Source of the DNA: Escherichia coli
Lineage (GTDB): Bacteria > Pseudomonadota > Gammaproteobacteria > Enterobacterales > Enterobacteriaceae
Assembly: GCF_003334815.1 (NCBI RefSeq)
Contig: NZ_QOWO01000003.1
Reading direction: 5' to 3' (one strand)
Length of the DNA: 64,000 nt
Shown: positions 1 to 64,000 of the stretch, one piece after another
How the letters are laid out: every line of letters starts with the position of its first letter
Numbering within the stretch: position 1 is the stretch's first letter
Position numbers and translations under genes: made by a program
The notes under the pieces: generated by a model
Database searches by the model: none
What the model was told of the DNA's origin: nothing
What the model saw: the letters and a program-made list of their open reading frames with translations, nothing else

Positions 1-26059: not shown

Positions 26060-28882
26060 TTACAGCATCGGCTTAAGGAAGCGTGCCGTGTGTGATGCTT
26101 CGCACTCCGCGACGGTTTCTGGCGTACCGGAGACGAGGATCTCGCCGCCACCACTGCCGCCTTCTGGTCCCAGGTCGACAATCCAGTCAGCGGTTTTGAT
26201 CACGTCGAGATTGTGCTCAATCACCACAATGGTGTTGCCCTGATCGCGCAGTTTATGCAGTACGTCGAGCAGTTGCTGAATATCGGCGAAGTGCAGACCG
26301 GTGGTCGGCTCGTCGAGAATATACAGCGTCTGCCCGGTGCCGCGTTTTGACAGTTCACGCGCCAGCTTCACGCGCTGGGCTTCACCGCCTGAAAGGGTGG
26401 TTGCGGACTGCCCCAGTCGAATGTACGTCAGGCCAACGTCCATCAACGTTTGCAGCTTACGCGCCAGTGCAGGTACGGCATCAAAGAACTCACGCGCCTC
26501 TTCGATGGTCATATCCAGCACTTCGTGGATGGTTTTGCCTTTGTACTTAATCTCCAGCGTTTCACGGTTATAGCGTTTACCTTTGCACTGGTCGCACGGC
26601 ACGTAGATATCCGGCAGGAAGTGCATCTCCACTTTGATCACGCCATCGCCCTGACAGGCCTCGCAGCGTCCGCCACGAACGTTAAAGCTGAAACGTCCCG
26701 GCGTATAGCCGCGCGCACGGGATTCCGGTACGCCCGCAAACAGTTCGCGCACAGGCGTAAACACGCCGGTATAGGTCGCCGGGTTAGAACGTGGAGTACG
26801 ACCAATTGGGCTTTGGTCGATATCGATCACTTTATCGAAATGCTCCAGCCCCTGAATATCGCGATACGGTGCTGGTTCGGCGATGGTCGCCCCATTCAAC
26901 TGGCGTTGGGCAATCGGGAACAGTGTGTCGTTAATCAGCGTCGATTTACCGGAACCTGAAACCCCGGTGATGCAGGTAAACAGACCCACCGGCAGCGTCA
27001 GCGTCACGTCCTTCAGGTTGTTGCCGCGTGCGCCTGTCAGCTTCAGCACTTTTTCCGGATTCGCCGGAACGCGTTTCTTCGGCACTTCAATCTTGCGTTT
27101 GCCGCTCATGTACTGCCCGGTCAACGACTCCGGCACCGCCATAATCGCTTCCAGCGGACCTTCTGCGACCACTTCACCGCCGTGAACACCTGCGCCCGGG
27201 CCAATGTCGATCACATGGTCAGCGGCGCGAATTGCGTCTTCGTCGTGCTCCACCACAATCACGGTATTACCGAGATCGCGCAGATGGATAAGCGTACCCA
27301 ACAGGCGCTCGTTATCACGCTGGTGCAGGCCGATAGACGGCTCGTCCAGCACGTACATAACGCCAACCAGGCCCGCACCAATCTGGCTCGCCAGACGGAT
27401 ACGCTGTGCTTCACCGCCAGAAAGCGTTTCTGCCGAGCGGGAAAGCGTCAGGTAATTCAGGCCGACGTTAACGAGGAATTTCAGACGATCGCCGATCTCT
27501 TTAAGGATTTTTTCTGCAATCTTCGCCCGCTGACCTGCGAGTTTGAGATTGTTGAAGAATTCCATCGCATGACCAATGCTCATGTCGGAGATAGCAGGCA
27601 GCGGCGTATTCTCGACATACACGTGGCGCGCTTCCCGACGCAGACGCGTCCCTTCGCAGCTGGCGCACGGACGATTACTGATAAACTTGGCTAATTCTTC
27701 GCGTACCGCGCTGGATTCCGTCTCTTTATAGCGGCGCTCCATATTATGCAGCACGCCTTCGAACGGATGACGACGAATGGAGGTATCGCCACGATCGTTC
27801 ATGTATTTGAATTCAATGTTTTCTTTGCCAGAACCGTACAACACCACTTTATGCACGTTCGCGCTCAGGCTGCCCCACGGCGCTTCGACGTCGAACTTAT
27901 AGTGATCTGCCAGCGATTTCAGCATCTGGAAATAATAGAAGTTGCGGCGATCCCAGCCACGGATCGCACCACCAGCCAGCGACAGTTCCGGATTCTGGAT
28001 CACTCGATCAGGATCGAAATATTGCTGTACGCCAAGGCCGTCGCAGGTCGGGCAGGCCCCCGCCGGGTTGTTAAACGAAAACAGTCGCGGCTCCAGTTCA
28101 CGCATACTGTAGCCGCAAATTGGGCAGGCGAAGTTGGCGGAGAACAGCAGCTCTTCCGCTTTCGGGTCGTCCATATCCGCCACTACCGCGGTACCACCGG
28201 AAAGCTCCAGCGCGGTTTCAAATGACTCGGCAAGACGTTGGGTAAGATCGTCACGCACCTTGAAGCGATCAACCACCACTTCAATGGTATGTTTCTTTTG
28301 CAGTTCCAGTTTTGGCGGATCGGAAAGATCGCAGACTTCGCCATCAATACGAGCACGGATGTAGCCCTGGCTTGCCAGGTTCTCCAGCGTTTTGGTGTGT
28401 TCGCCTTTGCGCTCTTTAATGATTGGCGCGAGTAGCATCAGACGCTTGCCTTCCGGCTGCGACAGCACGTTATCCACCATCTGGCTGACGGTTTGCGCCG
28501 CCAGCGGGACGTCGTGGTCCGGACAGCGCGGCTCGCCAACGCGGGCGAATAACAAACGCAAATAGTCGTGGATTTCGGTGATTGTCCCCACCGTAGAACG
28601 CGGGTTATGAGACGTCGATTTCTGCTCAATTGAGATGGCAGGAGAAAGCCCCTCAATATGATCGACGTCCGGCTTTTCCATCAGTGACAGAAACTGCCGC
28701 GCGTAGGCGGAAAGGGATTCAACGTAACGGCGCTGCCCTTCGGCATATAAGGTGTCGAAAGCGAGCGAGGATTTGCCAGAACCCGAAAGCCCGGTCACGA
28801 CAATGAGCTTGTCGCGGGGGATAACGAGGTTGATGTTTTTGAGATTATGGGTGCGGGCGCCCCGAACTTCGATCTTATCCAT
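26060..28882 (-). CDS. uvrA: Excinuclease ABC subunit A UvrA (940 aa)
   Basis: [64 protein letters not shown]...; two ABC ATPase modules, zinc-finger Cys pairs. Confidence 0.98.
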
Positions 28883-28967
28883 TCACCTTTCCCGGATTAA
28901 ACGCTTTTTTGCCCGGTGGCATGGTGCTACCGGCGATCACAAACGGTTAATTATGACACAAATTGAC

Positions 28968-28983
28968 CTGAATGAATATACAG
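28968..28983. promoter_or_regulatory. LexA (SOS) box shared by the divergent uvrA and ssb promoters
   Basis: Plus strand ctgaatgaatatacag = reverse complement CTGTATATTCATTCAG (CTGT-N8-ACAG), between uvrA start (28882) and ssb start (29136). Confidence 0.8.
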
Positions 28984-29135
28984 TATTGGAATGCATTACC
29001 CGGAGTGTTGTGTAACAATGTCTGGCCAGGTTTGTTTCCCGGAACCGAGGTCACAACATAGTAAAAGCGCTATTGGTAATGGTACAATCGCGCGTTTACA
29101 CTTATTCAGAACGATTTTTTTCAGGAGACACGAAC

Positions 29136-29672
29136 ATGGCCAGCAGAGGCGTAAACAAGGTTATTCTCGTTGGTAATCTGGGTCAGGACCCGGAAGTACG
29201 CTACATGCCAAATGGTGGCGCAGTTGCCAACATTACGCTGGCTACTTCCGAATCCTGGCGTGATAAAGCGACCGGCGAGATGAAAGAACAGACTGAATGG
29301 CACCGCGTTGTGCTGTTCGGCAAACTGGCAGAAGTGGCGAGCGAATATCTGCGTAAAGGTTCTCAGGTTTATATCGAAGGTCAGCTGCGTACCCGTAAAT
29401 GGACCGATCAATCCGGTCAGGATCGCTACACCACAGAAGTCGTGGTGAACGTTGGCGGCACCATGCAGATGCTGGGTGGTCGTCAGGGTGGTGGCGCTCC
29501 GGCAGGTGGCAATATCGGTGGTGGTCAGCCGCAGGGCGGTTGGGGTCAGCCTCAGCAGCCGCAGGGTGGCAATCAGTTCAGCGGCGGCGCGCAGTCTCGC
29601 CCGCAGCAGTCCGCTCCGGCAGCGCCGTCTAACGAGCCGCCGATGGACTTTGATGATGACATTCCGTTCTGA
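29136..29672 (+). CDS. ssb: Single-stranded DNA-binding protein SSB (178 aa)
   Basis: [89 protein letters not shown]...; Gly/Gln-rich linker and acidic tip DFDDDIPF. Confidence 0.97.
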
Positions 29673-29740
29673 TTTGTCATTAAAACAATAGGTTATATTG
29701 TTTTAAGGTGGATGATTAAAGCATCTGCCAGCCATAAAAA

Positions 29741-29765
29741 AGAAGCCTCCGTTATGGAGGCTTCT
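29741..29765 (-). terminator. Rho-independent terminator of yjcB (hairpin between convergent ssb and yjcB)
   Basis: agaagcctccgttatggaggcttct; on the minus strand followed by ttttttatgg. Confidence 0.65.
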
Positions 29766-29770
29766 ACGTA

Positions 29771-30052
29771 TCAGGTCAAAATCATTGGCCATTGTGGCGG
29801 TGTCTGATTCATCTCTTCTATCATCACCGACTCGATGTTGTGCCAGATAGCGGTGATGTCCGCCATTGTGATGCCAAGCAACCCCATTGCGAACCAACAG
29901 GCGGAAACAACGCCCAGACCGCTGCTGATCACCGCAAGCCCGACATAATCAGACCGACGAAAACGGATGTTGAGTGTGCTGGCCAGAAACATCATTACGG
30001 CACTAAGAAGTTGCCAGCGAAGAAGAACCACGCCAGTGGTGAGGGTAGCCAT
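29771..30052 (-). CDS. yjcB: Small inner-membrane protein YjcB (93 aa)
   Basis: MATLTTGVVLLRWQLLSAVMMFLASTLNIRFRRSDYVGLAVISSGLGVVSACWFAMGLLGITMADITAIWHNIESVMIEEMNQTPPQWPMILT. Confidence 0.8.
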   Translation of the reverse strand: MATLTTGVVLLRWQLLSAVMMFLASTLNIRFRRSDYVGLAVISSGLGVVSACWFAMGLLGITMADITAIWHNIESVMIEEMNQTPPQWPMILT

Positions 30053-30481
30053 CAAACAATTCCTCTGAAAAGAGCCGATGCCCTGGACAGCGCGGCGTTG
30101 TTCACGGGAGGCGTGGTACACTCTGGCTATCGCGGGGCTTGCAGAACACAAAAATGAAACACTCTGTTTGTTTCATTAATTTTGTGAACTATATCACAAT
30201 TGATTGTTTGTTAGCCATATTAGGCCGTGACTTTTATTGCTGTACAGATTATGTGGTTTTTCAGTGGCATTAAGGGCATATCTTCCCGCCGCCTCTGCAT
30301 TCCTGTAGGAAATTAATTTTGAATATCAATGAATTATTTTCATCCAGGTGACGATTAGAAAGGTATCAATTTCAAATCAGGCAAAAGTGCTATTTATACC
30401 GTAAGATTTATCTAAAGACGTCGGTACCCAGGGTTTTCACCTTGCAATGGCCGGGTATAAACAGGCAGGAAATTGATAGCA

Positions 30482-32068
30482 ATGAGTCATCGTGCACGAC
30501 ACCAATTACTGGCGTTGCCGGGCATTATCTTTTTAGTTCTCTTTCCCATCATTCTTTCGCTATGGATTGCCTTCCTTTGGGCAAAATCAGAAGTGAATAA
30601 TCAGCTCCGAACCTTTGCTCAACTGGCACTGGATAAATCCGAGCTGGTCATTCGCCAGGCAGATTTAGTGAGCGATGCAGCTGAACGCTATCAGGGGCAA
30701 GTTTGCACTCCAGCCCATCAAAAGCGAATGTTGAATATTATTCGTGGCTATCTTTATATTAATGAATTGATCTATGCCCGTGATAACCATTTTTTATGCT
30801 CATCGCTGATAGCGCCTGTAAACGGCTATACGATTGCACCGGCCGATTATAAGCGTGAACCTAACGTTTCTATCTATTATTACCGCGATACGCCTTTTTT
30901 CTCTGGCTATAAAATGACCTATATGCAGCGGGGAAATTATGTGGCGGTTATCAACCCTCTCTTCTGGAGTGAAGTGATGTCTGATGACCCGACATTGCAA
31001 TGGGGTGTGTATGATACGGTGACGAAAACCTTTTTCTCGTTAAGCAAAGAGGCCTCGGCAGCAACGTTTTCTCCGCTGATTCATTTGAAGGATTTAACCG
31101 TACAAAGAAATGGCTATTTATATGCGACAGTTTATTCGACAAAACGCCCAATTGCAGCCATTGTTGCGACTTCATATCAACGTCTTATAACCCATTTTTA
31201 TAATCATCTTATTTTTGCGTTGCCCGCCGGTATTTTGGGGAGTCTTGTTCTGCTATTACTCTGGCTACGTATTCGACAAAACTATTTATCTCCCAAACGT
31301 AAATTGCAACGCGCCCTCGAAAAACATCAACTTTGTCTTTATTACCAGCCAATAATCGATATCAAAACAGAAAAATGTATCGGCGCTGAAGCGTTGTTAC
31401 GTTGGCCTGGTGAGCAGGGGCAAATAATGAATCCGGCAGAGTTTATTCCGCTGGCAGAAAAGGAGGGGATGATAGAACAGATAACTGATTATGTTATTGA
31501 TAATGTCTTCCGCGATCTGGGCGATTACCTGGCAACACATGCAGATCGCTATGTTTCTATTAACCTGTCGGCCTCCGATTTTCATACGTCACGGTTGATA
31601 GCGCGAATCAATCAGAAAACAGAGCAATACGCGGTGCGTCCGCAGCAAATTAAATTTGAAGTGACTGAGCATGCATTTCTTGATGTTGACAAAATGACGC
31701 CGATTATTCTGGCTTTCCGCCAGGCAGGTTACGAAGTGGCAATTGATGATTTTGGTATTGGCTACTCTAACTTGCATAACCTTAAATCATTGAATGTCGA
31801 TATTTTGAAAATCGACAAATCGTTTGTTGAAACGCTGACCACCCACAAAACCAGTCATTTGATTGCGGAACACATCATCGAGCTGGCGCACAGCCTGGGG
31901 TTAAAAACGATCGCTGAAGGCGTCGAAACTGAGGAGCAGGTTAACTGGCTGCGCAAACGCGGCGTGCGCTATTGCCAGGGATGGTTCTTTGCGAAGGCGA
32001 TGCCGCCGCAGGTGTTTATGCAATGGATGGAGCAATTACCCGCGCGGGAGTTAACGCGCGGGCAATAA
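30482..32068 (+). CDS. pdeC: c-di-GMP phosphodiesterase PdeC (YjcC; CSS-motif sensor plus EAL domain, 528 aa)
   Basis: [35 protein letters not shown]...; C-terminal EAL-domain motifs ([37 protein letters not shown]). Confidence 0.93.
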
Positions 32069-32070
32069 AA

Positions 32071-32394
32071 TTACAGGCGGTGGCGATAATCGCTGGGAGT
32101 GCGATCAAACTGCCGACGGAAAACGCGGGAGAAGGTCTGCTGCGAGACATAACCCAGGTCCATTGCGATATCAAAAATCGGACGCTCGGTGGTGCGCAAC
32201 TCAACGGCGGCCAGTAACAGGCGGCGTTGGCGAATGTAATCGCCAAGCGTCTGATGCGTCACCGTGCGGAACATTCGTTGCAAGTACCACTTTGAATAGC
32301 CTGATTTTTTTGCGACTACATCAATGTTAAGCGGCTGGTCAATATGCTCGTCAATCCATGCGATAAGATCCTGAATAATTTTCTGATGGGACAT
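32071..32394 (-). CDS. soxS: Superoxide-response AraC-family activator SoxS (107 aa)
   Basis: MSHQKIIQDLIAWIDEHIDQPLNIDVVAKKSGYSKWYLQRMFRTVTHQTLGDYIRQRRLLLAAVELRTTERPIFDIAMDLGYVSQQTFSRVFRRQFDRTPSDYRHRL. Confidence 0.97.
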   Translation of the reverse strand: MSHQKIIQDLIAWIDEHIDQPLNIDVVAKKSGYSKWYLQRMFRTVTHQTLGDYIRQRRLLLAAVELRTTERPIFDIAMDLGYVSQQTFSRVFRRQFDRTPSDYRHRL

Positions 32395-32450
32395 AAATCT
32401 GCCTCTTTTCAGTGTTCAGTTCGTTAATTCATCTGTTGGGGAGTATAATT

Positions 32451-32468
32451 CCTCAAGTTAACTTGAGG
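32451..32468. promoter_or_regulatory. SoxR operator within the soxS promoter (divergent soxS/soxR control region)
   Basis: Perfect palindrome CCTCAAGTTAACTTGAGG; on the soxS strand it sits between TTTACC and TATACT hexamers with a long spacer, as expected for a MerR-type promoter. Confidence 0.85.
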
Positions 32469-32479
32469 TAAAGCGATTT

Positions 32480-32944
32480 ATGGAAAAGAAATTACCCCGC
32501 ATTAAAGCGCTGCTAACCCCCGGCGAAGTGGCGAAACGCAGCGGTGTGGCGGTATCGGCGCTGCATTTCTATGAAAGTAAAGGGTTGATTACCAGTATCC
32601 GTAACAGCGGCAATCAGCGGCGATATAAACGTGATGTGTTGCGATATGTTGCAATTATCAAAATTGCTCAGCGTATTGGCATTCCGCTGGCGACCATTGG
32701 TGAAGCGTTTGGCGTGTTGCCCGAAGGGCATACGTTAAGTGCGAAAGAGTGGAAACAGCTTTCGTCCCAATGGCGAGAAGAGTTGGATCGGCGCATTCAT
32801 ACCTTAGTGGCGCTGCGTGACGAACTGGACGGATGTATTGGTTGTGGCTGCCTTTCGCGCAGTGATTGCCCGTTGCGTAACCCGGGCGACCGCTTAGGAG
32901 AAGAAGGTACCGGCGCACGCTTGCTGGAAGATGAACAAAACTAA
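32480..32944 (+). CDS. soxR: Redox-sensing MerR-family regulator SoxR (154 aa)
   Basis: [70 protein letters not shown]...; C-terminal [2Fe-2S] motif [12 protein letters not shown]. Confidence 0.97.
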
Positions 32945-33080
32945 AGCGCCACAAGGGCGCTTTAGTTTGTTTTCCGGTCTTTGTCTTTCTCTCTATCCCG
33001 CTGGTACACAGGAGGGTTTCCCCCGACGTCAACACACCTCATTCGAGCACGTGGTGGAGGTTCCGGTTGGTGTTGATGCT
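32938..33080 (-). ncRNA. ryjA: Possible small RNA RyjA (recalled from literature as lying between soxR and yjcD; boundaries approximate)
   Basis: Not verifiable from sequence alone: the 545-bp soxR-ghxP gap is far larger than a simple promoter needs and the soxR terminator hairpin is also a good terminator on the minus strand. Strand and ends are from memory. Confidence 0.25.
32942..32975. terminator. Bidirectional hairpin terminator at the soxR 3' end
   Basis: taaagcgccacaagggcgcttta flanked by tttgtttt on the plus strand and ttttgtt on the minus strand. Confidence 0.55.
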
Positions 33081-33489
33081 TTAATTGTATGTCACCGACG
33101 TTTCTTCGCCAGTGTAAAAGTATACTTTTTAACCGCAATATTTTTGTCATCTCAGACGATTTTTTATCGCAATCCTGAACGGTATACGGCTCGATAACGC
33201 TGCAATCTTGCGCACCGACGATAACGTTTGCGCATCAATTGCCTGGTTTTTCATCGTCAAGACAATAAAAGAGAAAAAAGCAGCAAACTTCGGTTGAAAA
33301 AGCCGCTATGATCGCCGGATAATCGTTTGCTTTTTTTACCACCCGTTTTGTATGCGCGGAGCTAAACGTTTGCTTTTTTGCGACGCAGCAAATTGTCGCA
33401 AACCTGGAGCAGGAAGATAACGTTTCGCTGGCAGGGGATTGTCCGCCACGCATCTTGACGAAAATTAAACTCTCAGGGGATGTTTTCTT

Positions 33490-34839
33490 ATGTCTACGCC
33501 ATCAGCGCGTACCGGCGGTTCACTCGACGCCTGGTTTAAAATTTCACAACGTGGAAGCACTGTCCGTCAGGAAGTGGTTGCCGGGTTAACAACGTTTCTG
33601 GCGATGGTCTACTCGGTCATCGTCGTTCCAGGTATGTTGGGTAAAGCAGGCTTCCCGCCTGCGGCAGTTTTCGTTGCAACCTGTCTGGTTGCCGGACTCG
33701 GTTCTATCGTGATGGGTCTGTGGGCTAATCTGCCGTTGGCGATTGGTTGCGCCATCTCCCTGACAGCGTTTACCGCATTCAGCCTGGTGCTGGGGCAACA
33801 TATTAGCGTACCTGTCGCGCTGGGTGCCGTGTTCCTGATGGGTGTGCTGTTTACGGTAATTTCTGCCACGGGTATCCGTAGCTGGATTTTGCGCAACTTG
33901 CCTCACGGTGTGGCGCACGGCACGGGGATTGGTATCGGTCTGTTCCTGCTGCTCATTGCCGCTAACGGTGTCGGTCTGGTGATTAAAAACCCGCTTGATG
34001 GTCTGCCCGTTGCGCTGGGTGATTTCGCGACCTTCCCGGTGATTATGTCACTGGTAGGTCTGGCGGTGATCATCGGCCTGGAAAAACTGAAAGTCCCTGG
34101 TGGCATTCTGCTGACCATTATCGGTATCTCAATTGTCGGTTTGATCTTCGATCCTAACGTCCATTTCTCCGGCGTTTTCGCCATGCCTTCATTGAGCGAT
34201 GAAAACGGCAATTCACTGATTGGCAGCCTGGACATTATGGGCGCGCTGAATCCTGTAGTCCTGCCAAGCGTTCTGGCGCTGGTGATGACGGCAGTATTTG
34301 ATGCCACCGGAACTATCCGTGCCGTCGCCGGCCAGGCGAACCTGCTGGATAAAGATGGGCAGATCATCGACGGTGGGAAAGCACTGACCACTGACTCCAT
34401 GAGCAGCGTTTTCTCTGGCCTGGTGGGTGCGGCTCCGGCAGCGGTATACATCGAGTCTGCGGCGGGTACGGCGGCGGGCGGTAAAACCGGTTTGACGGCT
34501 ATCACCGTTGGCGTGCTGTTCCTCCTGATTCTGTTCCTCTCTCCGCTCTCTTACCTCGTTCCGGGGTATGCAACGGCTCCGGCGCTGATGTACGTTGGCC
34601 TGCTGATGCTGAGCAACGTGGCGAAAATCGACTTTGCTGATTTTGTTGATGCGATGGCGGGTCTGGTTACGGCTGTATTCATCGTGCTGACCTGTAACAT
34701 CGTAACAGGCATCATGATCGGCTTCGCGACTCTGGTGATTGGTCGTCTGGTTTCCGGCGAATGGCGCAAGTTGAACATCGGTACGGTCGTTATCGCCGTG
34801 GCGCTGGTGACCTTCTATGCGGGTGGCTGGGCTATCTAA
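33490..34839 (+). CDS. ghxP: Guanine/hypoxanthine permease GhxP (YjcD; NCS2/AzgA family, 449 aa)
   Basis: [51 protein letters not shown]...; multi-TM NCS2-type transporter. Confidence 0.92.
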
Positions 34840-34989
34840 TCTTTCATCGGATTCTGAAAACGGGTGGCAATGGCTGCCCGTTTTTATTTTCTCCGCACAT
34901 TGTGTGAGCTTTTGCGATATTCTGAAAAAATGAGAATTCAGGCATAACGTCTTTCTCAGATCATAAAAAACATCGCAAACAGGGAACGC

Positions 34990-36639
34990 ATGGAAATCTT
35001 CTTCACCATACTGATAATGACCCTCGTGGTCTCGCTGTCCGGGGTGGTCACTCGTGTCATGCCCTTTCAGATCCCGCTTCCGCTTATGCAAATCGCCATC
35101 GGTGCGCTACTGGCGTGGCCGACGTTTGGTTTGCATGTGGAGTTTGATCCTGAACTCTTTTTAGTCTTGTTTATCCCGCCGTTGCTGTTCGCTGATGGCT
35201 GGAAAACGCCGACCCGTGAATTTCTCGAACATGGTCGAGAGATTTTCGGCCTCGCGCTGGCGCTGGTGGTGGTCACCGTGGTCGGCATTGGCTTCCTTAT
35301 TTACTGGGTGGTGCCGGGCATTCCGCTGATCCCTGCCTTTGCGCTGGCGGCGGTGCTTTCTCCGACCGATGCTGTGGCGCTCTCCGGGATTGTTGGCGAA
35401 GGGCGCATCCCGAAAAAAATCATGGGCATTTTGCAGGGCGAAGCGTTGATGAATGACGCCTCCGGTCTGGTGTCGTTGAAGTTTGCCGTAGCAGTGGCGA
35501 TGGGGACGATGATCTTCACCGTCGGCGGTGCGACGGTCGAATTTATGAAAGTAGCCATTGGCGGTATTCTCGCCGGTTTTGTGGTGAGCTGGCTGTACGG
35601 TCGCTCGCTGCGATTCCTCAGCCGCTGGGGCGGTGATGAACCCGCGACGCAGATCGTCCTGCTGTTCCTGCTGCCATTCGCTTCTTATCTGATTGCCGAA
35701 CATATTGGCGTTTCCGGCATCCTCGCTGCGGTTGCCGCCGGGATGACCATCACCCGCTCCGGTGTGATGCGCCGTGCGCCGCTGGCAATGCGCCTGCGTG
35801 CAAACAGCACCTGGGCGATGCTGGAATTTGTCTTTAACGGCATGGTGTTCCTGCTGTTAGGTCTGCAGCTGCCGGGTATTCTGGAGACGTCGCTGATGGC
35901 AGCAGAAATCGACCCTAACGTCGAAATCTGGATGCTGTTTACCGATATTATTCTGATATATGCGGCGCTGATGCTGGTCCGTTTCGGCTGGCTGTGGACG
36001 ATGAAAAAGTTCAGCAACCGCTTCCTGAAGAAGAAGCCGATGGAGTTTGGTTCGTGGACCACACGAGAAATCCTGATCGCGTCTTTCGCCGGGGTGCGTG
36101 GGGCGATCACTCTGGCCGGTGTGCTCTCTATCCCGCTGCTCTTGCCGGATGGTAACGTCTTCCCGGCGCGCTATGAGCTGGTGTTCCTGGCGGCTGGCGT
36201 CATTCTCTTCTCGCTGTTTGTCGGCGTGGTGATGTTGCCTATTCTGCTACAACACATTGAAGTCGCGGATCATTCGCAACAATTGAAAGAGGAACGTATT
36301 GCGCGAGCGGCAACGGCAGAAGTGGCGATTGTGGCGATCCAGAAAATGGAGGAGCGTCTGGCGGCGGATACCGAAGAGAATATCGATAACCAGCTGCTTA
36401 CGGAGGTCAGTTCTCGCGTCATTGGTAACCTGCGTCGTCGCGCCGATGGACGTAACGACGTTGAAAGTTCCGTGCAGGAAGAGAACCTTGAGCGTCGCTT
36501 CCGTCTGGCGGCATTGCGTTCTGAACGTGCTGAACTTTACCACCTGCGCGCCACACGGGAGATCAGCAACGAAACGCTGCAAAAATTACTGCACGATCTC
36601 GATTTGCTTGAAGCGTTGCTAATTGAGGAAAATCAGTAA
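34990..36639 (+). CDS. yjcE: Putative Na+/H+ exchanger YjcE (CPA1 family, 549 aa)
   Basis: MEIFFTILIMTLVVSLSGVVTRVMPFQIPLPLMQIAIGALLAWPTFGL...; 12-TM antiporter-like N-terminal region plus charged coiled C-terminal tail. Confidence 0.92.
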   Translation: MEIFFTILIMTLVVSLSGVVTRVMPFQIPLPLMQIAIGALLAWPTFGLHVEFDPELFLVLFIPPLLFADGWKTPTREFLEHGREIFGLALALVVVTVVGIGFLIYWVVPGIPLIPAFALAAVLSPTDAVALSGIVGEGRIPKKIMGILQGEALMNDASGLVSLKFAVAVAMGTMIFTVGGATVEFMKVAIGGILAGFVVSWLYGRSLRFLSRWGGDEPATQIVLLFLLPFASYLIAEHIGVSGILAAVAAGMTITRSGVMRRAPLAMRLRANSTWAMLEFVFNGMVFLLLGLQLPGILETSLMAAEIDPNVEIWMLFTDIILIYAALMLVRFGWLWTMKKFSNRFLKKKPMEFGSWTTREILIASFAGVRGAITLAGVLSIPLLLPDGNVFPARYELVFLAAGVILFSLFVGVVMLPILLQHIEVADHSQQLKEERIARAATAEVAIVAIQKMEERLAADTEENIDNQLLTEVSSRVIGNLRRRADGRNDVESSVQEENLERRFRLAALRSERAELYHLRATREISNETLQKLLHDLDLLEALLIEENQ

Positions 36640-36792
36640 GCCGAAAGCGACGTAACCAGGCCCGAGGTAATCTGAAAAAGGTGCAATCTTTTGCACCTTT
36701 AACAGGTTAGCTCGGGCTAACATTCATGATTCTAAAACAAATAAGTTATCTCTCTTTTAAAGTCAATTCATTGGCTGTTCTTCGACTTAACT

Positions 36793-52117: not shown

Positions 52118-54265
52118 TTACGCCAGTGCCGCTTCGCGCAGGCGAGTTTTCAACTTGTTGTACTCGTCAATCACGTACTGCTCGGCGGCGCGCTGATCGG
52201 CGATCGGCTCGACGCGAACGGCGCAGTATTTGTACTCCGGCGTTTTCGTAATCGGGCTTAAGTTTTCAGTAACCAGCTCGTTACAGGCACCAATCCACCA
52301 CTGGTAGGTCATGTAAATCGCCCCTTTGTTCGGACGATCGCTGACCTGCGCACGGGTGATAATTTTGCCTTTACGCGAGTGCACCCAAACCAATGCCTCA
52401 TCTTCAATACCCAGACGTTTGGCGTCTTCGGTATTGATTTGTGCGTAGCCAGGTTCATCAGCCAGCGCCGCCAGTGCCGCACAGTTACCGGTCATCGAAC
52501 GGCAAGAGTAGTGACCAACTTCACGCACCGTTGACAGTACCATCGGGTACTCGTCGGTGAGTTTGTCGATTGGCGCTACCCAGTCGCAGGTGAAGAACTG
52601 CGCCAGACCGTTCGGGGTATCAAACTTCTCTTTAAACAGATAAGAAGTCCCCTGATCGGCATCTGAAGTATCGCGGCAAGGCCACTGAATGAAGCCCAGT
52701 TCGCCCATTTTCTCGTAAGTCGCACCGTAGAAATCCGGGCACAGATGACGCAACTCATCCCAGATCTCCTGGGTGTTGTTGTAGTGCATCGGATAACCCA
52801 TACGGGTGGCGATTTCACTGATGATTTGCCAGTCCGTTTTCAGATCCCATTTCGGTTCAACCGCCTTGAAGAAACGCTGGAAGCCACGGTCAGCCGCAGT
52901 AAACACGCCTTCATGCTCGCCCCACGACGTTGACGGTAAAATAACATCCGCCGCCGACGCGGTTTTGGTCATAAAGATGTCCTGAACGATAACCAGTTCC
53001 AGATCTTCAAAGGCTTTACGTACTGCCGACAGCTCCGCGTCAGTTTGTAGCGGATCTTCGCCCATAATGTACGCGGCACGCACTTCGCCATGCGCTGCGC
53101 GGTGCGGCAGCTCGCTGATGCGATAGCCGGTATGCGCTGGCAGGCTTTCCACGCCCCAGGCTTTGGCGAATTTCTCGCGGTTAGCCGGATCTTTCACGTA
53201 CTGGTATCCCGGATACGTATCCGGCAGCGCGCCCATATCGCAGGCACCCTGAACGTTGTTCTGACCACGAACCGGGTTAACACCCGCATGCGGCTTACCG
53301 AGGTTACCGGTCAGCATCGCGAGGCTGGTCAGAGAACGCACGGTTTCCACGCCCTGGTAGAACTGGGTTACACCCATGCCCCACAGGATGGCGGCGCTTT
53401 TCGCCTGGGCATACATCCGTGCCGCCTGACGAATCTCACTGGCGCTGACGCCGGTGATATCTTCAACCGACTCCGGCGTGTAGCCTTCAACGATTTTACG
53501 ATACTCTTCAAAGCCTTCTGTACGTGAAGCGACGAACGCTTTGTCGTACAGATTTTCTTCAATAATGACATGGCCCATCGCATTCAACAGCGCGATGTTC
53601 GAGCCGTTTTTCAGTGCAATGTGCATGTCAGCAATGCGCGCGGTTTCAATTTTGCGCGGATCGCAGACGATAATTTTCGCCCCGTTACGTTTAGCGTTAA
53701 TTACGTGATTCGCCACGATTGGGTGGGAATCCGCCGGGTTGTACCCGAAAACGAACACTAAATCGGTATTATCAATTTCGTTAATAGCATTGCTCATTGC
53801 GCCATTACCGACCGATTGGTGCAGACCTGCAACCGATGGGCCGTGTCAGACACGAGCGCAGCAGTCAACGTTATTGGTACCAATAACGGCGCGCGCAAAT
53901 TTTTGCATTACATAGTTGGTTTCGTTACCCGTACCACGCGAGGAGCCGGTCGTCTGGATGGCATCCGGACCGTACTTCTCTTTGATGGCGCTCAGGCGCT
54001 CGGCAACGTAATTCAGTGCCTCATCCCAGGAAACAGGTTCGAGTTTGCCGCCACGCTGGCGACGGATCATGGGGGTTTTCAGGCGCGGGGTCAGGATCTG
54101 GGTATCGTTAATGAAGTCCCAGCCATAATAACCCTTCAGACACAGGGTACCCTGGTTGGTTTTCCCCTGCGCTGCCTCCGCCCGGACGATTTTGCCGTTA
54201 TCGACGACCAGGTTGATTTTGCAACCTGATGCGCAATAGGGGCAAACCGTGACGACTTTTTTCAT
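52118..54265 (-). CDS. fdhF: Formate dehydrogenase H selenoprotein FdhF (715 aa with in-frame TGA = selenocysteine at codon 140)
   Basis: Track ORFs 53846..54265 (MKKVVTVCPYCASGCKINLVVDNGK...NVDCCARV) and 52118..53797 (MSNAINEIDNTDLVFVFGYNP...) are in the same frame, separated only by TGA (complement 53846..53848). Read-through gives ...CARV-U-HGPSVAGLHQSVGNGAMSNAINE... Confidence 0.95.
53798..53845 (-). other. Bacterial SECIS stem-loop immediately 3' of the fdhF UGA codon
   Basis: Minus-strand sequence after TGA: cacggcccatcggttgcaggtctgcaccaatcggtcggtaatggc, with stem ggttgcagg / cctgcacc-like pairing around a small apical loop. Confidence 0.8.
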
Positions 54266-54314
54266 CGGTCTCGCTCCAGTTAATCAAATCACGCATACGC
54301 GCTCTCGACTACAG

Positions 54315-54332
54315 TATGCATCTTTTATGCCA
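54315..54332 (-). promoter_or_regulatory. Sigma-54 (-24/-12) promoter of fdhF
   Basis: Minus strand TGGCATAAAAGATGCATA: GG and GC spaced 10 bp apart as in the TGGCAC-N5-TTGCA consensus, about 50 nt upstream of fdhF ATG. Confidence 0.7.
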
Positions 54333-54462
54333 CATTTTATGTGGGGTCATTCCCTGATATTACGGGCACTATTTATTCAAAACTCTGACGAAAAACAGGC
54401 TGTCGTCAGTTTTGACGTGACGAAACGAAATACCGCGTGACAGCCATCACGCGGCAGACATT

Positions 54463-55929
54463 TTATTTTTTCTCGACGACGGGACCTGCCTGATACCCGC
54501 CGCCCAGCGATTTCATCAACTGAATGCTTTGGATCACCCGGCGGCTGTCCAGCATCAGTAATGACATCTCTTCGGCAAGCACTGGCAACCGGGCTTCGGT
54601 GGCCTGTAAGCGGCTGGTTAAGCCGCGCTGATAGGCGGCCTCGGCAGCGCGCTGGGTAAAGCGCGTGGCTTCCACGCGTTCAGCCTGCATTTCTCGCTCG
54701 TCGTTGAGCGTTTGCAGACGCGTGCCGTTGACGGCAACGTCACGCACCGCGTTCAGTACTGACTGGTTGTAACGTTCAATCATCATGTTGCTGGCGGCGC
54801 GCGTGCCTTCGAGATTGGCATTCAACCGTCCACCGTCAAACAGCGGCAATTTCAGACCCGGGATGAAGTTGAACTGGCGACTGGTTTTTTTGAATAAGGT
54901 ATGCAGATGGATGGAGTCCAGACCGAAAAACGCTTTGATATCAAAGCTCGGATAGAACAACGCCCGCGCGGAATCCACCTGATCTAATGACGCCTGAACA
55001 TACCAGCGCATGGCTTGCAGATCCGGGCGTCTGGCGAGCAACTCATAAGAGAGTGTCGCCGGAATGCCGGTCTGGACTTGCGGTAATGCCACCGGTCTGA
55101 TCTCCGGCATATCGCTGGCTCCCGCGCCAATCAATGCACGCAGAGATTCTCGCGTTTCGGTGATTTGCCCTTTGACGGCAACAATTTGTTTATCGACCGC
55201 CAGAATCTGTGCCCGCGCGCCGTGGAAAGGCACTTGCGCTTCCAGACCGTGCGCCACTTTACTCTGGTGCGCTTTCACCGCGTAATCAATCACATCGTGA
55301 GTTTGTTCTAACAGATCGAGCATCTGATAGCTGGCCTGCATACTGTAATAAAGCTGCGCTACGCCCGTGGCCAGCGATAGCTCTACTGCTGCGGTTTCTG
55401 CCAGCGCGGCATTATGCGCGCCAATGGCGGCGGCAACCGCTGAGCGATGCACACCCCACAAATCAAGATCCAGTCCGGCAAACAAACCTACTGTGGCTTC
55501 CGTATAGTACGGCCCGTCCATACCCAGTGCTGGCGCATCCATTGAATAAGGGCTTAAAAAGCCGTTCGCCGAGACACGTTGGCGGTTGAGCATCCCTAAC
55601 GCTGCGACCTGTAATTGTGAACCGGCATCTAACAAATCGGCCTGGGACTGCGCTTTTTCTTCCCGCAGTTTCGCTTCGGCGAGGGTGTGTGAACCACTTA
55701 GCGTCCGTTGGATCAGCGCATCCAGCTGCGGGTCATTGAGTTGTTTCCACCACTGCGCCTGCGGCCAGCCGGAGCTGGCAAGATGAATATCGTCGGCCAG
55801 TTTGATTTGTTCCGGTTTGAGCTGTTGATGAGGTGCAGAATCCTTACGTACCAGGGCACAGCCGGAAATCAGCGTCGTGCTGCCGAGAATGCTGCACAAC
55901 AGCAGACGTGAAAGTTGACGATTGATCAT
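54463..55929 (-). CDS. mdtP: Outer-membrane efflux factor MdtP (488 aa)
   Basis: MINRQLSRLLLCSILGSTTLISGCALV lipobox; OMF/TolC-family protein; ATGA overlap with mdtO. Confidence 0.95.
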   Translation of the reverse strand: MINRQLSRLLLCSILGSTTLISGCALVRKDSAPHQQLKPEQIKLADDIHLASSGWPQAQWWKQLNDPQLDALIQRTLSGSHTLAEAKLREEKAQSQADLLDAGSQLQVAALGMLNRQRVSANGFLSPYSMDAPALGMDGPYYTEATVGLFAGLDLDLWGVHRSAVAAAIGAHNAALAETAAVELSLATGVAQLYYSMQASYQMLDLLEQTHDVIDYAVKAHQSKVAHGLEAQVPFHGARAQILAVDKQIVAVKGQITETRESLRALIGAGASDMPEIRPVALPQVQTGIPATLSYELLARRPDLQAMRWYVQASLDQVDSARALFYPSFDIKAFFGLDSIHLHTLFKKTSRQFNFIPGLKLPLFDGGRLNANLEGTRAASNMMIERYNQSVLNAVRDVAVNGTRLQTLNDEREMQAERVEATRFTQRAAEAAYQRGLTSRLQATEARLPVLAEEMSLLMLDSRRVIQSIQLMKSLGGGYQAGPVVEKK

Positions 55930-57977
55930 TGCGTGGCTCCTTGTGCCTGTTCCGTGGCGGGCGTTAATGCCGGGGCTGTCCAGTCTGGCAAGCGGGCGAA
56001 AAGCTGGCAGACGTGTTGCTCCTGTTTTAATAAGGTGGGCAGGATGGCCTGAGAGGCGGGTGTCTCTTCAAGCGTTATTTGAGGAGAACGGCTGAGTGCG
56101 GTTGCCAGACCGGCAGCGTATTTCTCCAGGGCGTCGGCAAACTGACCTGCTCTGTCCGGCTGTAGTGCGTTATCCAGCGCCTGCGCCGAGTTCCAGGTGG
56201 CATCCCAGGCGTGAAGAAGATCGCGGCCCTGACGAATAACCGTTTGCGAACGTTCAATCAGTAATGCGCGTTCTTCGCTGTCCAGTTGACGCTCCAGCGC
56301 CACGCGTTGGCACATCTCTTCACAGGCATTAAACGCCGCATGCAGACCGATACGAATTTGCAGATAAGTGCGCAGAGCCGTGACTTCCTGCTGGCGTGGG
56401 ATCCGCATTACTTTACTTAACATACCCAGCGTGCCAGCCAGTTTTTGCGGCAGTGTGCGCGCTTCACTTTCAGGCCAGACAAAGGTGTAAATCACCGCGG
56501 ACACCACGGTACCAATGATGATACCCAGGGCGCGATCGCGAATTTCCACCAGGTCGTACACTGGGCCAAAAACGTTTTCGAGCGTGGCGAGCGCGAAGGT
56601 GACCACCATCTGTGTGCCGATATAAGAAGAGCGTTCAGAGCTGGTGGCAATCCATGCGCCCAACAGGAAAATCGGTGCCAGCACAAACAGCAATTCGACA
56701 ATATTGTCCAGCCAGGGCATGACCAGTAGCGTGAATAACAGCGCCAGAATCGCGCCGCAAAAGGCCCCGCCAAAACGCAGCACCATCTTCTGGTACGACG
56801 AACCGACATTTGGGTTAGCGACGATCACGCATGTCAGCATACAGGTGTGAATGCCTTCCCAGTCCACGCCGCTGTAAAAGGTGTAACAGATCAAACAGGC
56901 GAGCAGCGTTTTTACCGCGTAGCGCATATAGTCTGGATTGGTAAAAGCATCGGCGGCCATTGATGGCGGTTTGGCTGCGGGCGTTGGCGGCGTATTCGGG
57001 TCCATCTGACCCAGTTGTAACAACGTCTGGCAGATATTCTCCAGGTTACATTCCCGTGCCGCCATCGCTTCACTTTCACTGATCCGCCAGTCGCTTTGCC
57101 AGCACTGACCTTCAGCAACGGCATGCTGCAGCTTGTTGATTTCTGAAGCTAATTTTTGTCGGAATTCAATAATTGCCTGAGAATCAGCAAAAGAGGTGGG
57201 ATCGTAGCGATTCAGCGTCGAGTAAATGTAGGTTACCGTTGCCACGCAGCTTTGCCACCATGCGTTTTGAGTTCGCCAGTTGGCATCGTCCGCGAGGCAA
57301 AAGACATTGAGTTTTTGTAGCGCCAGCGCCTCTCTTTCAATCCGCGTTTCGGGTAGCGGTGCGAGGCTGTCTGTCAGGTGACTAATGGCATCATCAAGCC
57401 GATCATTAAGCGCCTGATGCATTTGCGAAATGGCACGACTGGGAAACCACAGCACGCCGATTAACGTCATCAGCAAGGTTGGATAGAGGCCAACAACGAT
57501 ACACCACAGCGTTAAGCGCACGACCACTTCCGGATAGTCGAGCATGGCGGGGAAGGTTTGCCCGTAAATAGCGACAATGGCGACGGCGAAAAAGACCAGC
57601 CCCAAGCGATGGGTGCGCATCAAAAACATGCAGCCCATCAGGATCGGTCCGGCGATGATCAATCGGATCAACGGTTCGCCGTATGACCATTTGTAGATCA
57701 AAAACAGGCTGCCGATCTCCAGCACCGTGGCAACCACAAACAAGATCGCGACAAATTTGGTGTAAAACGCGTTCGACTGAATACCGTAAAACAGCACTGC
57801 CAGCGATAACGCCACAAAAGGGATCTCAAAGGTCATCGAGATCAGAATCACCAGCAGGCAGCCTACCCAGAGTTGCACGGTCTGCGGCACGCGACCTGGT
57901 CGCCGCTCGCTTAACTCTTCATGAAAGAACGCCAGCAGCCTGACCACCGGTAATGGCAGGGAGTTGAGCGCGCTCAT
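55926..57977 (-). CDS. mdtO: Inner-membrane efflux component MdtO (683 aa)
   Basis: MSALNSLPLPVVRLLAFFHEELSERRPGRVPQTVQLWVGCLLVILISMTFEIPFVALSLAVLFYG...; FUSC/AaeB-like polytopic protein. Confidence 0.95.
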   Translation of the reverse strand: MSALNSLPLPVVRLLAFFHEELSERRPGRVPQTVQLWVGCLLVILISMTFEIPFVALSLAVLFYGIQSNAFYTKFVAILFVVATVLEIGSLFLIYKWSYGEPLIRLIIAGPILMGCMFLMRTHRLGLVFFAVAIVAIYGQTFPAMLDYPEVVVRLTLWCIVVGLYPTLLMTLIGVLWFPSRAISQMHQALNDRLDDAISHLTDSLAPLPETRIEREALALQKLNVFCLADDANWRTQNAWWQSCVATVTYIYSTLNRYDPTSFADSQAIIEFRQKLASEINKLQHAVAEGQCWQSDWRISESEAMAARECNLENICQTLLQLGQMDPNTPPTPAAKPPSMAADAFTNPDYMRYAVKTLLACLICYTFYSGVDWEGIHTCMLTCVIVANPNVGSSYQKMVLRFGGAFCGAILALLFTLLVMPWLDNIVELLFVLAPIFLLGAWIATSSERSSYIGTQMVVTFALATLENVFGPVYDLVEIRDRALGIIIGTVVSAVIYTFVWPESEARTLPQKLAGTLGMLSKVMRIPRQQEVTALRTYLQIRIGLHAAFNACEEMCQRVALERQLDSEERALLIERSQTVIRQGRDLLHAWDATWNSAQALDNALQPDRAGQFADALEKYAAGLATALSRSPQITLEETPASQAILPTLLKQEQHVCQLFARLPDWTAPALTPATEQAQGATQ

Positions 57978-59008
57978 TATTGCGGCTCAAGATTAGCGAC
58001 TGCCGAAGCGCCGATGCGGAACATTTCCGGGTCAGGTTTATCGACCATGATTTTGACCGGAAAACGCTGGGCAACGCGGACCCAGTTAATAGAACGAGAC
58101 ACTTTCGGCAGGCCGCCCAGCACCAGGCCGCCGTCATCCGGTAGCACGCCGTAGCCAATCGAATCCACTTTACCCTCGAAGGTTTTGCCGCTGTCACTCA
58201 TCAGGCGAATCGTTGCGGGTGTACCTGAGCGAATATTTTTCAGATCGGTTTCGCGGAAGTTGGCGATCACATACCAGTGACGAGTGTCGATTAGGGTAAA
58301 AATAGGGCGCATGGCAGAAGCAAATTGCCCGACGGAGGTTTTGAGGGAAATGACCCGGCCATCAAACGGCGCGCGAACGGTCGCCATTTCCAGATGCAGT
58401 TTGGTCAGGGCAATATCCGCTTCGACCGCCGCACGCTGGGCAACTAATGCATCCACGCCGCTGACGGCGCTGGCGGCTGACTGCGCCTGTAACAATACGG
58501 CATTAAGATCCGCTTCTGCGGCGCGCTGCGCCGTTCTTGCACGGTCAACATCTTCCGCTGAGACAAAACCTTCTTTCAGTAATGGCTCGGTGCGGCGTAA
58601 TGTATCTGTGGCCTGTTTCGCGGCGGCACGGGCTTTTTCTACCGTGGCATTAACCGAGTCGGCACCAAACTGTTGCGCGTCAACGCTACGCTGGGTGAGC
58701 ATAATTTGCTTATCCAGCGCCGCGAGGGAGGCTTCAGCTTTCGCCAGATTGGCTTCGTACGGGCGCGGGTCGATGCGGAACAGCAAATCGCCCTGTTTGA
58801 CTGCCTGGTTGTCGGTGACCGCCAGTTCTACAATGCGGCCGCTGACTTCCGGTACCACATCAATGGTATCTGCTGACGCGTAAGCGTCATTAGTTGATGG
58901 CGCACTGTCTACGCGCCAGATAACGAAAACAAGGGCAACCAGCGCCAACGCAACCACTAACAGAGCAGGGAATTTACTGCGAGGAGCTTTTTTCGGCGTA
59001 CTTTCCAT
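57977..59008 (-). CDS. mdtN: Membrane-fusion (HlyD-family) efflux subunit MdtN (343 aa)
   Basis: MESTPKKAPRSKFPALLVVALALVALVFVIWRVDSAPSTNDAYASADTIDVVPEVSGRIVELAVTDNQAV... Confidence 0.95.
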   Translation of the reverse strand: MESTPKKAPRSKFPALLVVALALVALVFVIWRVDSAPSTNDAYASADTIDVVPEVSGRIVELAVTDNQAVKQGDLLFRIDPRPYEANLAKAEASLAALDKQIMLTQRSVDAQQFGADSVNATVEKARAAAKQATDTLRRTEPLLKEGFVSAEDVDRARTAQRAAEADLNAVLLQAQSAASAVSGVDALVAQRAAVEADIALTKLHLEMATVRAPFDGRVISLKTSVGQFASAMRPIFTLIDTRHWYVIANFRETDLKNIRSGTPATIRLMSDSGKTFEGKVDSIGYGVLPDDGGLVLGGLPKVSRSINWVRVAQRFPVKIMVDKPDPEMFRIGASAVANLEPQ

Positions 59009-59026
59009 GAGCGCGTCTCAAATAGA

Positions 59027-59302
59027 TTAGAAAAATGCCAGCCAGAACAGCATGGCGTAGAGAGCAAAAAGGGCGGTATAAATAATTCCGACAAATGCCA
59101 GATTGATATTTGCCCGCTGAATAACTCGCCTCGTGATGAGCGTCAAAATAAGGCTGGCAATGGCGCAGAAAAACCAGCTGGGATAATAAGCGCCGATCAC
59201 CGGGATTGCCGGAGATAATGAGCATCCCGAAACCATGAAGACGGGAATTATCCAGGCTGTTTTTTTGAGTTGCATCGCCATGCGAGAGAGAACTGTTGGC
59301 AT
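59027..59302 (-). CDS. ytcA: Small lipoprotein YtcA (91 aa), first gene of the ytcA-mdtNOP operon
   Basis: MPTVLSRMAMQLKKTAWIIPVFMVSGCSLSP (lipobox) followed by two hydrophobic helices. Confidence 0.8.
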   Translation of the reverse strand: MPTVLSRMAMQLKKTAWIIPVFMVSGCSLSPAIPVIGAYYPSWFFCAIASLILTLITRRVIQRANINLAFVGIIYTALFALYAMLFWLAFF

Positions 59303-59510
59303 ATTAAATACATCCTGTCTGCTGCGAACAATATCTGTAGTGAATATCAATATCCATTGAAGGCGTCAGTATGGCTATTTTCTTGATGAATAAAAATAGC
59401 TTTATTCAGCCACCGCATTCATAACTTATATATTTTATTTATTAATTGGCTGTATATATTTTTAAAATAAATACTTTTGGGGGCTTCAGCGCCCACAAAA
59501 GCGAGTGACA

Positions 59511-61408
59511 TTAATTTGGGGTTACGATATTCACCCACAAATCGAAATTATCCAGACAGGCGATAATTTCTTCCAGTTTCGCGCCATTGCCAATAATTTT
59601 GGCTTTCTTCGCTTTTACCAGATCCGCCATTTTGGCTTGTCCGGTCAGCACGGCGTGCAGATCTTCACGGCTGATGTAGAAAGAGGCGTCGGCTTGCGGT
59701 TGCAGCGTTTTCCGGTAGTTAAGCACGCTATCGTTCAGCGTCAGGTTGAGGTTATCGCCGTTGCTCATATTGAAGTTCAGGCTGATATTTTTACCCGCAG
59801 CTTTCGCGCTATCGAGGCGAACGGCCATAAAGTCGAACAGCATTTCGACCGACATCCCGCGAATGGTGTCCGGGGAACCGGTGGTGCCGTGGCTGAACTT
59901 ATGCACCCCTTCGCGCAGCTCTTTCGCGCCGGTCAGGTAGAAACCGCGCCATGTGGCGGACTCGGCCTGATAGCCCAGCTGTTCAAAGTTATTCGCTTGC
60001 AGATTCTTCGCGACCTGGTCACCCGGGTTGGCGGCAATCACCTGTTTCAGCAGTTCTGCCGACCAGCGGTAATCACCTTGCTTGTTCGCTTCTTGCGCCA
60101 GGTTGATGACACGGGCAGAACCGCCCAGCGCCTGCACGTAACGTTTACCCATCTCCACCTGACCATACGGATGCAGGTTAGCCGGGTTACCGTCGTAATA
60201 GCCAAGATAGAAGTTATACACCGCGCGGGCGTTGTGGCTGACAGAACCGTAATAGCCGCGGCTGGCCCAGTTATTGGCAAGTGCAGGCGGCAGCTTAATC
60301 ATGTCGCCGATTTCATTCATGGTGTAGCCCTGGTTCGCCAGGTGTGCGGCATAAACAGCACTTCCGCGTCGTTACCCCACATATCCAGCGTTTCGTTCAG
60401 ATACTCGGTCCACTTGCTGGTGTCGCGGGTTTTCGCGCCGCGCAGAGTGTAGAAGTTGTGCAGGGTATGCGTGGCGTTCTCGGCGGTACACAGGGCTTTC
60501 AGGGCCGGAATATAGAAGTGCATTTCGGCTGGCGCTTCGCTACCTGGGGTCATCAGGAAGTCAAACTCCAGGCCGTCGATAATCATCTTCTCGCCAGTTC
60601 TGACGATAGTTTTCGTCGGTGCAATAATGCTCGGGTCGCCCGTTGCCAGCGTCACGCCAAGGCCATTACCCACATTGCCTTGCGCGTTGTGCGGCAGTAA
60701 CAGACCGTAAGAGTAGAGCGCACGGCGGCTCATGATGTTACCCGCCAGCACGTTTTCGCTGATGGCTTCGTCCATAAAGCCTGCAGGGGCAATCACCTGA
60801 ACTTTGCCGGATTTAACATCGGCTTCAGAGATAATGCCTTTCACGCCACCATAGTGGTCGGTGTGGCTGTGAGTGTAGATAACGGCAACAATCGGTTTTT
60901 GCGGACGATGCTGGAAGTAAAGGTCAAGTGCGGCTTTTGCGGCAGGCGGCGTCACCAGCGGGTCGATAACAATAATGCCTTTCTCGCCCTCAACGAACGT
61001 AATGTTAGAGATATCCTGGCCGCGCACCTGATACATTTTATCGGTGACTTTGAACAGGCCAGAAATACCGTTGATTTGCGACTGACGCCACAGGCTGGGG
61101 TTTACGGTTTCCGGCGCTGCGGCATTAATATCAAATTTGTAATCGTCCGCGCGGTAGTAAACTTTACCGTTCGCATCACGCAGAATACCTTCATCCAGCA
61201 GCGGGGCGATAAATCCACGCTGGGCATCGTCAAAATCCTGACGATCGCTAAACGGTAATGATTTGGCGTAATTCTGATTAACCTGTTGGGTATATTGAGT
61301 GGCGGCTTTCGCTTCCTCTTTCGCGTTAGCGGTATTTACCATCATGCCGCTGGCGGCAGTTAACGCAATAACAATCCTGCTCAAACGGAATAACCGAGAG
61401 TTATTCAT
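59511..61408 (-). pseudogene. yjcS: Alkyl/aryl-sulfatase gene yjcS split into two frames (N-terminal MBL-fold fragment and C-terminal fragment)
   Basis: Track ORF 60317..61420 (MBL-fold; [11 protein letters not shown]) ends ...[16 protein letters not shown] 59511..60320 ([17 protein letters not shown]...) starts in a different frame whose upstream codons read ...HLANQGYT. Frame break near 60337..60346. Confidence 0.6.
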
Positions 61409-61637
61409 ATAAATCTCCATTTATCATTTATGTCGTAAATATGTAATCCATGCAAAATACGTCATTTAAAGCTGGCGTTATCATAATTGGGAAATTGCGA
61501 CTTTAATAAGTGGAAGTGTGAGCGGAACGCGCCATTTTATTAGGCATTTGTGCTGAAGAGGGAAAATTACAGTAAAACTATCATTGCAGAAAATAATATG
61601 AGTCGTTTTATGTGTTTATTATATATATTGTACCTGT

Positions 61638-61678
61638 CGTTGGCACAGCGGGACATTGCGCTACTGTGCCAACGTTTT
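61638..61678. terminator. Hairpin immediately downstream of alsK (als operon 3' end); T-tract lies on the plus strand
   Basis: cgttggcacag ... ctgtgccaacg (11-bp arms, 15-nt loop) followed by tttt on the plus strand. Confidence 0.4.
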
Positions 61679-61680
61679 AC

Positions 61681-63289
<1,609 letters not shown>

Positions 63290-63299
63290 GTTCAATTCC

Positions 63300-64000: not shown

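What the first reader, a model, noticed from the sequence alone, without database searches (positions are those of the whole stretch)
28968..28983. Single LexA box shared by divergent uvrA and ssb
One CTGT-N8-ACAG operator (CTGTATATTCATTCAG on the minus strand) lies in the 253-bp gap between uvrA and ssb, so one repressor site can gate both a repair gene and the SSB promoter. Known biology, correctly recoverable from sequence.
Basis: partly seen in the sequence, partly recalled or inferred. Interest (0 to 1): 0.2.

Follow-up and report, generated by a model that had tools for sequence, protein, structure and literature searches.

The report
Known LexA operator between uvrA and ssb
This is the textbook E. 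coli SOS box in the gap between the repair gene uvrA and the single-strand-binding gene ssb; it is real, conserved and already well described, and it controls uvrA firmly but ssb only partly.

Summary
The window is E. coli chromosome. uvrA (26060-28882, minus strand) and ssb (29136-29672, plus strand) diverge across a 253-bp gap. That gap holds exactly one LexA-type site, the 20-mer 28966-28985 (TACTGTATATTCATTCAGGT on the uvrA strand).

A weight matrix built from other LexA sites ranks this site first in 64 kb at 19.9 bits. The lexA gene's own two operators rank second and third, and everything else is at chance level (11.1 bits or less).

The box and the uvrA extended -10 are the best-conserved blocks of the gap across 37 Enterobacterales sequences. 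Of 51 species with adjacent divergent uvrA and ssb, 50 have exactly one such site.

The box is CTGT-N8-TCAG, not a perfect match. ssb has three promoters, and LexA reaches only the distal one. Published data accordingly show uvrA induced about 4-fold and LexA-dependent, while ssb responds weakly and inconsistently. In Vibrio, where the genes are separated, the box stays with uvrA. This is already known biology.

The parts
28966..28985 (.). LexA operator (SOS box). The 20-mer reads TACTGTATATTCATTCAGGT on the uvrA (minus) strand. One arm is a perfect consensus half-site and the other is imperfect.
   Evidence: PWM 19.9 bits, rank 1 in the window. The half-site is unique in the window. Conservation is 0.91 over 37 Enterobacterales sequences. 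Published heterology index is 6.98.
28968..28983 (-).
   Evidence: Read directly. Conservation 0.92.
26060..28882 (-). uvrA, excinuclease ABC subunit A, 940 aa.
   Evidence: ORF. RefSeq annotation of identical E. coli DNA.
29136..29672 (+). ssb, single-stranded DNA-binding protein, 178 aa.
   Evidence: ORF and ATG. Annotation. Translation ends in DDDIPF.
28950..28958 (-). uvrA promoter extended -10 (TGTCATAAT). This is inferred from sequence, not from a mapped start site read here.
   Evidence: Hexamer scan. It is the most conserved block of the gap at 0.96.
28971..28980 (-). uvrA -35 zone. Spacers of 15-19 bp from the -10 place it inside the LexA box.
   Evidence: Geometry. The literature states that the box overlaps the uvrA -35.
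28953..28992 (+). Zone of the distal, LexA-repressible ssb promoter. The hexamers are ambiguous: either TTGACC 28964-28969 with TGGAAT 28987-28992, or ATGACA 28953-28958 with TATACA 28977-28982. Either pairing puts the box inside the core promoter.
   Evidence: Sequence reading. Weak cross-species conservation of TTG (0.1-0.4) and of TGGAAT (0.59). That a distal LexA-controlled promoter exists comes from the literature.
29080..29088 (+). Candidate LexA-independent proximal ssb promoter: extended -10 TGGTACAAT, 95 bp beyond the box.
   Evidence: The conservation pattern T9 G9 n T9 A* n A9 A7 T* is what an extended -10 would show.
29097..29102 (+). Second conserved -10-like hexamer, TACACT, with TTGGTA at 29073-29078. 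It is a candidate for another proximal ssb promoter.
   Evidence: Conservation 0.83.
29123..29127 (+). ssb Shine-Dalgarno sequence AGGAG.
   Evidence: The surrounding 29122-29129 block is 0.91 conserved.
12126..12734 (+). lexA, the gene for the repressor that binds the box. It lies 16 kb away in the same window.
   Evidence: ORF and translation. Annotation.
12079..12119 (+). The lexA gene's own two operators, 12079-12098 and 12100-12119. They were used here as held-out positive controls.
   Evidence: PWM 19.8 and 18.3 bits, ranks 2 and 3. Sequence.

Best explanation
The 20-bp site at 28966-28985 is the known E. coli LexA operator of the uvrA-ssb intergenic region.

In undamaged cells a LexA dimer sits on it. 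The dimer covers the -35 zone of the uvrA promoter and the core of the distal ssb promoter, which fire back-to-back in opposite directions, so RNA polymerase cannot use either. After DNA damage, RecA bound to single-stranded DNA triggers LexA self-cleavage, the site empties, and both promoters fire.

The two outputs are unequal. uvrA has only this promoter region and responds clearly, about 4-fold. ssb also has two proximal promoters 95 bp or more beyond the box that LexA cannot reach. Its basal level is therefore high and independent of LexA, and its induction is small.

Basis for each step:
- Shown here: the site exists, it is unique in the gap, it scores like validated operators, and it is conserved.
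- Inferred from sequence: the exact promoter hexamers.
- Taken from the literature: LexA binding, the three ssb promoters and the expression data.
For: - The sequence is as quoted and the gap is 253 bp.
- The window is E. coli; all 5426 complete genomes hold the region.
- The PWM gives 19.9 bits, top of the window. The held-out lexA operators are next at 19.8 and 18.3, then scores drop to 11.1, which equals the chance maximum.
- The consensus half-site occurs once against 0.03 expected.
- No second site exists in the gap.
- The uvrA extended -10 places the -35 zone inside the box.
- Of 51 species with adjacent divergent uvrA and ssb, 50 have exactly one site of 12 bits or more in the gap; the remaining one scores 11.6.
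- The box (0.91) and the uvrA -10 (0.96) are the best-conserved blocks in a gap averaging 0.56.
- The box is unchanged in three divergent E. coli variants, including one with about 20 other changes in the gap.
- lexA is present in the same window.
- Literature: the shared box has HI 6.98, ssb has three promoters of which only the distal is LexA-repressible, and the box overlaps the uvrA -35. ssb is induced by UV and gamma rays in a LexA-dependent way by RT-qPCR. In Salmonella uvrA rises 11.2-fold and ssb 9.6-fold. After AZT, uvrA rises 3.9-fold and ssb 1.5-fold. Log2 fold changes reach 3.2 for uvrA and 1.8 for ssb.
Against: - I could not read the primary promoter-mapping papers. Brandsma 1983 and 1985 and Meyer and Laine 1990 are not held, and a TSS supplement was truncated. 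Promoter positions therefore rest on hexamer inference plus a secondary source.
- The default promoter scan found nothing in the region. Candidates appeared only with relaxed or extended -10 criteria.
- The distal ssb promoter hexamers are ambiguous and poorly conserved.
- Several studies found no LexA-dependent change in ssb mRNA or SSB protein.
- The PWM training sites were recalled from memory. My heterology index came out at 8.5, against the published 6.98 and 6.2.
Confidence: 0.95

Rival explanations
1. The box is effectively a uvrA-only operator. ssb merely happens to lie next door, and its LexA control is physiologically negligible, so 'shared' is nominal.
For: - After AZT, ssb rose 1.5-fold with lexA dependence of 1.0, against 3.9-fold and 4.4-fold for uvrA.
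- Three microarray studies and several protein assays saw no ssb induction.
- SSB protein did not rise significantly.
- In eight Vibrio loci where about 2 kb separates the genes, a box of 21-26 bits stays 75-155 nt from the uvrA ATG, and ssb has nothing above 6.5 bits within 300 bp.
- The distal ssb promoter hexamers are poorly conserved and polymorphic within E. coli.
Against: - RT-qPCR shows LexA-dependent ssb induction by UV and gamma rays, and overexpression in an SOS-constitutive mutant.
- ssb rises 9.6-fold in Salmonella.
- ssb log2 fold change reaches 1.8.
- Brandsma's gene fusions showed SOS regulation, as reported.
- The adjacent divergent arrangement with one box holds in 50 of 51 species spanning Enterobacterales, Pasteurellales, Photobacterium and Tolumonas.
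Confidence: 0.15
2. The site is a chance match to a loose palindrome with no regulatory role.
For: The 16-mer pattern with one mismatch occurs at the chance rate, 18 hits against 16.8 expected.
Against: - The full-site PWM score was reached in only 1 of 300 simulated windows.
- The half-site occurs once against 0.03 expected.
- The site is conserved across about 50 species while the flanking intergenic DNA diverges.
- Published work documents LexA control.
Confidence: 0.01
3. The conserved block is held mainly by overlapping promoter elements or another regulator rather than by LexA. The review's Figure 1 marks an ArcA site in this region.
For: - The box overlaps the uvrA -35 zone and the candidate ssb distal promoter.
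- The non-consensus T of TCAG is invariant in 37 sequences, while the consensus-side T/G varies.
- An ArcA site is mentioned in this intergenic region.
Against: - The conserved positions are the LexA-critical CTG and CAG triplets with their 10-bp spacing.
- In Pasteurellales and Vibrio the surrounding promoter sequence differs, yet a LexA-type palindrome persists.
- This explanation adds to LexA control rather than replacing it.
Confidence: 0.04

Closest known systems
The E. coli K-12 uvrA/ssb SOS box (Brandsma et al. 1983 and 1985; Fernandez de Henestrosa et al. 2000, HI 6.98)
   Same: It is the same locus and the same 20-mer. A search for TACTGTATATTCATTCAGGT finds it only in a published plasmid sequence (pJMuvrA-PAmCherry-mCI) that carries this uvrA upstream fragment. 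The gene pair is the same, and the box starts 170 nt upstream of the ssb ATG (29136 - 28966), as published.
   Different: Nothing material. The window is identical to many E. coli strains, including MG1655, over the core.
The Salmonella enterica uvrA/ssb shared LexA box (PMC8072944)
   Same: It is an orthologous single box shared by divergent uvrA and ssb, with HI 6.99, and both genes are damage-induced.
   Different: ssb induction is reported to be larger there (9.6-fold) than in most E. coli studies.
The lexA gene's own tandem operators (window 12079-12119)
   Same: They follow the same motif, have comparable PWM scores (19.8 and 18.3 against 19.9), and bind the same repressor.
   Different: They are two adjacent boxes serving one promoter in one direction. 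The uvrA/ssb site is one box serving two divergent promoters.
The Vibrio uvrA LexA box
   Same: It is a LexA-type palindrome upstream of uvrA, about 75 nt from the ATG in most of the eight loci and up to 155 nt in one.
   Different: It is not shared. A LuxR-family gene and a galU-like gene lie between ssb and uvrA. The box is nearer to consensus at 21-26 bits, and ssb has no box.

Membership tests
Gammaproteobacterial LexA operator (SOS box) | Invariant CTG-N10-CAG palindromic core | tested here: met
   CTG TATATTCATT CAG on the minus strand at 28968-28983. The rule is as quoted in PMC11228462.
Gammaproteobacterial LexA operator (SOS box) | Overall similarity to TACTG(TA)5CAGTA at the level of validated operators | tested here: met
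   15 of 20 positions match. The PWM gives 19.9 bits, inside the training range of 13.3-28.6 and 8.8 bits above the next non-operator hit. Published HI values are 6.98 and 6.2. Caveat: the training sites were recalled from memory.
Gammaproteobacterial LexA operator (SOS box) | Overlaps core promoter elements of the regulated gene | tested here: met
   For uvrA, the extended -10 at 28958-28950 puts the -35 zone at 28971-28980, inside the box, in agreement. For the distal ssb promoter the hexamers are ambiguous, so this is inconclusive from sequence alone.
Gammaproteobacterial LexA operator (SOS box) | The cognate repressor is encoded in the genome | tested here: met
   lexA, 202 aa, at 12126-12734 in the same window.
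Gammaproteobacterial LexA operator (SOS box) | Conserved at the orthologous position in related genomes | tested here: met
   Exactly one site of 12 bits or more in 50 of 51 adjacent uvrA-ssb gaps. Conservation is 0.91 against 0.56 for the whole gap.
Gammaproteobacterial LexA operator (SOS box) | Direct LexA binding (footprint, gel shift or ChIP) | not testable with these tools
   Reported in primary papers that I could not open. They are cited through PMC9505508.
SOS regulon member genes | LexA- and RecA-dependent induction by DNA damage | not testable with these tools
   Literature only. uvrA responds consistently: 3.9-fold with 4.4-fold lexA dependence and log2 fold change up to 3.2. ssb is inconsistent: 1.5-fold and 1.0-fold, positive by RT-qPCR, and 9.6-fold in Salmonella.
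Single operator shared by divergent promoters | Only one operator in the gap, and both divergent core promoters within its reach | tested here: inconclusive
   A single site is confirmed and overlap with uvrA is supported. Overlap with ssb holds only for the distal of three promoters according to the literature. The proximal candidates lie 95 bp or more away. No mapped 5' ends were available.

The most novel reading that the evidence does not exclude
The imperfect arm of the operator (TCAG in place of ACAG) may be a selected feature rather than drift. That non-consensus base is invariant in 37 Enterobacterales sequences, while a consensus-side base varies freely between CTGT and CTGG. It could set an intermediate LexA affinity, or it could double as part of the back-to-back promoters. 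Separately, the SOS link of ssb may be an evolutionary by-product of lying next to uvrA, because the box follows uvrA and ssb gains no box of its own where the genes are separated in Vibrio.
Probability: 0.3. Interest if true: 0.2.

Novelty: already known. Interest (0 to 1): 0.08.

Why it matters
It matters little as a discovery, since this operator has been in the literature since 1983 and is in every list of SOS boxes.

It is useful as a calibration case in three ways:
- 'One box, two genes' hides a real asymmetry, with firm control of uvrA and leaky control of ssb. That asymmetry explains decades of conflicting reports on whether ssb is inducible.

Tried and rejected
- The bare CTGT-N8-ACAG scan with one mismatch is uninformative: 18 hits against 16.8 expected.
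- The default sigma-70 and terminator scan of 28700-29300 found nothing. A relaxed scan allowing an extended -10 was needed.
- I tried to read the primary mapping papers, Brandsma 1985 (PMC321852) and Meyer and Laine 1990 (PMC372786). Neither is held.
- I tried genome-wide TSS tables (Kim 2012, PMC3415461). The supplement was cut when stored, and there were no hits for ssb, uvrA, b4058 or b4059.
- Literature searches for 'uvrA promoter' and 'uvrAp' returned nothing.
- The eLife paper PMC6363387 had no relevant text.
- My Lewis-style heterology index from recalled sites came out at 8.5, not the published 6.98 or 6.2. I therefore rely on the published values and on rank and chance statistics.
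- I considered TTGACC (28964-28969) as the -35 of the distal ssb promoter. Its TTG is poorly conserved (0.1-0.4) and polymorphic in E. coli (TTAACC), so I do not commit to it.
- Rfam found no RNA family in the gap.

Full report
**What is at the coordinates**

Window 28968-28983 reads CTGAATGAATATACAG on the plus strand. To the left is a 940-aa ORF on the minus strand, 26060-28882. To the right an ORF starts at the ATG at 29136 and runs to 29672. An 801-bp query across the junction matches all 5426 complete E. coli genomes, many at 100%. RefSeq annotates the two genes there as uvrA and ssb. The gap 28883-29135 is 253 bp, as stated.

One detail needs correcting. It does satisfy the invariant CTG-N10-CAG and matches 15 of 20 positions of TACTG(TA)5CAGTA (consensus as quoted). 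One arm, TACTGTATAT, is a perfect consensus half-site. The other arm, ATTCAGGT, is imperfect.

**Is it more than chance?**

The loose pattern is not. CTGT-N8-ACAG with one mismatch occurs 18 times in the window against 16.8 +/- 4.2 in shuffles.

The full site is. I built a symmetric 20-bp weight matrix from 20 other E. coli LexA operators. These were recalled from published tables, and I left out this site and both lexA-gene operators.
- The 20-mer 28966-28985 scores 19.9 bits, the best in 64 kb.
- The two held-out lexA operators (12079-12098 and 12100-12119) come second and third at 19.8 and 18.3 bits.
- The next hit is 11.1 bits, equal to the mean maximum of simulated windows (11.3 +/- 2.5).
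- Only 1 of 300 simulations reached 19.9 bits.

A test that does not depend on my recalled sites agrees. The perfect half-site TACTGTATAT occurs once in the window, at 28976-28985 on the minus strand, against 0.03 expected. Within the gap the second-best score is 0.7 bits, so 'single' is right. The repressor gene lexA sits in the same window at 12126-12734, directly behind its two operators.

**Geometry relative to promoters**

The default promoter scan found nothing. A relaxed scan that allows extended -10 elements found the following.
- On the uvrA strand, TGTCATAAT lies at 28958-28950. Spacers of 15-19 bp place the -35 zone at 28971-28980, inside the box.
- The box centre (28975.5) is 93.5 nt from the uvrA ATG and 160.5 nt from the ssb ATG.
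- The outer edge of the box (28966) is 170 nt from the ssb ATG, which matches the published '-170'.
- On the ssb strand the clearest elements are an extended -10, TGGTACAAT, at 29080-29088 and a TACACT at 29097-29102. Both are 95 bp or more beyond the box.
- The distal ssb promoter must lie around the box, but its hexamers are ambiguous. They could be TTGACC/TGGAAT or ATGACA/TATACA. Either pairing puts the box inside the core promoter.

These assignments are inferred. I could not open the primary mapping papers or a usable TSS table.

**Comparative evidence**

A scan of one genome per species with the UvrA N-terminus returned 80 loci.
- In 51 loci ssb lies adjacent and divergent, with a gap of 143-533 bp. 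These are 40 Enterobacterales, 8 Pasteurellales, 2 Photobacterium and 1 Tolumonas.
- In 50 of the 51 the gap holds exactly one site of 12 bits or more (14.3-22.6 bits). The exception scores 11.6 bits.
- These species are related, so the counts are not independent events.

An alignment of 36 Enterobacterales gaps plus the window gives these conservation values:

| Element | Conservation |
|---|---|
| uvrA extended -10 | 0.96 |
| LexA 20-mer | 0.91 |
| ssb ribosome-binding block | 0.91 |
| TACACT | 0.83 |
| TACAAT extended -10 | 0.79 |
| Whole gap | 0.56 |
| Just beyond the box (28993-29010) | 0.27 |

Within E. coli the 71-bp core is identical in 4360 of 5426 genomes. In three variant strains the box is untouched. 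A recurrent change is G28965A, one base outside the 20-mer. A divergent lineage with about 20 changes in the gap has none in the box or in the uvrA -10.

In eight Vibrio loci a LuxR-family gene and a galU-like gene separate ssb from uvrA. There a strong box (21-26 bits) stays 75-155 nt from the uvrA ATG. ssb has nothing above 6.5 bits within 300 bp.

**What the literature says**

- PMC9505508 describes this very site. [quoted passage not shown]
- That paper also recounts decades of conflicting results on ssb inducibility. By RT-qPCR it shows LexA-dependent ssb induction after UV and gamma rays, but equal ssb expression in wild-type and lexA3 cells during normal growth.
- RNA-seq after AZT gave uvrA 3.9-fold with 4.4-fold lexA dependence, and ssb 1.5-fold with 1.0-fold.
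- A multi-omics time course gave log2 fold changes up to 3.2 for uvrA and 1.8 for ssb, with no significant rise in SSB protein.
- In Salmonella the orthologous shared box (HI 6.99) goes with 11.2-fold induction of uvrA and 9.6-fold of ssb.

**Mechanism**

In undamaged cells a LexA dimer on 28966-28985 blocks RNA polymerase at the uvrA promoter and at the distal ssb promoter, which are arranged back-to-back. RecA-stimulated LexA self-cleavage frees both.

uvrA depends on this promoter region and responds clearly. ssb is also served by two proximal promoters out of LexA's reach, so its basal level is high and its induction small.

The basis for each step differs:
- Site, score, uniqueness and conservation are shown here.
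- Promoter hexamers are inferred.
- LexA binding, promoter number and expression are taken from the literature.

The main rival is that the box is effectively uvrA-only and the ssb link is physiologically negligible. That reading has some support: the AZT data, the flat protein levels, the Vibrio arrangement and the weak conservation of the distal ssb promoter. It conflicts with the RT-qPCR, Salmonella and time-course data, so I give it about 0.15. A chance match is excluded.

**Verdict**

This is already known, so interest is low.

The only mildly open points are two. First, whether the invariant non-consensus base in the imperfect arm is selected to tune affinity or serves a promoter. Second, whether the SOS link of ssb is a by-product of adjacency.

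Noticed in passing
window 12079-12119 and 12126-14132: The repressor's own locus lies 16 kb from the operator. Two tandem LexA boxes (19.8 and 18.3 bits) sit directly upstream of lexA (12126-12734), and dinF follows. They served as held-out positive controls.
   Followed up: yes
window 28965: A recurrent E. coli polymorphism, G to A (TTGACC to TTAACC), lies one base outside the LexA 20-mer, in a candidate -35 of the distal ssb promoter. It was seen in 2 of 3 variant strains sampled. In all, 1066 of 5426 genomes differ somewhere in the 71-bp core.
   Followed up: partly
window 28971 (minus-strand T of TCAG) versus 28980: The non-consensus base that makes the arm TCAG instead of ACAG is invariant in 37 Enterobacterales sequences. 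The consensus-side T of CTGT is only about 0.5 conserved, alternating between CTGT and CTGG. Pasteurellales have ACAG and Vibrio has CCAG at the equivalent place.
   Followed up: partly
L059 702-2363 (similar in L046, L056, L057, L062, L067, L069, L070): In Vibrio, a 222-aa LuxR-family-like ORF and a 290-aa galU-like ORF lie between ssb and uvrA on the uvrA strand. The LexA box sits between the galU-like ORF and uvrA, and ssb has no box. I named the ORFs from reading the sequence and did not run a family search.
   Followed up: partly
L045, L058, L060, L061, L066, L071, L078, L079, L081: Pseudoalteromonas, Alteromonas, Shewanella and Glaciecola have a gap of about 1.5 kb or more between ssb and uvrA. 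None has an E. coli-type LexA site above about 5 bits within 300 bp of either gene.
   Followed up: no
L034 (contig JAATFR010000166.1, 2882 bp): A contig labelled as a Hyphomicrobiales MAG encodes a UvrA N-terminus 94% identical to E. coli's. It is probably a mis-binned Enterobacterales contig.
   Followed up: no
window 32937-33077 (-), 53799-53853 (-), and 106, 4335, 40315, 50921-51330 (+): Rfam hits elsewhere in the window are the sraL sRNA, a SECIS element, and seven naRNA4 (REP-derived) copies, four of them clustered at 50921-51330. None lies in the uvrA-ssb gap.
   Followed up: no
window 42488-42730: Three weak LexA-PWM hits (6.0-11.1 bits) cluster in the AT-rich acs-nrfA intergenic region. 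They are at chance level and are probably a composition effect.
   Followed up: no
window 28941-28946: A short conserved block (AAACGG on the plus strand, 0.5-0.9 conserved) lies just downstream of the uvrA -10, around the expected uvrA transcription start. Its function was not examined.
   Followed up: no

What the first reader, a model, noticed from the sequence alone, without database searches (positions are those of the whole stretch)
30153..30177. Perfect 9-bp inverted repeat AATGAAACA-N7-TGTTTCATT about 100 bp upstream of yjcB
An exact 9/9 palindrome with a 7-bp spacer sits in the 430-bp yjcB/pdeC intergenic region. It matches none of the operator consensus sequences I can recall (LexA, Fur, PurR, CRP, FNR, SoxR). 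It could be an operator for an unassigned dimeric regulator or an RNA hairpin in a leader.
Basis: seen in the sequence. Interest (0 to 1): 0.4.

Follow-up and report, generated by a model that had tools for sequence, protein, structure and literature searches.

The report
KdgR-derived palindrome in yjcB leader
The perfect 9-bp palindrome is real and conserved, lies in the first 28 transcribed bases of the stress-induced gene yjcB, and is made of two half-sites of the sugar-acid repressor KdgR set 7 bp apart instead of 1, so it is most likely an old KdgR operator now kept as an mRNA 5' hairpin or an oddly spaced operator.

Summary
In detail: AATGAAACA-N7-TGTTTCATT lies at 30153-30177 and is unique in the window. 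A published yjcB transcription start maps to window 30180 (minus strand), so the palindrome is +4..+28 of the yjcB leader. Upstream of it a perfect CRP box overlaps the -10 element, and a MarA/SoxS marbox lies at -46..-60. Both arms match the KdgR operator half-site (19/20), but every accepted E. coli KdgR box I retrieved has a 1-bp spacer. About 15 other Enterobacteriaceae, including Salmonella, Citrobacter, Enterobacter and Leclercia, carry a canonically spaced KdgR box nested at the same place, built from the "spacer" plus the right arm. The simplest history is a KdgR operator that suffered a 6-bp tandem duplication, after which Escherichia lost the inner copy. Within Escherichia the arms are conserved and the spacer is not (p = 0.003). 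The present mechanism in E. coli is unresolved. A 5' mRNA stem-loop (about 0.4) has suggestive support from a strand asymmetry in folding. A protein operator with non-canonical spacing (about 0.3) cannot be excluded. An attenuator or an upstream ORF is unlikely. Interest is moderate.

The parts
30169..30177 (-). Left arm on the yjcB (minus) strand: 5'-AATGAAACA-3', +4..+12 of the transcript. It contains ATG at +5..+7 and matches the left half-site of the KdgR consensus (TAATGAAACA, 9/10).
30162..30168 (-). 7-bp spacer or loop (AACAGAG on the yjcB strand). Its sequence is not conserved within Escherichia. In most other genera it reads GAAACAn, which is an inner KdgR left half-site plus the central base.
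30153..30161 (-). Right arm on the yjcB strand: 5'-TGTTTCATT-3', +20..+28. With the next base it reads TGTTTCATTT, a 10/10 match to the KdgR right half-site. The core GTTTCA is invariant in 30 of 31 aligned taxa.
30143..30152 (-). T-rich tract TTTTTGTGTT immediately 3' of the right arm on the yjcB strand. It is present in Escherichia only and is not conserved elsewhere.
30180..30180 (-). yjcB primary transcription start site (MG1655 4275169, minus strand).
   Evidence: (PMC12987492), mapped
30188..30193 (-). -10 hexamer TATAGT of the yjcB promoter. It lies inside the spacer of the CRP box.
   Evidence: (PMC3946193 predicts CTAACA-15-TATAGT)
30209..30214 (-). -35 hexamer CTAACA of the yjcB promoter, 15 bp from the -10 element.
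30183..30198 (.). Perfect CRP box TGTGA-N6-TCACA centred at -10.5 of yjcB. This is context rather than part of the palindrome.
30226..30240 (-). Marbox (the published MarA ChIP-seq site gcaataaaagtcacg) at -46..-60 of yjcB. This is context.
29771..30052 (-). yjcB coding sequence (93 aa). Its ATG is at +129 of the transcript.

Best explanation
The palindrome is a conserved cis-element in the initially transcribed region (+4..+28) of yjcB. yjcB encodes a small membrane protein, and three separate studies report that Δcrp raises its mRNA, that MarA and SoxS bind upstream of it, and that it is strongly induced by acid and antibiotic stress. The element descends from a KdgR operator. In most Enterobacteriaceae the right arm still forms a canonically spaced KdgR box (GAAACA-n-TGTTTCATT) with an inner half-site. 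There KdgR probably represses yjcB by sitting just downstream of the start site (inferred). The 7-bp spacer equals that inner half-site core (6 bp) plus the central base (1 bp), which is what a 6-bp tandem duplication (GAAACA|GAAACA) inside a canonical operator would produce (inferred). Escherichia and Pseudescherichia have lost the inner copy but keep the outer arm and the right arm. For E. coli I commit to an RNA mechanism. The two arms pair in the yjcB mRNA to give a 5'-proximal stem-loop with 3 unpaired nucleotides, a 9-bp stem and a 7-nt loop (-6.9 kcal/mol). The left arm looks like a perfect KdgR half-site simply because it must be complementary to a former KdgR half-site. By analogy with ompA-type 5' stem-loops, such a hairpin would shield the 5' end from 5'-end-dependent decay and would sequester the AUG at +5. 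Shown: the position, the half-site identity, the conservation pattern and the nested canonical boxes in relatives. Inferred: the duplication history, KdgR control in relatives, and the function of the RNA hairpin.
For: Position in the transcript: the TSS is at window 30180. It is consistent with the independently predicted promoter CTAACA-15-TATAGT and with a marbox at a typical upstream-activator distance. KdgR ancestry: the arms score 19/20 against the consensus. About 15 other taxa have nested spacer-1 boxes scoring 16-17/20, while the background probability of reaching 15/20 in a 52-nt window is about 0.001. The accepted E. coli boxes at kdgK, kdgT and kduI score 15-19/20 and all have a 1-bp spacer. 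Selection on the arms at 7-bp spacing: across six Escherichia species 1 of 16 arm positions varies, against 15 of 30 spacer and flank positions (Fisher p = 0.003). RNA-specific hints: the outer stem is paired in 86% of cells against 34-44% when the partner is slid, and RNAalifold recovers it without guidance. Imperfect palindromes are G·U on the sense strand in Salmonella, Kosakonia/Phytobacter, K. oryzendophytica, C. koseri, the C. youngae group and Atlantibacter. In about 6 lineages the sense strand folds 1.6-4.6 kcal/mol better than the antisense strand, against smaller opposite differences in about 5. Different palindromes occupy the same position in Atlantibacter (CAAATGC-N7-GCATTTG) and Erwinia (TGACC-N4-GGTCA). 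The stem always starts within about 4 nt of the predicted 5' end. Against canonical KdgR control in E. coli: a strain lacking kdgR overexpressed kdgT, kdgK, kduID, asr and hyi, and yjcB was not listed.
Against: The hairpin is weak (-6.9 kcal/mol, z about -0.8 to -1.3 against shuffles). True compensatory changes are few: 2 pairs and 5 cells, with an RNAalifold covariation term of only -0.28. Pair-breaking transversions in the left arm (ATGTAACA, ATGCAACA; 9 of 31 taxa at one pair) are about as frequent as pair-preserving transitions. Trabulsiella and Pseudenterobacter fold better on the antisense strand. The strand asymmetry is only suggestive; my rough hand estimate of a signed-rank test over about 11 lineages puts it near p 0.06. 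A DNA palindrome bound by a symmetric protein would produce the same arm conservation. There are no mRNA half-life or structure-probing data for yjcB. The TSS comes from one re-analysis of antibiotic-treated cultures.
Confidence: 0.4

Rival explanations
1. It is a DNA operator that works at the 7-bp spacing. KdgR in an alternative binding mode (for example as a tetramer), another IclR-family paralogue, or an unidentified symmetric dimer binds both arms at +4..+28 and blocks RNA polymerase, repressing yjcB.
For: Both arms are as good as the best true KdgR half-sites (19/20). The location just downstream of the TSS is classic for repressors. The arms are conserved while the spacer sequence is free and its length is fixed at 7 in six Escherichia species. 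The right arm is almost invariant while the left arm drifts, as expected if protein contacts matter. Some IclR-family proteins use extra external half-site repeats and bind as tetramers.
Against: All accepted E. coli KdgR boxes I retrieved have a 1-bp spacer. Adding 6 bp rotates one half-site by about 200 degrees relative to the other, which a rigid helix-turn-helix dimer should not tolerate (established knowledge, not tested here). A strain lacking kdgR did not show yjcB among the derepressed genes. The palindromes in Atlantibacter and Erwinia have unrelated sequences at the same place, which no single protein explains. Total length between the outer TG and CA varies from 20 to 22 bp among genera.
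Confidence: 0.3
2. It is a decaying remnant of a KdgR operator with no present function in E. coli. The palindrome survives only because too little time has passed.
For: The inner half-site has clearly decayed in Escherichia, where the canonical-spacing score falls to 14-15/20 and all of that comes from the right arm. There is no KdgR effect on yjcB in the one transcriptome available. Three taxa (Enterobacter kpr6, Enterobacter P0062, Trabulsiella) have lost the pairing altogether.
Against: Within Escherichia the spacer and flanks have diverged at half of their positions while 15 of the 16 arm positions are fixed (p = 0.003). The outer arm is retained in more than 25 taxa spanning many genera. 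5,398 of 5,426 E. coli genomes differ by at most one base over 35 bp, and in all 3 one-mismatch genomes I read that change is in the outermost pair.
Confidence: 0.12
3. It is an intrinsic terminator or attenuator in the leader. The hairpin plus the following UUUUUGUGUU stops or pauses RNA polymerase around +35..+40, giving conditional read-through into yjcB.
For: In Escherichia a hairpin is immediately followed by a U-rich tract on the sense strand. Ribosome-footprint induction at pH 4.4 (log2 7.7) exceeds mRNA induction (log2 5.9), which hints at leader-level control.
Against: The stem has only 2 G-C pairs in 9 and was not flagged by the terminator scan. The U-tract is not conserved outside Escherichia. 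Term-seq supplementary tables list only the ssb terminator 3' end near yjcB and none in the leader, with the caveat that yjcB is poorly expressed in those conditions.
Confidence: 0.05
4. The conserved feature is a near-leaderless upstream ORF. The ATG in the left arm (+5..+7) starts a short peptide (24 codons in K-12, window 30175 to 30101) whose translation controls yjcB.
For: A start-type codon (ATG, GTG or TTG) sits at this offset in all 27 Enterobacteriaceae-type loci examined, including those without the GAAACA arms. Four Escherichia lineages keep a 24-codon frame.
Against: ORF length ranges from 1 codon (ATG-TAA in C. youngae, GTG-TAA in Yokenella) through 2 (Salmonella) and 4 (E. albertii) to more than 40. 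The peptide sequence is not conserved, there is no Shine-Dalgarno sequence, and the frame relative to yjcB varies.
Confidence: 0.05

Closest known systems
KdgR operator (KdgR box of the IclR-family repressor of pectin, hexuronate and KDG catabolism; consensus AAATGAAACAnTGTTTCATTT)
   Same: Both arms are near-perfect KdgR half-sites (10/10 and 9/10). The element lies next to a CRP site and just downstream of a transcription start, as repressor operators do. Orthologous yjcB leaders in Salmonella, Citrobacter, Enterobacter, Leclercia, Kosakonia and Yokenella contain a canonically spaced box scoring 16-17/20, within the range of the accepted E. coli boxes (15-19/20).
   Different: In Escherichia the half-sites are 7 bp apart rather than 1 bp, and the inner half-site needed for the canonical geometry has decayed. 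yjcB has no known link to KDG metabolism and was not reported as derepressed in a strain lacking kdgR.
5'-terminal stabilising stem-loops of enterobacterial mRNAs (ompA 5' UTR hp1 type; recalled from the literature, not tested here)
   Same: It is a stem-loop beginning within 3-4 nt of the mapped 5' end of a membrane-protein mRNA. The structure, rather than the sequence, recurs at this position in distant genera.
   Different: The stem is A-U rich and only marginally more stable than shuffled sequence. No half-life data exist. The sequence of the arms is dictated by a transcription-factor half-site.
IclR-family operators with an extra external direct half-site repeat (PcaU, PobR, HmgR)
   Same: Most non-Escherichia taxa show three half-sites: a palindrome plus an additional direct copy of the left half-site on its outer side.
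   Different: The extra copy abuts the palindrome (6-7 bp offset) rather than lying about one helical turn away. No binding data exist for KdgR.
Intrinsic (Rho-independent) terminators and leader attenuators
   Same: In Escherichia a hairpin is followed directly by a U-rich tract on the sense strand.
   Different: The stem is G-C poor, the U-tract is not conserved, and no 3' end was mapped there.

Membership tests
KdgR operator (KdgR box) | Two inverted half-sites matching AAATGAAACA / TGTTTCATTT | tested here: met
   The score is 19/20, using the consensus quoted in PMC5559549.
KdgR operator (KdgR box) | Half-sites separated by a single central base pair (21-bp box) | tested here: not met
   The spacer is 7 bp in E. 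coli. The boxes upstream of kdgK, kdgT and kduI (two) all have a 1-bp spacer. The best canonical-spacing score at yjcB in Escherichia is 14-15/20 and comes almost entirely from one half-site. The feature is met by the nested box in about 15 other taxa.
KdgR operator (KdgR box) | Position overlapping or just downstream of the promoter of the regulated gene | tested here: met
   The element lies at +4..+28 relative to the mapped yjcB TSS.
KdgR operator (KdgR box) | Conservation of the site upstream of orthologous genes (the comparative-genomics criterion) | tested here: met
   The arms or the nested box are present in more than 25 taxa across at least 10 genera.
KdgR operator (KdgR box) | KdgR occupancy, or derepression in a kdgR mutant or with KDG | not testable with these tools
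   The only indirect datum is that a strain lacking kdgR overexpressed kdgT, kdgK, kduID, asr and hyi, with yjcB not listed. No ChIP, SELEX or DAP data for KdgR were found in the searchable literature.
5'-terminal mRNA stem-loop | The element lies inside the transcript with no more than about 4 unpaired nucleotides at the 5' end | tested here: met
   The TSS is at 30180 and the stem starts at +4.
5'-terminal mRNA stem-loop | Thermodynamically significant stem | tested here: inconclusive
   The energy is -6.9 kcal/mol with z = -0.8. Across taxa z ranges from -0.4 to -3.2.
5'-terminal mRNA stem-loop | Covariation, or strand-specific G·U tolerance, supporting pairing in RNA | tested here: inconclusive
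   86% of cells are paired, but only 2 pairs (5 cells) show double changes, and 9 and 10 sequences break pairs 27-44 and 31-40. The RNAalifold covariation term is -0.28. The sense strand folds better than the antisense strand in about 6 lineages against about 5 with smaller opposite effects.
5'-terminal mRNA stem-loop | Effect on mRNA half-life or on RppH and RNase E sensitivity | not testable with these tools
   No data were found.
Intrinsic terminator / attenuator | G+C-rich stem followed by a U-tract | tested here: not met
   The stem has 2 G-C pairs in 9 and was not called by the scan. The U-tract is present only in Escherichia.
Intrinsic terminator / attenuator | Mapped RNA 3' ends just after the hairpin | tested here: not met
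   The Term-seq supplement lists only the ssb terminator 3' ends at 4274757/8 on the plus strand near yjcB. The caveat is low yjcB expression in those conditions.
CRP site | TGTGA-N6-TCACA | tested here: not met
   The palindrome itself does not match. A perfect CRP box lies 5 bp away at 30183-30198.
Upstream ORF / leader peptide | Conserved start codon and conserved reading frame or peptide | tested here: not met
   The start-type codon is conserved, but ORF length ranges from 1 to more than 40 codons and the peptide is not conserved.
Rfam RNA families | Match to a curated covariance model | tested here: not met
   No hit covers 30140-30180 at E of 1 or better.

The most novel reading that the evidence does not exclude
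KdgR, or another IclR-family protein of E. coli, binds a palindrome whose half-sites are 7 bp apart. This would be a second operator geometry, created by a 6-bp tandem duplication inside a canonical KdgR box. In Escherichia it would tie the acid-, oxidant- and antibiotic-induced membrane protein YjcB to hexuronate/KDG availability. The same sequence would also act as a 5' hairpin in the mRNA, making it a dual-coded DNA and RNA element.
Probability: 0.15. Interest if true: 0.55.

Novelty: new variant of a known kind. Interest (0 to 1): 0.38.

Why it matters
yjcB is an uncharacterised small membrane protein that is among the most strongly induced E. coli genes at pH 4.4, and its transcription start has one of the strongest signals reported across antibiotic treatments. 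Its control region turns out to be densely packed. A CRP box overlaps the -10 element and, judging from the Δcrp result, acts as a repressor site. A MarA/SoxS marbox lies upstream, and the palindrome lies immediately downstream of the start site. Recognising the arms as KdgR half-sites has two consequences. It nominates yjcB as an apparently unrecognised candidate KdgR-regulon member in Salmonella, Citrobacter, Enterobacter and their relatives, which gives a first functional hint linking it to sugar-acid catabolism in the gut or plant niche. It also provides a clean natural example of operator evolution, in which a tandem duplication was followed by loss of the inner half-site and possible re-use of the remaining arms as an RNA stem. 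The question can be settled with a few simple experiments.

Tried and rejected
- **Rfam:** scanning 29700-30600 at E of 1 or better gave nothing over the element.
- **Promoter and terminator scan:** it did not flag the palindrome. It found only the ssb/yjcB bidirectional terminator.
- **Attenuator idea:** rejected as the leading explanation, because the stem is G-C poor, the U-tract is not conserved and there is no Term-seq 3' end.
- **Upstream-ORF idea:** rejected, because the ORF is not conserved in length or sequence.
- **CRP-activated class II promoter using TTCATT in the right arm as its -10:** rejected on spacing, since CRP would sit at about -44.5 (read directly).
- **Other consensus sequences recalled from memory:** I compared the arms with Cra, TyrR, NsrR, PhoP, OmpR, NagC/Mlc and LysR-type T-N11-A motifs. 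None fitted in both half-site and spacing. These comparisons are from memory only and are not formal tests.
- **Metagenome scan:** ATGAAACA-N{0,12}-TGTTTCAT was meant to show whether the 7-bp spacing recurs at other loci. The capped sample of 120 stretches had a flat spacer distribution (spacer 1: 7 hits; spacer 7: 9 hits, 5 of them yjcB loci), so it was dominated by chance matches and was uninformative.
- **Primary KdgR-regulon paper:** Rodionov et al. 2004 is not held in the library, so I could not check whether yjcB was ever listed there.
- **KdgR binding data:** literature searches for genome-wide KdgR binding data in E. coli found none.
- **Rarest E. coli variants:** I did not enumerate the 28 genomes with two or more differences in the 35-bp element.

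Full report
**1. The observation.** The sequence at 30153-30177 is AATGAAACA-CTCTGTT-TGTTTCATT, a perfect 9/9 inverted repeat with a 7-bp spacer. It is the only match in the window even with two mismatches allowed, and none is expected by chance. Perfect inverted repeats of at least 9 bp with spacers of 12 bp or less are about ten times more frequent in this window than in block shuffles: 39 nine-mer hits (22 distinct palindromes) against a mean of 4.0. Most such palindromes here are therefore functional elements. The window is identical to E. coli K-12 MG1655 in this region, with window coordinate = MG1655 coordinate minus 4,244,989. yjcB runs on the minus strand from 30052 to 29771 and pdeC starts at 30482. 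The palindrome lies in their 429-bp intergenic region, with its nearer edge 101 bp from the yjcB ATG. The region is present in all 5,426 complete E. coli genomes searched.

**2. Where it sits relative to transcription signals.**
- A re-analysis of dRNA-seq data lists a primary yjcB TSS at MG1655 4275169 on the minus strand, among the strongest TSS signals across all the antibiotic treatments tested. This maps to window 30180.
- Reading the minus strand upstream of that base gives CTAACA, then 15 bp, then TATAGT, then 7 nt, then the start base A. This is the same promoter that Shimada et al. inferred from RNA polymerase SELEX.
- The -10 hexamer lies inside a perfect CRP box, TGTGATATAGTTCACA (30198-30183, centred at -10.5). 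PhyloScan ranked yjcB among its top CRP predictions, and Δcrp raises yjcB mRNA in RNA-seq and qPCR. CRP most likely represses the gene by occluding the promoter.
- The published MarA ChIP-seq site gcaataaaagtcacg is at 30240-30226, which is -60..-46. The same paper counts yjcB among the SoxS ChIP-exo targets.
- On this strand the palindrome therefore occupies +4..+28 of a 128-nt leader, and it is followed by TTTTTGTGTT.
- yjcB is strongly stress-induced: log2 +5.9 in mRNA and +7.7 in ribosome footprints at pH 4.4.
- The predicted pdeC promoter is about 280 bp away, so the element belongs to yjcB.

**3. What the arms resemble.** The KdgR consensus quoted from Rodionov et al. is AAATGAAACAnTGTTTCATTT. 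The yjcB element reads AAATGAAACA-ctctgtt-TGTTTCATTA, which is 19/20 over the half-sites but with a 7-bp spacer. I retrieved the regions of the genes that the literature names as KdgR-repressed from MG1655 and scanned them, together with the window, at all spacings from 0 to 12. The best sites upstream of kdgK (15/20), kdgT (17/20) and kduI (19/20 and 17/20) all have a 1-bp spacer. The yjcB half-sites are thus as good as the best true operator, but in a geometry that no accepted site uses. A 9-mer palindrome arm matching a known half-site exactly is very unlikely by chance, so a historical link to KdgR is the natural reading.

**4. Conservation.**
- I collected 37 YjcB loci from reference genomes, eight more through YjcB homologues and two from a metagenome scan.
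- The CRP box is conserved out to Erwinia and Serratia. In the Enterobacteriaceae-type loci its 6-bp spacer is almost invariably TATAGT, which fits a double role as the -10 element.
- Downstream of it, 31 taxa align cleanly. The right arm core GTTTCA is invariant in 30 of 31, and the left arm varies (ATGAAACA, ATGTAACA, ATGCAACA, TTGAGACA, GTGAAATG and others).
- In Salmonella, C. koseri, C. rodentium, C. amalonaticus, C. sedlakii, C. freundii, C. youngae, Leclercia, two Enterobacter lineages, Kosakonia S29, Yokenella and others, the "spacer" reads GAAACAn. Together with the right arm it forms a canonically spaced KdgR box scoring 16-17/20. The chance that a 52-nt window reaches 15/20 is about 0.001. 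By the usual comparative-genomics criterion, yjcB is a candidate KdgR-regulon gene in those genera.
- The arrangement ATGAAACA|GAAACA|n|TGTTTCAT, with its 6-bp direct repeat, is what a 6-bp tandem duplication inside a canonical operator would give. It also explains why the outer spacer is exactly 7 bp (6 + 1). This history is an inference.
- Escherichia (six species or clades) and Pseudescherichia have lost the inner half-site: the canonical-spacing score falls to 14-15/20, all of it from the right arm. They retain the outer pair at 18-19/20.
- Within Escherichia, 1 of 16 core arm positions varies against 15 of 30 spacer and flanking positions (Fisher p = 0.003). Something still selects for the two arms at this spacing.
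- Within E. coli, 3,873 of 5,426 genomes are identical over 35 bp, and 1,525 carry one change. In all three genomes sampled that change is the outermost arm base.

**5. RNA or DNA?** As RNA the element folds into a 9-bp stem with a 7-nt loop, starting after three unpaired nucleotides. The energy is -6.9 kcal/mol, which is not exceptional (z = -0.8). There is no Rfam match.
- *Pair counts:* on the 31-taxon alignment the outer stem is paired in 86% of cells against 34-44% with slid partners. Only two pairs (five cells) show changes on both sides, and 9 and 10 sequences break pairs 27-44 and 31-40. RNAalifold recovers the stem without guidance, with a small covariation term (-0.28).
- *In favour of RNA:* imperfect palindromes are G·U on the yjcB sense strand in Salmonella, Phytobacter/Kosakonia, K. 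oryzendophytica, C. koseri, the C. youngae group and Atlantibacter. Using the same procedure on both strands, the sense strand folds better by 1.6-4.6 kcal/mol in about six lineages, while the opposite differences are mostly small.
- *Also in favour of RNA:* Atlantibacter has an unrelated palindrome at the same position (CAAATGC-N7-GCATTTG), and Erwinia has a short one (TGACC-N4-GGTCA).
- *Against RNA:* the left arm shows uncompensated transversions in Leclercia, C. youngae and Pseudenterobacter, and Trabulsiella and Pseudenterobacter fold better on the antisense strand.
- *Balance:* the RNA-specific signal is suggestive rather than decisive. My rough hand estimate of a signed-rank test over about 11 lineages puts it near p 0.06.
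- *A point that reconciles the two readings:* if the right arm is an inherited KdgR half-site and selection acts on pairing, the left arm must look like a perfect KdgR left half-site, because the KdgR box is itself palindromic. The striking 19/20 match therefore does not require KdgR to bind at the 7-bp spacing.

**6. Mechanism and ranking.**
- *Best explanation (0.4):* an ancestral KdgR operator in the yjcB leader is still canonical in most relatives. In Escherichia its outer arm and right arm are maintained as a 5'-proximal mRNA stem-loop. By analogy with ompA-type 5' hairpins (recalled knowledge, not tested), this would protect the 5' end and mask the AUG at +5.
- *Main rival (0.3):* the two arms are bound at this spacing by KdgR in another mode, by a paralogue, or by an unknown dimer, acting as a roadblock at +4..+28. 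Against it are the fixed 1-bp spacing of all accepted sites, the helical phase shift that 6 extra bp impose, and the absence of yjcB from the genes derepressed when kdgR is deleted. yjcB expression may have been too low in that condition for this to be informative.
- *Non-functional remnant (0.12):* disfavoured by the conservation test.
- *Attenuator (0.05):* disfavoured by the A-U-rich stem, the non-conserved U-tract and the lack of Term-seq 3' ends.
- *Upstream ORF (0.05):* a start-type codon is always present at +5, but the ORF ranges from 1 to more than 40 codons.

**7. Comparison with known systems and novelty.** The element fails one defining feature of a KdgR box, the spacing, and meets the others that could be tested, so I do not file the E. 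coli site as a KdgR operator. I describe it as a KdgR-operator derivative. The nested boxes in other genera do pass the sequence tests and would be new regulon members, pending binding data. I found no paper in the searchable library that links yjcB and KdgR functionally. The primary regulon paper could not be read. I rate the finding as a new variant of a known kind, of moderate interest. It is not surprising in principle, but it gives a first functional lead for a strongly stress-induced orphan gene, and it is a tidy case of operator remodelling that a few experiments could resolve.

Noticed in passing
window 30183-30198: A perfect CRP box, TGTGAACTATATCACA, lies 5 bp from the palindrome. 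It overlaps the yjcB -10 element (TATAGT on the minus strand) and is centred at -10.5. Its half-sites are conserved out to Erwinia and Serratia, and its 6-bp spacer is nearly invariant in the Enterobacteriaceae-type loci. Δcrp raises yjcB mRNA in a published study, which fits repression by promoter occlusion.
   Followed up: yes
window 30226-30240: The published MarA ChIP-seq site (gcaataaaagtcacg on the yjcB strand) lies at -46..-60 of the mapped yjcB TSS. yjcB is also cited as a SoxS ChIP-exo target. The spacing supports the TSS assignment.
   Followed up: partly
window 30173-30175 (ATG, minus strand); ORF 30175 to 30101: A start-type codon (ATG, GTG or TTG) sits at about +5 of the predicted transcript in all 27 Enterobacteriaceae-type loci examined. 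It always lies inside the left arm, with CAT in the right arm. In K-12 it opens a 24-codon ORF (MKQTECFIFVFCKPRDSQSVPRLP). The ORF is 1-4 codons long in C. youngae, Salmonella and E. albertii, so no peptide is conserved. Why the NTG itself is conserved remains unexplained.
   Followed up: partly
window 30121-30131 (GATAGCCAGAG on the yjcB strand, about +50..+60): A leader motif, GATAGCCAGAG, is conserved in Escherichia, Citrobacter, Salmonella, Intestinirhabdus and, partly, in Leclercia and Trabulsiella, while the surrounding leader diverges. Its function is unknown.
   Followed up: no
L024, L026-L028 (Atlantibacter and a contig labelled 'C. freundii M21') about 2870-2895; L029, L032, L035 (Erwinia): Unrelated palindromes occupy the same position just after the CRP box. 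Atlantibacter has CA(A/G)ATGC-N7-GCATTTG, and Erwinia has ATGAC(C/T)-N4-6-GGTCA. Their mismatches are G·U on the sense strand.
   Followed up: partly
L002 (NZ_JAUFQN010000013.1, labelled Flavobacterium paronense): A 9.5-kb contig in this Flavobacterium assembly encodes a YjcB 100% identical to E. coli K-12, and its 260 bp upstream of yjcB are also identical to K-12. This is almost certainly E. coli contamination of the assembly.
   Followed up: no
H1 (NZ_CP046716.1, strain T16R), region matching window 29700-30600: The match is split into two pieces by an IS1 insertion annotated between or next to yjcB and pdeC. I did not determine its position relative to the palindrome.
   Followed up: no
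L043 (NZ_CP015912.1, swine isolate), equivalent to window 30189: A C-to-A change in the CRP-box spacer converts the yjcB -10 element from TATAGT to TATATT, which is closer to consensus. It may be a promoter-up variant.
   Followed up: no
window 29741-29765: A G+C-rich hairpin with T-runs on both sides lies between the convergent genes ssb and yjcB and looks like a bidirectional terminator. Term-seq 3' ends at MG1655 4274757/8 on the plus strand (window 29768/9) confirm the ssb side.
   Followed up: partly
L045 (Salmonella), L046 (C. koseri), L047 (C. rodentium), downstream of yjcB: The gene after yjcB differs between species: an ABC transporter in Salmonella (probably the SPI-4 end), an ECF sigma factor in C. 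koseri, a ferredoxin-type protein in C. rodentium, and ssb in E. coli, Enterobacter and Trabulsiella. This fits the yjcB-ssb junction being an integration hotspot, as reported for an E. coli defence island (PMC11728103).
   Followed up: no
L039 14188-14420 (MG1655 pdeH-kdgK intergenic region): The accepted KdgR-regulated gene kdgK is divergently paired with a c-di-GMP phosphodiesterase gene (pdeH), just as yjcB is paired with pdeC. This may be coincidence.
   Followed up: no
window 32451-32468: An 18-bp perfect palindrome, CCTCAAGTTAACTTGAGG, lies between soxS and soxR. From memory this is the known SoxR binding site in the soxS promoter.
   Followed up: no

Follow-up and report, generated by a model that had tools for sequence, protein, structure and literature searches.

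The soxR-ghxP intergenic region of Escherichia coli: the sraL gene, PurR operators and an apparently undescribed conserved leader RNA

The 545-bp gap between soxR and ghxP in Escherichia coli appears to be a composite of two known elements and one that is apparently undescribed. We analyzed this gap within a 64,000-nucleotide stretch of E. coli DNA (hereafter the window; positions are counted from its first letter), in which 32944 is the last base of the stop codon of soxR, and the ATG of ghxP lies at 33490. The architecture that we consider probable comprises the sraL small RNA gene, the PurR operators O1 and O3, a conserved promoter, and a real fold of the plus-strand RNA in which a presumed third PurR box and a nearby palindrome are helices. 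The leader of ghxP is apparently an undescribed and evolutionarily conserved folded RNA, which is the source of both the third "PurR box" and the palindrome.

Layout of the gap and the sraL gene

A first-pass annotation, made from the letters of this DNA, had singled out the gap as unusually long, and its length and its boundaries with soxR and ghxP agree with ours. The unusual length is real but PurR boxes are not its cause, since it is accounted for by the sraL gene and its promoter, by a junction at which other genera have a glutathione S-transferase (GST) gene, and by a final ~280 bp that form the conserved ghxP control region, made up of the promoter and a structured leader. The elements on the soxR side of this control region are the following:

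32937..33077, minus strand: sraL (ryjA) small RNA gene, Rfam RF01408, annotated ncRNA ryjA b4459
32938..32968, no single strand: hairpin that soxR (plus) and sraL (minus) have in common, with 13-nt perfect arms and a 5-nt loop
33084..33089, minus strand: candidate −10 hexamer TACAAT of the sraL promoter, read from the sequence, with the 5′ end of the sRNA (33077) 7 nt downstream
33144..33207, no strand: Escherichia-specific junction of ~60 bp, at the place where most other genera carry a GST-like gene of ~220-230 aa between sraL and ghxP

The small RNA RyjA, proposed as a possibility in the first-pass annotation, is indeed encoded here. The Rfam sraL model RF01408 matches over positions 1-142 of its 142 with 153.3 bits (gathering score 39, E 2e-36), and the annotation of MG1655 (NC_000913.3) places the ncRNA ryjA b4459 at this locus. 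What we describe is the annotated gene itself, without any difference, and it is alike in its position beside soxR and in its shared terminator; both the synteny with soxR and a Rho-independent terminator at the 3′ end were found. Orthologues occupy the same position in Salmonella, Klebsiella, Enterobacter, Citrobacter, Kosakonia and Trabulsiella. SraL is RpoS-dependent and represses tig (PMC3753932), and the hexamer TACAAT as a putative −10 element would be consistent with the RpoS-type promoter described in the same work. Homology between E. coli and Salmonella on this promoter side reaches 33143.

Use of the soxR terminator hairpin by SraL, also proposed earlier, is borne out by a terminator-like site with 13 pairs that passes a terminator scan on the minus strand, and by the Rfam model, which takes in the stem of the shared hairpin. 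The soxR stop codon (32942-32944) lies inside this hairpin. In the plus-strand direction, the T tract behind the full 13-bp stem (GTTTTCCG, 4 T of 8) falls just under the scan threshold; read from the sequence, a shorter GC stem would have TTTAGTTTGTTTT after it.

From ~33143 to ~33201-33208, homology is interrupted. The gap measures ~1.1-1.4 kb in most genera and contains GST_N Pfam matches there; in E. coli, a search of the gap revealed no GST remnant.

PurR operators and the ghxP promoter

The control region of ghxP carries four 16-bp sequences that bear on PurR binding, one of which had been missed before, arranged around a predicted promoter:

33218..33233, plus strand: PurR operator O1 (box 1), ACGATAACGTTTGCGC
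33294..33323, plus strand: predicted sigma-70 promoter of ghxP, −35 TTGAAA at 33294-33299, 18-bp spacer, −10 GATAAT at 33318-33323
33317..33332, plus strand: weak PUR-like box O2, GGATAATCGTTTGCTT, which covers part of the −10 hexamer as well as the predicted start
33360..33375, plus strand: PurR operator O3 (box 2), AGCTAAACGTTTGCTT, at about +31 to +46, within the transcribed leader
33414..33429, plus strand: box 3, AAGATAACGTTTCGCT, the 3′ strand of RNA helix P2

All three boxes with an AACGTTT core that the first-pass annotation had listed as PurR-box-like, in the frames acgataacgtttgcgcat (33218-33235), gctaaacgtttgc (33361-33373) and gataacgtttcgc (33416-33428), are present with the letters and at the coordinates given. 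AACGTTT occurs 21 times in the window (11.4 ± 3.9 expected), and 4 of these 21 occurrences, both strands counted, are inside 33223-33425. A PUR box was taken to be a 16-bp imperfect palindrome that fits the ACGNAAACGTTTGCNT matrix with a score typical of bound sites. We ranked 127,970 positions of the window with a position weight matrix (PWM) built from 27 other published ChIP-chip motifs in a leave-out design. On this matrix, 25 of the 27 ChIP-supported motifs score 12.7-24.9 bits, the weakest two reach 9.45 and 7.75 bits, and the validated sites of purC, purE and adeP (yieG) score 18.9-19.5 bits.

The scan upheld two of the three boxes. O3 ranks first in the window with 19.06 bits and O1 second with 18.55 bits, so that both score like validated operators of this LacI/GalR-family repressor. 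O1 is found in 80/80 Enterobacteriaceae loci, with at least 18.4 bits in 73 of them, and O3 scores 15.8-20.6 bits in 79/80 species and 11.6 bits in the remaining one; the two boxes are kept in essentially all 80 species as well as in Salmonella, and Erwinia also has O3. Box 3 yields 2.8 bits on the plus strand and 7.0 bits on the minus strand (rank 33), below every ChIP-supported motif, and lacks the GC of the right half-site. It reaches 9 bits in a few Citrobacter only, and its sequence is conserved, though not as a PWM match. Box 3 is therefore not credible as a PurR operator. Over 16 nt, 81% of its positions are complementary to box 2, with which it pairs in the RNA; this pairing explains its AACGTTT, since the core of box 2, AAACGTTT, is its own reverse complement.

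Control of ghxP by PurR, which the boxes had been thought to reflect, is already published. ChIP-chip gave an adenine-dependent peak, 'ryjA/yjcD', that covers the gap and corresponds to 32843-33473 of the window (log2 2.08 with adenine, none without), box 1 being the motif assigned to it, ACGATAACGTTTGCGC (Cho et al. 2011, PMC3159470). The O1 sequence is identical to this motif and to the iModulon motif site at 4278206. The region is thus occupied by PurR in vivo with adenine only; ghxP co-varies with the pur regulon and is a member of the PurR-1 iModulon (PMC6892915), and its repression by adenine and dependence on PurR have been documented (PMC6892915, PMC8376909, PMC3809563). O3 also falls under the ChIP-chip peak, which at 630 bp does not separate O1, O2 and O3; the two papers with PurR motif lists give box 1 only.

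The marginal box O2 (10.1 bits, rank 9 in the window) scores 10.3-13.4 bits in 79/80 species, and its CGTTTGC, just 3′ of the −10 hexamer, is invariant across species. It is separated from O1 by exactly 99 bp in 79/79 loci with O2 scored, and the 125 bp from O1 to the −10 hexamer contain zero indels in 84 aligned loci, including two Erwinia loci without O1. O2 may be bound by PurR. As a secondary possibility, PurR dimers at O1 and O2 may cooperate through a DNA loop. To our knowledge PurR is a dimer, with no tetramerisation known and no such cooperation described for it, and cooperation between O1 and O2 thus lacks an established mechanism.

The promoter is predicted from 10 of 12 hexamer matches. 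Its −35 and −10 hexamers are conserved in at least 97% of the loci compared while the spacer sequence varies, and they are also retained in two Erwinia loci and in strain ESL0689. From their position we infer that transcription of ghxP starts at about 33329-33331, which puts the centre of O1 at about −104. Positions relative to +1 rest on the predicted promoter because the supplements of Cappable-seq, Kim 2012, Adams 2021 and Conway 2014 contain no start or 3′ end for ghxP. A second promoter near box 1 was considered and rejected for want of a conserved −10-like hexamer. UTP-sensitive reiterative transcription at GCTTTTTTT, just 3′ of the −10 hexamer, was likewise rejected as a conserved mechanism: GCCTTAATTT replaces the T run in many genera.

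A conserved fold in the ghxP leader

Downstream of the predicted start, the plus-strand RNA folds into a three-way junction that incorporates O3, the palindrome and box 3:

33350..33455, plus strand: ghxP leader RNA, three-way junction, based on folds, covariation and a covariance model
33350-33356 with 33449-33455, plus strand: helix P1
33360-33362 and 33364-33370 with 33419-33425 and 33427-33429, plus strand: helix P2, box 2 RNA with box 3 RNA
33377-33385 with 33394-33402, plus strand: helix P3, the apical hairpin (33377..33402), with compensatory changes in 8/9 pairs
33434-33437 with 33443-33446, plus strand: helix P4
33474..33492, plus strand: ribosome-binding region of ghxP, near-invariant Shine-Dalgarno (SD) sequence CAGGGGAT followed by the ATG at 33490

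The same architecture was obtained from independent single-sequence folds of three species, and it is conserved in 80 Enterobacteriaceae species. RNAalifold, applied to a MAFFT alignment, recovered P2 with covariation (one pair being CG in 17, UA in 17 and UG in 5 sequences), and a covariance model matched 81/81 loci and also Salmonella, with 106.8 bits. In the alignment fitted to this model, 93.2% of the cells are paired, compared with 32-45% when the partners are slid, and 15 pairs show compensatory double changes, with the caveat that the species are fairly close (GhxP 91-99% identical) and part of the covarying cells reflect shared descent and not separate events. Such values were reached by 0/500 shuffles on four of five measures and by 1/500 on the fifth. 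The structure-naive MAFFT alignment gave 89.3% paired cells and 0/500 shuffles on three of five measures. The pair 33362:33427 of P2 is C-G in 30, U-A in 29 and U-G in 16 sequences and is unpaired in 2/77 only, and the two strands of P1, segments ~100 nt apart, pair and covary. Among leader pairs, G:U was counted 196 times and A:C 40 times, an excess which indicates that the structure is that of the plus-strand RNA. The folding energies of single sequences are no better than those of shuffles (z 0.07, −0.82 and −0.89 in three species), and the RNA is thus supported by covariation and not by thermodynamics.

The palindrome ttgcgac/gtcgcaa noted in the first-pass annotation exists, although it was placed one base off: its arms lie at 33378-33384 and 33395-33401 (33378-33401), with a spacer of 10 and not 9, and the best arms are the 8-nt TTTGCGAC/GTCGCAAA at 33377-33384/33395-33402. 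It is not a separate DNA site but the RNA hairpin P3, whose arms change across species with complementarity kept (GCGAC/GTCGC, GTGGC/GCCAC, ATGAC/GTCAT and GCGAT/ATCGC). The P3 loop is GCAGCAAAUU in K-12 and the pyrimidine-rich CCCCU(U/A)U in most other species; CCCC is found in 44/74 and CCC in 56/74 distinct sequences. As judged from these sequences, the C-rich loop has been lost in E. coli itself, 4442/5421 genomes of which carry the K-12 loop version at an identity of at least 99%.

Nucleotides left unpaired in the junction and the internal loop (CGG in J1/2, GGCA in J2/4, and AGCACARGGA) are near-invariant, with a conservation of at least 0.9 against a neutral baseline of 0.53 identity at 4-fold sites. 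A covarying conserved structure thus occurs together with conserved unpaired junction nucleotides, as is expected of riboswitch-type elements. P2b shows zero covariation, whereas P1 and P3 covary, and in strain ESL0689 the loss of O3 goes together with that of the RNA element, while O1 and O2 are kept at 99 bp. We count both observations in favour of a coupling between O3 and the leader RNA. In Erwinia, only P1-like and P2-like pairing is left in the leaders: one locus scores 19 bits and the other has no covariance-model match; a P1-like helix was seen in a single-sequence fold.

The leader is ~160 nt long in E. coli and ranges from 166 to 291 nt across species; the distance from P1 to the SD sequence is variable, with ~60-nt insertions in some species. 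The 8-mer CAGGGGAT recurs as a direct repeat in the 5′ strand of P4, at 33432-33439. An interplay of the SD sequence with the C-rich P3 loop or the 3′ strand of P4 is conceivable on this basis, and both the predicted accessibility of the SD sequence and its predicted partners differ between species. The scan for terminators found none in the leader, and no obvious SD-sequestering helix lies beside P1; candidates for an expression platform are the SD mimic in P4 and the C-rich anti-SD segments, with species-dependent SD partners and variable P1-SD spacing.

Among 4227 families of Rfam 15, including the purine riboswitch RF00167, none gave a match to the E. coli leader with an E-value up to 1, none reached its gathering score in 6 species, and none appeared at E up to 5 in 4 species. 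No copies of the leader were found near ghxQ, xanQ, uacT, adeP or adeQ or elsewhere in the window, and the literature on yjcD together with CsrA, riboswitches or UTRs yielded no description of a ghxP leader. A 22-codon upstream ORF (ATG at 33352 to TAA at 33420) was also considered and rejected: its ATG is not conserved (GTAAGCG in Enterobacter and others), and its frame is broken by indels, with a 112-aa out-of-frame ORF in Klebsiella.

Possible roles of the leader and significance

In the model that we propose, the minus-strand SraL ends in the hairpin that would also terminate soxR. The conserved promoter TTGAAA-18 bp-GATAAT is flanked by the strong operators O1 and O3 and overlapped by the weak box O2, and PurR with hypoxanthine or guanine would occupy these sites and lower transcription of ghxP. 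O2 would act by promoter occlusion, perhaps aided by O1 at the fixed distance, and O3 may act as a downstream roadblock, as in purB and purR. Operators downstream of the start are reportedly found in purB, where a roadblock is formed, and twice in purR itself. The leader folds into the junction P1-P4, with the RNA copy of O3 as the 5′ strand of P2 and box 3 as its partner, and would set or switch translation initiation or mRNA stability of ghxP post-transcriptionally, C-rich elements (P3 loop, 3′ strand of P4) competing with G-rich ones (5′ strand of P4 as a copy of the SD sequence, and the SD sequence itself). Any specific post-transcriptional mechanism of this kind is put forward tentatively.

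It is highly improbable that the control region works purely at the DNA level, which is how the first-pass annotation read it, with all three boxes as PurR operators and the palindrome as the site of a second dimeric transcription factor. The AACGTTT core shared by the boxes, the rank of box 3 above background (33 of 127,970), the ChIP-chip peak that spans all boxes and the perfect 8-nt arms of the palindrome in E. coli are what such a reading would predict; it does not account for the low score of box 3 with its incomplete right half-site, for palindrome arms that vary with complementarity kept, which a base-specific protein would not allow, for an excess of G:U over A:C that is expected of plus-strand RNA and not of symmetric duplex DNA, or for covarying P1 segments so far apart. 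With an RNA fold accepted, its purpose may be constitutive, as an mRNA stabiliser, an RNase III substrate or a damper of membrane-protein translation without regulatory input, and the fold might merely neutralise the self-complementary operator RNA. This is possible, though we would not expect it: the coaxial P2-P3 arm of ~20 bp would make a plausible RNase III substrate, neither an expression platform nor a ligand is evident, and E. coli tolerates the loss of the C-rich loop, but the near-invariance of unpaired junction nucleotides in 80 species points to specific contacts, tertiary or intermolecular, and not to a generic stem.

Another reading is a riboswitch, in which the junction would serve as an aptamer for guanine, hypoxanthine, xanthine, PRPP, a nucleotide or an alarmone, and the ligand would alter ghxP translation or Rho-dependent termination, adding RNA feedback on top of PurR. 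The same nucleotides would then have a dual use, as a PurR operator in duplex DNA and as a strand of an aptamer helix in RNA. We regard a riboswitch acting in this way, and likewise a riboswitch-like sensor with dual-use nucleotides, as unlikely, even though stems that covary around near-invariant junction and internal-loop nucleotides are the usual riboswitch signature and it is a purine permease that has the element in its 5′ leader. The homologue pbuG of Bacillus subtilis is under guanine riboswitch control. Like the guanine riboswitch RF00167 (B. subtilis pbuG/xpt), the ghxP leader is a three-way junction whose stems covary and whose junction nucleotides are conserved, and it lies 5′ of a gene for a hypoxanthine/guanine permease from the same transporter family. 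It matches RF00167 neither in sequence nor in structure, and it differs in its larger size (~105 nt), in one long interrupted arm, in the lack of a terminator and in its coexistence with a protein repressor, an operator of which is contained in the leader. A switch could be formed by the SD octamer duplicated in the 5′ strand of P4 and by the P3 loop, SD-complementary in most species. It would then be akin to the SD/anti-SD/anti-anti-SD switches of enterobacterial leaders, since the SD-identical octamer CAGGGGAU is paired in P4 and the C-rich P3 loop of most species or the 3′ strand of P4 could pair with the SD sequence instead; unlike in those systems, the SD sequence of ghxP is invariant, which makes covariation uninformative on its pairing, its predicted partners depend on the species, and the loop of E. 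coli is not C-rich. Against a riboswitch stand also the lack of a match among the Rfam families, the purine riboswitch included, the lack of an obvious terminator or SD-sequestering helix beside P1 and the varying SD distance. Moreover, the element occurs at ghxP alone and thus has no multi-gene association, its distribution is narrow and it is already degraded in Erwinia, and hypoxanthine and guanine are already sensed by PurR.

The leader could instead be a docking site for a trans-acting regulator of translation, either CsrA, at the CARGGA internal loop and the CAGGGGAU SD sequence, or an sRNA, a role that we find even harder to credit. It has two conserved GGA motifs ~65 nt apart, one in the ACA(A/G)GGA internal loop and the other at the SD sequence (CAGGGGAU), as is expected of CsrA targets, and these motifs resemble the CsrA SELEX consensus. 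Expression of ghxP is altered in a csrA mutant (PMC5694010, Supplementary Data 6), but the same data set contains no CLIP-seq peak at ghxP, which may be poorly expressed there, and many PurR-regulon transporters (codB, tsx, xanP, adeP) change in the same direction (PMC5694010), which suggests that the effect of csrA on ghxP is indirect. With its motifs present but no CLIP peak in the published data, and with no link between CsrA and yjcD/ghxP found in the literature, CsrA was rejected as a binding partner. As for an sRNA, complementarity between SraL and the ghxP leader was no better than in shuffles.

PurR control of ghxP and the presence of RyjA/SraL beside soxR are already in databases. What is new is an unannotated fold of ~105 nt, supported by covariation, ahead of a well-studied gene of E. 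coli K-12, in which a "third operator" and a "palindrome" that would be protein sites on a DNA-centred reading are RNA helices. A single sequence is constrained both by the repressor that it serves as operator and by the RNA helix of which it is a strand, and this dual constraint explains why the palindromic operator core recurs 55 nt downstream. Compared with other PurR systems, ghxP stands out by its three boxes at about −104, −5 and +38, with a distal strong box 99 bp from a weak promoter-proximal one, and by an operator that is at the same time one strand of a conserved RNA helix; in published lists, box 1 alone is given. The published one-site view of PurR at ghxP is refined by box 2, as another strong operator, and by the fixed O1-O2 spacing. 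We know of no purine riboswitch in enterobacteria, and the leader is a testable candidate for post-transcriptional control of purine salvage in this group. If a riboswitch-like role were true, a purine permease of E. coli and its relatives would be under the control of both a protein repressor and a metabolite- or factor-sensing RNA, encoded in the same sequence.

Composition of the soxR-ghxP interval

Gene content near the soxR-ghxP gap is the same as in E. coli K-12, window coordinates being NC_000913.3 coordinates minus 4,244,989.

32071-32394, minus strand: soxS
32480-32944, plus strand: soxR
33490-34839, plus strand: ghxP (yjcD)
yjcE: further gene at the locus

The 545-bp gap was found in 5420 of 5426 complete E. 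coli genomes (coverage of at least 80%); three of the approximately 5420 E. coli matches to this chromosomal region lie on plasmid-labelled records. The first-pass annotation had read this gap at the DNA level, as an unusually long interval with three PurR-box-like elements, a separate palindrome and possibly the sRNA RyjA. The gap is indeed long, and its length is explained by the sum of a 141-nt sRNA gene, the sRNA promoter, a junction of about 60 bp and a ghxP control region of about 280 bp. We have high confidence in the composite architecture as a whole, with the PurR operators, promoter and leader fold described below. The sRNA and its terminator were correctly recognized and already known: sraL (Rfam RF01408) matches 32937-33077 on the minus strand over its full length (153.3 bits versus a gathering score of 39), this interval is ryjA (b4459) in the MG1655 annotation, and the terminator stem is a 13-bp hairpin (32938-32968) that also contains the soxR stop codon. 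On the minus strand, the hexamer TACAAT (33089-33084) precedes the sRNA 5′ end by 7 nt. SraL/RyjA needs RpoS, builds up in stationary phase and represses tig (PMC3753932).

The soxR-ghxP distance reaches about 1.1-1.4 kb in most genera because a glutathione S-transferase-like gene (about 220-230 aa) sits between sraL and ghxP in most Enterobacteriaceae, for instance at 1420-2112 of ghxP locus L059 and 986-1654 of L084, versus 33144-33207 of the window. This gene is missing in Escherichia and in some Citrobacter, Trabulsiella, some Kosakonia and Kluyvera, which have short gaps. No remnant of it is left in the E. coli gap, where homology to other genera is limited to the stretch holding sraL and its promoter (32937-33143) and to a second one at about 33201-33488.

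PurR operators and the predicted ghxP promoter

The three PurR-box-like elements, box 1 (33218-33235), box 2 (33361-33373) and box 3 (33416-33428), have exactly the sequences first reported. Their AACGTTT core occurs 21 times in the window versus 11.4 ± 3.9 expected, four of these within 33223-33425. The proposed PurR control of ghxP agrees with published data. The ChIP-chip region “ryjA/yjcD” (U00096.2 4,275,855-4,276,485, window 32843-33473) has a log2 enrichment of 2.08 with adenine and none without, and its motif ACGATAACGTTTGCGC (4,276,230-4,276,245, window 33218-33233) is box 1 (Cho et al. 2011, PMC3159470). An iModulon study places ghxP in its PurR-1 module with box 1 as the only site given, and further papers report adenine- and PurR-dependent repression.

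We scanned both strands of the 64-kb window (127,970 positions) with a PurR position weight matrix derived from the 27 other motifs of Cho's table. Box 2 (33360-33375) ranked first with 19.06 bits and box 1 second with 18.55 bits, followed by AGGCCCACGTTTGCCT at 10845-10860 on the minus strand (14.5 bits); the validated purC, purE and yieG sites score 18.9-19.5 bits when left out of the matrix in turn. The scan thus upholds boxes 1 and 2 but not box 3, which scores 2.8 bits on the plus and 7.0 bits on the minus strand (rank 33), lower than all ChIP-supported motifs. An additional, previously overlooked box, GGATAATCGTTTGCTT, overlaps the −10 hexamer at 33317-33332 (10.1 bits, rank 9). We refer to box 1, the −10 box and box 2 as O1, O2 and O3; all three are found in essentially all Enterobacteriaceae loci.

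Conservation was assessed on 80 ghxP loci, one per Enterobacteriaceae species (GhxP 91-99% identical), with later addition of Salmonella, two Erwinia and the reduced-genome enterobacterium ESL0689; the neutral baseline, measured as identity to E. coli over 279 four-fold ghxP sites, was 0.53.

33294-33299 (TTGAAA) and 33318-33323 (GATAAT), 18 bp apart, plus strand: predicted ghxP promoter, conserved hexamers

Both hexamers are kept in at least 97% of the compared loci while the sequence of their spacer is not conserved, from which we infer a single conserved sigma-70 promoter with a predicted start near 33330. This start would place O1 at about −104, the weak O2 over −10/+1, and O3 at roughly +31 to +46. 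No indel interrupts the 125-bp stretch reaching from upstream of box 1 to the −10 in any of the 84 loci that have the −10 motif. The distance between box 1 and the −10 box is exactly 99 bp in 79 of the 79 loci in which both were scored. Many of the columns in between are saturated with substitutions. Unlike this stretch, the leader varies from 166 to 291 nt. In ESL0689, box 2 and the RNA element described below are both gone, but box 1 and the −10 box remain, 99 bp apart. Erwinia lacks box 1 but retains the promoter and box 2, together with pairing that resembles P1 and P2. This division suggests two modules, one comprising O1, O2 and the promoter, the other O3 and the leader. The second strong operator (box 2) and the fixed operator spacing are missing from the two published site lists that we checked.

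Two other conserved blocks lie in this region. The block directly upstream of box 1 (33195-33214) is similar to the CytR-like octamer arrangement GCAA-N2-TTGC; its sequence is CGCTGCAATCTTGCGCA in E. coli and (A/T)TGTTGCAAnATTGCGCA in most genera, and its TTGCGCA is repeated 20 bp downstream, within box 1. An A-rich block adjoining the −35 hexamer (33275-33301), AAAAAGC(G/A)GCAAA(G/C)TTC(A/G)GTTGAAAA, might serve as an UP element or as the site of another factor; it includes GCAAAC, similar to a PUR left half without the central CG.

A structured leader RNA overlapping box 2

The palindrome noted between boxes 2 and 3 is real, although position and spacer were one base off: ttgcgac (33378-33384) and gtcgcaa (33395-33401) are separated by 10 nt, and the maximal arms are TTTGCGAC and GTCGCAAA (33377-33384 and 33395-33402). 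In a MAFFT alignment of ghxP loci from the −10 to the start codon, the arms vary yet stay complementary (GCGAC/GTCGC, GCGAT/ATCGC, GTGGC/GCCAC, ATGAC/GTCAT, and GTGACG/CGTCGC, which contains a U-G pair). On the same alignment RNAalifold paired box 2 with box 3, column pair 33362:33427 being C-G in 17 cases, U-A in 17, U-G in 5 and C-A in none. Folding the leaders of E. coli, Enterobacter and Kosakonia independently gave the same architecture (33350-33455).

33350-33356 with 33449-33455, plus strand: P1, outer helix
box 2 with box 3 (P2), capped by the palindrome (P3), plus strand: P2-P3 long arm
33434-33437 with 33443-33446, plus strand: P4, short hairpin

A covariance model built from 13 sequences found one match per locus in 81 of 81 loci (80 species and the MG1655 copy), at 19-142 bits; Salmonella scored 106.8 bits and one Erwinia matched weakly (19 bits). 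Of the cells in the model-fitted alignment (77 distinct sequences), 93.2% are paired, and 15 of 30 pairs change on both sides (178 cells). None of 500 shuffles reached the observed value on four of five measures, and one did on the fifth; with the 3′ partners slid by 1-3 columns, pairing fell to 32-45%. The structure-naive MAFFT alignment is 89.3% paired (34-48% in slid controls), with 80 doubly changed cells versus 25 in shuffles. There, no shuffle in 500 matched the percentage paired, the doubly changed cells or the covariation score, and measures counting pairs and pair types were weaker (18/500 and 35/500). Compensatory changes fall mostly in P1 and P3, affecting 4 of 7 and 8 of 9 pairs, respectively. 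There are 196 G:U cells against 40 A:C cells, an excess indicating that the structure is that of the plus-strand transcript and not of duplex DNA.

Box 3 and the palindrome are therefore wrongly read as purely DNA-level features, given the low matrix score of box 3, its pairing with box 2 and the covarying palindrome arms. Because the PUR-box core AAACGTTT is identical to its reverse complement, the RNA partner of the box 2 transcript must also carry AACGTTT, and box 3 is this partner. Unlike P1 and P3, the 7-bp core of P2 shows no covariation; together with the operator-grade score of box 2 retained across species and its conserved 3′ flank TGCTT, this invariance suggests that box 2 is constrained twice, as a PurR operator at the DNA level and as a helix strand in the RNA.

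Possible roles of the leader

We propose with moderate to low confidence that the fold controls ghxP translation or stability post-transcriptionally. In most species, including E. albertii and E. whittamii, the pyrimidine-rich P3 loop (CCCCU...) is complementary to the nearly invariant Shine-Dalgarno (SD) AGGGG. The E. coli loop (33385-33394, GCAGCAAAUU) has CAGCAAAU instead. Of 5421 E. coli genomes, 4442 carry this K-12 version with at least 99% identity over 100 nt, and in none is the CCCC version matched at 100%. The octamer CAGGGGAT is an exact direct repeat at 33432-33439 (P4 5′ strand) and 33474-33481 (ghxP SD region), so that the P4 copy could be an SD mimic and P4 an anti-anti-SD; P4 carries CAGTGGAT in most other species. 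Predicted SD partners differ across species, and the P1-to-SD distance is variable.

A true ligand-sensing riboswitch is an unlikely, minority possibility. Unpaired junction and internal-loop nucleotides are at least 90% conserved (CGG 33357-33359, GGCA 33430-33433 and an AGCACARGGA block); neither in E. coli nor in the nine other species scanned does the leader match an Rfam family, no terminator follows the element, and searches near other purine transporter genes did not find it. The leader contains CsrA-like GGA motifs, but published CLIP-seq has no CsrA peak at ghxP, and pairing of SraL with the leader is no better than chance. A 22-codon ORF (33352-33420, MRGAKRLLFCDAANCRKPGAGR*) was rejected as a uORF; its start codon and frame are not conserved in other genera, so that translation as a conserved peptide is unlikely. 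Reiterative transcription was rejected as not conserved.

Some genera carry leader insertions of 45-110 nt (2296-2345 of L059; leaders of L046, L048, L050, L038, L077 and L079). These lie either upstream of the structured element, after the predicted start, or downstream of it, before the SD; the Klebsiella insertion folds into an additional stable hairpin close to the 5′ end.

The first-pass annotation is thus mostly correct and mostly already known. No published description of a ghxP leader RNA was found in the literature searched, and what the present analysis adds is an unannotated structured leader, supported by covariation, that shares nucleotides with a PurR operator.

What the first reader, a model, noticed from the sequence alone, without database searches (positions are those of the whole stretch)
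53798..53848. In-frame TGA in fdhF is a selenocysteine codon with a SECIS hairpin directly downstream
The ORF track splits fdhF into 139-codon and 559-codon pieces at a TGA (complement 53846..53848), yet both pieces share one frame and the 16 codons between them are sense codons. The 45 nt after the TGA form the stem-loop expected of a bacterial SECIS. Automated ORF calling would mis-annotate this as two genes or a pseudogene; the correct product is one 715-aa selenoprotein.
Basis: partly seen in the sequence, partly recalled or inferred. Interest (0 to 1): 0.5.

Follow-up and report, generated by a model that had tools for sequence, protein, structure and literature searches.

The report
E. 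coli fdhF selenocysteine codon and SECIS

Summary
Observation and interpretation are both correct, and both are long known. The window is E. coli chromosome (malK to alsC).

- **Gene structure.** On the minus strand, a 139-codon ORF and a 559-codon ORF share one frame. They are separated by TGA (53846..53848) and 16 sense codons, giving 715 codons.
- **Protein.** It is 100% identical over residues 1-715 to solved FDH-H structures (1AA6, 1FDO, 2IV2, 7Z0T), which carry selenocysteine at residue 140.
- **SECIS.** The RNA at 53799..53853 (-) matches Rfam SECIS_2 end to end (87.1 bits; gathering score 70). It has every published fdhF SECIS feature: a 17-nt apical stem-loop starting 11 nt after UGA, bulged U17, and a GGUC loop with G23/U24.
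- **Folding energy does not separate it from shuffled sequence** (z +0.1 to -1.4).
- **Comparative data do.** All 55 TGA-type homologues from other species keep GCAGGUCUGC in register and have frozen synonymous sites (0.37 vs 1.44 bits, p=1.8e-5). None of the 62 Cys-type homologues shows either.
- **Machinery.** selA, selB and selD are annotated in a 99.97%-identical genome. tRNA-Sec is in 5425 of 5426 E. coli genomes.
- **Annotation.** RefSeq calls one CDS, but the two exact fragments also sit in public protein collections.

Novelty: already known. Interest: low.

The parts
52118..54265 (-). fdhF coding sequence for formate dehydrogenase H: 715 codons plus the TAA stop, read through the internal UGA.
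   Evidence: Single-frame translation. 100% DNA identity to annotated fdhF. 100% protein identity over 1-715 to PDB 1AA6/1FDO/1FDI/2IV2/7Z0T. TIGR01591 scores 1089 bits against a cutoff of 666.
53846..53848 (-). UGA codon 140, decoded as selenocysteine (the Mo ligand of FDH-H).
   Evidence: Position read. It aligns to X140 of 1AA6. Homologues carry TGA, TGC or TGT at this codon.
53799..53853 (-). SECIS element as delimited by the Rfam SECIS_2 model. It includes a 5-bp outer helix that closes around the UGA.
   Evidence: cmscan 87.1 bits, gathering score 70, model positions 1-55 of 55. The MFE of the 55-mer reproduces the model structure. Pair counts on 31 distinct homologous 55-mers show 92-93% of cells paired, against 22-51% for slid registers.
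53809..53848 (-). The 40 nt from the U of UGA, the span I take for the '40-nucleotide' fdhF SECIS hairpin of the literature (nt 1-40).
   Evidence: Sequence and fold. Described as a 40-nt hairpin, with lower-stem positions 4-14 and 32-41, in PMC8659212.
53818..53834 (-). Minimal SECIS: the 17-nt apical stem-loop GGUUGCAGGUCUGCACC (nt 15-31). It starts 11 nt after the UGA. U17 (53832) is bulged, the loop is GGUC (53824..53827), and G23 is at 53826 and U24 at 53825.
   Evidence: Direct reading, matching the description in PMC8659212. GCAGGTCTGC is invariant in 55 of 55 TGA-type homologues and in 0 of 62 Cys-type ones. The U18-A29 pair is kept through a two-sided change (UA 26, AU 5, none unpaired) only if U17 is the bulge.
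54317..54332 (-). Sigma-54-type -24/-12 promoter motif TGGCATAAAAGATGCA, upstream of fdhF.
   Evidence: It is the only match to TGGCAYN5WTGCW in the window, but 0.48 matches are expected by chance, so the pattern alone is weak. That fdhF is transcribed from a sigma-54 promoter activated by FhlA and formate rests on my own knowledge of the literature and was not tested here.
54274..54277 (-). GGAG Shine-Dalgarno sequence, 8 nt before the ATG at 54263..54265.
   Evidence: Direct reading.
52073..52104 (-). Intrinsic-terminator-like hairpin ACAGCCTCC-TTTC-GGAGGCTGT followed by TTTTTTT, 14 nt after the fdhF stop codon.
   Evidence: Consensus scan: 9 pairs, 6 of them G-C, then a T-run. This is a consensus match only.

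Best explanation
This is the fdhF gene of Escherichia coli, which encodes the 715-residue selenoprotein formate dehydrogenase H.

**Mechanism.** As the ribosome approaches codon 140 (UGA), the mRNA just downstream folds into the SECIS hairpin. Its apical 17-nt stem-loop has a bulged U17 and a GGUC loop with G23 and U24. It starts 11 nt after the UGA and is bound by the C-terminal domain of the specialised elongation factor SelB. SelB carries GTP and Sec-tRNA(Sec). That tRNA is the selC product; it is charged with serine and converted by SelA, using selenophosphate made by SelD. Tethering on the SECIS delivers Sec-tRNA(Sec) to the A-site UGA in competition with release factor 2, so selenocysteine is inserted and translation continues. 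Sec140 then serves as a ligand of the molybdenum in the bis-MGD cofactor at the active site.

**Shown here:**
- the UGA, the frame and the single continuous protein
- identity to the solved selenoprotein
- the SECIS sequence and structure features
- RNA-level constraint specific to TGA-type homologues
- presence of selA, selB and selD in a near-identical genome, and of tRNA-Sec across E. coli genomes

**Taken from the literature:** SelB binding, Sec insertion, competition with RF2 and the catalytic role of Sec140.
For: **Gene and protein**
- Sequence and frame.
- 100% identity to annotated fdhF. 5420 of 5426 complete E. coli genomes hold the gene, and it is annotated as a single CDS.
- 100% identity over 1-715 to PDB 1AA6/1FDI/1FDO/2IV2/7Z0T 'formate dehydrogenase H', with X at residue 140.
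- TIGR01591 equivalog: 1089 bits against a cutoff of 666, in one stretch over residues 6-685.
- Solved homologues are single chains across the junction. They carry Sec (9t1s_L) or Cys (7qv7_S, 7bkb_D, 9wxb_B) at the aligned position.

**SECIS**
- Rfam SECIS_2: 87.1 bits, full length, E 1.8e-17.
- The 55-nt element is 100% identical in 5412 of 5421 E. coli records.
- A variant strain differs only by a U-G to C-G change in the outer helix and by one unpaired base.

**Cross-species comparison**
- The scan left wobble positions free.
- 55 of 55 TGA-type genes keep GCAGGTCTGC in register; 0 of 62 Cys-type genes do.
- Synonymous entropy of codons that are at least four-fold degenerate is 0.37 bits inside SECIS codons +1..+13 and 1.44 bits outside in TGA-type genes (Mann-Whitney p=1.8e-5). 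In Cys-type genes it is 1.86 against 1.75 (p=0.93).
- There are compensatory changes at two pairs (G-C to U-A, U-A to A-U), and the bulged-U17 register leaves no unpaired cell at pair 18-29.
- SECIS_2 hits 6 of 10 TGA loci and 0 of 10 Cys loci from other species.

**Machinery**
- tRNA-Sec is in 5425 of 5426 genomes.
- selB and selA and selD are annotated in strain 300709, which is 99.97% or more identical to the window.

**Literature**
- UGA140 plus SECIS (codons 141-153) of fdhF directs SelB-dependent Sec insertion in vivo and in vitro (PMC4513850).
- SECIS anatomy is described in PMC8659212.
Against: Nothing contradicts this reading. The weak points are about how much each test can show.

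- Folding energy does not distinguish the hairpin from shuffled sequence (z +0.10 to -1.38).
- Most stem pairs are invariant across the homologues sampled, so true covariation is thin: 2 pairs have two-sided changes, a count reached by 162 of 500 shuffles.
- TGA-type homologues came only from Enterobacterales and Pasteurellaceae. Part of their low synonymous diversity therefore reflects relatedness, although the flanking codons in the same genes vary freely.
- 4 of 10 TGA loci tested (Haemophilus, Bisgaard taxon 45, Budvicia and L119, which shares the Pasteurellaceae-type SECIS) fall below the tight Rfam gathering score.
- None of the sel genes lies in the window itself, and the window holds no tRNA.
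Confidence: 0.99

Rival explanations
1. The TGA is a genuine stop. fdhF here is either a pseudogene or two independent genes of 139 aa and 559 aa.
For: A mechanical ORF list shows two ORFs. Both exact fragments circulate as separate proteins in public collections.
Against: - The TGA and its surroundings are 100% conserved in 5412 of 5421 E. coli records.
- The TGA is kept in 55 genes of other species.
- Solved structures show one 715-residue chain.
- All homologues span the junction in one chain, with Cys or Sec at this position.
- A single family model covers residues 6-685.
Confidence: 0.003
2. The hairpin is only a by-product of conserved amino acids (HGPSVAGL). It is not a selected RNA element, and read-through occurs without it.
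For: The peptide motif is conserved in all homologues. The hairpin's energy is no better than that of shuffles.
Against: - Cys-type homologues encode the same HGPSVAGL peptide but use all synonymous codons, and none has the GCAGGUCUGC stem-loop.
- In TGA-type genes the synonymous sites of these codons are frozen while flanking codons vary.
- The paper's 'UGA-SECIS' construct, which lacks the SECIS, is described as 'impaired in SelB binding' and serves as the control for Sec-independent misreading of UGA (PMC4513850).
- U17 or G23 mutations are reported to abolish UGA reading (PMC8659212).
Confidence: 0.005
3. The UGA is decoded by something other than the Sec system, for example near-cognate tRNA-Trp or a suppressor.
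For: Low-level SECIS-independent misreading of UGA exists in E. coli. This is my own knowledge, and it is used as a control in PMC4513850.
Against: - The solved structures of the identical protein list a non-standard residue at 140.
- RefSeq product names for this gene include 'selenocysteine-containing'.
- The full sel machinery is present in the species.
Confidence: 0.002

Closest known systems
E. coli K-12 fdhF (FDH-H, Sec140) and its SECIS; Rfam RF01988 SECIS_2; PDB 1AA6/1FDO/2IV2/7Z0T
   Same: Everything tested matches. DNA identity to RefSeq E. coli fdhF is 100% and protein identity to the PDB chains is 100%. The SECIS_2 match is full length. The gene neighbourhood is gltP-yjcO-fdhF-mdtPON.
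   Different: Nothing. This is the reference example itself.
fdnG and fdoG, the other two E. coli selenoprotein genes (formate dehydrogenases N and O; PDB 1KQF)
   Same: They belong to the same Mo-bisPGD formate dehydrogenase superfamily. A Sec-His dipeptide sits at the active site, and UGA is followed by a SECIS read by the same SelB.
   Different: They are distant paralogues of about 1015 aa with a Tat signal. The alignment to 1kqf_A covers only residues 2-248 (E 5e-45). The TIGR01553 model scores 248 bits against a cutoff of 814. Neither gene lies in this window, where Rfam finds only one SECIS.
Cys-type FdhF homologues: T. kivui HDCR FdhF (7QV7), and the Cys paralogues found in Citrobacter, Enterobacter, Klebsiella, Serratia and others
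   Same: They share the fold and the active-site motif CARV-[C/U]-HGPSVAGL.
   Different: They carry TGC or TGT in place of TGA. They have no SECIS stem-loop and show free synonymous variation, and they give no SECIS_2 hit.

Membership tests
Bacterial SECIS, fdhF type (Rfam RF01988 SECIS_2) | Score at or above the curated gathering threshold, over the full model. | tested here: met
   87.1 bits against 70, model positions 1-55 of 55, E 1.8e-17.
Bacterial SECIS, fdhF type (Rfam RF01988 SECIS_2) | An in-frame UGA immediately 5' of the hairpin, inside the coding sequence. | tested here: met
   UGA at 53846..53848 (-). The frame is continuous on both sides.
Bacterial SECIS, fdhF type (Rfam RF01988 SECIS_2) | A 17-nt apical stem-loop (nt 15-31) that begins 11 nt after the UGA. 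| tested here: met
   GGUUGCAGGUCUGCACC at 53818..53834 (-), with nt 4-14 between it and the UGA. Criterion taken from PMC8659212.
Bacterial SECIS, fdhF type (Rfam RF01988 SECIS_2) | A bulged U17, and G23/U24 in the apical loop. | tested here: met
   U at 53832; loop GGUC with G at 53826 and U at 53825. Comparative pair counts favour the U17-bulge register: pair 18-29 is paired in 31 of 31 sequences, 5 of them by a two-sided change.
Bacterial SECIS, fdhF type (Rfam RF01988 SECIS_2) | RNA-level selection that is tied to the presence of the UGA. | tested here: met
   55 of 55 TGA-type genes keep the stem-loop, against 0 of 62 Cys-type genes. Synonymous entropy is 0.37 against 1.44 bits (p=1.8e-5) in TGA-type genes only.
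Bacterial SECIS, fdhF type (Rfam RF01988 SECIS_2) | Thermodynamic stability beyond what the base composition gives. | tested here: not met
z-scores are +0.10, -0.91, -1.23 and -1.38. This is not a defining feature in the literature.
Bacterial SECIS, fdhF type (Rfam RF01988 SECIS_2) | Binding by SelB and SelB-dependent Sec insertion at the UGA. | not testable with these tools
   Shown experimentally for this same fdhF segment (codons 130-179 and 130-156) in PMC4513850.
Bacterial SECIS, fdhF type (Rfam RF01988 SECIS_2) | The host genome encodes selA, selB, selC and selD. | tested here: met
   None is in the window, which holds no tRNA. tRNA-Sec is in 5425 of 5426 E. coli genomes. selB and selA and selD are annotated in strain 300709, which is 99.97% or more identical to the window.
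Formate dehydrogenase H / Fdh-alpha (NCBIfam TIGR01591; Mo-bisPGD oxidoreductases) | Whole-protein score above the curated equivalog cutoff. | tested here: met
   1089 bits against 666.25, residues 6-685 on profile positions 1-672 of 672.
Formate dehydrogenase H / Fdh-alpha (NCBIfam TIGR01591; Mo-bisPGD oxidoreductases) | An N-terminal four-cysteine [4Fe-4S] motif, and the Sec/Cys-His active-site dipeptide. | tested here: met
   C8-x2-C11-x3-C15 ... C42 and U140-H141 are read in the translation. The sequence is identical to the solved FDH-H structure. Assigning these residues as ligands rests on my own knowledge of the published structure.

The most novel reading that the evidence does not exclude
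The only mildly non-textbook reading left open concerns the 5-bp outer helix of the Rfam model. It pairs nt -5..-1 with nt +46..+50 and so encloses the UGA itself. Across 31 distinct homologous sequences it stays 99% paired, with only wobble-compatible changes (C-G to U-G, G-C to G-U). It could have a role of its own, for example slowing the ribosome or shielding the UGA from RF2, beyond the 17-nt minimal SECIS. The data here cannot separate such a role from codon and amino-acid constraint.
Probability: 0.1. Interest if true: 0.15.

Novelty: already known. Interest (0 to 1): 0.05.

Why it matters
There is no new biology. This is the gene in which bacterial selenocysteine recoding and the SECIS were originally worked out.

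The practical value is for annotation. ORF callers that ignore recoding split fdhF, and both exact fragments are widespread in public protein collections.

There is also a point for scan design. Hairpin stability is not a usable criterion for a bacterial SECIS. A covariance model, or frozen synonymous sites tied to the TGA, does discriminate.

Tried and rejected
- **Folding energy as a significance test.** The expected hairpin is the MFE structure, but its z-scores against shuffles are +0.10 to -1.38. I rejected it as a discriminator.
- **Covariation counts on the Rfam structure.** Only 1-2 pairs have two-sided changes, and the pair-count measures do not exceed shuffles (287 of 500 and 162 of 500). 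This supports the register but is not strong proof by itself. The Rfam register, with U18 as the bulge, leaves 5 sequences unpaired at that position, so I preferred the literature register with U17 as the bulge.
- **sel genes in the window.** None is there, and there are no tRNAs. I had to go to a near-identical RefSeq genome (one search was a navigation miss).
- **tRNA-Sec query.** It was validated only by hitting features annotated tRNA-Sec at 100% identity.
- **Minimal-SECIS paper (PMC147357).** The library does not hold it, so I used the secondary description in PMC8659212.
- **Two off-target hits of the genome scan.** L047 (TGA) and L114 (Cys) lack the CARV context and any flanking similarity, so I dropped them as chance matches.
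- **Pseudogene or two-gene reading.** Rejected on the evidence.

Full report
**1. What is in the sequence**

Read on the minus strand, the region around the finding is ...GTT GAC TGC TGC GCT CGT GTC TGA CAC GGC CCA TCG GTT GCA GGT CTG CAC CAA TCG GTC GGT AAT GGC GCA ATG AGC....

- The mechanical ORF list gives a 139-aa ORF (53846..54265, -) and a 559-aa ORF (52118..53797, -).
- Translating 52118..54265 (-) in one frame gives 139 codons, the stop, 16 sense codons (HGPSVAGLHQSVGNGA), then M157 and the rest. The total is 715 codons.

All the coordinates and counts in the finding are correct.

**2. Is it more than chance?**

- A run of 16 stop-free codons after a stop is not unusual. By my own arithmetic, about 46% of random stretches would show it.
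- The hairpin is real: the minimum-free-energy fold is the expected interrupted stem with a GGUC loop. But it is not more stable than dinucleotide-preserving shuffles. The z-score is +0.10 for the 51 nt of the finding, -0.91 for 42 nt, -1.23 for 55 nt and -1.38 for 91 nt.

So 'a stable hairpin downstream' would not have been a discriminating test. Three other lines of evidence are decisive.

(a) Covariance model.
- Rfam finds one SECIS in the whole 64-kb window, SECIS_2 (RF01988), at 53799..53853 (-).
- It scores 87.1 bits against a gathering score of 70, with E 1.8e-17, and matches model positions 1-55 of 55.

(b) Homology across the junction.
- The conceptual 715-aa protein is 100% identical over 1-715 to the PDB chains of E. 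coli formate dehydrogenase H (1AA6, 1FDI, 1FDO, 2IV2, 7Z0T), which carry a non-standard residue at 140.
- The NCBIfam equivalog TIGR01591 (formate dehydrogenase subunit alpha) scores 1089 bits against a cutoff of 666. Its one stretch covers residues 6-685 and so spans both ORF pieces.
- More distant solved homologues are single chains across this point. They carry Sec (9t1s_L) or Cys (7qv7_S, 7bkb_D, 9wxb_B) at the aligned position.

(c) Comparison with other species.
- I scanned one genome per species for the peptide context V-[U/C]-H-G-P-S-V-A-G, leaving every wobble position free. The scan stopped at its 120-locus limit.
- After dropping two chance hits, 55 loci carry TGA (Enterobacterales and Pasteurellaceae) and 62 carry TGC or TGT.
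- All 55 TGA genes have GCAGGTCTGC at +18..+27 from the T of TGA. None of the 62 Cys genes does, although they encode the same A-G-L residues there.
- In TGA genes, the synonymous-codon entropy of codons that are at least four-fold degenerate is 0.37 bits inside SECIS codons +1..+13 and 1.44 bits in the flanks (Mann-Whitney p=1.8e-5).
- In Cys genes the values are 1.86 and 1.75 bits (p=0.93).
- This pattern fits an RNA element overlaid on coding sequence and tied to the UGA.
- SECIS_2 hits 6 of 10 TGA loci and 0 of 10 Cys loci from other species. The four misses are Haemophilus, Bisgaard taxon 45, Budvicia and L119. All keep the apical stem-loop but fall below the tight threshold.

**3. Anatomy of the element**

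Numbering starts from the U of UGA as 1 (window coordinate = 53849 minus n).

- The apical 17-nt stem-loop GGUUGCAGGUCUGCACC is nt 15-31 (53834..53818). It begins 11 nt after the UGA.
- The loop is G22 G23 U24 C25 (53827..53824), and U17 is at 53832.
- This matches the published description of the fdhF SECIS: a 40-nt hairpin, a mini-SECIS at nt 15-31 placed 11 nt from the UGA, a bulged U17, and G23/U24 in the loop, with U17 and G23 as SelB contacts (PMC8659212).

Pair counts on 31 distinct homologous 55-mers show the following.
- 92-93% of cells are paired, against 22-51% for slid registers.
- True covariation is thin because most pairs never vary.
- The data do distinguish two registers for the bulge. 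With U17 bulged, pair U18-A29 is U-A in 26 sequences and A-U in 5, with none unpaired. With the Rfam register (U18 bulged), 5 sequences are unpaired.
- A second two-sided change (G-C to U-A) occurs at G15-C31 in the Pasteurellaceae.

**4. Whose gene this is, and its context**

- The 2148-nt gene is 100% identical to fdhF in many E. coli chromosomes. It is present in 5420 of 5426 complete genomes, and RefSeq annotates it as one CDS.
- The 55-nt element is 100% identical in 5412 of 5421 records.
- The one variant I inspected differs within the 55-nt element by a synonymous U-G to C-G change in the outer helix and by one unpaired base. Its UGA and apical stem-loop are intact.
- The window as a whole is 99.97% or more identical to strain 300709, and it runs from malK to alsC.
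- fdhF sits between yjcO and mdtP. Around it are a GGAG ribosome-binding site, a sigma-54-type TGGCAT-N5-ATGCA motif at 54317..54332 (-), and a terminator-like hairpin at 52083..52104 (-).
- The sigma-54 motif is the only match in the window, but 0.48 matches are expected by chance. Its function is known from the literature, by my own recollection.

**5. Machinery**

- The window holds no tRNA and no sel gene.
- The species has them all. A tRNA-Sec query hits features annotated tRNA-Sec in 5425 of 5426 genomes.
- selB and selA and selD are annotated in the near-identical strain.

**6. Mechanism**

SelB-GTP-Sec-tRNA(Sec) binds the apical SECIS stem-loop and delivers Sec to the A-site UGA in competition with RF2. 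This step is not testable with these tools. It has been shown for this same segment (fdhF codons 130-179 in vivo, 130-156 in vitro), where recoding efficiency is 30-40% in vivo and about 40% in vitro (PMC4513850).

**7. The annotation claim**

- RefSeq handles the gene correctly.
- However, the exact 139-aa and 559-aa fragments are each recorded as separate proteins on at least 1000 contigs. Their source names include 'Formate dehydrogenase H [Escherichia coli]'.

**8. Verdict**

The feature is already known: it is the founding example of bacterial selenocysteine recoding. Interest is low.

The only residual open point is whether the conserved 5-bp outer helix that encloses the UGA has any role beyond the minimal SECIS. 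The present data cannot separate that from coding constraint.

Noticed in passing
window 32937..33077 (-): Full-length match to the Hfq-binding sRNA SraL/RyjA (Rfam RF01408, 153 bits), downstream of soxR.
   Followed up: no
window 50921..51330 (+); also 106..176, 4335..4405, 40315..40385: Seven naRNA4 (REP/BIME-type) hits. Four are head-to-tail copies with a 113-bp period in the gltP-yjcO spacer just beside fdhF. Around 4366..4426 the window differs in length from strain 300709, next to one of these hits (4335..4405).
   Followed up: partly
window ~24519..24524 and 46498..48180 (+): The closest RefSeq strain (300709) has an IS150 interrupting aphA and a frameshifted nrfE. The window lacks the IS, and it has an uninterrupted nrfE-sized ORF of 560 codons counted from the first possible start.
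   Followed up: partly
loci L003/L004, L006/L007, L009/L010, L021/L022, L033/L034 and others: Many Enterobacterales genomes carry both a Sec-type fdhF (TGA plus SECIS) and a Cys-type paralogue (TGC or TGT, motif ...GLQETLGNG). I saw no Cys-type copy in this window, and an fdhF DNA query finds a median of one place per E. coli genome. This may be a selenium-independent back-up.
   Followed up: no
hits H18 and H25: RefSeq product names for the same fdhF gene are inconsistent. Some records call it 'formate dehydrogenase N subunit alpha, selenocysteine-containing', others 'H subunit alpha' or plain 'subunit alpha'.
   Followed up: no
E. coli genome collection: Four fdhF copies lie on records typed as plasmids. 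Six complete genomes have no fdhF match, and one has no tRNA-Sec match.
   Followed up: no
L047 10499..10524 (+): An alphaproteobacterial MAG has V-TGA-HGPSVAG with no flanking similarity to FdhF (...CARWLGHLIV*HGPSVAGRLLRYSRV) and no SECIS-like stem-loop. I treated it as a chance or degenerate match.
   Followed up: no
window 54431..54456 (-): A terminator-like hairpin with 11 pairs lies right after the mdtP stop codon, upstream of the fdhF promoter region.
   Followed up: no

What the first reader, a model, noticed from the sequence alone, without database searches (positions are those of the whole stretch)
54315..54332. Sigma-54 promoter upstream of fdhF
TGGCATAAAAGATGCATA on the fdhF strand fits the -24 GG / -12 GC spacing, consistent with FhlA-activated transcription. 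With pspG this makes two sigma-54 promoters in one window.
Basis: partly seen in the sequence, partly recalled or inferred. Interest (0 to 1): 0.25.

Follow-up and report, generated by a model that had tools for sequence, protein, structure and literature searches.

The report
Known sigma-54 promoter of fdhF

Summary
The 18-mer TGGCATAAAAGATGCATA is on the minus strand at 54332→54315. GG and GC are separated by the canonical 10 nt, and the element ends 51 nt upstream of the fdhF ATG (54265). The window is E. coli K-12-type DNA.

The sequence alone is no better than chance: the simple pattern gives 1 hit against 1.04 expected, and an equal PWM score arises 0.83 times per shuffled window. Context settles it:
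- It is the top-scoring σ54 site in the window, and pspG is second.
- It is the exact motif under a published σ54 ChIP-seq peak (OS41), flagged there as experimentally confirmed in EcoCyc.
- A published in-vitro σ54 holoenzyme SELEX screen has a peak in the fdhF–mdtP spacer.
- The Salmonella orthologue is σ54-bound, and fdhF there is σ54-dependent.
- TGGCA/TGCAT is invariant in 78 of 80 enterobacterial species.

A conserved enhancer block (54381–54428) carries three TCGTCA/TGACGA hexamers. It sits at a fixed 90 or 81 nt from the −24 element, about −117 to −80 from the predicted start (54306).

Two caveats: the primary TSS-mapping papers could not be read, and two more weak σ54 ChIP-seq sites (malK upstream, inside plsB) lie in the window.

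The parts
54317..54333 (-). Sigma-54 (RpoN) -24/-12 promoter element of fdhF, GTGGCATAAAAGATGCA (GG 54331-54330, GC 54319-54318).
   Evidence: Sequence. Top PWM hit in the window, 15.57. Exact motif under ChIP-seq peak OS41. TGGCA and TGCAT invariant in 78 species.
54305..54307 (-). Predicted transcription start (about 54306), giving a 41-nt leader
   Evidence: Inferred from the convention of 19 nt downstream of the motif centre. This equals the 'distance 41' for fdhF in Bonocora et al. Table 1. It was not checked against a primary TSS map.
54381..54428 (-). Upstream activating sequence (enhancer), the inferred FhlA binding region. It has three TCGTCA/TGACGA hexamers at 54418-54423, 54403-54408 and 54386-54391, including the palindrome CGTCA-N4-TGACG. 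It lies about -117 to -80 from the predicted TSS.
   Evidence: Conserved block with 0.80 pairwise identity, against 0.32 immediately upstream. The only 50-nt span in 64 kb with three such hexamers. Fixed 90/91- or 81/82-nt spacing to the -24 element in 76 species. Related hexamer clusters at hyc/hyp, hydN and hyfA.
54334..54365 (-). Conserved spacer block between enhancer and promoter (CCGTAATATCAGGGAATGACCCCACATAAAAT). Role not established.
   Evidence: Pairwise identity 0.71, against 0.56 for the distal spacer and 0.48 around the TSS. No convincing or conserved IHF consensus.
54274..54277 (-). Shine-Dalgarno GGAG of fdhF, within the conserved TTAACTGGAGC
   Evidence: Sequence. Conserved in the orthologue printouts.
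52118..54265 (-). fdhF coding sequence (formate dehydrogenase H, 715 codons), with the in-frame UGA selenocysteine codon at 53846-53848
   Evidence: ORF list. MG1655 annotation. The SECIS hit lies immediately 3' of the UGA.
54431..54456 (-). Terminator-like hairpin ending the upstream mdtNOP operon, abutting the enhancer. It insulates fdhF from read-through.
   Evidence: Terminator scan. RNA fold -19.6 kcal/mol, z = -4.13.
17799..17815 (+). pspG sigma-54 promoter, TTGGCATGATTCTTGTA. It is not part of the fdhF unit.
   Evidence: Sequence. Second-best PWM hit, 15.12. ChIP-seq OS40. gSELEX.

Best explanation
This is the sigma-54 (RpoN)-dependent promoter of fdhF, the gene for the selenoprotein formate dehydrogenase H of the formate hydrogenlyase complex.

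RNA polymerase carrying sigma-54 binds the -24 GG / -12 GC element (54317-54333, minus strand) as a stable closed complex that cannot start transcription alone. The enhancer-binding AAA+ ATPase FhlA, activated by formate, binds the conserved hexamer cluster about 100 bp upstream (54381-54428). It contacts the closed complex by DNA looping and uses ATP hydrolysis to open the promoter. Transcription then starts near 54306 and reads a 41-nt leader into fdhF.

Shown here:
- the motif, its geometry and its rank in the window;
- its invariance across enterobacteria;
- a conserved enhancer block at fixed spacing;
- the absence of a sigma-70-type promoter;
- a terminator upstream.

Taken from papers read here:
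- sigma-54 occupancy in vivo and in vitro;
- sigma-54 and FhlA dependence of fdhF expression;
- formate responsiveness.

Inferred: the exact start site, which bases FhlA contacts, and looping.
For: - Geometry: GG-N10-GC on the fdhF strand, ending 51 nt before the ATG.
- Rank: best sigma-54 PWM score in 64 kb with fdhF and pspG excluded from training. It sits at the 75th percentile of 133 bona fide ChIP-seq motifs.
- ChIP-seq: Bonocora et al. 2015 (PMC4591121), peak OS41, motif GTGGCATAAAAGATGCA, fold-above-threshold 41, minus strand, 41 nt from predicted TSS to fdhF, EcoCyc 'confirmed'.
- In vitro: Shimada et al. 2021 (PMC8743547), gSELEX with reconstituted RpoN holoenzyme gives a peak in the fdhF-mdtP spacer.
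- Salmonella: Samuels et al. 2013 (PMC3844500). fdhF is up 29-fold in a sigma-54-dependent way, and ChIP-chip places the site at the orthologous TGGCATAAAACATGCATA.
- Proteus mirabilis: fdhF promoter reporter activity falls in fhlA and rpoN mutants (PMC7658346).
- E. coli: fdhFP::lacZ is a formate-responsive reporter (PMC8914244), and PfdhF with fhlA works as a formate biosensor (PMC6540204).
- Conservation: 78 of 80 species carry a strong motif 35-68 nt before the fdhF ATG. TGGCA and TGCAT are invariant. The 17-mer has 0.90 identity against 0.70 at third-codon positions.
- Enhancer: conserved block (0.80 identity), a unique three-hexamer cluster, and spacing of 90/91 nt in 68 species and 81/82 nt in 8.
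- No sigma-70-like promoter in 54000-54800.
- A strong terminator hairpin directly upstream.
Against: - The motif alone is not statistically unusual in 64 kb.
- The published 16-bp FhlA palindrome CATTTCGTACGAAATG does not match the enhancer. The best match has 7 mismatches, and only the half-site TTTCGT/ACGAAA recurs, three times.
- The published 14-position FhlA matrix scores the core only 8.56, while 53 sites elsewhere in the window score 9 or more. FhlA binding to these particular bases is therefore inferred from position, conservation and literature, not from a motif match.
- No primary TSS map could be read.
- Choosing the best PWM hit in each orthologue inflates the apparent invariance somewhat. 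The fixed distance to the independently located enhancer argues that the sites are homologous.
Confidence: 0.97

Rival explanations
1. Chance match: a GG-N10-GC string that happens to lie upstream of fdhF and does nothing.
For: The simple pattern occurs once against 1.04 expected. Shuffled windows reach the same PWM score 0.83 times on average.
Against: [quoted passage not shown] TGGCA/TGCAT is invariant in 78 species, while the flanking leader and the DNA upstream of the enhancer drift to 0.48 and 0.32 identity. The two best hits in the window both sit in sense orientation just before a start codon.
Confidence: 0.01
2. [quoted passage not shown]
For: Bonocora et al. stress that binding does not prove promoter function. 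fdhF was not among the genes induced by sigma-54 overexpression under their aerobic conditions.
Against: No sigma-70-like promoter is found in 54000-54800. A strong terminator hairpin ends mdtP just upstream. Salmonella fdhF rises 29-fold in a sigma-54-dependent way when an active enhancer-binding protein is supplied. The Proteus fdhF reporter needs rpoN and fhlA. Lack of induction without active FhlA is what a sigma-54 promoter should show.
Confidence: 0.01
3. A sigma-54 promoter, but driven mainly by an enhancer-binding protein other than FhlA, for example its paralogue HyfR, or NtrC.
For: The enhancer matches neither published description of the FhlA site well. The hyfA upstream region carries a related inverted repeat, GCGACAC-GG-GTGTCGA, so paralogue cross-talk is conceivable.
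Against: All papers read assign fdhF to FhlA. An fhlA mutant loses fdhF promoter activity in Proteus. gSELEX lists fdhF as bound by holoenzyme alone and does not list it as an NtrC target.
Confidence: 0.01

Closest known systems
The fdhF promoter (fdhFp) of E. coli K-12, as catalogued in EcoCyc and mapped by sigma-54 ChIP-seq (Bonocora et al. 2015, site OS41)
   Same: Identical. Same 17-mer, same strand, same 41-nt distance from predicted TSS to ATG, and 601 bp 100% identical to MG1655.
   Different: Nothing at the promoter. The window as a whole differs from MG1655 (U00096.2) by a net 112 bp between pspG and fdhF.
Salmonella Typhimurium fdhF (STM4285) sigma-54 promoter
   Same: Orthologous position and the same architecture. 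TGGCATAAAACATGCATA is bound by sigma-54 in ChIP-chip, with FhlA listed as activator. The S. enterica arizonae locus L012 has the same enhancer at 90-nt spacing.
   Different: One base differs in the spacer between -24 and -12 (AAAACA vs AAAAGA). The first enhancer hexamer is TCGACA rather than the Escherichia TCGTCA.
The other FhlA-regulon promoters of E. coli: hycA, hypA, hydN, hyfA
   Same: Sigma-54 -24/-12 elements, with clusters of TGTCGA/TCGACA/TGTCAT-type hexamers roughly 60-110 nt upstream.
   Different: The hexamer arrangement differs. fdhF has TCGTCA-N9-TGACGA-N12-CGTCA. hyc/hyp has TGTCGACGTGTCATTTCGACATCATCGACA. No 8-mer from the fdhF enhancer recurs in the hyc/hyp or hyfA regions.
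pspG promoter (PspF-dependent), 36.5 kb away in the same window
   Same: Same promoter class, with a similar PWM score (15.12 vs 15.57) and a short leader.
   Different: Different activator (PspF) and signal (envelope stress). Non-canonical -12 (TTGT instead of TGC).

Membership tests
Sigma-54 (RpoN) -24/-12 promoter | GG and GC doublets separated by exactly 10 nt, within TGGCAC-N5-TTGCW-like context | tested here: met
   TGGCAT-AAAAGA-TGCA, with GG at 54331-54330 and GC at 54319-54318. Matches TGGCAYN6TGCW exactly.
Sigma-54 (RpoN) -24/-12 promoter | Matrix score within the range of experimentally bound sites | tested here: met
   Score 15.57 against a training median of 14.35, higher than 100 of 133 ChIP-seq motifs, with the site itself excluded from training. 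Best in the window.
Sigma-54 (RpoN) -24/-12 promoter | Sense orientation a short distance upstream of a gene, with no competing sigma-70 promoter | tested here: met
   The 17-mer ends 51 nt before the ATG. There are 0 sigma-70-like sites in 54000-54800.
Sigma-54 (RpoN) -24/-12 promoter | Occupancy by sigma-54 holoenzyme | not testable with these tools
   From papers: ChIP-seq OS41 with FAT 41, gSELEX peak in the fdhF-mdtP spacer, and Salmonella ChIP-chip at the orthologous motif.
Sigma-54 (RpoN) -24/-12 promoter | Transcription start about 12 nt downstream of the GC, and rpoN-dependent transcript | not tested
   The primary mapping papers (Birkmann et al. 1987; Birkmann and Boeck 1989) are not held. 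[quoted passage not shown]
Sigma-54 (RpoN) -24/-12 promoter | Purifying selection on the -24 and -12 elements | tested here: met
   TGGCA and TGCAT are invariant in 78 of 80 species. Identity is 0.90 against 0.70 at third-codon positions. In the two exceptions the element is visibly decayed or deleted.
FhlA (formate regulon) enhancer-dependent promoter | Conserved upstream activating sequence about 100 bp upstream of the start | tested here: met
   Block 54381-54428, -117 to -80 from the predicted TSS, with 0.80 identity. Fixed 90/81-nt spacing. A unique three-hexamer cluster in the window.
FhlA (formate regulon) enhancer-dependent promoter | Match to the published FhlA consensus CATTTCGTACGAAATG (Leonhartsberger et al. 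2000, as quoted in PMC4987338) | tested here: not met
   The best match in the intergenic region has 7 of 16 mismatches. Only the half-site TTTCGT/ACGAAA recurs, three times.
FhlA (formate regulon) enhancer-dependent promoter | Match to the published 14-position FhlA matrix (PMC7658346, Table 2) | tested here: inconclusive
   The core CGTCAAAACTGACG scores 8.56, and 53 sites in the window score 9 or more, so the matrix does not discriminate. However, the best hit falls at the same offset (84-85 nt) in 42 of 80 species, including the diverged Arsenophonus sequence.
FhlA (formate regulon) enhancer-dependent promoter | Enhancer elements shared with other FhlA-regulated promoters in the same genome | tested here: inconclusive
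   Related hexamers (TCGTCA, TCGACA, TGTCGA, TTTCGTC) are present upstream of hyc/hyp, hydN and hyfA. No 8-mer from the fdhF enhancer recurs in hyc/hyp or hyfA, and the arrangements differ.
FhlA (formate regulon) enhancer-dependent promoter | Expression requires FhlA and responds to formate | not testable with these tools
   From papers: a fhlA mutant loses fdhF promoter activity in Proteus. fdhFP::lacZ is formate-responsive in E. coli. PfdhF with fhlA works as a formate biosensor. FhlA is listed as activator.

The most novel reading that the evidence does not exclude
The 32-nt spacer block between enhancer and promoter (54334-54365, CCGTAATATCAGGGAATGACCCCACATAAAAT) is about as conserved as synonymous sites in fdhF, and clearly more conserved than its neighbours. 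It does not look like an IHF site. It could be a distinct cis element that has not been assigned, for example a binding site for another regulator that conveys nitrate, oxygen or pH signals, or a sequence-specific bend needed for FhlA-sigma-54 contact at the fixed 90/81-nt spacing. The promoter itself is not novel under any reading.
Probability: 0.2. Interest if true: 0.2.

Novelty: already known. Interest (0 to 1): 0.04.

Why it matters
It matters little as a discovery. The fdhF promoter has been a model sigma-54/FhlA promoter since the late 1980s and is used routinely as a formate reporter and biosensor.

The useful results are these:
- A bare GG-N10-GC match in 64 kb is not evidence by itself. 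Here, position, conservation and published binding data carry the case.
- The published FhlA site descriptions (a 16-bp palindrome and a 13-site matrix) agree poorly with each other and with the best-conserved bases of the fdhF enhancer. The 80-species footprint made here would support a better FhlA site model.

Tried and rejected
- Simple pattern and mismatch searches for the sigma-54 consensus do not rise above chance, so they were not used as evidence.
- The published FhlA matrix is too weak to call sites: 53 hits of 9 or more in the window.
- The published FhlA 16-mer palindrome has no acceptable match in the enhancer.
- IHF as the explanation for the conserved spacer block is not supported. 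There is only a 2-mismatch match (TATCAGGGAATGA), at the background rate of about 1 per 100 nt, and it is not conserved across species.
- Primary papers are not held: Hopper et al. 1996 (PMC177639), Wang and Gunsalus 2003 (PMC180993), and PMC135417, which I took from memory to be Skibinski et al. 2002. Text searches for 'fdhFp', for UAS with Birkmann, and for transcription start site gave no statement of the mapped TSS or the UAS coordinates.
- Chance motif, idle binding site and non-FhlA activator were considered as rivals and rejected on the evidence listed under each.
- Rfam finds no RNA family in the intergenic region, only the fdhF SECIS.

Full report
**What is in the sequence.** On the minus strand the window reads ...CACATAAAATG TGGCATAAAAGATGCATA CTGTAGTCGAGAGCGCGTATGCGTGATTTGATTAACTGGAGCGAGACCG ATG.... 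GG is at 54331-54330 and GC at 54319-54318, with ten bases between them, which is the canonical sigma-54 -24/-12 spacing. The ATG at 54265 opens a 2148-nt frame (52118..54265, minus strand). This frame is interrupted in the mechanical ORF list by an in-frame TGA at 53846-53848.

A megablast of 54100-54700 finds the stretch in 5420 of 5426 complete E. coli genomes. It is 100% identical to K-12 MG1655, lying between mdtP and fdhF, and the MG1655 annotation gives mdtO, mdtP, fdhF and yjcO in that order. Rfam places SECIS_2 (87.1 bits, E = 8.5e-19) at 53799-53853. That is directly 3' of the TGA, as expected for the selenocysteine codon of fdhF.

**Is the motif more than chance?** Taken alone, no. 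TGGCAYN6TGCW occurs once in the window against 1.04 expected from dinucleotide shuffles. The stricter consensus with two mismatches gives 11 hits against 15 expected.

I used the 133 sigma-54 ChIP-seq motifs of Bonocora et al. 2015 other than fdhF and pspG. The fdhF 17-mer (54317-54333, minus) scores 15.57 and is the best site on either strand of the window. The pspG site (17799-17815, plus) is second at 15.12. Both lie in the upper half of the training distribution, whose median is 14.35. Shuffled windows nevertheless produce 0.83 sites of that score on average. The case therefore rests on context.

As a rough inference: only a few per cent of strand positions lie in sense orientation within about 100 nt of a start codon, and the two best hits both do.

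**Published binding and expression data.**
- Bonocora et al. 2015 (PMC4591121) list intergenic sense site OS41 in Table 1: peak centre 4297443, fold-above-threshold 41, motif GTGGCATAAAAGATGCA, minus strand, gene fdhF, 41 nt from predicted start to gene, flagged 'C' for experimentally confirmed in EcoCyc. pspG is OS40. The geometry in the window reproduces these distances exactly.
- Shimada et al. 2021 (PMC8743547) find a peak in the fdhF-mdtP spacer, and another at pspG, by genomic SELEX with reconstituted RpoN holoenzyme alone.
- Samuels et al. 2013 (PMC3844500) report that Salmonella fdhF rises 29-fold in a sigma-54-dependent manner when a promiscuous activator is supplied. ChIP-chip puts the binding site at TGGCATAAAACATGCATA, and FhlA is named as the activator.
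- In Proteus mirabilis, an fdhF promoter reporter loses activity in fhlA and rpoN mutants (PMC7658346).
- In E. coli, fdhFP::lacZ is a standard formate-responsive reporter (PMC8914244), and PfdhF with fhlA has been built into a formate biosensor (PMC6540204).

**Phylogenetic footprint.** A scan of one genome per species with the first 139 residues of FdhF returned 80 enterobacterial loci, from Escherichia to Arsenophonus. In 78 of them the best sigma-54 matrix hit within 400 nt upstream of the ATG lies 35-68 nt before it and scores 12.7-19.2. TGGCA and TGCAT are invariant in all 78.

Among the 64 species with identical enhancer-promoter spacing, mean pairwise identity by segment is:

| Segment | Mean pairwise identity |
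|---|---|
| DNA upstream of the enhancer | 0.32 |
| Enhancer block | 0.80 |
| Distal spacer | 0.56 |
| Promoter-proximal spacer block | 0.71 |
| -24/-12 17-mer | 0.90 |
| Start-site region | 0.48 |
| fdhF third-codon positions | 0.70 |

Picking the best matrix hit in each species biases the 17-mer figure upward. The fixed distance to an independently located block shows that the sites are homologous.

The two exceptions are instructive. Entomohabitans (L076) retains TGGCAT, but its -12 reads ACAA. Leclercia sp. 29361 (L080) retains the enhancer and spacer blocks but lacks the -24/-12 segment altogether.

**The enhancer.** The conserved block is 54381-54428: TTTCGTTTCGTCACGTCAAAACTGACGACAGCCTGTTTTTCGTCAGAG on the fdhF strand. 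It contains three TCGTCA/TGACGA hexamers, at 54418-54423, 54403-54408 and 54386-54391, and the palindrome CGTCA-N4-TGACG. With the start predicted at 54306, the hexamers span -117 to -80.

This is the only 50-nt span in the 64-kb window with three such hexamers. The distance from the block to the -24 element is 90-91 nt in 68 species and 81-82 nt in 8. That is either identical or about one helical turn shorter, which fits a phased enhancer-promoter pair that communicates by looping.

The other FhlA-regulon promoters of MG1655 (hyc/hyp, hydN, hyfA) carry clusters of related hexamers at comparable distances: TGTCGA, TCGACA, TGTCAT, TTTCGTC. The arrangement differs, and no 8-mer from the fdhF enhancer recurs in the hyc/hyp or hyfA regions.

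The two published descriptions of the FhlA site fare poorly here. The palindrome CATTTCGTACGAAATG (quoted in PMC4987338 from Leonhartsberger et al. 2000) has no match better than 7 mismatches in the spacer, and only its half-site recurs, three times. The 13-site matrix of PMC7658346 scores the core at 8.56, while 53 other sites in the window reach 9.

What the matrix does show is positional. Its best hit lies 84-85 nt upstream of the 17-mer in 42 of 80 species, including Arsenophonus, where the sequence has diverged to TGTCATTTATGTCG. So FhlA binding to this block is well supported by position, conservation and literature, but the exact contacts are not established here.

**Surroundings.** No sigma-70-type promoter is detected in 54000-54800 on either strand. 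One terminator-like hairpin (54456-54431, minus) follows the mdtP stop codon. It folds at -19.6 kcal/mol with z = -4.13, and its T-rich tail runs into the first enhancer half-site. fdhF is therefore insulated from mdtNOP transcription and has no evident alternative promoter.

The promoter-proximal spacer block (54334-54365) is conserved but is not a convincing IHF site. It has one 2-mismatch match at the background rate, and that match is not conserved. Its role is open.

**The 'two promoters in one window' remark.** In the high-stringency ChIP-seq lists, only OS40 and OS41 fall in the coordinate range of the window. The low-stringency list adds two sites that I can place in the window by sequence. 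TCGCCACGATTTTTGCA lies upstream of malK (1594-1610, plus), and CTGGCACATGACTTGCC lies inside plsB (11281-11297, minus). The gSELEX study also reports an NtrC and NtrC-plus-holoenzyme peak in the yjcS-alsK spacer, where my matrix finds nothing above 8. Two established promoters is correct. Two binding sites is an undercount.

**Comparison with the known, and verdict.** This is not merely like the fdhF promoter. It is the fdhF promoter of E. coli K-12, base for base. The defining features of a sigma-54 promoter that can be tested on sequence are all met. Holoenzyme occupancy and sigma-54/FhlA dependence come from papers read here.

The one item I could not verify is the experimentally mapped start site, because the primary papers are not in the library. 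From memory, Birkmann and co-workers mapped it in 1987-1989 and placed the UAS at about -110, which agrees with the coordinates above, but I could not check this.

Novelty: already known. Interest: very low. The first reader's observation is confirmed and its interpretation is supported.

Noticed in passing
window 1594-1610 (+) and 11281-11297 (-): Two further sigma-54 motifs, TCGCCACGATTTTTGCA upstream of malK and CTGGCACATGACTTGCC inside plsB (sense). They correspond to low-stringency sigma-54 ChIP-seq peaks 4244590 and 4254270 in Bonocora et al. S2 Table. PWM scores are 11.62 and 13.87.
   Followed up: partly
window 55408-55424 (-), inside mdtP: TTGGCGCGCATAATGCC is the third-best sigma-54 PWM hit in the window (14.05). 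It is in sense orientation inside mdtP, about 1.1 kb upstream of the fdhF promoter, and is not in either ChIP-seq list.
   Followed up: no
window about 61.6-61.8 kb (yjcS-alsK spacer; position estimated from published coordinate 4304842): Shimada et al. 2021 report an NtrC peak and an NtrC-plus-RpoN-holoenzyme gSELEX peak here. My sigma-54 matrix finds no site scoring 8 or more in that area.
   Followed up: no
window 54334-54365 (-): The spacer block CCGTAATATCAGGGAATGACCCCACATAAAAT between enhancer and promoter is conserved (0.71 pairwise identity across 64 species), more than the DNA on either side. It is not a convincing or conserved IHF site, and its function is unassigned.
   Followed up: partly
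loci L002-L081, enhancer to -24 distance: The spacing is quantised. It is 90-91 nt in 68 species and 81-82 nt in 8 (Pluralibacter, Franconibacter and others), a difference of about one helical turn.
   Followed up: partly
L076 1380-1500 (Entomohabitans teleogrylli) and L080 1380-1500 (Leclercia sp. 29361): These are the only two species without the promoter. In L076, TGGCAT survives but the -12 TGCA reads ACAA, and one enhancer hexamer is mutated (TTTCATCAG). In L080 the enhancer and spacer blocks are intact, but the -24/-12 segment is missing as if deleted. This suggests loss or rewiring of fdhF expression in those lineages.
   Followed up: partly
window 54431-54456 (-): The mdtP terminator hairpin (-19.6 kcal/mol, z = -4.13) abuts the enhancer. 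Its U-rich tail (UAUUUCGUUUCG) overlaps the first TTTCGT half-site, so terminator and enhancer share bases.
   Followed up: partly
window 53799-53853 (-): The fdhF selenocysteine insertion sequence: Rfam SECIS_2, 87.1 bits, immediately 3' of the in-frame TGA at 53846-53848.
   Followed up: yes
window 54418-54423 (-) vs orthologues: The first enhancer hexamer is TCGTCA in Escherichia, several Citrobacter, Shimwellia and two Kosakonia species (plus one soil MAG), but TCGACA in most other genera. TCGACA is the hexamer that also occurs at hyc/hyp.
   Followed up: no
window 17807 to 54325 (pspG to fdhF motif centres): The distance is 36518 nt here against 36630 in MG1655 U00096.2 coordinates. The source strain therefore carries a net 112-nt difference from MG1655 somewhere between pspG and fdhF, although the fdhF promoter region itself is identical.
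   Followed up: no
literature (PMC4987338 vs PMC7658346): The two published descriptions of the FhlA binding site are hard to reconcile with each other: CATTTCGTACGAAATG, and a 14-position matrix with consensus TGWC-RAWRAT-GWCA. Neither picks out the most conserved bases of the fdhF enhancer.
   Followed up: partly

Follow-up and report, generated by a model that had tools for sequence, protein, structure and literature searches.

The yjcS gene in the Escherichia coli DNA analysed here (a stretch of 64,000 nucleotides, referred to below as the window) is interrupted by an 88-bp deletion between two short direct repeats. We hold with high confidence that this is a real, derived loss-of-function allele and that the direct-repeat deletion behind it occurred independently on two haplotypes or more. 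Reading of the minus strand between positions 59300 and 61700, together with the open reading frames (ORFs) listed for the window, showed yjcS to be present as two ORFs in different frames:

60317..61408, minus strand: N-terminal yjcS fragment, 363 codons followed by a TGA stop
59511..60320, minus strand: C-terminal yjcS fragment, 269 codons, beginning MNEIGDM at native Met393

The N-terminal ORF was listed as 60317..61420, and its real start (MNNSRLF) lies at 61408. On the minus strand it ends with CTG TTT ATG CCG CAC ACC TGG CGA ACC AGG GCT ACA CCA TGA, and this stop (TGA, 60317-60319) and the start codon of the C-terminal ORF (ATG, 60318-60320) overlap as ATGA. When read with a shift of one base, the same end runs on into the C-terminal ORF. 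An earlier note, made from the sequence alone, had reported a frame break inside yjcS, and both ORFs and the shifted reading through them confirmed it on the minus strand. The order of genes in the window, alsK-yjcS-ytcA-mdtNOP, gives yjcS the same neighbours as in K-12; in the annotation of K-12 MG1655, yjcS codes for alkyl sulfatase YjcS, has a length of 661 aa and lies between alsK and ytcA-mdtNOP. The length of about 661 aa that the note had given for the intact K-12 protein was therefore correct. The note had also taken the two halves for parts of one MBL-fold alkylsulfatase, a view borne out by the presence of the Lactamase_B domain in the N-terminal ORF and of the PF14863 and PF14864 domains in the C-terminal ORF.

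A base-by-base comparison of the window with K-12 MG1655 showed the gene to be identical except for one clean gap. Its length is exactly 88 bp; the note had expected roughly 88 bp to be missing on the basis of that protein length. When positions 59400-61600 were used as a megablast query, the locus was found in 5,360 of the 5,426 complete E. coli genomes. K-12 and many other genomes matched the query with 100% identity in two pieces, which together spanned 2,289 bases as compared with the 2,201 bases of the query. The earlier note had proposed looking for short direct repeats around the missing segment, and these were present: in intact yjcS, an 8-bp direct repeat, CACCTGGC, lies at both ends of the segment lost, and the window has kept one copy. 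The positions are as follows:

4257-4264 and 4345-4352 of the K-12 locus (L001), starting at nt 1065 and 1153 of the coding sequence (CDS): the two CACCTGGC copies of the intact gene, with a start-to-start spacing of 88
60337..60344, minus strand: deletion junction with the sole retained CACCTGGC copy, located by alignment to K-12

The 88 bp lost equal the 88-bp spacing of the repeats, and the flanks are those of the reference up to the repeat, with no filler or foreign DNA. The segment lost corresponds to nt 1073-1160 of the CDS, with a boundary that is ambiguous by 8 nt. The CACCTGGC repeat is also found in a second intact allele (L010). For searches of the SRA, a k-mer of the deletion carriers is GCCGCACACCTGGCGAACCAGGG.

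Three features together are the signature of slipped mispairing: a perfect repeat at both ends, one surviving copy and a lost segment as long as the repeats are apart. Slippage between the CACCTGGC repeats is very likely to have been the route of the deletion: the 88 bp would have been lost by slipped mispairing of the nascent strand between the two copies during replication. A perfect 7-bp inverted repeat is nested between these copies, with GGTCTGG at positions 4266-4272 of L001 and CCAGACC at 4335-4341; its arms are set 1 nt inside the left CACCTGGC and 3 nt inside the right one. Pairing of GGTCTGG with CCAGACC could bring the two direct repeats together and so aid slippage, although, judging from the geometry of the repeats, a contribution of such a hairpin to the deletion is only possible. 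Exact direct repeats of at least 8 bp lying 12-200 bp apart were surveyed in 71 kb of K-12, and a nested perfect 7-bp inverted repeat was found in two of the 415 pairs, a statistic computed after the fact. Within yjcS it was found in one of ten pairs, namely the one deleted. Folding of a 111-nt segment as single-stranded DNA, relative to shuffled sequences, gave z values of -1.72 and -0.47 for the two strands, neither of them significant; the 7-bp stem was present only in the centroid structures and absent from the minimum-energy folds. Deletions between direct repeats by slipped mispairing have reportedly been described at the deletion hotspots of lacI. The yjcS deletion resembles those in having a short repeat at its ends, of which one copy is kept, in its length being equal to the repeat spacing, in an adjoining palindrome and in its recurrence. 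It differs from them in coming from natural isolates and metagenomes, and not from a mutation-spectrum experiment.

The search for the junction in public data was performed with a 46-nt probe, neither half of which could seed a 28-mer word. This 46-mer had no match among the complete E. coli genomes (5,426). A sensitive-mode search placed the two halves of the junction at a distance of 88 bp in 5,326 of them; the break is a defined lesion and not a chance pattern, the intact gene being the usual state and the deletion the derived one. The frame break is thus not conserved among orthologues in complete genomes, and the same counts led to rejection of the idea that a split gene, or a programmed frameshift, is the normal state. 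The homologues in the PDB (4nur, 2cfu and 2yhe) also align without a break through the deleted region. A 23-nt core of the junction gave no hits in JGI metagenome contigs, and a literature search for the deletion allele or for yjcS pseudogenes in E. coli returned nothing relevant. The exact 363-aa product (P0001) is deposited as CAM9134690.1, and the 269-aa fragment (P0016) as CAM9134704.1. At least 12 contigs, from separate runs and gut metagenomes, code for the truncated product; sources of carriers are the MEGAHIT metagenome assemblies ERZ19667149 and ERZ919266 (human gut metagenome, PRJEB21528) and the Logan assemblies of ERR9716427, SRR29091898 and ERR14335422. All the carrier contigs share the 363/269-aa overlap and have intact genes on either side of it.

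The deletion was found on two different alleles. In the window and in the loci L005, L006, L008 and L009 it lies on a K-12-like allele; the 46-mer of these four loci is identical to that of the window, from which they differ by 0-2 SNPs over the stretch shared (up to 7.7 kb), and they stem from separate ENA and Logan samples and different assemblers. In L007 (SRR29091898; the contig is present in three samples) the deletion lies on an allele resembling that of strain L73. The L007 locus aligns to the window without gaps, that is, it has the same deletion. It differs from the window by 21 SNPs, 20 of which form a cluster (positions 59439 to 60674) that extends to either side of the junction. 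The L007-type allele matches intact yjcS of complete genomes at 100% identity and, over 9.1 kb, three SNPs and the 88-bp loss, at the same repeats, are all that distinguish L007 from the intact strain L73. Each of the deletion-bearing alleles has intact, near-identical relatives. The SNPs nearest the repeat that separate the two deletion haplotypes are located 15 nt upstream and 79 nt downstream of it, distances that make a transfer of the deletion alone by homologous recombination implausible. The same 88-bp deletion has probably arisen at least twice, a count that rests on one divergent haplotype, L007, and the CACCTGGC repeat pair would act as a minor deletion hotspot. The K-12-like carriers have private SNPs at 59495 (the window and L008), 61949 (L005 and L009) and 61668 (L006); these sub-haplotypes would fit a single older origin of the deletion as well as its further recurrence.

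A single origin, followed by spread of the deletion between backgrounds by recombination and with no hotspot involved, is improbable. It would agree with the closeness of four of the five loci examined to the window, as expected from common descent of that group, as well as with the frequent recombination of E. coli and with the SNP cluster of L007, which resembles a recombined segment. However, this cluster flanks the junction, so that both crossovers would have had to fall within those 15 and 79 nt. Further, the haplotype of L007 is that of a common intact allele, and a new deletion on that allele is the simplest account. The reading preferred here is therefore that of recurrent deletion at the CACCTGGC repeats.

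Apart from the 88-bp deletion, the differences between the window and K-12 across all 64 kb amount to 11 SNPs and a 1-bp change in a run of A residues. Differences so few indicate that the window comes from a strain of phylogroup A very closely related to K-12. The SNP at position 59495 (G to T on the minus strand) lies in the terminator of yjcS:

59473..59502, minus strand: yjcS terminator hairpin, from RNA folding

This SNP opens one G-C pair of the terminator stem, and folding gave -16.0 kcal/mol for the window as compared with -23.2 kcal/mol for K-12. It is common to the window and L008 and absent from the deletion carriers L005 and L006; it is therefore probably later than the deletion. 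The run of A residues lies at about position 34931, in the yjcE-ghxP intergenic region, and contains six A in the window and seven in K-12 (GAAAAAATGAG); it is the only other indel in the 64 kb. The gltP-yjcO intergenic region contains a 113-bp tandem repeat (positions 50845-51332; 4.3 copies, 96% matches) rich in REP-like palindromes, which is also present in K-12. Some close genomes, such as NCTC9100, span 226 bases fewer here once the 88-bp deletion is allowed for, a difference equal to two 113-bp repeat units; these match spans suggest a copy-number polymorphism of the 113-bp repeat.

Since 88 is not a multiple of three, the deletion shifts the frame after Trp357, and a stop follows six codons later. 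The N-terminal fragment consists of native residues 1-357 and a frameshifted tail, RTRATP. Pfam analysis of intact YjcS assigned Lactamase_B to residues 130-355, Alkyl_sulf_dimr (PF14863) to residues 392-530 and Alkyl_sulf_C (PF14864, SCP2-like) to residues 539-660. The N-terminal fragment keeps the signal peptide, the whole of Lactamase_B, the HSHTDH motif at 180-185 (HxHxDH) and the last His at 355. The C-terminal fragment contains complete dimerisation and SCP2-like domains, without a signal peptide. The 35 native residues 358-392, located between the metallo-beta-lactamase and dimerisation domains, are lost. No single polypeptide in the window joins the catalytic, dimerisation and SCP2-like domains.

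K-12 YjcS (b4083; PDB 4PDX) is a type III MBL-fold alkylsulfatase related to Pseudomonas SdsA1 (2CFU), SdsAP (4NUR) and Pisa1 (2YHE). The 4PDX entry is YjcS itself, in a construct that begins at Lys30, and the K-12 protein is identical to it over residues 30-661. This start at Lys30 fits a predicted signal peptide that would be cleaved after TANA29 and a periplasmic location of YjcS. A passage of PMC6107682, citing Liang et al. 2014, states that intact YjcS acts on SDS. The window locus is like that of K-12 in its location, its neighbours, its domain content and its DNA, which is 100% identical outside the deletion; it differs in lacking the 88 bp, with the consequent loss of residues 358-392 and the frameshift. 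The product of the window allele would be an exported MBL domain without the dimerisation and substrate-recruiting domains. If the C-terminal piece were made by reinitiation at the overlapping ATG, it would lack a signal peptide and stay in the cytoplasm. Judged by its sequence, the window copy of yjcS is a pseudogene, and the truncated enzyme is most likely inactive.

It is very unlikely that the two ORFs represent a functional two-part sulfatase, with domains made separately by means of ATGA coupling that then reassemble. The break does fall at a domain boundary, leaving Lactamase_B whole in one ORF and both PF14863 and PF14864 whole in the other, the ATGA stop/start overlap has an AGGG 7 nt upstream that could permit some reinitiation, and the allele persists in several samples. 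However, such an enzyme would have to work without the 35 residues lost, and the signal peptide is present on the N-terminal piece only. The fragments would therefore end up in different compartments, the N-terminal one being exported and the C-terminal one not, which makes a working reassembly unlikely. In addition, the split state is absent from all the complete genomes, its origin is a random repeat-mediated deletion and not a conserved architecture, and yjcS is affected by many other lesions that are plainly inactivating (nonsense mutations, a +1 frameshift and IS insertions). Loss of function thus remains the preferred reading of the allele.

Other natural lesions of yjcS were found using the C-terminal ORF as a probe. 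A Q389 amber mutation (CAG to TAG, CDS nt 1165) was present in L011, L014 and L019, the neighbouring genes being clean. It sits in a Dcm site, where it converts CCAGG to CTAGG, the classic signature of 5-methylcytosine deamination. A W357 opal mutation (TGG to TGA, nt 1071) was present in L018, inside the left direct repeat and also with clean neighbours; TGA at Trp357 was found on two protein backgrounds, in 29 and 13 contigs. Dcm deamination was considered as the origin of both nonsense alleles and rejected: Q389 fits, but W357 does not, since the change from TGG to TGA alters the outer G of CCTGG. In L020, a C is inserted (+1) at CDS nt 1072, directly after the left direct repeat, and the neighbouring genes are again clean. 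These knock-outs all lie within 100 nt of the deletion, and such crowding of lesions around nt 1065-1165 is probably an ascertainment effect of the probe. These natural knock-outs affect the same gene as the 88-bp deletion and have the same likely outcome, although they arose by other mutational mechanisms. Among the lesions described here, the 88-bp deletion is the only one shown on two clearly distinct DNA haplotypes. Insertions of IS1 in yjcS or in its 3′ flank were observed in several unrelated complete genomes, and an insertion of ISVsa5 (IS4-like) in yjcS or its 3′ flank was observed in the E. coli W derivatives LY180 and KO11FL, in SL112 and in the K-12-derived ET12567. It seems that yjcS is lost often.

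Some of the splits detected were discarded. Those of L015-L017 (assemblies GCA_020556595.1, GCA_053109915.1 and Logan SRR515926) are due to single-base homopolymer indels that also split alsK, mdtN and mdtO, and look like consensus errors, while that of L012 corresponds to a scaffold gap (NNNN). It is hardly credible that the 88-bp deletion is itself an assembly or sequencing artefact and the true yjcS intact: the junction is absent from complete RefSeq E. coli genomes and spurious breaks of yjcS do occur, as in L012 and in L015-L017, where homopolymer indels affect many genes, but independent projects and assemblers (ENA MEGAHIT k119/k127, Logan ERR and SRR) yielded at least 12 contigs with the same junction, ruling out an assembly error, the genes next to it are intact in the carriers, an 8-bp repeat is far below the k-mer size of the assemblers, and an 88-bp lesion is unlike a homopolymer slip. 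The earlier note had offered a pseudogene, a strain variant or an assembly error as alternatives; the first two stand together, the allele being a rare natural strain variant and a pseudogene, and the third fails because the junction is found in independent assemblies. Recurrence of the deletion, on two distinct haplotypes, had not been anticipated in the note.

A broader reading, which we consider doubtful, is that the CACCTGGC repeats, each with a Dcm site, and the palindrome nested between them constitute a structure-promoted hotspot, and that yjcS is repeatedly, and possibly selectively, inactivated in commensal E. coli. If this were true, 88-bp deletions, the Dcm-type CAG-to-TAG amber mutation, the opal mutation, the +1 frameshift and the IS1 and ISVsa5 insertions would all converge on loss of the alkylsulfatase.

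The deletion described here is a new allele generated by a well-known mechanism; it implies no new biology, and its relevance is mostly one of bookkeeping. The yjcS gene of this strain should be annotated as a pseudogene and not as two ‘metallo-beta-lactamase superfamily’ proteins of the deposited record (CAM9134690.1 and CAM9134704.1), and the 88-bp junction could be used as a lineage marker. No YjcS alkylsulfatase activity is expected in the strain, and the recurrence of the deletion on two haplotypes provides a small natural case of repeat-mediated, possibly palindrome-assisted, deletion.

What the first reader, a model, noticed from the sequence alone, without database searches (positions are those of the whole stretch)
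61638..61678. Strong hairpin after alsK whose T-tract is on the opposite (plus) strand
The 11-bp-arm hairpin directly downstream of the alsK stop is followed by TTTT on the plus strand, not on the als-operon strand. It may terminate an unannotated plus-strand transcript coming from the yjcS-alsK intergenic region, or act as a T-tract-independent als terminator.
Basis: seen in the sequence. Interest (0 to 1): 0.25.

Follow-up and report, generated by a model that had tools for sequence, protein, structure and literature searches.

The report
U-tract-less stem-loop ending alsK mRNA
The hairpin just after the E. coli allose kinase gene alsK is real, and it most likely caps the 3' end of the alsK message at a Rho-dependent termination site, which is an ordinary, already described kind of gene end.

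Summary
A perfect 11-bp inverted repeat (61638-61648 / 61664-61674, 15-nt loop, about -21 kcal/mol) starts 6 nt after the alsK stop codon. TTTT follows it only on the plus strand.

The plus-strand terminator reading is not supported:
- In every non-K-12-type sequence sampled the tract is CTTT.
- The two stem substitutions seen in divergent Escherichia keep pairing only in the minus-strand RNA (G-U), and give A-C mismatches in a plus-strand RNA.
- No plus-strand promoter-like site was found.
- Published Term-seq lists no 3' end there on either strand.

The hairpin is not an intrinsic terminator on the als strand (1 U in the first 8 nt after the stem). [quoted passage not shown] - A published bicyclomycin experiment places a Rho termination region 13 nt downstream of the stem.

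The hairpin is single-copy, found only in Escherichia, and better conserved than its flanks. Direct 3'-end mapping under als-expressing conditions is lacking. This is a new member of a known kind and of low interest.

The parts
61638..61674 (-). Stem-loop: 11-bp perfect stem (arms 61638-61648 and 61664-61674) with a 15-nt loop (61649-61663). Read on the minus strand as CGUUGGCACAG-UAGCGCAAUGUCCCG-CUGUGCCAACG.
   Evidence: A conserved island in divergent Escherichia: arms 20-21/22 identical, loop 12-14/15. Pairing is kept on the minus strand through G-U changes.
61675..61680 (-). 6-nt spacer between the alsK stop codon and the stem (minus strand GUAAAA; plus strand TTTTAC). It contains the plus-strand 'T-tract'.
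   Evidence: Position 61675 is T only in the K-12-type allele and C in all other sampled alleles.
61681..62610 (-). alsK (D-allose kinase) coding sequence. Stop codon TGA at 61683-61681.
   Evidence: RefSeq annotation (MG1655 4306870-4307799).
61478..61637 (-). Untranslated, AT-rich stretch directly 3' of the hairpin with C well above G (35 C, 17 G). Candidate Rho loading (rut) and termination zone. It is also the upstream region and leader of yjcS.
   Evidence: C/G = 2.06, top 0.33% of 160-nt windows in the window.
61625..61625 (-). Position of the highest Rho score in a published termination region (MG1655 4306814, minus strand, classed 'orphan'). It lies 13 nt 3' of the stem base.
   Evidence: Adams et al. 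2021, PMC7815308, Supplementary file 2: reads upstream/downstream 53/32 without BCM and 75/202 with BCM; Rho score 4.46; p = 6e-9. Coordinate conversion.
61618..61646 (-). Sigma-70-like promoter match pointing at yjcS: -35 GTGCCA (inside the 3' arm of the stem), 17-nt spacer, -10 TATAAT. This is a consensus match only and may not belong to the feature.
   Evidence: 10 of 12 positions match. It was the only promoter-like hit in 61000-62200, where 1.7 are expected by chance.

Best explanation
The inverted repeat works as an RNA stem-loop in the minus-strand (alsK / als operon) transcript, formed 6 nt after the alsK stop codon. It is not an intrinsic terminator by itself, because no U-tract follows it on that strand. 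Transcription that has passed alsK enters a 260-nt untranslated spacer that is C-rich and G-poor. There Rho can load and stop RNA polymerase. 3'-to-5' exonucleases (PNPase, RNase II) then trim the heterogeneous ends back to the base of the stable hairpin, which defines and protects the mature 3' end of the alsK message. The same arrangement insulates the downstream, same-strand gene yjcS from als transcription.

Shown: the structure exists, it is conserved, it is biased towards the minus strand, it lacks a U-tract, C exceeds G downstream, and a bicyclomycin-sensitive region has been published at this spot. Inferred: that the terminated RNA comes from alsK, that the mature 3' end lies at the stem, and that the stem protects the RNA from exonucleases.
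For: (1) The structure is real, stable and non-random.
(2) It fails the criteria for an intrinsic terminator on either strand. The loop is 15 nt. The minus-strand tail ACAGGUAC has 1 U in 8. The plus-strand tail has 4 U in K-12 and 3 U elsewhere. The scan does not call it.
(3) Strand bias. The only two stem-internal substitutions seen are G61642A (in L005, L018 and L028) and T61667C (in L028). Both give G-U pairs in the minus-strand RNA and A-C mismatches in the plus-strand RNA. Pairing is 98.7% of cells on the minus strand against 93.5% on the plus strand. The variants fold to -15.2 to -19.5 kcal/mol on the minus strand and -12.1 to -15.8 on the plus strand.
(4) The hairpin is a conserved island. 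In divergent lineages the arms are 20-21/22 identical and the loop 12-14/15, against 16-28/40 in the adjacent 40 nt.
(5) The 160 nt just 3' of the stem on the minus strand have C/G = 2.06, the top 0.33% of the window.
(6) Adams et al. 2021 (PMC7815308, Supplementary file 2) list a Rho termination region at 4306814 (-), which is window 61625, with Rho score 4.46 and p = 6e-9.
(8) Klebsiella grimontii also has alsK followed by yjcS. It carries an unrelated 12-bp stem (7-nt loop, one G-U on the sense strand, no U-tract) at the same place.
(9) alsK is reported to be transcribed at a low level independently of AlsR (PMC10519446, citing Poulsen 1999). Sense transcripts therefore exist even without allose.
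Against: - No 3' end has been mapped at the hairpin. Term-seq in LB and M63-glucose lists none, although als expression is low in those media.
- The Rho score uses 800-nt windows, so its position is approximate.
- With BCM there are more reads downstream than upstream (202 against 75). This could reflect de-repression of a yjcS promoter, or Rho attenuation in the yjcS leader, rather than read-through from alsK.
- The strand bias rests on two substitution events. The chance that both favour one given strand is about 0.25, and there are no double compensatory changes.
- The loop is nearly as conserved as the stem, which a simple exonuclease barrier does not require.
- A short A-run (UAAAA, or UAAAG in other alleles) precedes the stem. 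Dar & Sorek report that such A-tracts are not typical of this class.
Confidence: 0.55

Rival explanations
1. The hairpin has no function. It is a neutral palindrome that persists at the left border of the als gene cassette because Escherichia lineages are closely related.
For: The hairpin occurs only in Escherichia. Other genera carry unrelated sequence after alsK. Homology between als-plus and als-minus E. coli ends at about 61629-61633, 5 nt from the stem, so it marks the edge of a replaceable segment. Only two informative substitutions exist and there is no compensatory covariation.
Against: In the three divergent lineages the hairpin is much better conserved than both flanks. The changes that did occur in the stem keep the minus-strand pairing. 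K. grimontii has an unrelated hairpin at the same position. The coincidence with the C>G region and the published Rho region would then be accidental.
Confidence: 0.2
2. It is a DNA-level element: a protein-binding palindrome and/or part of the yjcS promoter. Examples would be a site for NtrC or sigma-54 holoenzyme, or the -35 element of a sigma-70 promoter.
For: Both arms contain TGGCAC, the sigma-54 -24 motif. Genomic SELEX found NtrC binding (43%) and RpoN holoenzyme plus NtrC binding (41%) with a peak at 4,304,842 in the yjcS/alsK spacer. That coordinate is in the older MG1655 numbering and converts to window ~61630. A gel shift used a probe spanning 61396-61769 (PMC8743547). A sigma-70-like -35/-10 match overlaps the 3' arm. 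The loop is conserved as well as the arms. yjcS is also listed as a SutR SELEX target (PMC5934670).
Against: The hairpin has no correctly spaced -12 element. The gap is GG-N9-GC on the minus strand and far too wide on the plus strand. The only GG-N10-GC element in the probe is TGGCGCTCAGGGTGCA at 61750-61735, inside alsK. No NtrC-box core was found in the probe region. The sigma-54 ChIP-seq paper and its supplements do not mention alsK or yjcS. The half-sites are 26 bp apart centre to centre (about 2.5 helical turns), which is unusual for a dimeric regulator (inference). The arm motif is absent from the als promoters. The array resolution is about 100 bp or more. The G-U pattern of substitutions points to RNA rather than DNA.
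Confidence: 0.15
3. It is a plus-strand intrinsic terminator for an unannotated transcript, such as a small RNA, that starts in the yjcS-alsK spacer.
For: In the K-12 allele, TTTT directly follows a -20 kcal/mol stem on the plus strand.
Against: The tract is CTTT in all other alleles sampled, including the outgroups, so TTTT is a derived K-12-type state. The 15-nt loop and 4-U tail fall below the scan threshold. No plus-strand promoter-like site was found. No plus-strand 3' end appears in Term-seq under three conditions. The stem substitutions weaken the plus-strand fold by 3-5 kcal/mol relative to the minus strand. There is no Rfam match.
Confidence: 0.05
4. It is an atypical intrinsic terminator on the als strand that releases RNA polymerase without a U-tract and without Rho.
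For: The stem is stable and placed right after the stop codon, and nothing else resembling a terminator follows alsK.
Against: By established knowledge, E. coli intrinsic termination depends on the U-tract. Here only 1 of the first 8 nt after the stem is U, and the loop is 15 nt. Bicyclomycin raises the downstream signal 4.5-fold, which implicates Rho.
Confidence: 0.05

Closest known systems
[quoted passage not shown]
   Same: A stable stem-loop just after the gene with no U-rich tail on the sense strand. C-over-G enrichment lies immediately downstream. A bicyclomycin-sensitive region is mapped at the site.
   Different: No steady-state 3' end has been mapped at this hairpin. The loop (15 nt) is longer than usual. 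A short A-run precedes the stem. The loop sequence is conserved.
Intrinsic (Rho-independent) terminators
   Same: A G+C-containing hairpin in the spacer downstream of a stop codon. On the plus strand of K-12, four T follow it.
   Different: There is no U-tract on the gene's own strand. The plus-strand tract is short and not conserved. The loop is long. No 3' end is detected on either strand.
Bidirectional intrinsic terminators between convergent genes
   Same: A palindromic hairpin with an A-run on one side and a T-run on the other, so it could in principle be read from both strands.
   Different: alsK and yjcS run in the same direction, not towards each other. Only one strand has a T-run. There is no evidence of a plus-strand transcript.
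Sigma-54 (-24/-12) promoters
   Same: TGGCAC occurs in both arms. In vitro RpoN holoenzyme plus NtrC binding is reported in this spacer (PMC8743547).
   Different: The GG-to-GC spacing is wrong in the hairpin. No in vivo sigma-54 peak is reported. A better-spaced element lies about 65 nt 5' of the hairpin on the minus strand (61750-61735), inside alsK.

Membership tests
Intrinsic (Rho-independent) terminator | Stable G+C-rich stem directly upstream of the release site | tested here: met
   11-bp perfect stem, about -20 to -21 kcal/mol on either strand.
Intrinsic (Rho-independent) terminator | Short loop (about 3-8 nt) | tested here: not met
   The loop is 15 nt. The scan, which requires loops of 3-8 nt, does not report the site.
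Intrinsic (Rho-independent) terminator | U-tract directly after the stem on the transcribed strand (at least 5 U in 8 nt) | tested here: not met
   The minus-strand tail is ACAGGUAC (1 U). The plus-strand tail is UUUUACUC in K-12 (5 of 8 U, but only 4 contiguous) and CUUUACUC or CUUUAUUU elsewhere; L028 differs further (CUUAUAUU). The run is not conserved.
Intrinsic (Rho-independent) terminator | RNA 3' end mapped at the U-tract | tested here: not met
   No Term-seq 3' end at MG1655 4306600-4306899 on either strand in three conditions (PMC7815308, Supplementary files 1 and 3). Caveat: als expression is low in those media.
Rho-dependent terminator with protective 3' stem-loop | Stable stem-loop downstream of the gene that is not followed by a U-rich sequence | tested here: met
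Rho-dependent terminator with protective 3' stem-loop | C-over-G (rut-like) composition just downstream of the stem-loop in untranslated RNA | tested here: met
   61637-61478 on the minus strand has 35 C and 17 G, ratio 2.06, the top 0.33% of 160-nt windows. 78-nt windows reach 2.56.
Rho-dependent terminator with protective 3' stem-loop | Read-through increases when Rho is inhibited with bicyclomycin | tested here: met
   From the literature, not from my own data. Rho termination region at 4306814 (-), score 4.46, p = 6e-9 (PMC7815308, Supplementary file 2). Positional resolution is coarse (800-nt windows), and the source of the RNA (alsK read-through or a yjcS-leader transcript) is not resolved.
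Rho-dependent terminator with protective 3' stem-loop | Precise steady-state 3' end at the base of the stem, lengthened or lost in exonuclease mutants | not testable with these tools
   This needs Term-seq or 3' RACE in alsK-expressing cells and in pnp and rnb mutants.
Sigma-54 promoter | GG and GC elements separated by exactly 10 nt (TGGCAC-N5-TTGC) | tested here: not met
   The hairpin reads TGGCAC-AGTAG-CGCA on the minus strand (GC one position early) and TGGCAC-N9-TTGC on the plus strand. It is not among the matches with up to 2 mismatches or up to 3.
Sigma-54 promoter | Sigma-54 occupancy in vivo | tested here: not met
   The ChIP-seq paper (PMC4591121) and its 8 supplementary files have no entry for alsK or yjcS, or for nearby coordinates in either numbering. 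In vitro gSELEX binding does exist.
Repetitive extragenic palindromes (REP/BIME-type) | Many copies per genome | tested here: not met
   One copy in the window allowing up to 3 mismatches. The median is 1 place per genome in the 3367 E. coli genomes that have it.
Described RNA families (Rfam 15) | Covariance-model match | tested here: not met
   Only two sub-threshold chance-level hits in 61000-62200, and neither overlaps the hairpin.

The most novel reading that the evidence does not exclude
The 37-bp element is conserved in its loop as well as its stem. It coincides with an in vitro NtrC / RpoN-NtrC binding peak. It lies about 50 nt downstream of a correctly spaced sigma-54-like element inside the end of alsK (61750-61735, pointing at yjcS). 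It could therefore be a regulatory device for the alkyl sulfatase gene yjcS rather than for als. One version is a leader hairpin that, together with Rho, attenuates transcripts starting inside alsK. Another is a DNA site where sigma-54 holoenzyme or NtrC sits and represses the overlapping sigma-70-like yjcS promoter.
Probability: 0.1. Interest if true: 0.4.

Novelty: new member of a known kind. Interest (0 to 1): 0.13.

Why it matters
The value is mainly in annotation. It gives the end of the als/alsK transcription unit a defined structure and mechanism: Rho-dependent termination with a protective stem-loop. It also explains an 'orphan' Rho termination region in a published data set. It removes the suggestion of a hidden plus-strand RNA. 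It shows that a T-run next to a hairpin can be a lineage-specific accident. It does not open a new biological question. The only mildly interesting thread is a possible link to yjcS regulation and to the variable yjcS-yjdP interval.

Tried and rejected
- Sigma-54 promoter in the hairpin. TGGCAC is present in both arms, but the -12 element is mis-spaced and there is no in vivo ChIP-seq peak.
- NtrC box. No core match in the gel-shift probe region. The best full-length match has 5 mismatches, at 61693-61709 inside alsK.
- Repeat family (REP-like). The element is single-copy in the window and in each genome.
- Rfam family. No match.
- Paired recombination site at the borders of the als cassette. 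No comparable hairpin at the rpiB/yjdP border, or at the borders of the alternative cassettes.
- AlsR operator. The arm motif is absent from the als and rpiB promoter regions.
- RNase III site. The published als site is at 4307817, near the alsE/alsK junction, not at this hairpin.
- Searches that gave nothing. The TSS paper of Thomason 2015 and the BCM paper of Peters 2012 are not held. Conway 2014 and Dar & Sorek 2018 have no supplements held. The Cappable-seq supplements contain no nearby coordinates. The gSELEX supplementary tables could not be located by coordinate.
- Broader covariation. Only Escherichia carries the hairpin, so just two informative substitutions were available.

Full report
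**Context.** The window is E. coli K-12-like. Window coordinate + 4245189 gives the MG1655 (NC_000913.3) coordinate for positions above 60344. alsK occupies 61681-62610 on the minus strand. The next gene on the same strand, yjcS (alkyl sulfatase), starts at 61408 (annotated start) or 61420 (first ATG). This leaves a 260-nt AT-rich spacer.

**Observation.** The inverted repeat is exactly as described.
- The arms are 61638-61648 and 61664-61674, 11 nt each, perfectly complementary, with a 15-nt loop.
- The stem starts 6 nt after the alsK stop codon (TGA at 61683-61681).
- The plus strand continues TTTTAC. The minus strand continues ACAGGTACAATATAT.
- The fold is about -21 kcal/mol. On the minus strand no shuffle out of 200 folds as well (z = -3.0). 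On the plus strand 8 of 200 do (z = -1.9).
- Perfect 11-bp inverted repeats with short loops occur at four places in the window, against 0.23 expected.

**What it is not.**
- The consensus scan does not call it a terminator on either strand. It finds no plus-strand promoter-like site in 61000-62200.
- Rfam gives nothing.
- It is not a repeat family. There is one copy in the window even with 3 mismatches, and a median of one place per genome in the 3367 of 5426 complete E. coli genomes that carry it.
- Both arms contain TGGCAC, the sigma-54 -24 motif. I therefore tested the sigma-54 idea. No correctly spaced -12 GC follows on either strand. The sigma-54 ChIP-seq study has no entry for this locus.

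**Comparative evidence.** Loci related to AlsK from 16 species show the hairpin only in Escherichia: E. coli, a divergent E. coli lineage (L005) and E. whittamii (L018). Citrobacter, most Klebsiella, Kosakonia, Enterobacter and others have unrelated downstream sequences.

Seven ordinary E. coli alleles have invariant arms. Every allele that differs from K-12 has C instead of T at 61675, so the plus-strand run is CTTT. The outgroups agree. The TTTT is therefore a derived feature of the K-12-type allele.

In three divergent lineages (L005, L018, L028) the hairpin stands out as a conserved island. The arms are 20-21/22 identical and the loop 12-14/15. The adjacent 40 nt are only 16-28/40 identical.

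The two substitutions inside the stem are G61642A and T61667C.
- Both convert Watson-Crick pairs into G-U pairs in the minus-strand RNA and into A-C mismatches in a plus-strand RNA.
- 98.7% of pair cells are standard on the minus strand, against 93.5% on the plus strand.
- The variant hairpins stay uninterrupted on the minus strand (-15.2 to -19.5 kcal/mol) and are 3-5 kcal/mol weaker on the plus strand.
- With only two events this is suggestive, not decisive.

An independent hint comes from Klebsiella grimontii. There alsK is also followed by yjcS. An unrelated 12-bp stem sits at the same place, with a 7-nt loop, one G-U on the sense strand and no U-tract.

**Mechanism.** On the minus strand, the 160 nt directly 3' of the stem contain 35 C and 17 G. 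The C/G ratio of 2.06 is in the top 0.33% of 160-nt windows in this window, and 78-nt windows reach 2.56. The stretch is untranslated. This is the composition expected of a Rho loading region.

Adams et al. 2021 (PMC7815308, Supplementary file 2) compared direct RNA sequencing with and without bicyclomycin. They list a Rho termination region whose highest-scoring position is 4306814 on the minus strand.
- That position is window 61625, 13 nt 3' of the stem base.
- Reads upstream/downstream are 53/32 without BCM and 75/202 with BCM.
- The Rho score is 4.46 and p = 6e-9.
- It is classed 'orphan', apparently because it lies 56 nt past the alsK stop.

Dar & Sorek 2018 (PMC6061677) showed that Rho-dependent E. 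coli transcripts end, at steady state, immediately downstream of stable stem-loops. These stem-loops lack U-rich tails, are followed by C-over-G sequence, and protect the RNA from PNPase and RNase II. The alsK hairpin fits that description.

alsK is reported to be expressed at a low level independently of AlsR (PMC10519446). That accounts for sense reads in cells grown without allose.

**Caveats.**
- No 3' end has been mapped at the hairpin. The same paper's Term-seq tables have no entry within 4306600-4306899 on either strand. This also argues against an abundant plus-strand RNA.
- The Rho score has coarse resolution.
- Under BCM the downstream reads exceed the upstream reads. Part of the signal may therefore come from transcripts that start in the spacer. 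A sigma-70-like promoter, with its -35 GTGCCA inside the 3' arm and its -10 TATAAT at 61623-61618, is predicted there. The 3' bias of direct RNA reads is another possible cause.
- Conservation of the loop is not explained by a simple exonuclease barrier.

**DNA-level rival.** Shimada et al. 2021 (PMC8743547) report in vitro genomic-SELEX binding in the yjcS/alsK spacer: NtrC at 43% and RpoN holoenzyme plus NtrC at 41%. The peak is at 4,304,842. Other spacers in the same table, such as glnA/typA at 4,056,244, show that this is the older MG1655 numbering. It converts to window ~61630. They also report a gel shift with a probe that I mapped to 61396-61769.

Within that probe the only GG-N10-GC element is TGGCGCTCAGGGTGCA at 61750-61735 (minus strand), inside the end of alsK. 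No NtrC-box core is present. The binding therefore cannot be assigned to the hairpin. It keeps a DNA-level or yjcS-regulatory reading alive at low probability.

**Locus dynamics.** About 2000 E. coli genomes lack the hairpin. Homology with als-minus strains ends at 61629-61633, 5 nt from the stem. The interval between yjcS and yjdP holds one of three things:
- als plus rpiB, as in K-12;
- a sugar-utilisation island with a two-component system, as in O157:H7;
- a remnant with a truncated rpiB.

No matching hairpin sits at the other borders. The hairpin is therefore the outermost piece of the als segment, not one of a pair of recombination sites.

**Verdict.** The plus-strand terminator idea is not supported. 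The 'T-tract-independent als terminator' idea is supported in the refined form of a protective 3' stem-loop within a Rho-dependent terminator. Confidence is about 0.55. The main rivals are no function (0.2) and a DNA-level or yjcS-regulatory role (0.15). This is a new member of a known kind and of low general interest.

Noticed in passing
window 60337-60344 (junction); MG1655 locus L004 5447-5534: The window lacks 88 bp of yjcS that MG1655 has. The deletion lies between two 8-bp direct repeats (GCCAGGTG). It splits yjcS into two frames (ORFs 60317-61420 and 59511-60320). The 15 best-matching complete E. coli genomes all carry the undeleted form.
   Followed up: partly
window 61735-61750 (minus strand), inside the 3' end of alsK: A sigma-54-like -24/-12 element, TGGCGCTCAGGGTGCA, with the correct GG-N10-GC spacing and pointing towards yjcS. 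It is the only such element in the probe used for the published RpoN/NtrC gel shift, so it may account for that binding.
   Followed up: partly
window 61618-61646 (minus strand): A sigma-70-like promoter match (GTGCCA, 17-nt spacer, TATAAT; 10 of 12 positions) directed at yjcS. Its -35 lies in the 3' arm of the hairpin. The -10 block is retained in als-minus and O157 strains.
   Followed up: partly
window ~61629-61633 and beyond; loci L001, L002, L029: The yjcS-yjdP interval is a replacement hot spot. It holds als+rpiB in K-12-like strains, a roughly 9-kb sugar-utilisation island with a response regulator and a hybrid kinase in O157:H7, and a short remnant with a 5'-truncated rpiB in others. 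All three share the same left breakpoint just before the hairpin.
   Followed up: partly
window 62090-62120, inside alsK: Another perfect 11-bp inverted repeat (TGGGTCATATC, 9-nt loop), lying within the alsK coding sequence.
   Followed up: no
window 61691-61709, last codons of alsK: A second small palindrome (AGCACAG-AA-CTGTGGC) repeats the CACAG/CTGTG core of the hairpin arms. On the minus-strand RNA, CUGUGCUAA (61699-61691) could pair with the 5' arm of the hairpin as an alternative 9-bp helix.
   Followed up: no
window 29680-29706 and 32938-32968: Two other perfect inverted repeats of 11 bp or more with short loops, elsewhere in the window. They were not examined.
   Followed up: no
E. coli plasmid record NZ_CP048307.1, 40819-40868: The alsK end with the hairpin region is also found on a 94-kb record counted among plasmids. 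Two plasmid places were found in all.
   Followed up: no
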